Below the pieces are notes generated by a model, which worked only from the letters and a program-made list of their open reading frames with translations, searched no databases and was not told where the DNA came from. Source: an uncultured Bacilli bacterium (GTDB taxonomy: Bacteria; Bacillota_I; Bacilli_A; RF39; UBA660). Taken from it: a stretch of 64,000 bases of DNA. The translations under genes were made by a program, and so were the position numbers. This document shows, in pieces, positions 1 to 64,000 of this stretch. How positions within the stretch are numbered: the stretch's first letter is position 1; every line of letters starts with the position of its first letter. Location of the stretch: assembly GCA_934167885.1 (NCBI GenBank), contig CAKPMB010000008.1, forward strand, positions 65 through 64,064, given 5' to 3'.

Positions 1-9679: not shown

Positions 9680-10483
9680 ATGAAAACAGTAGTAATAACA
9701 GGTTCGGCAAGAGGATTTGGATTAGAGCTTGCTAAGAGATTTTTTGAAAGAAATTATAATGTTGTTTTAAGTGATATTCAAAGTGATACTTTAAATGAAG
9801 CAATGCGAACATTATTAAGTATTAAAAGTGATGCTTCGGTTATAAGTGTTTTATGTGATGTTACTAATGAAGATGATTTAATGAACTTGTGTAATAAGGC
9901 TGTAGAAAAGTTTAAGAGTATTGATATTTGGATTAATAATGCTGGTGTTAATCAGAAAATGGTTCCTATTTGGGAGATCCCAAGTAGCGATATTAATAGG
10001 TTGATCGATATTGATTTAAAAGCTGTGATGTTAGGAAGTAAAATCGCTGTTAATCAAATGAAAAAGCAAGGGTTTGGACAAATATATGGTGTTGAGGGCT
10101 ATGGTAGTAATGATGCCATGATGACGGGGTTATCAGTTTATGGTACAAGTAAAAGAGGGGTAACGTATTTCTTAGAAAGTCTGGCTAAAGAATTGGCAGA
10201 AGCTAAATTACCTATTTTAGTTGGTATGTTAGCGCCTGGTATTATGATTACCGACTTTATTACCAATTCTATGGGAAATGAGAAGTTCGAGTTGCCTGAT
10301 AAGACTAAGAAAGTCTACAACATTTTAGGTGATAAACCAGATGTTATTTCAAAATATTTGGTTGATAAAATGGTAGTCAATAATAAAAATGGTGTGCGTT
10401 TTACATGGCTTACAAATTCAAAAGCTGCATGGCGTTTTATAACTTCACCATTTAATAAACGTGATTTTTTTATGAAGAATTAA
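9680..10483 (+). CDS. SDR-family oxidoreductase
   Basis: 'VVITGSARGFGLELA' Rossmann motif and 'YGTSK' catalytic motif. Confidence 0.8.
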   Translation: MKTVVITGSARGFGLELAKRFFERNYNVVLSDIQSDTLNEAMRTLLSIKSDASVISVLCDVTNEDDLMNLCNKAVEKFKSIDIWINNAGVNQKMVPIWEIPSSDINRLIDIDLKAVMLGSKIAVNQMKKQGFGQIYGVEGYGSNDAMMTGLSVYGTSKRGVTYFLESLAKELAEAKLPILVGMLAPGIMITDFITNSMGNEKFELPDKTKKVYNILGDKPDVISKYLVDKMVVNNKNGVRFTWLTNSKAAWRFITSPFNKRDFFMKN

Positions 10484-10652
10484 AATAGTTCTAATTGGAT
10501 GACTTGTTTAAGAGGTTTATTACTTTGACATTAATATGTTAAGTGATGTAATTTTTAAAATTTAATTATAATTTTGAGCAAATTTTTATAAGATTTTGAG
10601 AAAAACATGTTATTATTAAAATGAAAGGATTTTTAAAGATAAGGATAGAGGT

Positions 10653-11321
10653 ATGAAGAATTTAAAAAAAGTATTAGGATTTGTTGGGTGTTTAATGGTT
10701 GCGTTGTGTCTTTTTACTGGTTGTAAAAAAGATGAAACAAATTATATGGAAGGAACAGATGAGGCTTTAGCAAAAAATGTTAAGACTGAACTAGTTGAAT
10801 TTCAAGATGGTAAATATGCCGTATTTGTTGAAAATAAAAATAATGTTGCGGTTGATTATCTTTTTGAGTTTGAATTATATGATGAGTCTGATAAAAAACT
10901 AGATACTGCCGGTGGTGGATATACCGTTGGTGCTAACAAAAAAATTGTTTTTGACGTTGATTTAACTAGAGAAACATATGATAGTTATAAAAAAGTAGTT
11001 TATGCTGCTAAACACGAAGACGATGAATATAAAAAATATTATTTTGATGGTATTTCTATAACGATAGCCAAAGAAGGCGAAGATTTTATGGCAACATTTA
11101 AAAATAATAATAACGAAAGTATTGGAACAATTGATGCTACCATAGTTTATTATAAGGATAAAAAAATTGTTGCAGTTGATACAATATTTGTAGATGATAT
11201 TAATGCTAATGAAAGTAAAAAAGAAGAAATTTATGAACCATTAGATGAAAATCACAATTACATTTCTTATGATAGTTACGAAGTAACATTACTTGATGCT
11301 TTTACAAACCTTGATTTTTAA
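10653..11321 (+). CDS. Putative lipoprotein
   Basis: Signal peptide with lipobox 'LFTGC'. Confidence 0.6.
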   Translation: MKNLKKVLGFVGCLMVALCLFTGCKKDETNYMEGTDEALAKNVKTELVEFQDGKYAVFVENKNNVAVDYLFEFELYDESDKKLDTAGGGYTVGANKKIVFDVDLTRETYDSYKKVVYAAKHEDDEYKKYYFDGISITIAKEGEDFMATFKNNNNESIGTIDATIVYYKDKKIVAVDTIFVDDINANESKKEEIYEPLDENHNYISYDSYEVTLLDAFTNLDF

Positions 11322-11598
11322 CTATAAGAAGATTAATTGTTAATGTTCGTGATAATAAGTATTACTTTGATTTTAATAATTGTGTTTTAATTGAATGATA
11401 ATAAAAATTATAAAAGGCTAGCAATAGTCTTTTTTTATGGTTAGATGATTATTTGAGTGAGGTAATATGATGAATAAATTTTTATGATAATGTTTATATT
11501 AATTTATACTTATTTGTCAATAAAAGCATTGATTAGTTTGGCAAGTCAATTGCTATAAGACATAATATAAAATATACTATACTTAGTAGAGGTGTATA

Positions 11599-12522
11599 GT
11601 GAAAAATGGAAAAAATTTGATAATAATTATTGTAGTGGTAATGGCTTTGATTGTTGTTGGTATTTTACTTTTTTGTAAGGGAAATAAAGGTGATAAAAAG
11701 GTCCCATCATTAATAGAAGAGGCTGCTAGTAACAGTGGTAAAAAAGTTAGTGATTATAAGAAGTTTCAAGGTGGTGAAGTATTGAATGAAAGTTCTTATT
11801 TCAATGAGTATACTTTTATAAGTAATAATAAAGCTTATATATTTGATCCGGCTAAACTTAAAACAGGTGAATTGAGTTATAAAAAGGTCTATGATATTCC
11901 TGATAATTTAAAAATTATTAATATTGGAATTCCATACGGACCTGATATACATTTTATTACAAGTGATGATGGTTATTATTCAGTTCGTGATAATAATATT
12001 GATAATAAGATTACGGCTGGGTTTAGTATGTTTGAGAATGCGACATATGAATTAAAAAAATTAAATGATTCTTATAGTAAAAATACTTATGGTGAAAAGC
12101 TTGATTATGACTTAATATTTAATTTACATATGGTAAAGGATAATATTATATATAAACTAACTGTTCCTTTTGATAGTTGGTATGATAAAAAATATTATCC
12201 ATTTACTAAGACCAAAATTGATGGAAATTATGAAGATGAAAAAGTATTGAATGTTTATAATGATCGAATTATAAGAACTGATAAGGCGTTTTATGAAGTT
12301 GTTGATTATTATAAGAATGGTAAAAAGACAAGTGCAACATTAAAAATGCAGATGTTATCTAAATATTATGATGATGTTTTAACATTTACATATGAGTATG
12401 TAATACTTAAAGATTGGACATTGATACCAATTAGAGATATATTTGTTAATAGGGGTAAAAAGTATGTTGAATACAATTATAAAGATTGTTTTGAAGAGGA
12501 GATAACGGTGTTTACGGAGTAG
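11599..12522 (+). CDS. Hypothetical membrane-anchored protein (GTG start)
   Basis: RBS AGAGGTG upstream; N-terminal TM helix; no motifs. Confidence 0.5.
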   Translation: MKNGKNLIIIIVVVMALIVVGILLFCKGNKGDKKVPSLIEEAASNSGKKVSDYKKFQGGEVLNESSYFNEYTFISNNKAYIFDPAKLKTGELSYKKVYDIPDNLKIINIGIPYGPDIHFITSDDGYYSVRDNNIDNKITAGFSMFENATYELKKLNDSYSKNTYGEKLDYDLIFNLHMVKDNIIYKLTVPFDSWYDKKYYPFTKTKIDGNYEDEKVLNVYNDRIIRTDKAFYEVVDYYKNGKKTSATLKMQMLSKYYDDVLTFTYEYVILKDWTLIPIRDIFVNRGKKYVEYNYKDCFEEEITVFTE

Positions 12523-12661
12523 ATTGTTAGTGATTGCCTTGAAATTTGTTAAAGTTGACTGTGGTGAGTGATGTATGATAGCTTATTGGAAAGTGGCATT
12601 TAATCTTGTGATGACTATTTTCTTTTTTTTTCATAAAATACTTTGAGGAGGAAGTAAAAAA

Positions 12662-12958
12662 ATGAATAATGAATATCGTATTGTAGTTGATGCTGGGCAT
12701 GGTGGAAGTGATCCTGGAGCAGTATCTGGCAACTTAAAAGAAAAAGACTTTACACTAAAAGCTGCCAATTATATGTATAATAGATTTAAGGAGCTTGGAA
12801 TACCAGTAGCTATTACAAGAGATACTGATGAAACGTTAACACGAAAAGAGAGATTAAATACGATGACCAATACTTTTGGTAATGATGAAAAGGTGTTGGT
12901 ATTGTCTAATCACATAAATTCAGGAGGTGGCGATAATCATTGTGTAACGAATGTATAA
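12662..12958 (+). pseudogene. 5' segment (N-terminal ~90 aa) of an N-acetylmuramoyl-L-alanine amidase (Amidase_3) gene, interrupted by the intervening element
   Basis: 'IVVDAGHGGSDPGAV...EKDFTLK...LSNHINSGGG' matches the Amidase_3 N-half. The reading frame runs into the element's terminal inverted repeat and stops after 9 foreign codons. Strong RBS GAGGAGG. Confidence 0.8.
12932..12947. repeat. Left terminal inverted repeat of the intervening element
   Basis: GATAATCATTGTGTAA; its partner is at 19481-19496. Confidence 0.65.
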
Positions 12959-13092
12959 CAATTAAAGCCAAATAAATATATGAAGAAATGGAGAAATGTT
13001 ATGAATATTAGTTACACTAAAAAGGTGATTATTTATTACCAAATTTAAAAATAAGTGAAGAAAAATACAAAGAAAATTTAAACAAATATGAA

Positions 13093-13377
13093 TTGTTACG
13101 ATTAAATTTTATAAAAAAATATAGAAAAAGTTTTTATTTTCAGTTAATAATTGAGGGTAATTTATATCAATATCTTCTTTCAGTTTGTAAAAATTCTGAA
13201 GAAAAAGTTGACGACTTGATGCAAAAATTTATAAAAAATGATATCAGATTATCTGAAAACTTTAAAGAAAAAGATAATTTAGAGTGGACAAAATTAATGA
13301 ATAATTATAAAAATATTTCAGAAGAAATTGTATTAAATGAATATATTTTTGAATATAAATTGTTAAAAAATTTATAA
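13093..13377 (+). CDS. Hypothetical small protein (TTG start; weak call)
   Basis: ORF of 94 aa with no motifs; lies within the mobile element upstream of the HEPN gene. Confidence 0.3.
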   Translation: MLRLNFIKKYRKSFYFQLIIEGNLYQYLLSVCKNSEEKVDDLMQKFIKNDIRLSENFKEKDNLEWTKLMNNYKNISEEIVLNEYIFEYKLLKNL

Positions 13378-13497
13378 AAAAGGATAAATTTTTTCAAGAT
13401 AAAAAATGCTCTTTTTTTATTTTGTTAATTTTATGTCTTAGCCAGCACTGCAAATGTACTCCTCTCATTTGCAAAATTATGGGAAAAACCCAAACCC

Positions 13498-13528
13498 TTG
13501 AAAAATTTATCAAATTGTATGTTATAAT
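13498..13528 (+). promoter_or_regulatory. Sigma-A-type promoter (TTGAAA-19-TGtTATAAT, extended -10) upstream of the tandem-HEPN gene
   Basis: TTGAAA at 13498-13503, TG at 13520-21, TATAAT at 13523-13528. A perfect 8-bp inverted repeat TGCAAATG-N8-CATTTGCA at ~13450-13475 lies just upstream and could be an operator. Confidence 0.45.
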
Positions 13529-13555
13529 TATACATAGAATGGTTTAGGTGATATT

Positions 13556-14863
13556 ATGTTTGATACAAGTCAATGGTGGCAAAGTGATACGTTTAGAAAA
13601 ATGCTTAATTACGAACGAGAAAATAGTAGAGAAAAATTTATATATGACGTTAATCAAATGCTAAATGCTTATTATAATATTGACCAGAATTTTGATTTTT
13701 TGATTTATAATGATGATCCCCAATTAGTGGCTTTAGTTTTTTCGTTAATAAGTATTACACATAATAAGGATGATTTGTCTAATTATATAAAAAAAGAAGA
13801 TTTGTCTGATTATATGTATTTTATGATACAAACTAATGATGAATTTAATTCTAGTGTATATGCACATTCTTTTAGAAAAATGCCGGAAAAAAATTTAGAT
13901 ATAGGCGAGTTTTTTAGTATTCCACAATCTACACTTACAATAGTTGATATAGATGATAACGATAATTGTAAAGAAATTTACAATATAGATGATTGGGAGT
14001 TTAATTATAATCATGATGTAGTATCAATTAATAATGGCATTATCACATCTATAAAAAAGGGATGCATAATTGTTGAGTGTGTTAATAAAAAATACAACAT
14101 AACAAGACGAATTAAAATTAATAGTGGAAATGTTAAACAATCAAATATAACAGAATTTTTCTTTACACAGGTTAGAAATATTATAGCCCATGGTAGATTC
14201 TCTTTAGTTAATTCTGGTGCATATGACACAATTGATGAATATAATTCGTTTAATATGTTATCATCAGATAATAGATATAGTAGAGGTACGCAAAGAGAAA
14301 TGATAATTTGTGATAATAATCAATTGAATGTTGTGTATGGTGGAGAAAACTCTTTAAATCCCAAATATGTTATACATTTGGCAAAAACTTTATATAATAA
14401 AGATGGTAATTGTTTTTTTAAGTTTGTAGATATTTTTGATAAATATCATCCTATATTAATCGAAAGAGAATTAAAAAACTTATCTCCAATAGATAAAGTT
14501 GATTATGAAAATCTAATATTATTATCTAAATTTTATATTAATTTTATATATAATTATGATTTTAGTGAAAAAAATAATTATGATTACGATATAATTCCTA
14601 TAGATAATAGATTAAAAGGTACGCTTAGCAACAAGGAATTTATTTATGAAATTAGGACAGCTATAATGCATGGAAGATATACATATCAAAATGATATATT
14701 TAATTTTTGGAATTTTTCTAAAAATGATAACGAAACTAAAACTTTTGATTTGACTATATCATGTGATGAATTGGTAGATATTATTATTGCAAAAGAAAAT
14801 GATTTTTATGCTAATATGAAGTATTCTCCTAAAGAATTAATAAATAGTAGGAAAACTCTTTAG
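13556..14863 (+). CDS. Tandem-HEPN protein (two Rx4H motifs); putative RNase toxin or abortive-infection effector
   Basis: 'VRNIIAHGRF' (~aa 206-215) and 'IRTAIMHGRY' (~aa 362-371). Both fit the HEPN Rx4-6H signature and share the HGR(F/Y) context. 435 aa; encoded on the mobile element. Confidence 0.55.
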   Translation: MFDTSQWWQSDTFRKMLNYERENSREKFIYDVNQMLNAYYNIDQNFDFLIYNDDPQLVALVFSLISITHNKDDLSNYIKKEDLSDYMYFMIQTNDEFNSSVYAHSFRKMPEKNLDIGEFFSIPQSTLTIVDIDDNDNCKEIYNIDDWEFNYNHDVVSINNGIITSIKKGCIIVECVNKKYNITRRIKINSGNVKQSNITEFFFTQVRNIIAHGRFSLVNSGAYDTIDEYNSFNMLSSDNRYSRGTQREMIICDNNQLNVVYGGENSLNPKYVIHLAKTLYNKDGNCFFKFVDIFDKYHPILIERELKNLSPIDKVDYENLILLSKFYINFIYNYDFSEKNNYDYDIIPIDNRLKGTLSNKEFIYEIRTAIMHGRYTYQNDIFNFWNFSKNDNETKTFDLTISCDELVDIIIAKENDFYANMKYSPKELINSRKTL

Positions 14864-14937
14864 TCAAAGTTATTAAGGGTAAAAAATTTATTAACTGGGT
14901 AAAGTTTTGCATATGGATGGTGACATAGAATATTTAG

Positions 14938-14962
14938 AAACACTGTGAAAGGTGTTTTTTTC
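14938..14962 (+). terminator. Rho-independent terminator (AACAC-TGTGAAAG-GTGTT followed by T7)
   Basis: Hairpin plus T-run after the HEPN gene. Confidence 0.6.
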
Positions 14963-15011
14963 TTTTATTTAAATTTTTTCTTTTTTTGAAAAATTGTAAA
15001 GGAGGGGAAGT

Positions 15012-15275
15012 ATGGAAACATTATATATCAAATGTATCATTCCTTTTAGAGTTATAAAGGATAATAGACTAACTTCATTAGAAAAACTAATTTTGATACA
15101 TATGGTATCTTTTAGTAAAAATAATGATGTGTATTGTTGGGGTACAAATCAATACTTTTGTGACATTTATAAAGTTAGCAGACAAACAATATCAAAGAGC
15201 ATTAATAATTTGGTGAAATTAGGCTATTTAAGAAGTGAATATGATAAGTTCAATAAGAAGAATCAGAAAAGATAA
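15012..15275 (+). CDS. Small helix-turn-helix DNA-binding protein (phage/plasmid-type regulator)
   Basis: 87 aa; 'QTISKSINNLVKLGYLRSEY' resembles a winged-helix recognition segment; RBS AAAGGAGGGG. Confidence 0.4.
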   Translation: METLYIKCIIPFRVIKDNRLTSLEKLILIHMVSFSKNNDVYCWGTNQYFCDIYKVSRQTISKSINNLVKLGYLRSEYDKFNKKNQKR

Positions 15276-15619
15276 AAGATAAGTTTAATACTGGTATTAA
15301 AGAAAACTAGACACAATAAACAATAGTGTAGATAACTAAATATATATTACTTACTGAAAAAGAAAAGTATATATAACTATATAAGAAAGAAAGTGGTGAG
15401 GAAATAATAATGATTACAAGCATAAGTTTTAATGAGGTGTTGTTATGTTTAATATAACAGAGACATTTAAAGATAAATCCGCAAATTTAATCTTGTTGAT
15501 AACTGAATATATAAAAAGTGTGATAGATAATGAGTAGTATACTCCCGAAAAAATTATTTTTATGTTATGCTAGAAGTGGCTTTAAATTGTTATACAAAAA
15601 GAAAGGAGCGGAATAAAAA

Positions 15620-17203
15620 TTGTATAACACTTTAATTCAGCAAGATAAAGTATTTAAAGCGGGAATATACATAAGATTATCTGAAGCAGATGAAGGAAAA
15701 AATTACGAAACTGATAGTGAAAGTGTTCTTAATCAAAGAAATATATTAATGAAATTTATAAAGGAAAATGGTTTTATATTTGTAGATGAATATGTAGATG
15801 ATGGTTTTTCAGGAACTGATTTTGAAAGACCAGGATTTATGCGTATGATTGAAGATATAAAAAATAAATTAATAAACTTAGTTATAGTAAAAGATTTATC
15901 TAGATTAGGTAGAGATCATATTATGACAGGATATTATATTGAAACCTTTTTCCTTGAAAATGGAGTTAGATTTATTTCAATGCAAGAAGGATATGATAAT
16001 GCACTAAATCAGGCTAGTAATGATTCATCAACTTTTATAATTGCTTGTAATGATTATTATAGTAAACAAAATTCTATTAAGATTCGTAATGTCTTAAATG
16101 ATAAAAGAAGAAATGGTAAGTTTATTGGAAGTATGCCTAGTTTTGGATATATGAGAGATCCAGAGGATAAAGGTCATTTGATACCTGACCCAGAATATGC
16201 ACCCATTGTTAAGAAAATATTTGAAATGGCTTCAAAAGGAGTAGGTGTATCAGATATAACATCATATTTAAATGATAATAAAATAAAAACACCTAGTAGT
16301 CTTAAGAGAAAAAATCCTAATGCAAAATCTAAATATAATCCTATATGGACTATTTCATCAGTAAAGAAAATATTAAAAAATCAAATGTATACTGGAGATA
16401 TGGTACAAAGTGTTCAAACTAAAGTATCTTATAAATCTAAAAAGAAAAAAACTCTTCCTAGAAGTAATTGGGATATAGTAAAAAACACTCATGAAGCACT
16501 TGTTGATAGAATTACTTTTGAAAGAGTACAAAACAATGTTAAAAGAATAAATAAAACAGTTAATACTAATCGCGAAAAAAGATTATTTGAAAATTTAATT
16601 TATTGTAGAGAATGTGGAAATACATTAACAGTTTCATATAGAAAGAATCATAACTATTGGACAGTTAATTGTAATAGGTATTCAAGAGATCCTAGAAGAA
16701 GAATGTGTGAACCACATTTTATGCCATATGATAAATTGGAAGAAGCTTTATTGCAAAATATAAAGAAGACTTGTAAAAAATATATAGAACAAATAAACAT
16801 ATCTGAACTATCAAAAGAAATAGCAAATAAAAAGAAAAAGACTAATGAAAACAAAGAAAGAATAACAGAACTTCAAAAGAAAGAAAAAGAGTATTTAAAT
16901 AAGTTAGATGTTTTATATGAAGATAAATTTAGGGGTGTGGTATCAGAAGAAACTTACAAAAGAATTGCATCTGAAACAGAAAAATTGTTGACTAAAATAA
17001 GGAATCAAATTGATAAACAAAAAGATGAAGATAAGGTAATAAAAAATAAGACTAGTGATTTAAAAGAATATGAAGAAAAAATTAAAAAATTAATTGATAT
17101 AGAAAATCCTACACGAGAATTTTTACAAACAATTGTGGATAAAATAATTATTGATAAAGATAAGAATGTGGAAATCATTTATAAATTCAGTATAATAGAT
17201 TAA
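15620..17203 (+). CDS. Large serine recombinase (resolvase N-domain + recombinase domain + zinc ribbon + coiled coil), TTG start
   Basis: 'AGIYIRLSEADEG' with the nucleophile Ser context, 'LSRLGRD', zinc ribbon 'CRECGNTL...CNRYSRD...C', K/E-rich coiled-coil tail. 527 aa; RBS AAAGGAGCGG. Confidence 0.85.
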   Translation: MYNTLIQQDKVFKAGIYIRLSEADEGKNYETDSESVLNQRNILMKFIKENGFIFVDEYVDDGFSGTDFERPGFMRMIEDIKNKLINLVIVKDLSRLGRDHIMTGYYIETFFLENGVRFISMQEGYDNALNQASNDSSTFIIACNDYYSKQNSIKIRNVLNDKRRNGKFIGSMPSFGYMRDPEDKGHLIPDPEYAPIVKKIFEMASKGVGVSDITSYLNDNKIKTPSSLKRKNPNAKSKYNPIWTISSVKKILKNQMYTGDMVQSVQTKVSYKSKKKKTLPRSNWDIVKNTHEALVDRITFERVQNNVKRINKTVNTNREKRLFENLIYCRECGNTLTVSYRKNHNYWTVNCNRYSRDPRRRMCEPHFMPYDKLEEALLQNIKKTCKKYIEQINISELSKEIANKKKKTNENKERITELQKKEKEYLNKLDVLYEDKFRGVVSEETYKRIASETEKLLTKIRNQIDKQKDEDKVIKNKTSDLKEYEEKIKKLIDIENPTREFLQTIVDKIIIDKDKNVEIIYKFSIID

Positions 17204-17235
17204 AATAATAATATACCGATAACGGAATAAAAATA

Positions 17236-17264
17236 TTGACAAATACTACCGATTACGGTATAAT
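17236..17264 (+). promoter_or_regulatory. Consensus sigma-A promoter TTGACA-17-TATAAT driving the Fic gene
   Basis: TTGACA at 17236-17241 and TATAAT at 17259-17264. The ORF-track start at 17236 is actually the -35 box. Confidence 0.6.
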
Positions 17265-17283
17265 TGCAATAGAGGTGAAAAGT

Positions 17284-18210
17284 ATGGAATTTATGACTAC
17301 AAAGAAAGCTGTTGAAAAATGGAACATTAGTGAAAGAAGAATCAGACAATTATTACAAGATGGTAGAATTGGAGGTGCAGTTAAAGTAGGAAATAGTTGG
17401 AATATTCCTATTGATGCCGAGAAACCAGTTGATAAAAGAATAATTAAACCAGATGATAATAAATTTATTATTGATTTAGATGATGATTATTTTGATGAAG
17501 TAGATAGTTTAAAAAAAGAATTAGATAGTAAAAGACCAATACCTAAAGAAACTTTAAAATCATTAAGAGAATCTATTAACTTAGAATGGACTTATAATAG
17601 TAATGGAATTGAAGGTAATACTTTAACATTAAGAGAAACACAAGTTGTTTTAGAAGGAATAACTGTTGGTGGAAAATCTATTAAAGAGCATTTAGAAGCA
17701 ATTAACCATGAAAAAGCAATTTTATTTTTAGATGATTTAGTTAAAGATAATGAACCAATTAGTGAGTGGAATATTAAAAATATCCATCAGTTAATTTTAA
17801 AGGATATAGATAATGAAAATGCTGGAAGGTATAGAAAAGAAAATGTAACTATTAAAGGTGCAACACATATTCCTCCAGACCATTTAAAAGTTCCTGAATT
17901 GATGGAAAAATTAATATTAACTTATAATACTTGGAGTGAATATCATCCAATAATTCAAGCAGCATTATTACATGGTGAGTTAGTTAAAATACACCCATTT
18001 GTAGATGGTAATGGAAGAACATCCAGATTACTTATGAATTTAGTTTTAATGAACAATGGATATAATCCCGTAATTATTAAAAAGGAATCAAGATTAAAAT
18101 ATTATGAAGCATTAGATAAAGCACATACAACTGGTAATTATACAGATTTTGTTAAGCTAGTTACTGAGTTGGAAGTGGAAATGTTGAAAAAATATTTAGA
18201 ATTATTGTAG
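17284..18210 (+). CDS. Fic-family protein (class II, with N-terminal inhibitory motif) carrying an N-terminal HTH
   Basis: Fic motif 'HPFVDGNGRTSRLL'; inhibitory 'SNGIEGN' ((S/T)xxxE(G/N)); N-terminal 'TKKAVEKWNISERRIRQLLQDGRI' is HTH-like. RBS GAGGTG before ATG 17284. Confidence 0.8.
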   Translation: MEFMTTKKAVEKWNISERRIRQLLQDGRIGGAVKVGNSWNIPIDAEKPVDKRIIKPDDNKFIIDLDDDYFDEVDSLKKELDSKRPIPKETLKSLRESINLEWTYNSNGIEGNTLTLRETQVVLEGITVGGKSIKEHLEAINHEKAILFLDDLVKDNEPISEWNIKNIHQLILKDIDNENAGRYRKENVTIKGATHIPPDHLKVPELMEKLILTYNTWSEYHPIIQAALLHGELVKIHPFVDGNGRTSRLLMNLVLMNNGYNPVIIKKESRLKYYEALDKAHTTGNYTDFVKLVTELEVEMLKKYLELL

Positions 18211-18222
18211 TAGGAGGAAGTT

Positions 18223-18390
18223 ATGGAAATAGAAGTAATTATTGCAGCTATAATAGAAGGAATTGTAGCATTAATTGTAGGTTTTTGCAGTGGATATTCA
18301 GTAGGAATTAATAAAAAAAATAAATTTAAACAGAAAGCTAAAGATAATGCTAATCAAATTCAAATTGGTGTAATAAATAATGGAAAATAA
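18223..18390 (+). CDS. Small single-TM protein (55 aa), translationally coupled to the next ORF
   Basis: RBS TAGGAGGAAG; hydrophobic 'VIIAAIIEGIVALIVGFCSGY'. Its 3' 48 bp are duplicated imperfectly at the start of the next ORF (18331-18378 versus 18395-18442). Confidence 0.45.
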   Translation: MEIEVIIAAIIEGIVALIVGFCSGYSVGINKKNKFKQKAKDNANQIQIGVINNGK

Positions 18391-19480
18391 AAATCAGAAG
18401 GCTAGAGATAATGCAATTCAAGTTCATGCGGATACAATAAATCTCGGATTAAATGAAGAAACTGTGAGAAATATAATTTCTATTGAAACACAAAAAGCTT
18501 TAAAAGAAGCAGAATTAGTAGCAACAGAAGTTGCACTAAAAAGGTTAAATGAATATAATGAAACATTGATAAATAAATTAGTAAAATATGAAATGCTACA
18601 AGCCTTTTCAGATCCAGCTATTCAAATGCTATTTAGAAAAACAGAAAGAACTGCTATTTGTACAGATAGAGAATTTGATTATGAAATGTTAAGTGAATTA
18701 TTAGCGCATAGGGTTAAGAAGGATAAAGATTATGTAGTAAAAGCTGCAATTAATAAATCAGTTGAAATAATTGAAGATATTTCTGAGGAAGCTTTGCTAG
18801 GGTTAACTTTATTATTTGCGATAATAAGCATACAACCAGAAAGTGGAATTATGTCTGATGGATTAGCTGTATTGGATAGTTTATTTGGAAGACTAATTGC
18901 TGGAAATAAACTACCATACGGAAGAACTTGGATAGATAATTTAGAAATAGTTCAAGTTGTAAAAATTATACCATATTCAAGTATCTCAAAATTTAATGAC
19001 CACTTTAATAAAAAATTAGATGGTTACTTTAAGGATGGGATAGAAGTAAATTCAGAAAAATATAACAAAATAATAAATGATTTGAAAAATGTTGGATTGT
19101 CAGGAAATATACTAATAAAAAATGAATACATAAATAATTATTATAAAATTCCTGTAGTAAAAAAAGAACAAATAAAAGATTTAAGAATTAACATAGTTAC
19201 AGCAACTGGACAAATTACAGTTATTAAATTAACAGAAGAACAAATAAAAGTATTAGAAGATATATATGAAAATTATGATAATAAACCACAAAATATAGAT
19301 GAGATTCAGAAAAAATATCAAGAAAATTTAGATAAATATGTTAATTTGGAAAAAATTTCTACTTGGTGGGATGACGCAATGTTTAATATGCCAAGTATAG
19401 AAATAACCCCTATTGGGAGAATTTTAGCACAAGTGAATGCTAAAAGATTGGATGATAGGGTGCCTAGTTTAGAAAATTAA
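18380..19480 (+). CDS. Hypothetical protein (366 aa), last gene of the mobile element
   Basis: Long ORF with no recognisable motif. Confidence 0.5.
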   Translation: MENKNQKARDNAIQVHADTINLGLNEETVRNIISIETQKALKEAELVATEVALKRLNEYNETLINKLVKYEMLQAFSDPAIQMLFRKTERTAICTDREFDYEMLSELLAHRVKKDKDYVVKAAINKSVEIIEDISEEALLGLTLLFAIISIQPESGIMSDGLAVLDSLFGRLIAGNKLPYGRTWIDNLEIVQVVKIIPYSSISKFNDHFNKKLDGYFKDGIEVNSEKYNKIINDLKNVGLSGNILIKNEYINNYYKIPVVKKEQIKDLRINIVTATGQITVIKLTEEQIKVLEDIYENYDNKPQNIDEIQKKYQENLDKYVNLEKISTWWDDAMFNMPSIEITPIGRILAQVNAKRLDDRVPSLEN

Positions 19481-28445: not shown

Positions 28446-29543
28446 ATGGAAAAGTTGAAGATATTAGCAAGAACCATTGTTGAACATAGCCTTAAAGTTA
28501 AAAAAGGTGAAAAGGTTTTAATAACATATCAAGCGATTGAATCACAACCTTTAGTAATGGAAATTGTTAAAGAAATAATTAGAGTTGGTGGTGTTGTTAA
28601 TTTAGATTATATTGATCAAGAAATTAACAACTATATTCGTGAAAATATTACAGATGGTATTATTAAAGACAAAGTTTCACGTTTTAAATATGATGTTAAT
28701 AATTATGATTGTTTTGTTAGACTATATTATCGTATGAGTGATTATTATGATAAAAATATGGACAAACAAATGAAAAATAAGTTAATGGATTTAATGAAGC
28801 CATATAAAGAAATTCAAATTAATAAAAGAAGATGGGTGCTTTTAAATTATCCAAGTTTAGTTGATAGTAATAAAGCTAATATGACACCACAAGAATTTTA
28901 TGATTTTGCTTTTTCTACTATGACTGTTGATTATGAAAAAATGTATCATGATATGCTTCCTTTAAAGAAGTTAATGGATAAGACAAGTAAAGTTAGAATT
29001 ACTGGTCCTAATACTGATATATCTTTTAGTATTAAAGGAATGCCTAGTATTATTTGTGCAGGTGAAAGTAATATTCCAGATGGTGAATGTTTTACGGCAC
29101 CTGTTAAAAATAGTGTTAATGGCACAATTACTTATAATGTTCCAAGTCCTTATGAAGGGGAATTGTTTACAAATGTAAGCTTGACATTTAAAAATGGTAA
29201 AATTATTGCCTTTAATTCTAATAATAATAAAAAAATGGAAGAAATTTTTAATACAGATGAAGGTGCCAGATATGTTGGGGAATTCTCGCTTGGTCTTAAT
29301 CCATTAATTATGGAACCAATGGGTGATATATTGTATGATGAAAAAATTGCGGGCAGTCTACATTTTACACCAGGATGTTCATATGATGAATGCCCTAATG
29401 GCAATAAATCAAGTGTTCATTGGGATTTAGTCTTAATCCAACGCCCTGAACATGGTGGCGGATGTGTATATTTTGATGACGTTTTAATAAGAAAGGATGG
29501 ATTATTTGTCATACCTGAATTAATGGGTTTGAATTATAAGTAG
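28446..29543 (+). CDS. M29-family aminopeptidase (AmpS/PepS-like)
   Basis: N-terminal 'LARTIVEHSLKVKKGEKVLI' typical of aminopeptidase T/S; 365 aa. Confidence 0.6.
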   Translation: MEKLKILARTIVEHSLKVKKGEKVLITYQAIESQPLVMEIVKEIIRVGGVVNLDYIDQEINNYIRENITDGIIKDKVSRFKYDVNNYDCFVRLYYRMSDYYDKNMDKQMKNKLMDLMKPYKEIQINKRRWVLLNYPSLVDSNKANMTPQEFYDFAFSTMTVDYEKMYHDMLPLKKLMDKTSKVRITGPNTDISFSIKGMPSIICAGESNIPDGECFTAPVKNSVNGTITYNVPSPYEGELFTNVSLTFKNGKIIAFNSNNNKKMEEIFNTDEGARYVGEFSLGLNPLIMEPMGDILYDEKIAGSLHFTPGCSYDECPNGNKSSVHWDLVLIQRPEHGGGCVYFDDVLIRKDGLFVIPELMGLNYK

Positions 29544-29558
29544 GAAGAGGTAGTATTT

Positions 29559-30257
29559 ATGAATATGGGAAGAGCTAGTTATCAGCTAAATATTAATTGT
29601 GACGGGGCAGTGGTTAATCAAGTAATTCAAAGTTTTTTGGCAGCTAATAATTTTAAATTAGTGACTAAGCATGGTGAATCATATTATCGATATTCTAATA
29701 TGTTTGAAGGAGAATCTTGCTTTAAATATAATATTTCACAAGGAGTTGTTATGATTGAAGCATGGAAACGAAATGGTTTTGGTGGCGAAATTAGTTTAAA
29801 TCAAAATGGCATTGGTAATATTAATACCGCGATTATTTCATATCGTGAAAAAATTGGGACATTATTAGCAGCGATTGATAAGTTAAACAATAATGCTAGT
29901 ATGAATAATGGTTATAACCAAACACAAGGTAATAATCAAATGAATTTTGATCCAAATACTGGACAACCTTTAAATAATAATTATGCATCTAGCAGTAATC
30001 AAGCAGTATTACAAAACTTTAATAATAGTAATAACAAAAGTTTAAGTAAAACTGCTAAATGGGGCTTATTTTATGCTATTATTGGTTTAATTACTAGTTT
30101 AACTGGTGGAATGGATTACTTTTCAGCATTATTTGCTATAATTGGTATAACATGTGGTATAAGAGGACTTAAATCGGAAAGCAAAGGTTTGGCTATAGCT
30201 GATATTGTTCTTTCTGCTCTTTCAATCGTATGTTGTCTTTTAGAAATAGGAATTTAA
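29559..30257 (+). CDS. Hypothetical protein with C-terminal DUF4190-like double TM
   Basis: Asn/Gln-rich linker; C-terminal 'GLFYAIIGLITSLTGG...IIGITCGIRGLK'. Confidence 0.45.
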   Translation: MNMGRASYQLNINCDGAVVNQVIQSFLAANNFKLVTKHGESYYRYSNMFEGESCFKYNISQGVVMIEAWKRNGFGGEISLNQNGIGNINTAIISYREKIGTLLAAIDKLNNNASMNNGYNQTQGNNQMNFDPNTGQPLNNNYASSSNQAVLQNFNNSNNKSLSKTAKWGLFYAIIGLITSLTGGMDYFSALFAIIGITCGIRGLKSESKGLAIADIVLSALSIVCCLLEIGI

Positions 30258-30319
30258 ATACTTTCATAGTATTTTTTTTCGTTATATGGTAAAATTATGT
30301 AGAAAGCGGTGAGGTATAT

Positions 30320-31240
30320 ATGGATTCATGCAGTTTTGGTAGGGCTAATGAGAAAAAGTTAGAAGAAAATTTCATTAAAGCCTTAAAAAATCCTAACTTT
30401 GTTAAAGTTGCAAATAGTCTTGATATATCTGATAAAGTTAAAATGAAATATACTCTTCACTTATTAAGTGTATCTTCACAATTAGAAATATGCCAAAAAT
30501 GCAAAGGATTAGAGAATTGTCCATATGATATAAAAGGCTTAGTTGAATACCCAGTAGTTGAAAAGGATTATATAAAATTTGTTTATAGAAAATGCAAATA
30601 TCGTGAAAAACATGATAAAGATTTATTTTATTTAAAAAATATAAAGTATTATAAAATGTCTGATGAGTTGTTAAAAGCTAGTTTTAAAAATATTTATAAA
30701 GATGATAGTAATCGTTTAGAAACTGTTAAAGCCTTAAAGGAATTTTATGATGACTATATACATGGTAAAGAATGTAAGGGTATATATTTGTATGGTAATT
30801 TTGGATGTGGTAAATCATATTTAGTGTCAGCGCTTTTTAATGAATTAGCTAAAAGTGGTATTAAAAGTTGTAGTGTTTATTTTCCAGAACTTTTACGAAG
30901 TTTAAAAGCTAGTTTTGGTAGTGAAATAAATGAATATGAAGATCGCTTTGATGAAATAAAAGAAGCTAAATTGTTATTATTAGATGATGTTGGGGCTGAA
31001 AAAGTAACTGAATGGTCAAGAGATGAAGTATTAGGAACTATTTTACAATATCGGATGGATAATAATTTACCGACTTTTATAACTTCTAATTTATCAATAA
31101 AAGAATTAGAAGAGAATTTATCTATCGCGAATGGCACATGTGATAAATTAAAAAGTAGAAGAATTGTTGAAAGAATAAAGTATTTGTGTAATGAAATAAA
31201 AATGATTAGTGTTAATCGTAGAAAGCAACATCGCTCGTAA
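30320..31240 (+). CDS. DnaI/DnaC-family helicase-loader ATPase with N-terminal Cys-rich zinc-binding domain
   Basis: 'CQKCKGLENCPYD', Walker A 'GNFGCGKSYL', Walker B 'LLLLDDVGAE', 'FITSNL'. Not adjacent to a dnaB-like gene. Confidence 0.65.
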   Translation: MDSCSFGRANEKKLEENFIKALKNPNFVKVANSLDISDKVKMKYTLHLLSVSSQLEICQKCKGLENCPYDIKGLVEYPVVEKDYIKFVYRKCKYREKHDKDLFYLKNIKYYKMSDELLKASFKNIYKDDSNRLETVKALKEFYDDYIHGKECKGIYLYGNFGCGKSYLVSALFNELAKSGIKSCSVYFPELLRSLKASFGSEINEYEDRFDEIKEAKLLLLDDVGAEKVTEWSRDEVLGTILQYRMDNNLPTFITSNLSIKELEENLSIANGTCDKLKSRRIVERIKYLCNEIKMISVNRRKQHRS

Positions 31241-31289
31241 TAGTGATGTTTTTTTATGAATAAAAAATGCTTGTCTGTTAATAATAAAA

Positions 31290-31739
31290 ATGGGTGATTT
31301 AATGGAAAAAAAGTTATATGACAAAATAGTTATGAATCATATGCCAAAAGAGACAAGGATTCAAAATGGCGTAATTGCCTTTTTAGTAGGGGGAACAGTT
31401 GGTGTTTTGGGTGAATTATTAATGGAATTTTATTCTTATTATTTGAAAATTCCTAAAAGTGATGCTTCAGTTTTTATGATAATTACTTTAATATTTTTTG
31501 CTAGTTTATTTACAGCATTGGGCTTTTTTGATAATTGGGTTAAGTTTGCAAGGTGTGGTCTTATTATTCCAATTACGGGCTTCGCTCATTCTATGACTAG
31601 TGCAGCGATTGAATATAAAAAAGAAGGTTATGTCACGGGGTTAGGAGCGAATATGTTTAAACTAGCAGGCACGGTTATTTTGTATGGTGTTGTTTCATCA
31701 TATATATTTGGCATAATAAGGATAATAATAGGAGGTTAA
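31290..31739 (+). CDS. spoVAC: Stage V sporulation protein AC (alternative start at 31302)
   Basis: 'HMPKETRIQNGVIAFLVGGTVGVLGE', a ~150-aa membrane protein with SpoVAC-like N-terminus; followed by spoVAD and spoVAE. Confidence 0.75.
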   Translation: MGDLMEKKLYDKIVMNHMPKETRIQNGVIAFLVGGTVGVLGELLMEFYSYYLKIPKSDASVFMIITLIFFASLFTALGFFDNWVKFARCGLIIPITGFAHSMTSAAIEYKKEGYVTGLGANMFKLAGTVILYGVVSSYIFGIIRIIIGG

Positions 31740-31740
31740 T

Positions 31741-32736
31741 GTGACACATAAATATAATAATGTATATTTAAATGAAGTAGCGACAGTAGTCGGTAAAATA
31801 GAGTTTGATGGACCATTAGGTAAGTGTTTTGATAGACATTATGAAGATTATTATGCTAATCAAGATGGTTTAGAACGAGCTGAAATTAAATTAATGGAAG
31901 AAAGTATTGATATTTTAATTGATAAATTAAATCTTTCTAAGGATGATATTAATTTATTAATTGCTGGTGATTTACAAAATCAAATAACTTCATCATGTTA
32001 TACGGCTGAATATGTTGGATGCCCATTTATTGGCACATATTCAGCCTGCGCTACGAATGGGGAAAATATTATTTTAGCATCAAATATGATTGAAAATAAT
32101 TGTGTTGATAATTGTGTTGTTTCGGTTAGTAGCCATAATATGGTAGCAGAAAAACAATTTAGAAATCCTACTGAATATGGGGCTCCTAAACCAAGTACGG
32201 CCACTTTTACATCTACTGGTGGAGCGAGTGCTTTTTTATCAAATAAAAAAAGTAAAGTGCGAATTGAGAGTGTAACGGTTGGTAAGGTTATTGATTTAGA
32301 ACAATCTGATCCTAATAATATGGGAGCATGTATGGCCCCAGCCGCTGCTTGGACAATAAATCAACACTTAAAAGATTTAAACCGCGATGTTGATTATTAT
32401 GATTTAATTGTCACTGGTGATTTAGGAATATGTGGAAAAGAAATTTTACGGGAATATCTATCAAAGGAATATAATATTAAAATCAAGAATAATTACAATG
32501 ATTGTGGTGTTATGTTATATGATTTAGAAAAACAAAAAGATGTTAAATCAGGTGGATCAGGACCAGCTTGTAGTGCACTTGTATTATATACGGATATTTT
32601 TACTAAACTAAAAAATGGTAAATTAAAGAAGGTTTTATATGTGCCAACCGGAGCTTTATTTAATCCTGGTTTAGTTTTCCAAAAAGAAAATATTTTATCT
32701 ATAGCGCATGCTGTTAGTTTGGAGGTAGAAGATTAA
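31741..32736 (+). CDS. spoVAD: Stage V sporulation protein AD (GTG start)
   Basis: 331 aa with thiolase/KAS-like fold signatures (CATNGE, GDLG...); operon position. Confidence 0.75.
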   Translation: MTHKYNNVYLNEVATVVGKIEFDGPLGKCFDRHYEDYYANQDGLERAEIKLMEESIDILIDKLNLSKDDINLLIAGDLQNQITSSCYTAEYVGCPFIGTYSACATNGENIILASNMIENNCVDNCVVSVSSHNMVAEKQFRNPTEYGAPKPSTATFTSTGGASAFLSNKKSKVRIESVTVGKVIDLEQSDPNNMGACMAPAAAWTINQHLKDLNRDVDYYDLIVTGDLGICGKEILREYLSKEYNIKIKNNYNDCGVMLYDLEKQKDVKSGGSGPACSALVLYTDIFTKLKNGKLKKVLYVPTGALFNPGLVFQKENILSIAHAVSLEVED

Positions 32737-33086
32737 TGGTATATATTTATTCATTTTTATTTGCAGGATTTTTATGCCTTGTAGCTCAAATTATTTTAGA
32801 TAATACAAAGTTAACTCCTGGCCATATCACAAGTATGTTTGTTATATTAGGTTCATTTTTAGATATATTTAATATATATGATAAGATTATTGACTATGTT
32901 GGTGGTGGAGCTTTAGTTCCCATTACTTCCTTTGGACACTTATTAATTCATGGTGGACTTGCTAGGGTTAATGAAGTAGGTTTTATGGGATTATTCATGG
33001 GAATGTTTGATTTAACCGCCTCTGGTATTACCAGTGCTATCTTCTTTGCATTCATCTTCTCATTATTTATGCGTCCAAAAGACTAG
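32736..33086 (+). CDS. spoVAE: Stage V sporulation protein AE (SpoVAEb-type, 116 aa)
   Basis: Small membrane protein 'GGGALVPITSFGHLLIHGG' overlapping the spoVAD stop. Confidence 0.7.
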   Translation: MVYIYSFLFAGFLCLVAQIILDNTKLTPGHITSMFVILGSFLDIFNIYDKIIDYVGGGALVPITSFGHLLIHGGLARVNEVGFMGLFMGMFDLTASGITSAIFFAFIFSLFMRPKD

Positions 33087-33136
33087 TTGTTAAAGCTTAA
33101 AAAATATGATAAACTAGATTACTTAGTGGAGGTATT

Positions 33137-34039
33137 ATGACTGAGGGAGATTTAGTTATTGCAGAAAAAGTTATAAATGATAAATTAGAACGGGGTATAT
33201 GGGAAAATTATTTCTCTAAAATATATCCTTGGACAACAGAAAACTTATCAGGTTATATACCAAATTATGATTATACGGAAAGTGATGTTTTAACAACTGG
33301 AAGTAGTGGTGATCAAATTTTAAATTTGATAAGTTGTGGCGCTAAAAATATTAGATGTTTAGATATAAATCCTTTTGTTCAATACTATTTTAATTTGAAA
33401 AAAGCCCTAATTTTAACATTATCAAAAGAAGATTTTGTTAAATCTTTTTCAAATAATAAAGGTAGTATTCGCATGAATCAAAAAATGTTTGATAGTAGTA
33501 AGGATAAATTAGATAAATATACATATTCTTTTTGGAATAGATTATTCAATAAATATGGTTTTGATAGAGTTGTTCAAGGTTTATTTATTAATAATTTTAG
33601 TAATAAACCGGTTGATATAACAGAATATAATTATTATTTACAAGGTCCTAATTATGAACAATTAAAGAATCGTTTAAATGATGTTTCAATATATTTTGAT
33701 AATCGTAATTTAAATGAAATAGTTCATGATCGTCAAGAATATGATTATATGTTTCTATCTAACATTCTAGATTATATTTATAATTTAAATTCTTTGGATG
33801 ATAATGAATTAAGTAAATTAGAACCCGTTTATCGAAATTTTATAACCCTTTTAAGTCGTCTTTTAAAGGATAATGGTAAGATGTTCTTTCATTACTTTTA
33901 TGATATTGCTAATAATTATCATTATGATACAATATCAGATTGGTTTAAAAGAAGTCCATTTGTTTCACAAGTAGAATTTAATGGTGTTTTAAAAACTGAT
34001 GGTGAATTAGTATATTCAAAGAAAAAAGGTATTTTATAA
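33137..34039 (+). CDS. Hypothetical protein (possible DUF3419/BtaA-like SAM-binding fold)
   Basis: 'VLTTGSSGDQILNLISCGAKNIRCLDINP' resembles a nucleotide-binding motif; weak. Confidence 0.35.
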   Translation: MTEGDLVIAEKVINDKLERGIWENYFSKIYPWTTENLSGYIPNYDYTESDVLTTGSSGDQILNLISCGAKNIRCLDINPFVQYYFNLKKALILTLSKEDFVKSFSNNKGSIRMNQKMFDSSKDKLDKYTYSFWNRLFNKYGFDRVVQGLFINNFSNKPVDITEYNYYLQGPNYEQLKNRLNDVSIYFDNRNLNEIVHDRQEYDYMFLSNILDYIYNLNSLDDNELSKLEPVYRNFITLLSRLLKDNGKMFFHYFYDIANNYHYDTISDWFKRSPFVSQVEFNGVLKTDGELVYSKKKGIL

Positions 34040-34196
34040 TATTTTTAATAAAACATTTAAATAGTGTTTTATTTTTTTTTTATAATTTTTTATTTTTTTT
34101 CGTCTAAATATGTAATATTTATGCCCTTGTATGTCTAAATATTGGTTTTTTAGTCAGATTATGATACAATTTTATAGAATGAGAAAGGAGAATATT

Positions 34197-35669
34197 ATGA
34201 CAAGGGTTACGAAGAAAATGCGTCGCAAATATAATATCTTTTTTAATATTGTTGCTTTTATATCTTTAACTTTAGGGTTAATTTTTGCCATTTTAATTTA
34301 TGCTATTGGGATGATTCCTAATAAATATATAATGATTATTTGGATTGTTTTAGGAGTAATTTATCTTATTCTCCTTGTCTTAACATTACCACGCAAATTA
34401 AAAATTAGGGTTAAGAGTGTATCATGTGTCATATTTGTTATCTTTGCTGTCCTTTTTTCATTTGGAATTTGGTATGTTAATAAAACTTATAACTTTCTTG
34501 ATTTAATAAATAATAAATTAATGCAAAAAGAGGATTATTATTTAATGACTATTGATAAAGATATAACTCTTAATTCTCTAAATGATAAAGAGGTTGGTCT
34601 TTATGCTGCCAGTAATAAAGATGAGGTTATTAATAAGTCTAAGAAAACATATGAATTTATCATTAAGGAATATAGTGATATTGTTTCGATGTTTGAAGAT
34701 TTAAGTGATAAAAGGATTGCGGCGGTTTTAATAAATGATTCTGCCAAATCCTTATTGTCGTCGGATCTTTCATATATGAATTTAAAACTTAATGAAATAT
34801 CTTCGATTCAAGTTCCAGTTAAAGATTCGGATACTTTAAAAGTAGTTGATGTTACTAACACACCATTTAATGTTTATATTGCTGGTGGGGACGCTTATGG
34901 AAGTATTAATAAAGTAGCAAATACCGATGTTAATATGGTTGTATCAGTTGATTCTGTTAATAAAAAATTATTATTAACGTCTATCCCAAGAGACTACTAT
35001 GTTAATTTACCAACTAAAGGCGAGAAGGCCTATGATAAATTAACCCATGCCGGTTATTATGGTATTGATTCATCCATTAAAGCGGTTGAAAAGCTTTTGG
35101 ATATAGATATTAACTACTATGTGAAAGTTAACTTTTCAACTATTAAAGATGTTATTGATGCTATTCGTGGTGTTGATGTTTATAGTGATTATGCTTTTAC
35201 GGAAGATTCTTCTATGAAACATTTTCATTATGTTAAGGGCTGGAATCATCTAAATGGTGAACGTGCTTTGGCCTTTGCAAGAGAGCGTCATGCTTTTGCA
35301 GATGGCGATGTTCAGAGAGTTAAAAATCAACAAAAAGTATTAACTGCTATTATCAATAAAGTTACTAAATCAACAACCTTAATTACTAATTATGGAAAAA
35401 TTTTAGATTCAGTTAGTAAGAGTATTTCAATGAATATGGATACAAAGAGTATTTCAAGACTTGTTAGGTTACAACTTAATGATATGAGTCCATGGACGAT
35501 TGAAAGTCAAAATTTGGTTGGAAGTGATTTATATACAAAGGGAACATGGACATTCCCTAACTTAAAGTTATATGTTATGAAACAAAATGATGAATCAGTT
35601 AAAGCATCACAAAATAAATTGAAAAGTTTTATGGGGGAGGAAGTAGTTTCAAATGAAGCCGTTAGTTAG
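34197..35669 (+). CDS. LytR-CpsA-Psr (LCP) family phosphotransferase
   Basis: N-terminal TMs; LCP domain 'SIPRDYYVNLP', 'ERALAFARERHAFADGDVQRVKNQQKVL'; RBS AAAGGAG. Confidence 0.8.
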   Translation: MTRVTKKMRRKYNIFFNIVAFISLTLGLIFAILIYAIGMIPNKYIMIIWIVLGVIYLILLVLTLPRKLKIRVKSVSCVIFVIFAVLFSFGIWYVNKTYNFLDLINNKLMQKEDYYLMTIDKDITLNSLNDKEVGLYAASNKDEVINKSKKTYEFIIKEYSDIVSMFEDLSDKRIAAVLINDSAKSLLSSDLSYMNLKLNEISSIQVPVKDSDTLKVVDVTNTPFNVYIAGGDAYGSINKVANTDVNMVVSVDSVNKKLLLTSIPRDYYVNLPTKGEKAYDKLTHAGYYGIDSSIKAVEKLLDIDINYYVKVNFSTIKDVIDAIRGVDVYSDYAFTEDSSMKHFHYVKGWNHLNGERALAFARERHAFADGDVQRVKNQQKVLTAIINKVTKSTTLITNYGKILDSVSKSISMNMDTKSISRLVRLQLNDMSPWTIESQNLVGSDLYTKGTWTFPNLKLYVMKQNDESVKASQNKLKSFMGEEVVSNEAVS

Positions 35670-36450
35670 TATAATAACGCCTGTTTTTAACTTAGAAAAA
35701 GAGATTGTATGGACTATTGAGTCTGTTTTAAAACAAACAATGCCTGACTTTGAAATGATAATTGTTGACGATATGTCAACTGATAAGACCAAGGAAGTTG
35801 TTAAAAATTATGCTAAATTAGATAAACGTATAAAGTATTATTGTCTTAAAGAAAAAAGTGGAGCATCGGGTGCTCGTAATTATGCACTATCAAAATGTCA
35901 TGGAAGATATATTGCCTTTTTAGATGGTGATGATTTATGGTATCCTTCAAAATTAGAAAAACAAATTAATTTTATGCAAAGCAGAAACATAGCCTTTTCT
36001 TATACTGATTATGAATATATTGATGATAACAATATAAGGATGAACATTGTGCGTGTTTGTCCTAATAAAGTTTCATATTTTAGAATGCTGTTAGGTGACT
36101 CAATTGGATGTTTAACAGTTATGTATGATACAAAGAAGGTTGGTAAGATAAACATTCCACCTATTGAAAAACGTAATGATTATGCTTTATGGTGTTGTAT
36201 TTTAAAGAAAGTTCGTTATGCTTATAAATTAAATGAAGTGTTATCACTTTATCGTAAAAGCAGCCTTTCTTTATCATCTGGTCCTAAAGCCCATTTACTG
36301 AAATATCATTATCAAATGCATCGTGAAATAAATGGCTTTAATCCTGTTACATCATTTTTCTTTACCGGAACGAATGGTGTAAATTATGTTATTAATAAGA
36401 AAATTCGTGAAAAGAAAATAAATGATAAAAAAGAAAAAGTTGGTGTATAA
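35653..36450 (+). CDS. Family 2 glycosyltransferase
   Basis: 'VSIITPVFN', 'IVDDMSTD', 'FLDGDD'. Confidence 0.8.
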   Translation: MKPLVSIITPVFNLEKEIVWTIESVLKQTMPDFEMIIVDDMSTDKTKEVVKNYAKLDKRIKYYCLKEKSGASGARNYALSKCHGRYIAFLDGDDLWYPSKLEKQINFMQSRNIAFSYTDYEYIDDNNIRMNIVRVCPNKVSYFRMLLGDSIGCLTVMYDTKKVGKINIPPIEKRNDYALWCCILKKVRYAYKLNEVLSLYRKSSLSLSSGPKAHLLKYHYQMHREINGFNPVTSFFFTGTNGVNYVINKKIREKKINDKKEKVGV

Positions 36451-36451
36451 A

Positions 36452-37489
36452 ATGAAGGTAGGAATAGTTGGGCATTATGCTCGCAATTTTGATTTTTTTG
36501 ATGGACAAACGGTTAAAACCCGCAATTTATATAATGCCCTAATCAAAATATATGGTGAAGATGAAGTTTTCTTAGTAGATACATATAACTATCGTAAGCA
36601 TCCTTTTAAATTAATAAAAAATTGTTTAGCATGTGCAAGAGAATGTGAAAATATTATTTTGCTTCCTGCTAGAAATGGTATTAAAGTCTTCATTCCATTC
36701 TTTGCTAAACTTAAGAAAAAGTATAAATTTAAATTATTTTATGATGTTATAGGTGGTTGGTTACCAGAATTTGTGGAATCCAAACAATTTTTAAAAAATC
36801 CTTTAAAAAAAGTTGATAATATCTATGTTGAAACAACTGGTATGAAAAATAAACTTGCTAAAATTGGTGTATTTAATGTAAAGGTATTATATAATTTTAA
36901 AAATTTAAAACCAATTAATATAAGTGAGATTGAAGATAAAGATTATTCTAAAATAAAACTATGCACATTCTCAAGAGTTGTTAAAGAAAAAGGTATTGAA
37001 AATGCTATAAACATTGTTAAAATTGTTAATGATAAATTAAAATTTCCTTATTGTTCTTTAGATATTTATGGTGAAATAGCTGAAAAATATAAAAAAGAAT
37101 TTATGGAATTAATTGATAAATCTCCTAATTATATAAAGTATAAAGGTATTAAAAAGGCAGAGGAATCTGTTAAAACATTAAAAAAATATGATTTCTTACT
37201 ATTTCCAACTTATTATGATGGTGAGGGTTTAGCAGGCACGATTATTGATGCATTCTCATCCTCAGTTCCCGTTTTAGCATCACGCTGGCGATATAATGGC
37301 GAAATAGTTAAAAATAAACGTAATGGTTTTCTTTTTGATGTAGGGGATGATGAACAAGCTGCTAAAATAATTATTAACATATATAACCATAAATACGATA
37401 TTTATACTATGCGGAAAAATTGTGTTAATTGTGCTAAAAATTATACAGAACAGGAAGTCATAAGAAAATTAATAAGAGATTTTAAGTAG
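36452..37489 (+). CDS. GT4/GT1-type glycosyltransferase
   Basis: C-terminal GT-B donor-binding region 'FPTYYDGEGLAGTIIDAFSSSVPVLAS'. Confidence 0.65.
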   Translation: MKVGIVGHYARNFDFFDGQTVKTRNLYNALIKIYGEDEVFLVDTYNYRKHPFKLIKNCLACARECENIILLPARNGIKVFIPFFAKLKKKYKFKLFYDVIGGWLPEFVESKQFLKNPLKKVDNIYVETTGMKNKLAKIGVFNVKVLYNFKNLKPINISEIEDKDYSKIKLCTFSRVVKEKGIENAINIVKIVNDKLKFPYCSLDIYGEIAEKYKKEFMELIDKSPNYIKYKGIKKAEESVKTLKKYDFLLFPTYYDGEGLAGTIIDAFSSSVPVLASRWRYNGEIVKNKRNGFLFDVGDDEQAAKIIINIYNHKYDIYTMRKNCVNCAKNYTEQEVIRKLIRDFK

Positions 37490-37505
37490 TAAGTGGGGTG
37501 TAGTA

Positions 37506-38594
37506 ATGAAGAGACTATTATGCATTGTATCTTCAATGTCAACAGGGGGTGCTGAGACATTTTTAATGAAATTATATCGTTCTATTGATAAAGAAAAATA
37601 TCAATTTGATTTTATTGTTTCAAAAAAAGAAAAAGGCTTTTATGATGATGAAATAACAAAATTAGGAGGAAAAATATACTATGTTCCACCTAAATCAAAA
37701 CATCCTCTAAAATCTTTTTTAGAAATTAAACGAATAGTTCATGATAATAAATACTTGTCAGTTTTACGAACAAGTCAACAATCTCTTGCTAATATTGATT
37801 TAATTGCCGCATATTGTGGAGGAGCTCGTAAGTTGATTTATAGAGCAAGTAATGCTTCAATTACTGGTAATGGGTTAAAAAAACTTATAAACAGAATGTT
37901 TCGCTTTCTAAATATAATAGTTCCTAATGTTAGAATTGCACCTTCTACTTTAGCCGCACAATATGTATTTGGTAATAGATGTGTTAATAAGGGGATGGTT
38001 CATATTATTCATAATGCTATTAATTATGATAAGTTCGCTTTTAATAACGATATTAGAAAGCAAATTCGTAAAGAATTGCATGTTACTAATAAAAATGTTT
38101 ATGGTCATGTTGGAAGATTTAATATTCAAAAAAATCATAAGTTTTTGATAGAAGTTTTTAATGAAATTCAAAAAAAGGATAGTAAGGCTGTTTTAATATT
38201 AATAGGTGAAGGTGAACTTAAAGATAGTATTTTAGAATATACAAAAAAATTAGGTATAGAAAATAAGGTTAAATTTTTAGGTGTTAAAGAAAATGTTAAT
38301 GAATATTTAATGGCTATGGATAAATTAATATTTCCATCTTTTTTTGAAGGTATGCCTAATGTTTTAATTGAGTCTGAAGCATCCGCTCTTCCATCATATG
38401 TATCCGATACAATTACTAAAGAAGCTAAAATCACTAAATATGTTAAGTATATAAGTCTTGATAAAACTAGTAAAGAATGGGCTGATATTATTATTCGTAG
38501 TAATATTAAAAGAAGTGATACGAGAGAACATTTTATAAAAAATAATTATATGATTGAGGATGTTTTGGATGAGTTTATAAAAATAAGTTTTTAA
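37506..38594 (+). CDS. Family 4 glycosyltransferase
   Basis: 'STGGAETF' and 'PSFFEGMPNVLIES'. Confidence 0.75.
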   Translation: MKRLLCIVSSMSTGGAETFLMKLYRSIDKEKYQFDFIVSKKEKGFYDDEITKLGGKIYYVPPKSKHPLKSFLEIKRIVHDNKYLSVLRTSQQSLANIDLIAAYCGGARKLIYRASNASITGNGLKKLINRMFRFLNIIVPNVRIAPSTLAAQYVFGNRCVNKGMVHIIHNAINYDKFAFNNDIRKQIRKELHVTNKNVYGHVGRFNIQKNHKFLIEVFNEIQKKDSKAVLILIGEGELKDSILEYTKKLGIENKVKFLGVKENVNEYLMAMDKLIFPSFFEGMPNVLIESEASALPSYVSDTITKEAKITKYVKYISLDKTSKEWADIIIRSNIKRSDTREHFIKNNYMIEDVLDEFIKISF

Positions 38595-38607
38595 AAAGGG
38601 GAAATTT

Positions 38608-39768
38608 ATGATAGAAAAAGAATTTAGTTTAATTACATTAGTAATTTATATAGTTATGGCTTTAATTATGGCTTTTTTATTTAAAAAGGCTATTTGGTCT
38701 AAAAACAATAAAAAAACCTTTAAAATAGGCAGTTATGATATCAATTTTAAATATTTTTATTATTTGTTAATTACATTAATTTTTGTTATATTTTCAAGTT
38801 TTAGATATATATCTGATGGGGTTGGTGGAGCTGATACATATAATTATATAAATTATTTTAAATCCCTTGGTTATGTGCCATTTGATTTGAAAAATACTTT
38901 AATATTTAATGGGTATGAGTATCTATTTTATAATACTATGTTTATTGTAAGAATATTAGGTGGAAATTATCGCATATTTTTAATAGTTATCAATATTTTA
39001 ATGACATCATGTTTAATATATGTTGTTGACCATGAATTTAAAAATGAAAATGATTGGTATTATTTTATTTTATTTTTTCTACTATTATTGAAGAGTTTAA
39101 ATATAGTTCGTAACTGTTTAGCGGCGGGTTTATTTTTTGTATCAGTTTCTCATCTTAATCATAATAATTATAAAAAATCTTTGTTGTTTATTATTCTTGC
39201 TTATTTAAATCATTATATGGCAATTCTTGGCTTTGTTTTAATTTTATTTTATAAATATTTTCCTGAAAAAATATTATTAAATAAAAGAAAAATAGTTATG
39301 TTGAATATTGCTTCAATCGTTATATCAATAGTTTCACTACCTGTTATAAAACTTATTTTACTAAATACTGGTTATTGTGGTTATGTTTCTAAAATGCAGG
39401 TATCATTAATTGGATATATACCTTATATAGCAATATATGTGTTAATGATTTATGATAAAAATTTTATCCATTATTTAAAGAAAAATGCTCATTTTGGCTA
39501 TTATAAAATAATGTATTTTTTAAGTTTGGTATTGCCATTATTTATGATTATGAATGCCGCTAATCGTATCTTACTATTATTTGAAGTGCCTATTGTGGTT
39601 ATTTTGGTAGATATTATTAATTATTATATAAAAAAAGTGCCATATCATTATCATAAATTATATAAATGTTTTTGTATTTCAATTGTATTTTGTTATTATA
39701 TATTTAGAATTTTAAGAATTTGGGATGGTTATGGATTAATGCCATACTATAACATAATTTTTATGTAG
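38608..39768 (+). CDS. EpsG/Wzy-type polysaccharide polymerase (multi-TM)
   Basis: 386-aa polytopic membrane protein; EpsG-like 'RNCLAAGLFF' region. Confidence 0.55.
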   Translation: MIEKEFSLITLVIYIVMALIMAFLFKKAIWSKNNKKTFKIGSYDINFKYFYYLLITLIFVIFSSFRYISDGVGGADTYNYINYFKSLGYVPFDLKNTLIFNGYEYLFYNTMFIVRILGGNYRIFLIVINILMTSCLIYVVDHEFKNENDWYYFILFFLLLLKSLNIVRNCLAAGLFFVSVSHLNHNNYKKSLLFIILAYLNHYMAILGFVLILFYKYFPEKILLNKRKIVMLNIASIVISIVSLPVIKLILLNTGYCGYVSKMQVSLIGYIPYIAIYVLMIYDKNFIHYLKKNAHFGYYKIMYFLSLVLPLFMIMNAANRILLLFEVPIVVILVDIINYYIKKVPYHYHKLYKCFCISIVFCYYIFRILRIWDGYGLMPYYNIIFM

Positions 39769-39776
39769 GTGAAGTT

Positions 39777-40874
39777 ATGAAGATTGTAGTTTTAATGGGG
39801 GCAATTAAGATGGGAGGAGCCGAGAGAGTAGCTGTGACTTTATCTTCTTATCTCGCTCAAAGAGTCGATACTTACTTAATTTGTTTTGATAAAAATGAAC
39901 CAAGCTATGAAATAAATAAAAATATTAAATTTATTAATAATAAAGAGAACTATAATAGTAAAGTATCAGGTATTTGTGGAAGAATAAAGTTTTTGAAGAA
40001 GACTTTACAAGAAATAAAGCCAGATATTATTTTTACGATGTTTTATGATATAAACATATATGCTTTAATTTATAAGATGTTATTTAATCATAAAGTTAAA
40101 ATAATTTCATCTGAACGTTGTAATCCACACGAAATTAGTCGTCTATCACGATTTTTAAGCTATTCGTCATCATTGTTTTGTAATGGTTTTGTTTTTCAAA
40201 CGACACAAGCTCAAGGAATGTATCCTAAAATAACTCAAAGGAAGAGTGTAGTTATTCATAATGCCATAAGTAATCCGCTTTTAAATGATATTGATCTTTC
40301 TAAAATAAATAAAACCAAAACTATTACAACTATGGGGCGTCTTGAAAGACAAAAAGACCATGAAACGATGATTAAGGCATGTATTCCTGTTTTCAAACAG
40401 TATCCTAATTATAAATTAATGATTTATGGTGAAGGTAGTAAACGAGATAGCCTTACAAAGTTAATTAAAGATAACAATTTAGAAAAAAATGTTTTTTTAG
40501 AAGGTAATAAGCAAGATGCTATAAAGTATGTGGCATCTAGTGAAATTTTTTTATTAACATCACTTTATGAAGGTATGCCCAATGCTTTGATGGAAGCCAT
40601 GGCTCTTGGTATTCCCTCTATTTCAACTGATTGTGAAATGGGGCCTAGTGAACTAATTATAGATGGTGTGAATGGTTTTTTAGTTCCAGTAGGTGATGTT
40701 TCATCTATAACTAATCGAATATTGAATCTTTTGAAAGATGCAAAATTAAGAAAGAAAATATCAAATAATTGTCTTAAAATAAGAGAAAGTCATTCAATTG
40801 ATAAAATATATGGTATGTATTTAAATTATTTTATGAAAGTAAAGGGTGATGAGAATGAGAAGAAGAATATTTAA
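39777..40874 (+). CDS. Family 4 glycosyltransferase
   Basis: 'MGGAERV' and 'TSLYEGMPNALMEAMALGIP'. Confidence 0.8.
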   Translation: MKIVVLMGAIKMGGAERVAVTLSSYLAQRVDTYLICFDKNEPSYEINKNIKFINNKENYNSKVSGICGRIKFLKKTLQEIKPDIIFTMFYDINIYALIYKMLFNHKVKIISSERCNPHEISRLSRFLSYSSSLFCNGFVFQTTQAQGMYPKITQRKSVVIHNAISNPLLNDIDLSKINKTKTITTMGRLERQKDHETMIKACIPVFKQYPNYKLMIYGEGSKRDSLTKLIKDNNLEKNVFLEGNKQDAIKYVASSEIFLLTSLYEGMPNALMEAMALGIPSISTDCEMGPSELIIDGVNGFLVPVGDVSSITNRILNLLKDAKLRKKISNNCLKIRESHSIDKIYGMYLNYFMKVKGDENEKKNI

Positions 40875-41742
40875 TGCCCTAAGACGCCGTCATTTTTTTG
40901 ACTGGATGAGTGATAGAGCATATTTAAAATTAATGTATTTTGTAATTATGGGAAGAAGATTGGATTTAAAAAATCCTAAAACTTTTAATGAAAAATTACA
41001 ATGGTTAAAGTTATACAATCGTAAAGATATTTATACCAAAATGGTTGATAAATATGATGTAAAAAAATATGTTGAAGATGTTTGTGGTAGTGAATATGTT
41101 ATTAAAACTCTTGGTGTATATGAAAATTTTGATGATATCAATTTTGACTTGTTACCTAATAAATTTGTCATTAAATGCACGCATGATTCTGGTGGTGTTT
41201 GTGTTTGTAAAGATAAGCAAAATTTTGATATTTTATCAGCCCGCCAAAAGATTAATTGTTGTTTAAAAAACAATTTTTTCTACACAGGACGCGAATGGCC
41301 ATATAAAAATGTCAAACCACGAATCATTGTTGAAGAATATCTTGAAAATGATAAAAACGAAGATTTAAACGATTACAAACTTATGTGCTTTAATGGTAAG
41401 GTTAAATGTTCATTTGTTTGTAGTGATAGATATAAAAAAGATGGCTTAAAGGTAACTTTTTTTGATACCAAATGGCGTAAGATGCCTTTTGAAAGACATT
41501 ATCCAATGTCTAATGCAAAAATACCAAAGCCAAAGAATTATGCTAAAATGGTTGAACTTGCCGAGAAGTTAGCTCGTGACTTACCATTTGTGCGTATTGA
41601 TTTTTATGAAGTTAAAAATAAAATCTATTTTGGTGAAATAACGTTTTATCCAGGAAATGGCGTAGAAGAGTTTACACCTGAAAAATATGATTATGTATTA
41701 GGTTCATGGATTAATTTAGATGGAGTAAAAAATGAAAAATGA
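40849..41742 (+). CDS. TupA-like ATP-grasp amidoligase
   Basis: 'PKTFNEKLQWLKLYNR', 'FVIKCTHDSGG', 'RIDFYEV...YFGEITFYPGNG'. Confidence 0.6.
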   Translation: MRMRRRIFNALRRRHFFDWMSDRAYLKLMYFVIMGRRLDLKNPKTFNEKLQWLKLYNRKDIYTKMVDKYDVKKYVEDVCGSEYVIKTLGVYENFDDINFDLLPNKFVIKCTHDSGGVCVCKDKQNFDILSARQKINCCLKNNFFYTGREWPYKNVKPRIIVEEYLENDKNEDLNDYKLMCFNGKVKCSFVCSDRYKKDGLKVTFFDTKWRKMPFERHYPMSNAKIPKPKNYAKMVELAEKLARDLPFVRIDFYEVKNKIYFGEITFYPGNGVEEFTPEKYDYVLGSWINLDGVKNEK

Positions 41743-43243
41743 TGTTTTAAAAAATATTGTTTTTTCTATTATTCAACAGATTATAAACATTATATGTGGT
41801 TTTATTGTTCCAAGACTAATTTTGAATACATATGGCTCAAATATAAATGGCATGATAACATCTATTACTCAATTCTTGGGTTATATAACTTTACTAGAAG
41901 CGGGAATTGCACCCGTTGTTAAAGCTTCTTTATATAAACCAATAGTTAATAGTGATAAAAAAACAATTACTAAAATTTTAAGAGCTTCTGAAAAGTTCTT
42001 TAGAACAATTGCGATTGTTTTTATCTTTTATATTATCGTTCTTTGTATTGTATTTCCAAATATATATAGTCCTCAATATGATTATTTGTTTACGCTATCA
42101 CTTATCTTAATTATCTCTATTAGCACTTTTTTTGAATATTTTTTTGGTATGACTTATAACATATATTTACAGGCTATTCAAAAAAATTATGTTGTCTCTA
42201 TTTTAAAAACAATACTTAAAGTATTAAATACCGTTATCGTAGTAGTTTTAGTTTTAAATAATTGTAGTATTCAAGTTGTTAAATTAATAAGTTCTTTAAT
42301 CTTTTTATTGTCACCAATATTTTTAAGCTTCTATGTAAAAAATAAATATCATATTAGTTTAAAAAATGTTGATTCTAAAAATGTTTTAAATAATAAATGG
42401 TCAGGTTTTTCACAACATATTGCGGCTATTTTGTTTAATTCGGTTGATGTTTGTGTTTTAACTTTTGCCACTAATTCTCTAGAAGTCTCTGTTTATGCTG
42501 TTCATATGCTAGTTATTAATAGTATAAAAGAAATTTGTGTATCTTTATCAAGTGGAATAGATGCATGGTTTGGTTCGTCAATTGCTAGTGATAATATTAA
42601 AAAATTAAATGACAATTTAAGTTTGTATGAATTCTTTTTCTTTTCAATCGTCTCATTTTTGTTTGCAGCGACTTTTAGTTTACAGATTCCTTTTATAAAA
42701 GTTTATACTAAAGGAATAACGGATGTTAATTATATAAGGCCTTTATTTGCCTATATTATGATTTTTGCACAATTTTTTGCAGCGATTAGAATTCCATATA
42801 CAGATATTGTTTTAGCTGCTGGACATTTCAAGGAAACACAAAAATATGCATGGATGGAAGTTGTTGTCAATTTGGTTTTATCAATCATTTTGGCCATTAA
42901 ATATGGTATTGTTGGTGTTGCGATAGGCACACTAGTGGCAACATTTATAAGAACATGGCAAATGATGTGCTATTCATCTAAAAAAATTATTAAAAGGCCA
43001 TGCTTAATAGCTTTTAAAAAGTCAATAATTGCTATTTTAGAAATTATTTTAATCTTTGTAATTAATAAAGTTCTTAATTTAAATTTTGCTAACACCTATT
43101 TAGGCTTTATTTTAAGAGGAATCATTACATCTTTCATTGCCATTGTTGTAATATGTCTTGTTGATGCAATTTTCTATCGTGATGATTTTAAAAAATTAAT
43201 TATTAAATTAAAACAAAAATTTAGAAGAGGTCAAAATGAATAA
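41732..43243 (+). CDS. Wzx-type oligosaccharide flippase (polysaccharide biosynthesis protein, 14 TM)
   Basis: 503-aa polytopic protein with MATE-like topology in a polysaccharide locus. Confidence 0.65.
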   Translation: MKNDVLKNIVFSIIQQIINIICGFIVPRLILNTYGSNINGMITSITQFLGYITLLEAGIAPVVKASLYKPIVNSDKKTITKILRASEKFFRTIAIVFIFYIIVLCIVFPNIYSPQYDYLFTLSLILIISISTFFEYFFGMTYNIYLQAIQKNYVVSILKTILKVLNTVIVVVLVLNNCSIQVVKLISSLIFLLSPIFLSFYVKNKYHISLKNVDSKNVLNNKWSGFSQHIAAILFNSVDVCVLTFATNSLEVSVYAVHMLVINSIKEICVSLSSGIDAWFGSSIASDNIKKLNDNLSLYEFFFFSIVSFLFAATFSLQIPFIKVYTKGITDVNYIRPLFAYIMIFAQFFAAIRIPYTDIVLAAGHFKETQKYAWMEVVVNLVLSIILAIKYGIVGVAIGTLVATFIRTWQMMCYSSKKIIKRPCLIAFKKSIIAILEIILIFVINKVLNLNFANTYLGFILRGIITSFIAIVVICLVDAIFYRDDFKKLIIKLKQKFRRGQNE

Positions 43244-44594
43244 TAATGTTTATATAAAAAATACCAAAGATTCTTATGATAATGAAAAATTTAGTCCACA
43301 TGATTTATATCAAGAAGGTATTAATTTAAGTTTAAATAGTGACAAACAAATATACAGTGATATGCGTGATTTATTTAAAATGATGGGTTTGGATAAAGAA
43401 CATATGGATACTTGTGACTGGAATCCTTTTGGTGGTTTCATAAAGCCTAATGATAAGGTTTTAATTAAACCCAATTTAGTTATGCATCAAAATAAAGTTG
43501 GCACTATAGACTGTATGATAACGAACTTTTCCATAATTCGTCCTATTATTGATTATACAATTATTGCTTTAAAAGGGCAGGGTGAAATTATTGTTGGTGA
43601 TGCTCCCGTTCAAGATTGTGATTTTTCCAAATTAAAATTGATTAATGATTTAGAACAGAATATTTTAGTATATCAAAAAGTATTTAAAAATATTCGCTTG
43701 GTTGATTTTCGTAAAAATCAAAATAGTGATATTGAATGTATTACTGTCAATTTAGGGAACAATAGTGCTTTTAGTGAATTAGATGATGTTCAAAAAGAAT
43801 ATTCAATAACCAATTATAATTTAAGTCTTATGAACGCTCATCACTCTAAAGGTGTTCATGAATATATCATTCCTAAAGATGTATTGTCCGCTGATGTTAT
43901 TATTAATGTTCCTAAACCTAAAACTCATCGTAAAGCTGGCATGACAGCGTGTATGAAAAATTTTGTTGGAATAAATGGTAATAAAGAATGTCTTCCTCAT
44001 CATCGAAGTGGTGGCCCATCTAAAAATGGTGATGAATTTCCTGAAGATAACGTCATCAAAAATAGTTTCTCATGGATATCGAAATATACTTATAAACATA
44101 ATAAGGTTATTAATTTTTTAAGAAAAGGTTTATCTTTTACTATTTCTAAGATGGGAATGGGTAGATATAAAGAAGGATCATGGTATGGTAACGATACTAT
44201 ATGGCGCACAATAATTGATTTAAATAAATTGATTATGTATACCGATAAAAATGGTTTATTAACAAACACACCCAAGAGAAAAATATTTAATATATGTGAT
44301 ATGGTTATAAGTGGTGAAGGAGAGGGACCACTTCTTCCAAGTGATAAAAAAGTTGGTCTTATAGTATGTTCTTATAATCAATTAAATTGTGATTATACTA
44401 TCGCTCAAATTATGGGCTTTAATCCCTATAAATTTAAATATATAAAGAATGGTTATAAATTAAATAAATTAGTAATATCCAAAAGTCCTAAATTTAAAAT
44501 CATTGATGAAAAAGGTATTGTTAAAAAGATGGAAGTTTATAATAAAAATTTTACCCCAACTGATGGTTATAAAGATTATTTAAAAGGAAAGTAG
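43236..44594 (+). CDS. DUF362 domain-containing protein
   Basis: 'VLIKPNLVMHQNKVGTIDCMITNFSIIRPIIDYTIIALKGQGEIIVGDAPVQDC'. Confidence 0.5.
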   Translation: MNNNVYIKNTKDSYDNEKFSPHDLYQEGINLSLNSDKQIYSDMRDLFKMMGLDKEHMDTCDWNPFGGFIKPNDKVLIKPNLVMHQNKVGTIDCMITNFSIIRPIIDYTIIALKGQGEIIVGDAPVQDCDFSKLKLINDLEQNILVYQKVFKNIRLVDFRKNQNSDIECITVNLGNNSAFSELDDVQKEYSITNYNLSLMNAHHSKGVHEYIIPKDVLSADVIINVPKPKTHRKAGMTACMKNFVGINGNKECLPHHRSGGPSKNGDEFPEDNVIKNSFSWISKYTYKHNKVINFLRKGLSFTISKMGMGRYKEGSWYGNDTIWRTIIDLNKLIMYTDKNGLLTNTPKRKIFNICDMVISGEGEGPLLPSDKKVGLIVCSYNQLNCDYTIAQIMGFNPYKFKYIKNGYKLNKLVISKSPKFKIIDEKGIVKKMEVYNKNFTPTDGYKDYLKGK

Positions 44595-44595
44595 T

Positions 44596-45474
44596 ATGTG
44601 GTTAGTTTGTGCAATTTTAACATTTATTATATGGGGAACGGCTGATTTATTTTATAAAAAAAGTAATTTGGAAGAAGAAGCTGATAGTCATTTAAAAACT
44701 AGTATTGTTGTTGGCATAGTGATGGGAATGCATGCCATCATATATTATTTTGTCAATCATGTTTCTATCTCTTTTATGGATATAATTAAGTATTTACCGG
44801 TATCACTTTGTTATATGATATCAATGATAATTGGCTATAAAGGATTACGTTACATTGATTTATCAATATCATCGCCAATTCAAAATACTTCAGGTTTTAT
44901 TACCAGTATTCTTTTATGTATTATTTTTAAAGAAGTTTTATCCATTAATCAAATAATGGGATTATTATGCATGTTTTTAGGTGTTGTTATTATTACAATA
45001 GTTGAATTAAAAAAAGACAATGCAAAGAAAAAAATATTTTCCCATTTTAAAATATGGATAGTTTTATTTCCAATTATTTATTCTGTAATTGATGGCCTTG
45101 GAACGTTTTTAGATGCTATATATTTAGATAAATTAAAACTTATAAGTGAAGATGCGGCTTTAGTGTCATATGAGTTTACATTTTTTATATATGCCTTAAT
45201 AATGACTGTATATTTAGTCGTATTAAAAAAAAATTCTATTAAGTTTTTATTAGATAAAAACAAATTATGTGCCTCAATTTTTGAAACAATTGGTCAATGG
45301 GTATATGTTTATGCAATCGTTAGTCATTCTGAAATATCTATTCCTATTGTTTCATGCTATAGTTTCTTTTCTATATTTCTATCTCATCTTGTGCTTAAAG
45401 AAAAATTAAATATTTATGAAAAAGTTGGTATTTTAATTATTTTTATTGGCATTATAATTTTGTCTATTATGTAA
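44596..45474 (+). CDS. EamA/DMT-family transporter
   Basis: 10-TM protein of 292 aa with two EamA-like halves. Confidence 0.55.
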   Translation: MWLVCAILTFIIWGTADLFYKKSNLEEEADSHLKTSIVVGIVMGMHAIIYYFVNHVSISFMDIIKYLPVSLCYMISMIIGYKGLRYIDLSISSPIQNTSGFITSILLCIIFKEVLSINQIMGLLCMFLGVVIITIVELKKDNAKKKIFSHFKIWIVLFPIIYSVIDGLGTFLDAIYLDKLKLISEDAALVSYEFTFFIYALIMTVYLVVLKKNSIKFLLDKNKLCASIFETIGQWVYVYAIVSHSEISIPIVSCYSFFSIFLSHLVLKEKLNIYEKVGILIIFIGIIILSIM

Positions 45475-45523
45475 AAATATGTCCATCTTTTCTTTTTATA
45501 ATAATTAAATGATATAATTAACT

Positions 45524-46276
45524 ATGAAGATAGAGGGTAGGATGGAAGAAAAATTGGGTGTGTTGTTTAAAAAATATGTGAAGTATTTTGTAAAGGAATA
45601 TAGCGATTATTTGAATAAGGACCAATTGGAAATAATAAAGAATATTGATTATAATAAAGTAATCAAACTAACTGATAATCATCTTCCAGTTGGCATTATT
45701 GATTATTCTACTATATATGTGTCTCGTAATTTAGTTCATGGTAATAATAGTTTAGTTAATACCGAATGGATAAATAATAAAAATTACATGAGTTATTTAA
45801 AATATATTAATCAATTAAACTATGATACATATCATTATTATCAAGATCAGTTAATGTTTTTATTGTTTAAATTGGTTATTGATAATGATTCAGGATTAAT
45901 TAATGGTTTTATTAATTATGAAGTAAATAATCTACGAAGAAAATATAATTTTCAAGCAGTTAATTTATATAAAAGAGAAGAAGTTATTAGTATTAAAGTT
46001 GTTAAATTGTTTGGCCGTGATATTTGTCGTAAGATTATGTTTATGGATATGCCAACAGCGTTTAAATATTTAAATGATAATTTAGGTTATCGGTATGCAG
46101 AATTTTATTATCAACTTACTAAATTAGTTGATGATGTCTTTGATAAAGTTAATAAAAAAAGTTATGATGAACCAGATGGTTTATTAAAGTATGCTAATGA
46201 TTATGATCATTTGTTATATGGTGATGTTTATAATTATTTGCTAGATTTTAGCATTAATAATTCATTAAGTATATGA
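45524..46276 (+). CDS. Hypothetical protein (alternative start at 45542)
   Basis: ORF with no motifs. Confidence 0.45.
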   Translation: MKIEGRMEEKLGVLFKKYVKYFVKEYSDYLNKDQLEIIKNIDYNKVIKLTDNHLPVGIIDYSTIYVSRNLVHGNNSLVNTEWINNKNYMSYLKYINQLNYDTYHYYQDQLMFLLFKLVIDNDSGLINGFINYEVNNLRRKYNFQAVNLYKREEVISIKVVKLFGRDICRKIMFMDMPTAFKYLNDNLGYRYAEFYYQLTKLVDDVFDKVNKKSYDEPDGLLKYANDYDHLLYGDVYNYLLDFSINNSLSI

Positions 46277-46343
46277 GTAAAGAAAATTTACTCTTTTTTT
46301 ATAATATTTTTGCTTTTGCTTCATAATATTTAATGGTGATTAT

Positions 46344-46811
46344 ATGTTAAAAAAGTATAAGGATTTAATTATTTCAATAGCTTTTCCATTAATTATAAGT
46401 TTTATTATTGCTTTAATTACTAGAAGTGGTATTGATAATCTTGATAATCTTACAAAGCCCAGTTTTATGCCTCCTAATATGTTATTTGGTATTGTTTGGA
46501 CCATATTATATATTTTATTGGGAGTAAGTAGTTATTTAATTAAAAAATCTTATTCTTGTTATAGCAATACATGTCTTTTAATTTATTATACGCAGTTATT
46601 TGTAAACTTTATGTGGCCAATTATTTTCTTTTCCTTAGAATTACGACTTTTTGCTTTTATTTGGATACTTCTTTTAGATTTATTGGTTATATATATGATA
46701 TGGTGTTTTTATGGTATAAAAAAAGAAGCTGCTTATATCTTGATACCATATGTTTTATGGCTTATATTTGCAACATTCTTAAATTATAATTTTTATATAT
46801 TGAATAGATAA
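46344..46811 (+). CDS. tspO: TspO/MBR-family tryptophan-rich sensory protein
   Basis: 'PSFMPPNMLFGIVWTILYILLGVS' and Trp-rich TM helices; 155 aa. Confidence 0.75.
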   Translation: MLKKYKDLIISIAFPLIISFIIALITRSGIDNLDNLTKPSFMPPNMLFGIVWTILYILLGVSSYLIKKSYSCYSNTCLLIYYTQLFVNFMWPIIFFSLELRLFAFIWILLLDLLVIYMIWCFYGIKKEAAYILIPYVLWLIFATFLNYNFYILNR

Positions 46812-46845
46812 GGAGATAAGGTTACTTATCTATTTTTTTTGTTTT
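46805..46845. terminator. Bidirectional terminator hairpin between tspO and the convergent ligase gene
   Basis: AGATAAG...CTTATCT followed by T-runs. Confidence 0.5.
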
Positions 46846-48556
46846 TTTCTTGTTCTTCAAGTTCTTTGTAAGCAACTTTACCAACTAAGGTTTTAGGTAA
46901 ATCATCTCTAAATTCGTATTCGTATGGAAGGGCGTATTTGGAGATGTTTTTGGCACAATATTCTTTAATGCTTTTTAGCGTATCATTGTTAGGTTTGAAA
47001 CCTGGATTTAAAACAATAAAGGCTTTAGCAACTTCTACTTTATATGGATGTGGAATACCAATAACGGTTGAAAAAGCTACCGCTTCGTGTTTATCAAGAA
47101 CGTCTTCAATTTGGCTTGGATAAATATTATAGCCACTTGAAACAATCATTCTTTTTAAACGTTGTTCAAAGAAGACAAAACCTTCTTCATCCATATGGCC
47201 AATATCACCAGTATGTAACCATAAAAGACCATCTTCATGCGTTCTTAAAGTCTGCATAGTTTCTTCAACGTCATTTAAATATCCCAACATAACGGTTGGT
47301 CCATTTATACAAATTTCACCATCAACACCTCTTGGGACTTCTTCATGCGTGCCTATTTTAACAATTTTAAAATGCATATCAGGGAAGGGGATACCAATAC
47401 AATGTTCACGCATTTCATCTCTTAAACTAAGACAGCAGGCAGAAGAACTTTCCGTTAAGCCATATCCAACTCTAACCTTTGCAAGAGATCCACGTTCATA
47501 AAGGAAAGCATCAACTTTTCTTTTTAATTCAGTGGACATAGTATCACCACCTGAAATAATATTTTTAACATCTTTAAAACTTATTTTTTTAAATTCTTTA
47601 GCGTTAGTTAATGTTTCAAAAAGAGTAGGGACACCAACTAAGAAATTAGGATGATATGTTTTAATTAAGTGTTTCATATCTTTAAATTTAAAACTTGGAA
47701 TTAATACACAACGCATACCAATACATAATGTGGTATGAATACATACTCCTAAGCCAAAACCATGAAATATTGGTAAGATACAAAGAATCGTATCACCCTT
47801 ATCATTAGGCGTAGCCATGGCTTTAGCTTGCTCGGCTAAGGCATTAAAATTATAGTTTGATAACAAGATGCCTTTTGATTTACCAGTTGTTCCTCCACTA
47901 TATAAGATAATCGCTGGATCATTTTTATCTTTCTTGGCAATATATGGATCATGATAAGCATTTTTATAACTTATTAATTCTTGCCAAGTAATTATTAAGT
48001 CACTAATAGGAATTTTGTTTTTTCGTCCTTTAGCAAGCCAATACATAAATTTTTTGGGTAGTTGCATCGTATTTCCAGGACTTACAACAATAATCGTGCG
48101 CACTTTGGTTTGACTAATAATAGGTAATATTTTATCAATAACCACGTCTACCATTAACATTCTGGTAGTGTTAGACATTTGAAGATAATGGAGTATTTCA
48201 TTTTCACTCGATAGAGGATGCACCATATTGGCGATGCAACCAATCATGTTAATAGCATAAAACATGGTAATGGCTTCTGGCATATTAGGTGTGCATATTG
48301 TAATAACTTCACCTTCTTGTGTTCCAAGAGCTTTAAGAGACTTAGCACATTCATTGATGTCTTTAATAAAACGTTGATATGTTACTTGATGGCCAAAGTA
48401 TTCATAAGCGATGTAGTTAGGATGATCGTTGGCTGTTTCAAATAAATGTTCATAAATCATGCCTTCTGGATATTTTAGGTTACTTACACCTTTACCATAG
48501 TATTTATCAATTAAATTATGATTTTCTTTCTCTAGGTTCTTTAATGATTTTTTCAC
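46826..48556 (-). CDS. AMP-binding acyl-CoA synthetase/ligase (GTG start preceded by AAGGAGG)
   Basis: 'YSGGTTGKSKGI', 'GYGLTE', 'LHTGDIG', 'KVAYKEL'. The longer ORF-track start at 48631 was rejected in favour of the internal GTG that has a perfect RBS. Confidence 0.75.
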   Translation of the reverse strand: MKKSLKNLEKENHNLIDKYYGKGVSNLKYPEGMIYEHLFETANDHPNYIAYEYFGHQVTYQRFIKDINECAKSLKALGTQEGEVITICTPNMPEAITMFYAINMIGCIANMVHPLSSENEILHYLQMSNTTRMLMVDVVIDKILPIISQTKVRTIIVVSPGNTMQLPKKFMYWLAKGRKNKIPISDLIITWQELISYKNAYHDPYIAKKDKNDPAIILYSGGTTGKSKGILLSNYNFNALAEQAKAMATPNDKGDTILCILPIFHGFGLGVCIHTTLCIGMRCVLIPSFKFKDMKHLIKTYHPNFLVGVPTLFETLTNAKEFKKISFKDVKNIISGGDTMSTELKRKVDAFLYERGSLAKVRVGYGLTESSSACCLSLRDEMREHCIGIPFPDMHFKIVKIGTHEEVPRGVDGEICINGPTVMLGYLNDVEETMQTLRTHEDGLLWLHTGDIGHMDEEGFVFFEQRLKRMIVSSGYNIYPSQIEDVLDKHEAVAFSTVIGIPHPYKVEVAKAFIVLNPGFKPNNDTLKSIKEYCAKNISKYALPYEYEFRDDLPKTLVGKVAYKELEEQEKNKKNR

Positions 48557-49418
48557 TAGCAGCCTCCTTAAATAGTTCAGGATTTTGTAAAATGTCTTCA
48601 AATAAATTAATAGCTTTGGCCATGTATACACCGTCGGCGATACGTTCGTCTAAGTTTGCTCCAATTTCTAAAACATCACGAATTTCAATTTTATCATTTA
48701 TAACCATGGGTTCTTTATGAATTTTGCCAAAAGTTATTAGAATACCATTTGTTCCAAAGTTAGTAATGTTATGATATATTGCGCCACAATTAATACTTCC
48801 TAAATTTGATAAAATAGCCGTGCTGTTGTATAGAAGATTTTCACTAAAACTTCTTGGTAATAAATCGTGTTTATCCATCCATTTAACAATTCTTGCGGCA
48901 ATTCCTAGAATAGGACGTGGTAGTTTGTCTAAAATATCAACTGCATTGTCGGTATCATTTTGAATATTACTTCTTACTTTATCAACTTTATTTTTAATAG
49001 TCTTTTTAATATCATCAACATTATCAGTTGGTAAGACTTTGATAACTGAAAGAAATTCTTTAGCATCATCTTCAAATGCTACTTTAGCAGTGAAGGCTAA
49101 AGTTACATCATCACGTTCATAGCATGTATGATTAATAATGTAACGATTTAAATAAGGTCTATTGTAGACAACACGGGCACATGCATATGATAGAAGATGA
49201 AAGTAGGTGATTTCACTATCTTTCTTTTTCTTTTCTTCCATATATTTAACTAAGTTTGTAACATCAATAGTTTTATTTATATAAACATCGGCATTGTGTC
49301 TTTCTTTTAGGTATGTGCACATTCTTAAAACACCGTTCATTTTTAATTTTCGAGCATCCCTACGATCTCCTAATTTCTTTTTGTAGGGCTTGCCATACAT
49401 GTCATGCGCTAACTTCAT
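48516..49418 (-). CDS. 2-oxoacid-dehydrogenase E2 catalytic-domain-like (CAT-fold) acyltransferase, with catalytic His replaced (DERIADG)
   Basis: C-terminal 'DERIADGVYMAKAINLFEDILQNPELF' aligns to the E2 'DHRxxDGxxAxxFLxxxxxxLExP' motif; overlaps the downstream ligase gene by 41 nt. Confidence 0.5.
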   Translation of the reverse strand: MKLAHDMYGKPYKKKLGDRRDARKLKMNGVLRMCTYLKERHNADVYINKTIDVTNLVKYMEEKKKKDSEITYFHLLSYACARVVYNRPYLNRYIINHTCYERDDVTLAFTAKVAFEDDAKEFLSVIKVLPTDNVDDIKKTIKNKVDKVRSNIQNDTDNAVDILDKLPRPILGIAARIVKWMDKHDLLPRSFSENLLYNSTAILSNLGSINCGAIYHNITNFGTNGILITFGKIHKEPMVINDKIEIRDVLEIGANLDERIADGVYMAKAINLFEDILQNPELFKEAASEKIIKEPRERKS

Positions 49419-49522
49419 ATATCCTCCAATTCATAACTATTTAATTATATGATAATTGTGTGATATTTGTAAAGAAAAAGAAAAAAGGCTAATTTGTATG
49501 ATAAAATGACGTTGGTGGTTTT

Positions 49523-50707
49523 ATGTCTAGAATTATTTTTCATATTGATGTTAATAATGCTTTTTTATCATGGAGTGCTGTTTATCTTTTAAAAAGTGGT
49601 TATGGTTGTGATATTCGCACCATTCCCTCTGTGATTGCAGGAGATGAAGAGTTGCGCCATGGTATTGTGCTCGCCAAAAGCCCTATAGCCAAAAAATTTG
49701 GTGTTAAAACGGCTGAACCATTATTTATGGCTAGAAAAAAGTGTCCTAAATTGCAAGTATTTTCTCCAAACTATGATTTTTATTATCAAAAATCAATGGA
49801 ACTTATGGAATATTTGTCACAATATACACCAATAATTGAGCAATTTTCAGTGGATGAGTGCTTCTTAGATTTTACGAACACTAAATATTTATATGATGAT
49901 GTTTTATCACTTGCATATAAAATAAAAAATGAAATTAAAGAAAAATTTGGTTACACCGTAAATATTGGCATTGCTAATAGTAAACTATGTGCCAAAATGG
50001 CCAGTGATTTTGAGAAACCTGATAAAGTTCATACCTTAATGGATGATGAAATAACTACTAAAATGTGGCCTATTAAGGTTTCAGAATTATTGTTTGTTGG
50101 TTCTAAAGCATCTTTAAAGTTGAAAGAACTTGGTATAAACACGATTGGGGACTTAGCTAATAGTTCTCCAGAATTTTTATATAAATATTTTAAAAATAGG
50201 GCATATGATATGATTGCTTCAGCTAAGGGTATTGATAATTCTTTGGTTTGTCCTAATACTTCAAAAAATAAATGTATTAGTGCTTCTAGAACTTTAATTG
50301 AAGATACAAAAGATCTTACTATTTTAAAGAAAAATTTATTAGATATGTGTAATTTGTTATGTATTAGGGCAAGAAGGGATAAAGTATATGCTAATGTTTT
50401 AGCTATAACTTTAAAAACTAAAGATTTTAGGGGTTTCTCACATCAAAAGAAACTTTCTAATGCGACTAATAATACTATTGAAGTTTACCAAGAAGTTATG
50501 AATTTATTGGATAATCTTAATATAACTATTCCTATTAGAAATATTGGTATGCGCCTTGGTGATTTACAAAAAGATAAAAAAGAACAGATGTCATTATTTA
50601 ATAAAAAAGATTCCCATGATGATAAAATTATGAAAATAATGGATGATATTAATTTAAAATATAAAGAAACAAAGATAATGCCCGCTATTTTCTATAAAAA
50701 TAAGTAA
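49523..50707 (+). CDS. dinB: Y-family DNA polymerase (DinB/Pol IV-like)
   Basis: 'IFHIDVNNAF', 'SVDECFLDF', 'IGIANSKLCAKMAS'. Confidence 0.75.
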   Translation: MSRIIFHIDVNNAFLSWSAVYLLKSGYGCDIRTIPSVIAGDEELRHGIVLAKSPIAKKFGVKTAEPLFMARKKCPKLQVFSPNYDFYYQKSMELMEYLSQYTPIIEQFSVDECFLDFTNTKYLYDDVLSLAYKIKNEIKEKFGYTVNIGIANSKLCAKMASDFEKPDKVHTLMDDEITTKMWPIKVSELLFVGSKASLKLKELGINTIGDLANSSPEFLYKYFKNRAYDMIASAKGIDNSLVCPNTSKNKCISASRTLIEDTKDLTILKKNLLDMCNLLCIRARRDKVYANVLAITLKTKDFRGFSHQKKLSNATNNTIEVYQEVMNLLDNLNITIPIRNIGMRLGDLQKDKKEQMSLFNKKDSHDDKIMKIMDDINLKYKETKIMPAIFYKNK

Positions 50708-50769
50708 AAAAATGACAATGAAATAGCATATTTAACTAAATGTATATAAAATATTTTAAGAGGTGTCTT

Positions 50770-53247
50770 ATGAATTATTATGGAATATATCGTAAAGTAA
50801 AAATAGGGGAAACTAATTATTATCAATTATTTAAAGTTACGAATTCGCTTGGCGAAATTGAAAATGCAAGTGAATTAAATTCAACTGACAACAATGATTT
50901 TGTCTACTCTCAAATTTTAGATGACCAAGTTGATATTTATAAAAACCTTCTTTATCAATTAATTTTAGGTAAGAATCAAAATAACGAAATAGCAGTAGTT
51001 GATATTAGATATGCTGATTATGGCGATGTTATAAATCAATTTAAGAAAAAATATAATGATTTTAAAATTGATGCTTCATATAATGATGTTACTTGTTTCG
51101 ATAAATCAGGCAAAATTATTGCTTATGATGATATTCTTATTGAAGAAATAAGACAAGTTTATGATGATAGTAATAACGAAATAATTGATGATTTAAAAGA
51201 TCAAGTTGATGATGAATTAGGCGACATTTATAAAACATTAAGTAATAAAATTTATTTTCAGAAAGATAATTTAGTTGTTTTAGCTAATACAATCTATTTA
51301 AATAGAAGACAATCAAGTAAATATGATAATAAAAAAATATTCACTAAACCATCTACTATCTTTATAAGTGGTCCAAAAGAAACAGGTAAAAAAACTATGG
51401 CTTTGGAAACTGTCAAGCTTTTGGACAAAAAATATTCGGTATTTAATGTTGGTGGTGATTTCTTAGAAGACATTGAGGCTTTAGGATTAAAAGAGGCTTG
51501 TGTTAATAACTTTTTCCGTCAAATAAAGGATGATTTGGACAATAAAAGTAATTGCTTATATGGTGACGTTGTCATTAATATTCCATATATTGAAGATGAG
51601 ATGATGTTTGAGGATATTCTTGGCTTTTTATATCGTGTTTTAAATGAATATAAAAGTGTTACAATAGATGGTCAAAAATTGGATATTTCGCATATAAATT
51701 ATATTATTTCTTTAGATGATACCATTGTTGGCACCCTATCAGAGGCGGTAAAGGTTATCTTTGCTAAAAATGATCTATATAATGTTACATTTTTTGAAAC
51801 ACCTGAATTAACAAAAGAAAAGTTAAAATACATTATCTTGTTTAGTGATTCAAGTGCTCTTAACTTAAAGAAGAAGGAATATGAAAATGAAGGTGTATCG
51901 ATTATTGTTGAGGATGCTTTCTTAGATGAAGCAATAGATCTTGCTATGAAACATGGTAAAGGTATTAGCTTTATTAATAATATTATTAAACAATATATTG
52001 ATTCGGCATATGTGTATGGTAAAAAGATAATTAGATTAAGTAAGAAAGAACTTTTGCTAGCAACTCAAGATAATCAAGTTGATGAAGTAGAAGTCGCTTT
52101 TGAAGATGAAGAATTAGTTGGCGATGAAACAAATGCTTATAGTGATCTTGATACTAATTTTAGAATTAATTATCAACGTCTTCGCAATGATTATCAAACC
52201 CGTTTTGAATATTTAAAAGAATATGTTAAAGGACAAGATGAAGCTCTAAAGTGTATTTTGCAACAATTTTGTTTAAATACCCAAGTTCAAGAAAGCAATG
52301 TTTCTATGCGTGAAAAACGTCAAAATATGTCGCATATGTTAATTCAAGGAAATGCTGGAAGTGGTAAGACATACATTACAACAATGATTGCGGAAACTTT
52401 TGAAGATAAGCCTTGTATTGTTGCTGATGCAACTGAATATACAGAAGCTGGTTATGTTGGTAAAAGCGTTGAAGATATGTTAATTCAGTTATATTTAGTA
52501 TCTGGTAAAGATATTGAAAAAGCCCAAAAAGGTATATTAATAATTGATGAATTTGATAAACTTGCTGATAATAGTAGTAATCGTAGTGATGTAACACGTG
52601 GTGCTGTTCAAGATTCATTATTAAAACTATTGGAAGGTAATAAATATGAACTTGAATTAAAAGAGGGTTTGGGTTCACACAAAATTATGTTCGATACAAG
52701 TGAATTACAAGTTTATTGCTTGGGAGCTTTTGAAGGTCTTGATAAAATTCGGGATGAACGTATAAAGAAGATTAGTAAAGCGAACGTTGTTGGTTTTGGA
52801 TCTCAAAGTCAAGATGAAAAAATAAAGGCTCTTAAACAAGAAAATTCATATGACTCAACTGATTATAAGAAATACGGTATCCATATCCAAGGATTACGTC
52901 GTCTTAAAAATCATGTTGAACTTAAAAAGTTAACAAAAGAAGACTTTCTAGATATCGCTCTTCATTCTAATTCAAGTGATTTCTTAAATGAAATACATCT
53001 TTTCAACCTTATGGGGATTGAAGTTAATTGGGATGATGATTTTATGAACGAATACATTGATAGATCATATAATTTAGGTTATGGTGTCAGTGGTTTAGGT
53101 ATTGTTTTACAAAAAGTAATTCGTTATGCAAAAATTGCTGTTTTAGAAGGTGATTATCAAAAAATTATTCTTACAAAAGAATGTATTGATAATCCATTAT
53201 TAGTAAAATTAATTAAGAAAGATTCAAAAAAACTTGTAAAAAAGTAA
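50770..53247 (+). CDS. ClpX-family AAA+ unfoldase paralogue with a ~500-aa N-terminal extension (no zinc-binding domain)
   Basis: C-terminal module: Walker A 'GNAGSGKT', pore-1 'EAGYVGKSVE', Walker B 'ILIIDEFDKL', 'LLKLLEG', IGF-like 'VVGFGS'. N-terminal part carries a degenerate P-loop 'GPKETGKKT'. RBS AGAGGTG. Confidence 0.65.
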   Translation: MNYYGIYRKVKIGETNYYQLFKVTNSLGEIENASELNSTDNNDFVYSQILDDQVDIYKNLLYQLILGKNQNNEIAVVDIRYADYGDVINQFKKKYNDFKIDASYNDVTCFDKSGKIIAYDDILIEEIRQVYDDSNNEIIDDLKDQVDDELGDIYKTLSNKIYFQKDNLVVLANTIYLNRRQSSKYDNKKIFTKPSTIFISGPKETGKKTMALETVKLLDKKYSVFNVGGDFLEDIEALGLKEACVNNFFRQIKDDLDNKSNCLYGDVVINIPYIEDEMMFEDILGFLYRVLNEYKSVTIDGQKLDISHINYIISLDDTIVGTLSEAVKVIFAKNDLYNVTFFETPELTKEKLKYIILFSDSSALNLKKKEYENEGVSIIVEDAFLDEAIDLAMKHGKGISFINNIIKQYIDSAYVYGKKIIRLSKKELLLATQDNQVDEVEVAFEDEELVGDETNAYSDLDTNFRINYQRLRNDYQTRFEYLKEYVKGQDEALKCILQQFCLNTQVQESNVSMREKRQNMSHMLIQGNAGSGKTYITTMIAETFEDKPCIVADATEYTEAGYVGKSVEDMLIQLYLVSGKDIEKAQKGILIIDEFDKLADNSSNRSDVTRGAVQDSLLKLLEGNKYELELKEGLGSHKIMFDTSELQVYCLGAFEGLDKIRDERIKKISKANVVGFGSQSQDEKIKALKQENSYDSTDYKKYGIHIQGLRRLKNHVELKKLTKEDFLDIALHSNSSDFLNEIHLFNLMGIEVNWDDDFMNEYIDRSYNLGYGVSGLGIVLQKVIRYAKIAVLEGDYQKIILTKECIDNPLLVKLIKKDSKKLVKK

Positions 53248-53334
53248 TTTGAATCTTTTTTTATAATATTAATATTTTATATTTCCTATCATTAATTTTG
53301 TATGTTATAATAATAATCGATAATAGGTGATGAT

Positions 53335-54765
53335 ATGAAGACGGTTATGCTTTTAATTAATGGTTTTGGTGTTGAAGATAAAAAGTCATATTCTATATAT
53401 GATAAAGAATTAATGCCTAATATAGATATGCTTAATAAAAAATATATATTTTCATCAATGAAAGCTGATGTTAATAACTATCGCGATGGATATCGCAATA
53501 TGTGCTTAGAAGTCAATGAGATGTATAATTATGGTATTTTTAGTGAAGCAGTTAATAATAATACTTTATTATCCAATAAACAATATCTTGATATGAAAAA
53601 TGAGCTTTTAAAAAGAAAGAGCAAATTGCATCTTTTTTGTCTTTTAGATGATAGTGAAAGAATTGTTGAACAACTAAAACTTGTTCTTAAAGATTTAAAT
53701 CCAGAAAAAAACTTAAAAATTTATCTTCATATTATATTAACTAGTGGTAATTATGAAGATTATAGTAAAATAGTTAAAATACTTAGCAAAATTAATGTTG
53801 ATTTAGCTGATTATGTGAAGATAGGCCTAGTTTTTGGTCTTGCATCTATTAGTAATAATAATCCAGTAACAGAGTTTAATTATTTCTTTAAAATTTTTAT
53901 TTCAGAAATATGTGAACGTTGGCAATCATTCTCACAAAAGTTTGATGTTTGTTATAATTTAAAACAATCGCCTAATATGGTTAAACCTTTTGTTGTTAAT
54001 AATGGTTTCTCTCTTGATAAAGATGATTTATTTATTTTTTGGAATTATGACCGCGTTGATTTAACAACTTTTATAAGTATGACTTTAGGTATTAAATATG
54101 GTAGTGATAACAATAATTTTAAAATGCTATCTTTGTTTGAATTAATAAGCAAAGAAAAAATTCCATATCTTCTTAATTATCACCCAGCTAGTAAGTCTTT
54201 AGCATCTAATTTAAAAGATTTAAAAGCAACAGCTTTAATTGTTGCTAAAAAGAGTCAAATTGCCGTAATTAATTATTATGCTAATGGTCTACAAAGTATT
54301 CAAAATCCTGATATTTCCTTTATTGAAGCTGATAATTATTTATTTAAGCCTAAGGAATTATTAAGTATTATTAATACTTATCAACAAGATTTAATTATTA
54401 TTAATTATGATATTGATAATGTTAAAAATATTAGTGAATTAAAGCAGTTATTGCATAATATTGATATTATGATTGGCAATATTTATGAGAATTCTCTAGG
54501 TAGTAAGTATAGTATTTTAATTAGTTCATTGTATGGTATTAATAAAATAATGCCAAATGATAAAGGTGAAATTTGTAATGTTTTATTCAGTAATAAAGTT
54601 CCTATTATTTTTATAGATGATTTTATTACTAAACATAATCACTTAGTAGAAGAGGGTAGAATTAGTAATTTATTACCTATTTGTTATAAAAATATTAACG
54701 CAAATTATAAAGGATATTCCATTATTGCTAAGATGAATGCTTTATATCGTTTATTTTTTAAATAG
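53335..54765 (+). CDS. Degenerate cofactor-independent phosphoglycerate mutase (iPGM)-like protein, probably non-catalytic
   Basis: 'KLHLFCLLDDSERIV' and 'IYLHIILTSGNYED' align to iPGM 'SLHLFGLLSDGGVHS' and 'VYIHGFLDGRD'. Several metal and catalytic positions appear replaced: DGFG to NGFG, DHG to LYG, GHSG to KNIS. Confidence 0.4.
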   Translation: MKTVMLLINGFGVEDKKSYSIYDKELMPNIDMLNKKYIFSSMKADVNNYRDGYRNMCLEVNEMYNYGIFSEAVNNNTLLSNKQYLDMKNELLKRKSKLHLFCLLDDSERIVEQLKLVLKDLNPEKNLKIYLHIILTSGNYEDYSKIVKILSKINVDLADYVKIGLVFGLASISNNNPVTEFNYFFKIFISEICERWQSFSQKFDVCYNLKQSPNMVKPFVVNNGFSLDKDDLFIFWNYDRVDLTTFISMTLGIKYGSDNNNFKMLSLFELISKEKIPYLLNYHPASKSLASNLKDLKATALIVAKKSQIAVINYYANGLQSIQNPDISFIEADNYLFKPKELLSIINTYQQDLIIINYDIDNVKNISELKQLLHNIDIMIGNIYENSLGSKYSILISSLYGINKIMPNDKGEICNVLFSNKVPIIFIDDFITKHNHLVEEGRISNLLPICYKNINANYKGYSIIAKMNALYRLFFK

Positions 54766-54779
54766 AATATGGAGGATTT

Positions 54780-56279
54780 ATGCTTAAAAGATTATACAAT
54801 AGTTTTAAGGATTCGTTTATATCGGTTGCCCCAATAACTATATTAATATTAGTGGTTGCTTATTTAATAGGATGTAGTAGTAAAGTTATTATATCTTTTT
54901 CCATAAGTGCCCTTTTATTAATTATTGGTATAACGTTATTTACATTTGGTGCAGATTTATCAATGGTGATGATTGGTGAAAAGATTGGTAATTCGCTTAT
55001 AAAGAGAAAAAAATTATTTAGTGTTTTAGCAATAACTTTGGTTATTGGCTTTGTTATAACGATTGCTGAACCTGATTTAATGGTTTTAGCATCACAATTG
55101 ACATCTATTCCTAATGTTTTAATAATAACGTTGGTGGCTTTGGGAGTTGGTCTTTTCTTGATGTTATCGCTTTTTAGAATAATCAAGGGAATTAAAATTA
55201 ATACTATTTTATCAATTAGTTATATTATTATATTTATATTAATGCTTTTCTCGTCACCTTCTTTTATAACCGTTGCATTTGATTCAGGAGGTGTCACCAC
55301 TGGTCCAATGAGTGTGCCTTTTATTGTCGCTTTAGGTTATGGCTTTACAAAACTTCGTAATGATAAACAAGCTCGTAATGATACTTTTGGTCTTGTAGGT
55401 ATTGCCTCAATTGGTCCTATCATCGTTGTTTTACTTTTAGGTATTTTATTTCATCCTGCAAGTTCTTATGATACATCAAGTTTCTTTTCAAATGGTTCAC
55501 TTTTAATTGAATATTTAGATAGTTTTTATCATAATTTTGTGGAAGCGACAATTTCATTAGTTCCTATTTTAGTTGTCTTTATTATTTTTGAACTTTTGGC
55601 AAATACTCTAAACAATTATGATATGCGGAAAATCGTTTTAGGACTTTGTTCGTCCCTTGTTGGTTTAACTGTGTTTTTAACTGGCGTTGAAGTTGGCTTT
55701 ATTAAAATGGGTTATGAAATTGGTAACCTTTTTGCAAGTCATAATATGCCTATTTTGCTTATCATTTTAGGGATGGTTGTTGGTTATTTAATTGTTAAAG
55801 CAGAACCGGCTGTTAAAGTTTTAAATGAACAAATATCCGACTTGACAGAAGGTAGTATATCTAAAAAAATGATTGGCCTTTGCTTATCAATTGGTGTATC
55901 CTTAGCTGTTGGTTTATCACTTATAAGATTATTTTTAAAAATTCCAATTACATATTTTTTAGTTCCGGGTTATATCCTATCAATAATTTTAGCTTACAAG
56001 ACACAGGATATATTTACAGCGGTTGCGTTTGATTCAGGTGGGGCAGCATCCGGTCCATTAACGACATCTTTTCTGCTTCCTATTGCTATAGGAGCGTGTA
56101 TGGCAAATGGTGGCGATATTATGACTTTGGCTTTTGGTGTTGTATCTTTAGTTTCTTTGTCACCGCTTATTACTATTCAGCTTTTAGGCTTAGTATATGA
56201 ATGTCGTATAAATAAACAAACACTTGCTAAAGTTAAAGATTTAGATGAATCTATTTTAGATTATGAGGTTTCATTATGA
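54780..56279 (+). CDS. DUF1538-family membrane protein (internal duplication)
   Basis: Repeated 'AFDSGGVTTGPMSVPF' and 'AFDSGGAASGPLTTSF' halves; polytopic. Confidence 0.6.
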   Translation: MLKRLYNSFKDSFISVAPITILILVVAYLIGCSSKVIISFSISALLLIIGITLFTFGADLSMVMIGEKIGNSLIKRKKLFSVLAITLVIGFVITIAEPDLMVLASQLTSIPNVLIITLVALGVGLFLMLSLFRIIKGIKINTILSISYIIIFILMLFSSPSFITVAFDSGGVTTGPMSVPFIVALGYGFTKLRNDKQARNDTFGLVGIASIGPIIVVLLLGILFHPASSYDTSSFFSNGSLLIEYLDSFYHNFVEATISLVPILVVFIIFELLANTLNNYDMRKIVLGLCSSLVGLTVFLTGVEVGFIKMGYEIGNLFASHNMPILLIILGMVVGYLIVKAEPAVKVLNEQISDLTEGSISKKMIGLCLSIGVSLAVGLSLIRLFLKIPITYFLVPGYILSIILAYKTQDIFTAVAFDSGGAASGPLTTSFLLPIAIGACMANGGDIMTLAFGVVSLVSLSPLITIQLLGLVYECRINKQTLAKVKDLDESILDYEVSL

Positions 56280-56935
56280 AGTTAAAAATATTAGTAATAA
56301 TTTCGGATAGTGATAAGAAAATTGTCAAGTTTGTAAATATGTTCAATTTACCATTTAATACGATAAGTTCGGCCAGTGGCACGGCCTCTCAAAGTATATT
56401 AGATTTTTTTGGTTTAAAAGCAACTGAAAAATTTGTATCATTTTCTATTTATCCCGATTATTTAGAAGATGAATTATATAAAAAGTTAGACAATAAATTA
56501 CATTTAGATGAAATAGGAAATGGTATTGCATTCTCTATACCACTATCTAGTTCAAGTAAATATGTTGCCTTGGCATTTGAAAATAAAAAAGAAGGTGAAA
56601 AAATGACTTCCAAAAATAATATAGATTATCATTTAATACTTACCATTGTGCAAGAAGGGTATGCCGATAAAGTAATGAGTGCTGCTAAGAAGTGTGGCGC
56701 GAATGGAGGCACTATTATCAATGCTCGAGCTATTGGTGATAAAAATAGTTTTAAATTCTTTAATATAACGATGGAACCAGAAAAAGACATTGTGTTAATT
56801 GTTTGCCATAATAGTAATAAAAATAAAATTATGGATGCTATTGTTAATAAAAGTGGGATTAAAACCGAAGCAAAAGGTATGTGTATATCACTTCCAATTG
56901 ACAATTTAATTGGCATCAATCAAGATGTCGAATAA
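56276..56935 (+). CDS. Tandem P-II-like (GlnB-fold) protein, partner of the DUF1538 protein
   Basis: Two ~105-aa halves, each with a P-II-like beta-alpha-beta pattern ('HLILTIVQEGYADKVMSAAKKCGANGGTIINARAIG'); overlaps the upstream stop. Confidence 0.45.
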   Translation: MKLKILVIISDSDKKIVKFVNMFNLPFNTISSASGTASQSILDFFGLKATEKFVSFSIYPDYLEDELYKKLDNKLHLDEIGNGIAFSIPLSSSSKYVALAFENKKEGEKMTSKNNIDYHLILTIVQEGYADKVMSAAKKCGANGGTIINARAIGDKNSFKFFNITMEPEKDIVLIVCHNSNKNKIMDAIVNKSGIKTEAKGMCISLPIDNLIGINQDVE

Positions 56936-57349
56936 TGTCTAAAATAGTGTAAATGTAATTTTAAAAAAATGTCAATTATTGACTTTGATTTTAAATAATA
57001 GTATATTGATTATAGAGTCCATTAGATAAGTGATAAGGAGTTATATGAGATGGGATAATGTCCCATAGTTTACCGAAAGTAAACTAAATTTCCTAATAAA
57101 TAGGGTAAAATTGTAAAACATTGATCACTTTAATTAAATATTTAAACTGAATTAAGAACTCACATAGAAATATGTAATCAGTTAACTATTCAATTAATTA
57201 GTGTAGGAGGTGATTTACCTATAATTGATAAGTAAATCATTAAAAATTGCACTAAAATTGTTAATGATTTGACTTATATAATTAGCATAAAAAAACTAAT
57301 TATTGTCAATGTAGGGTTTAAATTTAAAAGATATGCGTGTGCATATCTT

Positions 57350-57613
57350 TTACTTTGTCTTATCATCTTTCTTAGCATTTAACTTAATCCAATATTCTAG
57401 TGGTTTAGCATCCAAACTTTTAATAATTTTATCCTTATTTCCGCGATACGTTGAACGGATTTTTTTATACTTTATAAAAGCATAACCAGGATCTTTATCA
57501 ATTACTAAATAAAGTTGAACACCATATATTGAGAAGAAATGTGGTTCAAAAACTTCATAGGCAAAGCCTACAATAATATCGGCATATTTATTTAATTTAT
57601 ATTGTTGTAACAT
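57350..57613 (-). CDS. Hypothetical small protein (87 aa)
   Basis: RBS GGAGGAATTT upstream; no motifs. Confidence 0.45.
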   Translation of the reverse strand: MLQQYKLNKYADIIVGFAYEVFEPHFFSIYGVQLYLVIDKDPGYAFIKYKKIRSTYRGNKDKIIKSLDAKPLEYWIKLNAKKDDKTK

Positions 57614-57760
57614 AAATTCCTCCTAGATAAGTTGTATTATAAATTAACGATTTTGACTTAGCAATTCTTTTTACATAAATTTGCCAAGCAATTTTAATAA
57701 TTCATTGTATTGTTTTATCAAATAATGTATAATGTTGATAGAATTTGATGTAGGTGAAGT

Positions 57761-64000: not shown

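What the first reader, a model, noticed from the sequence alone, without database searches (positions are those of the whole stretch)
50770..54765. Orphan ClpX-family unfoldase with a 500-aa N-terminal extension, paired with a degenerate (likely dead) iPGM-like protein
Seen in sequence: the C-terminal half of the 825-aa protein keeps the ClpX hallmarks. These are Walker A GNAGSGKT, the pore loop EAGYVGKSVE (GYVG), Walker B ILIIDEFDKL, LLKLLEG, and a VGFGS loop resembling the ClpP-docking IGF loop. The ClpX zinc-binding N-domain is replaced by ~500 aa of unknown sequence with a degenerate P-loop (GPKETGKKT). The gene is not next to clpP or tig. The downstream 476-aa ORF aligns to cofactor-independent phosphoglycerate mutase (LHLFCLLDDSERIV and IYLHIILTSGNYED versus LHLFGLLSDGGVHS and VYIHGFLDGRD). 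Its metal and catalytic residues appear substituted (DGFG to NGFG, GHSG to KNIS, DHG to LYG), so it is a probable pseudoenzyme. Inference: this is a specialised ClpP-dependent or stand-alone unfoldase with a novel substrate or adaptor domain. The dead mutase may act as an adaptor or regulator, in an uncharacterised proteolysis or defence module.
Basis: partly seen in the sequence, partly recalled or inferred. Interest (0 to 1): 0.6.

Follow-up and report, generated by a model that had tools for sequence, protein, structure and literature searches.

The report
Double ClpX unfoldase beside dead mutase operon
The region holds two separately transcribed genes from an uncultured gut bacterium: a ClpX-type protein-unfolding motor that carries a second, dead copy of its own ATPase module, and a catalytically dead phosphoglycerate-mutase look-alike that heads a membrane-transporter operon. 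Both are unusual variants of known protein types, but they are not a functional pair.

Summary
The sequence observations are correct. The proposed pairing is not supported.

**Gene A (50770-53247, 825 aa)**
- The C-terminal module (D2) is an intact ClpX-type module. It has Walker A and B, a GYVG pore loop, an Arg finger, and a VGF loop aligned on ClpX's ClpP-docking loop.
- The "unknown 500 aa" are a family-specific N-domain, a degenerate internally duplicated ClpX module (D1) and a linker. D1 against D2 by hhalign gives 99.8% probability, E 2.5e-30. D1 against E. coli ClpX gives E 1e-26.
- There is no zinc finger. The sensor-II arginine is lost in this protein.
- The family (about 730-825 aa) was found only in uncultured gut and rumen Bacilli.

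**Gene B (53335-54765, 476 aa)**
- It has a confident iPGM fold (pLDDT 90; Foldseek E 1e-27).
- All seven metal ligands and the catalytic serine are lost or deleted, at the positions checked in 30 homologues.

**Linkage**
- A ends in a terminator-like hairpin.
- B has its own conserved extended -10 promoter.
- B sits 2-13 nt upstream of a DUF1538 membrane protein and a P-II-like gene in 27 of 28 species.
- A is missing from this site in 10 of 22 species, without remnants, through several independent losses.
- No defence-system match was found.

Whether the genome also has clpP or a canonical clpX could not be tested.

The parts
50713..50718 (+). TGACAA motif about 55 nt upstream of the gene A start. 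It is a candidate -35 element or operator.
   Evidence: An [AG]TG[AT]CAA motif sits about 50-60 nt upstream of the A start in most of the 15 loci, whether or not dinB is upstream; it is not evident in L027. Function inferred only.
50770..53247 (+). Gene A: 825-aa tandem-module ClpX-family AAA+ protein (N-domain, dead D1, linker, active D2).
   Evidence: ORF and RBS. Family alignment A2. ClpX model hits.
50770..51264 (+). Residues 1-165: family-specific N-domain (motif YRKxxIGxxNYYQLFK) plus an insertion of about 45 aa that no other aligned family member carries. No cysteine cluster, so no ClpX zinc finger.
   Evidence: Alignment A2. No Pfam hit. No PDB sequence hit for profile positions 1-119. 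The AF2 model is unreliable here (pLDDT below 50).
51265..52074 (+). Residues 166-435: D1, a degenerate ClpX-derived AAA+ module with large and small subdomains. The P-loop remnant is GPKETGKKT (51370-51396). The Walker B position reads VVINIPY. There is no GYVG pore loop and no IGF loop.
   Evidence: hhalign D1 against D2: 99.8%, E 2.5e-30, 255 columns. N+D1 profile against E. coli ClpX: E 1.3e-26 over both subdomains. The same profile against zinc-finger ClpX proteins: 2.9e-17 to 2.4e-13. Motif table.
52075..52203 (+). Residues 436-478: acidic, poorly conserved linker between D1 and D2.
   Evidence: Mean pairwise identity 0.13. pLDDT below 50 for residues 433-471.
52204..53244 (+). Residues 479-825: D2, an intact ClpX-type AAA+ module. 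Walker A is GNAGSGKT (52348-52371). The pore-1 loop is GYVG (52450-52461). Walker B is ILIIDEFDK (52534-52560). The VGF loop is at 52789-52797 and Arg finger R711 at 52900-52902. The sensor-II position is Ser774 instead of Arg (53089-53091).
   Evidence: VVGFGSQ aligns with the GLGFGAE ClpP-docking loop of ClpX 8yd0, and GVSGL aligns with GARGL.
53215..53262 (+). Terminator-like hairpin with a U-run, overlapping the stop codon of gene A.
   Evidence: RNA fold -14.7 kcal/mol, z = -4.9, 0 of 200 shuffles as stable. Inverted repeat I1. Most loci carry a T-run of 7 or more bases about 35-55 nt upstream of the B start.
53303..53311 (+). Extended -10 promoter element TGTTATAAT for the gene B operon. 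The RBS AGGTGA is at 53325-53330.
   Evidence: A TGnTAnAAT-type element lies about 32-37 nt (range -23 to -49) before the B start in nearly all loci, whether A, dinB, thioredoxin, a glycosyltransferase or DUF87 lies upstream.
53335..54765 (+). Gene B: 476-aa iPGM-fold pseudoenzyme, first gene of the B, DUF1538, P-II-like operon.
   Evidence: AF2 pLDDT 90.4. Foldseek top 22 hits are all iPGMs, best E 1.1e-27. The catalytic and metal residues are lost. More than 215 homologues were found, and the 120 listed are 45-67% identical outside the query's own cluster.
54780..56279 (+). Fused double-DUF1538 membrane protein (499 aa), distantly UmpA/UmpB-like. It starts 14 nt after gene B.
   Evidence: PF07556 E 3.4e-118 with two repeats. 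UmpA and UmpB models score 152 and 104 bits, below their cut-offs. Adjacent to B in 27 of 28 species.
56276..56935 (+). 219-aa P-II-like protein. Its start overlaps the DUF1538 stop by 4 nt.
   Evidence: PF00543 E 3.8e-6 on residues 120-212. The DUF1538-to-P-II gap is -8 to +11 nt in all loci. No PDB sequence match.
57325..57352 (+). Terminator-like hairpin downstream of the P-II-like gene; the probable end of the B operon.

Best explanation
The interval contains two independent things.

**1. Gene A is a 'double ClpX'.**
- It belongs to a lineage-restricted family found in uncultured gut and rumen Bacilli.
- In this family a ClpX-type AAA+ module was tandemly duplicated behind a new N-domain of about 100 aa.
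- The upstream copy (D1) has decayed. No member keeps the Walker-B glutamate, the GYVG pore loop or the ClpP loop. In this protein the P-loop itself is also broken.
- The downstream copy (D2) keeps the ATP-binding and hydrolysis motifs (except the sensor-II arginine), the substrate-gripping pore loop and the ClpP-docking loop.
- Inferred mechanism: the protein forms a two-tier hexamer. The dead D1 ring plus the N-domain take the place of ClpX's zinc-finger domain as an assembly scaffold and a substrate or adaptor platform. D2 is the only motor and feeds unfolded chains into ClpP through its VGF loops.
- The gene is monocistronic, with its own conserved upstream motif and its own terminator.

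**2. Gene B is a catalytically dead iPGM-fold protein.**
- It heads a separate three-gene operon with a fused DUF1538 (UmpAB-like) membrane protein and a P-II-like protein.
- Inferred role: a non-catalytic cytoplasmic subunit of that transport module, acting in ligand sensing, regulation or assembly.

**What is shown and what is inferred.** Shown: domain architecture, motif states, fold, loss of catalytic residues, gene-order statistics and the intergenic signals. Inferred: ring stacking, ClpP dependence, and any physical link between B and the DUF1538 and P-II-like proteins.
For: **Gene A**
- D2 matches ClpX.
- D1 is homologous to D2 and to solved ClpX structures.
- D1 profiles retrieve zinc-finger ClpX proteins.
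- The motif table over 26 family members shows D2 motifs and an [IVLMT]G[FYL] loop kept. It shows the D1 Walker-B Glu absent in all members.
- D1 is monophyletic (98 of 100 NJ bootstraps). Its sub-clades mirror those of D2, which indicates one ancestral duplication.
- D1 and the N-domain evolve 3-5 times faster than D2 but stay in frame.

**Gene B**
- Full-length profile alignment to S. aureus iPGM shows D12 replaced by the invariant N9. The Ser62 segment and the D403/H407 segment are deleted. D444-H445 is replaced by L399-Y400, and H462 is lost.
- The predicted fold is confident and matches iPGM.

**Separation of A and B**
- Terminator-like hairpin after A.
- Conserved promoter before B.
- Gap statistics.
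- Neighbourhood counts.
- A-minus species are scattered over the B tree with no A remnants.
Against: - ClpP was not found in the window. Its presence in the genome is unknown, so ClpP dependence rests only on the conserved loop.
- The sensor-II arginine, which is important for ATP hydrolysis in E. coli ClpX (my own knowledge), is Ser in this protein and lost in 4 other family members. D2 may therefore be a weak ATPase.
- The AF2 model of A is poor for the N-terminal half, so ring stacking is untested.
- The whole block dinB, A, B, DUF1538, P-II, p486, NAGPA is syntenic in a single lineage. Adjacency of B to DUF1538 and P-II could partly reflect inheritance rather than function.
- In L017 B lacks DUF1538 and P-II. 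In L006 three genes are inserted between B and DUF1538.
Confidence: 0.6

Rival explanations
1. One reading: A and B form a functional module in which the dead mutase is an adaptor or regulator of the unfoldase, possibly in a proteolysis or defence system.
For: - A lies immediately upstream of B on the same strand in the window and in 12 of 22 informative species.
- That arrangement appears to be ancestral.
Against: - A terminator-like hairpin and a conserved B promoter lie between the two genes.
- A was lost from the site at least about 7 independent times, without remnants, while B was retained.
- B is tightly coupled to DUF1538 and P-II instead.
- No PADLOC hit.
- The neighbourhood is housekeeping.
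Confidence: 0.08
2. Gene A is simply the only ClpX of this fast-evolving lineage: the housekeeping orthologue that gained a dead extra ring, rather than a specialised paralogue beside a canonical ClpX.
For: - IMG annotates a family member as ClpX.
- All ClpX working motifs and the ClpP loop are conserved in D2.
- A sits in conserved chromosomal synteny with its own promoter-like motif.
- No second ClpX signature occurs in the window.
Against: - A is missing from its syntenic site in 10 of 22 species.
- D2 groups with other non-canonical ClpX-like proteins, mostly without a zinc finger, and apart from canonical zinc-finger ClpX. NJ bootstrap for that split is 85 of 100.
- It scores far below the ClpX equivalog cut-offs.
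- Whole genomes could not be searched.
Confidence: 0.3
3. Gene A works without ClpP, as a stand-alone remodelling or unfolding ATPase. The GF loop would be retained for another reason.
For: - No clpP was found within 64 kb.
- The sensor-II Arg and the RKH loop are lost.
- ClpP-independent ClpX functions are known (my own knowledge).
Against: - A hydrophobic-Gly-aromatic tripeptide is kept at the exact IGF position in 25 of 26 divergent members, although the surrounding loop is variable.
- It aligns on the LGF loop of a solved ClpX.
Confidence: 0.2
4. Gene B is still an enzyme. It would use a different active site or chemistry, for example in the conserved transferase-domain motifs EKWQSFxQK and KPFVVNxGF.
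For: - There is strong purifying selection. Mean column identity is 66%, and many invariant polar residues (H99, D105, H132, E194, K217, D239) are family-specific.
Against: - All seven metal ligands, the nucleophile Ser and the phosphoglycerate-binding arginines are gone.
- No other catalytic family matches.
- The only structural neighbours are alkaline-phosphatase-superfamily metalloenzymes.
Confidence: 0.1

Closest known systems
ClpX (bacterial ClpXP unfoldase; NCBIfam NF003745 and TIGR00382; PDB 6wr2, 8yd0)
   Same: - D2 aligns over about 335 residues (E 1.7e-37).
- It has Walker A and B, a GYVG pore-1 loop, sensor-1 and an Arg finger.
- It has a V-G-F tripeptide at the position of the IGF/LGF ClpP-docking loop.
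- D1 is also ClpX-derived.
   Different: - No C4 zinc-binding N-domain.
- Two ClpX-type modules instead of one, the first of them dead.
- The RKH loop is absent.
- The sensor-II Arg is replaced by Ser in this protein.
- It scores 160 bits against a cut-off of 359.
- The gene is not next to clpP or tig.
- In an NJ tree it groups with other non-canonical ClpX-like proteins, mostly without a zinc finger, rather than with canonical ClpX.
Two-ring Hsp100/Clp ATPases (ClpA, ClpB, ClpC, ClpE)
   Same: - Two AAA+ modules in one chain.
- A C-terminal module of the same broad clade as ClpX.
- In ClpA, ClpC and ClpE, a ClpP-docking loop in D2 (my own knowledge).
   Different: - In this protein D1 is itself ClpX-like. 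Its best matches are ClpX at 1e-26, against ClpA at about 3e-4.
- D1 arose by internal duplication.
- D1 is inactive.
- There is no Clp_N domain.
AAA+ proteins with one inactive ring (for example NSF D2; my own knowledge)
   Same: One degenerate ATPase ring is retained next to an active one. Its presumed role is assembly or as a platform.
   Different: These belong to a different AAA+ clade. No such arrangement has been described for ClpX in the literature I could search.
Cofactor-independent phosphoglycerate mutase (GpmI/iPGM; TIGR01307; PDB 4my4, 1ejj)
   Same: - Two-domain fold: an alkaline-phosphatase-like core with an inserted transferase domain.
- Foldseek E 1e-27, with full-length alignment.
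- Structural motifs such as LHLF and the (I/V)(Y/F)LH strand are kept.
   Different: - 16-18% identity.
- All Mn ligands, the catalytic Ser and the substrate-binding Arg, His and Lys residues are absent.
- It scores 35.7 bits against a cut-off of 330.
- It sits in an operon with a membrane protein rather than with glycolytic genes.
UmpAB, the DUF1538 Na+(Li+,K+)/H+ antiporter of Halomonas zhaodongensis (PMC5484666)
   Same: The gene downstream of B carries two DUF1538 repeats, equivalent to UmpA plus UmpB.
   Different: - The two halves are fused into one 499-aa chain.
- It scores far below the UmpA and UmpB cut-offs.
- It is accompanied by a P-II-like gene and the dead iPGM. The cloned 4.2-kb Halomonas fragment holds neither, and it ends at umpB.

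Membership tests
ClpX (equivalog NF003745 / TIGR00382) | Whole-protein HMM score at or above the curated cut-off | tested here: not met
   160.5 bits against 359, and 150 against 370.75.
ClpX | N-terminal C4 zinc-binding domain (PF06689) | tested here: not met
   No Pfam hit. No conserved cysteines in the N-domain of 26 family members.
ClpX | ClpX-type AAA+ module with Walker A and B, GYVG pore-1 loop and Arg finger | tested here: met
   D2 residues 479-825. There is also a second, degenerate module, which ClpX lacks.
ClpX | IGF/LGF loop that docks onto ClpP | tested here: met
   V674-G675-F676 aligns with the LGF of ClpX 8yd0. An [IVLMT]G[FYL] tripeptide is present in all 26 members (KAGF in P0131, IGL in P0134). 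Actual ClpP binding is not testable here.
ClpX | Sensor-II arginine (GARGL) and RKH loop | tested here: not met
   GVSGL in the window protein. The Arg is kept in 21 of 26 relatives. The RKH loop (GGRKHP) is replaced by EGLGSHK.
ClpX | ClpP encoded in the same genome | not testable with these tools
   No ClpP signature in the 64-kb window. Whole MAGs could not be fetched.
Class-I Hsp100/Clp (ClpA/B/C/E) | D1 of the ClpA/ClpB D1 type, plus a Clp_N domain | tested here: not met
   The N+D1 profile matches ClpX at 1.3e-26 and HslU at 3.5e-13 or weaker, but ClpA at only about 3e-4 to 8e-4, and that stretch falls in ClpA's D2 region. There is no Clp_N hit.
iPGM / GpmI (TIGR01307) | Whole-protein HMM score at or above the cut-off | tested here: not met
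   35.7 bits against 330.65. PF06415 scores 23.7 against 27.
iPGM / GpmI | Two-domain iPGM fold | tested here: met
   AF2 pLDDT 90.4. Foldseek 4my4 E 1.1e-27, TM 0.64.
iPGM / GpmI | Catalytic Ser62 and Mn ligands D12, D403, H407, D444, H445, H462 (B. stearothermophilus numbering, my own knowledge) | tested here: not met
   Profile-to-structure-sequence alignment: D12 is replaced by N9. The Ser62 and D403/H407 segments are deleted. DH is replaced by L399-Y400. H462 is lost. N9 is invariant and L399/Y400 are nearly invariant in 30 homologues. The mapping is sequence-based. No residue-level structural superposition was available.
iPGM / GpmI | Phosphoglycerate-binding residues (H123, R153, D154, R185, R191, R261, R264, K336) | tested here: not met
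   The aligned positions are non-basic, or fall in gaps, in the family consensus.
Known anti-phage defence systems (PADLOC-DB v2) | Significant match of any component to a defence-system model | tested here: not met
   Only generic P-loop matches were found (mad8 9.3e-5 with 0 stretches, TRIP13 2.7e-3). Nothing was found for B, DUF1538 or P-II.

The most novel reading that the evidence does not exclude
The A family is the sole ClpX of an uncultured gut Bacilli lineage. It would be an independent origin of a two-ring Clp unfoldase by tandem duplication of the ClpX-type module itself. The duplicated ring then died and, together with a new N-domain, replaced the zinc-finger adaptor domain. In parallel, the dead iPGM has been recruited as a metabolite-sensing subunit of a P-II-regulated DUF1538 cation/proton transporter.
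Probability: 0.2. Interest if true: 0.65.

Novelty: new variant of a known kind. Interest (0 to 1): 0.4.

Why it matters
For AAA+ biology, gene A would be a natural example of a ClpX motor that carries a stacked, inactive copy of its own ring in place of the zinc-finger adaptor domain. That would give a test case for how two-ring unfoldases arise and what a dead ring contributes, such as assembly, substrate selection or gating.

For pseudoenzyme biology, gene B is a well-conserved, confidently folded dead glycolytic enzyme that is translationally coupled to a poorly understood transporter family (DUF1538) and a P-II-like protein. That suggests a testable regulatory module.

Both genes come from uncultured gut and rumen bacteria, so the practical impact is modest. 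In addition, one A-family member carries an IMG 'ClpX' annotation. That label is misleading, given the double-module architecture and the score far below the ClpX model cut-offs.

Tried and rejected
- **Word-index homology searches for A.** saturated at 8000 candidates and returned almost no family members. The exhaustive representative search was needed.
- **Metagenome locus scan with the A alignment.** One search used the generic pattern GI[LVI]x[IL]DE[IF]DK and returned only matches confined to the D2 region at about 30% identity, consistent with ordinary single-module ClpX. A could therefore not be sampled independently of B.
- **AF2 model of A.** The result was pLDDT 55.8, below 50 for most of the N-terminal half, so it was not used for fold search.
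- **Fold library.** The afdb50 library was unavailable.
- **N-domain identity.** There was no Pfam hit and no PDB hit. An apparent resemblance to the N-terminus of the single-module protein P0142 was not supported by an N-domain HMM.
- **CtsR-type heptad repeat upstream of A.** I considered this for the conserved TG(A/T)CAA motif. Only one copy of the motif is present, so I rejected it by inspection.
- **Defence-system reading.** Rejected.
- **Literature searches.** Searches for tandem or degenerate ClpX, iPGM pseudoenzymes and DUF1538 with P-II found nothing relevant.
- **Rfam scan.** It found only two tRNAs, far from the locus.

Full report
**Observation**

The window is AT-rich (about 27% G+C) with strongly co-oriented genes.

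- Gene A runs 50770-53247 (825 aa). The ATG at 50770 is preceded by AAGAGGTG.
- Gene B runs 53335-54765 (476 aa).
- A residues 479-817 match the ClpX equivalog models at E 5.9e-47. The score is 160 bits against a cut-off of 359. HslU scores much lower, and Pfam sees only generic AAA families.
- B matches iPGM weakly. TIGR01307 gives E 3.4e-9 (35.7 bits against 330). PF06415 scores below its threshold.
- No ClpP, Lon, trigger-factor or second GYVG-type ATPase signature occurs in the 64 kb.
- The neighbours are DUF362, EamA, TspO, an AMP-ligase, an acyltransferase, DinB, then A, B, DUF1538, a P-II-like gene, an unassigned 486-aa protein, NAGPA and NlpC/P60.

**What the N-terminal 500 aa of A are**

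An exhaustive HMMER search found about 35 representative proteins of 728-825 aa that share homology well upstream of the ClpX module. Thousands of ordinary ClpX proteins followed.

Aligning 26 of the long proteins shows a constant architecture:
- an N-domain of about 100 aa with the motif LFRKxxIxGxxYYQ and no cysteine cluster;
- a block that reads like ClpX (QDxAIxxLxxxIYxNQ, then a GxxGxGK P-loop, then GIVFIRDN, IDFxxLTFV and a small-subdomain pattern);
- an acidic linker;
- the ClpX-like module.

Three results show that the block (D1) is a ClpX-derived module:
- Profile-profile comparison of D1 with the C-terminal module (D2) gives 99.8% probability, E 2.5e-30, over 255 columns.
- A profile of the N-domain plus D1 retrieves zinc-finger ClpX proteins at 2.9e-17 to 2.4e-13.
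- The same profile matches E. coli ClpX structures at 1.3e-26 across both AAA+ subdomains. Its first 119 positions match nothing.

So the 'unknown extension' is an N-domain plus an internally duplicated ClpX module.

The motif table shows that D1 is dead:
- no member keeps the Walker-B glutamate (RDN, FDG and similar);
- there is no GYVG pore loop and no IGF loop;
- the P-loop Ser/Thr is often Lys or Asn;
- in the window protein the P-loop is GPKETGKKT and the Walker B position reads VVINIPY.

D2 keeps Walker A, G[YF]xG, DE[IFL]DK and the Arg finger in all 26 members. All members also have a hydrophobic-Gly-aromatic tripeptide. In a pairwise alignment this tripeptide sits exactly on the LGF ClpP-docking loop of a solved ClpX.

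There are two departures from ClpX. The RKH loop is absent. The sensor-II arginine (GARGL) is Ser in the window protein and is lost in four relatives.

D1 and the N-domain evolve 3-5 times faster than D2 but remain in frame.

In an NJ tree:
- D1 modules are monophyletic (98 of 100 bootstraps);
- a D1 sub-clade mirrors the corresponding D2 sub-clade (92 and 100 of 100), consistent with one ancestral duplication;
- the family groups with other non-canonical ClpX-like proteins, mostly without a zinc finger, apart from canonical zinc-finger ClpX (85 of 100).

Other multi-module ClpX-like proteins exist in metagenomes. P0147 has two intact modules and P0126 has three.

It is unreliable for the N-terminal half and was not used further.

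**What B is**

B has more than 215 homologues of about 475 aa. The 120 listed are 45-67% identical outside the query's own cluster. Mean column identity in a 30-sequence alignment is 66%.

The family profile aligns over its full length with S. aureus iPGM. At the catalytic positions:
- Asp12 is replaced by the invariant Asn9;
- the segment carrying Ser62 and His66 is deleted;
- the GGVHSH, DGRD, RYYAMDRDKRW and NFRPDR substrate-binding motifs are not kept;
- the NPDMVGHSG segment (Asp403, His407) is largely deleted;
- Asp444-His445 becomes Leu399-Tyr400;
- His462 is lost.

The AF2 model is confident (pLDDT 90.4). Its 22 best PDB matches are all iPGMs (E 1e-27 to 6e-24, TM up to 0.64). Alkaline phosphatases follow far behind.

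B is therefore a conserved iPGM-fold protein without the catalytic machinery, so it is a pseudoenzyme. Its own invariant motifs are EKWQSFxQK and KPFVVNxGF.

**Is there an A-B pair?**

I examined 35 related loci, including 28 GTDB species representatives. All are uncultured gut or rumen Bacilli or 'Erysipelotrichaceae' MAGs.

- B is followed directly by the DUF1538 gene and the P-II-like gene in 27 of 28 species.
- The exceptions among all 35 loci are L017, where both are absent, and L006, where three genes are inserted.
- The B-to-DUF1538 gap is 2-13 nt in 30 of 33 loci.
- The DUF1538-to-P-II gap is -8 to +11 nt.
- A is upstream of B in 12 of 22 species that have enough upstream sequence, and absent in 10.
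- Where A directly abuts B the gap is 59-157 nt. In L012 a 1.4-kb stretch separates them.
- In L020 dinB abuts B directly.

The A-minus loci are scattered over the B tree, which implies roughly seven independent losses or relocations. They contain no A remnants by tblastn.

The sequence upstream of B has nearly the same layout in nearly all loci, whatever gene precedes it: a T-run, a TGnTAnAAT extended -10 about 32-37 nt before the start in most loci, and an AAAGGGTGAT-type RBS.

In the window, the stop codon of A lies inside a hairpin of -14.7 kcal/mol (z -4.9) followed by a U-run. TGTTATAAT sits at 53303-53311.

A has its own conserved upstream motif, [AG]TG[AT]CAA, in most of the 15 loci.

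Together these results show that A is a monocistronic gene and that B, DUF1538 and the P-II-like gene form an operon. The A-B adjacency is inherited synteny, not a functional pairing. PADLOC finds no defence-system relationship.

**Most likely mechanism**

For A (inferred):
- It forms a two-tier hexamer.
- The dead D1 ring and the N-domain replace the zinc-finger domain as a scaffold and a substrate or adaptor platform.
- D2 is the only motor and docks onto ClpP through the VGF loops.
- The missing sensor-II arginine may mean slow or differently regulated hydrolysis.

For B (inferred, weaker):
- It is a non-catalytic cytoplasmic partner of the fused DUF1538 membrane protein and the P-II-like protein.
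- The only characterised DUF1538 relative is the UmpAB Na+(Li+,K+)/H+ antiporter (PMC5484666).

**Unresolved**

I could not determine whether these genomes encode clpP, a canonical clpX or a genuine phosphoglycerate mutase. The fold and role of the N-domain are unknown.

**Verdict**

Each gene is a new variant of a known kind: a ClpX-family unfoldase with a dead duplicated ring, and an iPGM-fold pseudoenzyme. The proposed unfoldase-pseudoenzyme module is not supported. Interest is moderate.

Noticed in passing
window 50713-50718, and the equivalent positions in L004-L034: An [AG]TG[AT]CAA motif lies about 50-60 nt upstream of the gene A start in most of the 15 loci, whether or not dinB is upstream. 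It could be a -35 element or a regulator binding site. It occurs as a single copy, unlike a CtsR heptad repeat.
   Followed up: partly
window 54780-56935: The DUF1538 protein is a fused UmpA+UmpB-like double repeat (499 aa). It is followed by a 219-aa protein in which only the C-terminal half is recognisably P-II-like. The N-terminal half may be a second, degenerate P-II-like domain. The trio with the dead iPGM is conserved in 27 of 28 species.
   Followed up: partly
P0147 (700 aa), P0126 (1238 aa) and P0176 (987 aa): Other metagenomic ClpX-like proteins carry two or three AAA+ modules. P0147 has two apparently intact ClpX-type modules, each with its own IGF tripeptide. Many ClpX-like proteins of about 430-490 aa lack the zinc finger.
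   Followed up: partly
window 51100-51240 (gene A residues of about 110-160): An insertion of about 45 residues rich in Asp, Glu and Ile lies between the N-domain and D1. None of the 25 aligned relatives has it.
   Followed up: no
L006 9458-13049; L017 11458-12028: In L006 three unannotated genes (641, 320 and 229 aa) are inserted between B and the DUF1538 gene. In L017 the DUF1538 and P-II genes are missing, and B is followed directly by the p486-NAGPA pair.
   Followed up: no
window 56936-57760: There is an unusually long (about 825 nt) stretch without a long + strand gene after the P-II-like gene. It contains a terminator-like hairpin (57325-57352) and an 87-aa ORF on the minus strand (57350-57613). 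A similar gap follows the P-II gene in related loci.
   Followed up: no
window 46826-49418, minus strand: The 601-aa AMP-binding ORF (GTG start as listed) overlaps the upstream 300-aa acyltransferase ORF by 116 nt. The listed start of the AMP-ligase is probably too far upstream.
   Followed up: no
L012 8549-9991 and L013 8114-9596: A stretch of about 1.4 kb separates A (L012) or dinB (L013) from B. No gene matching any of the window queries lies in it.
   Followed up: no
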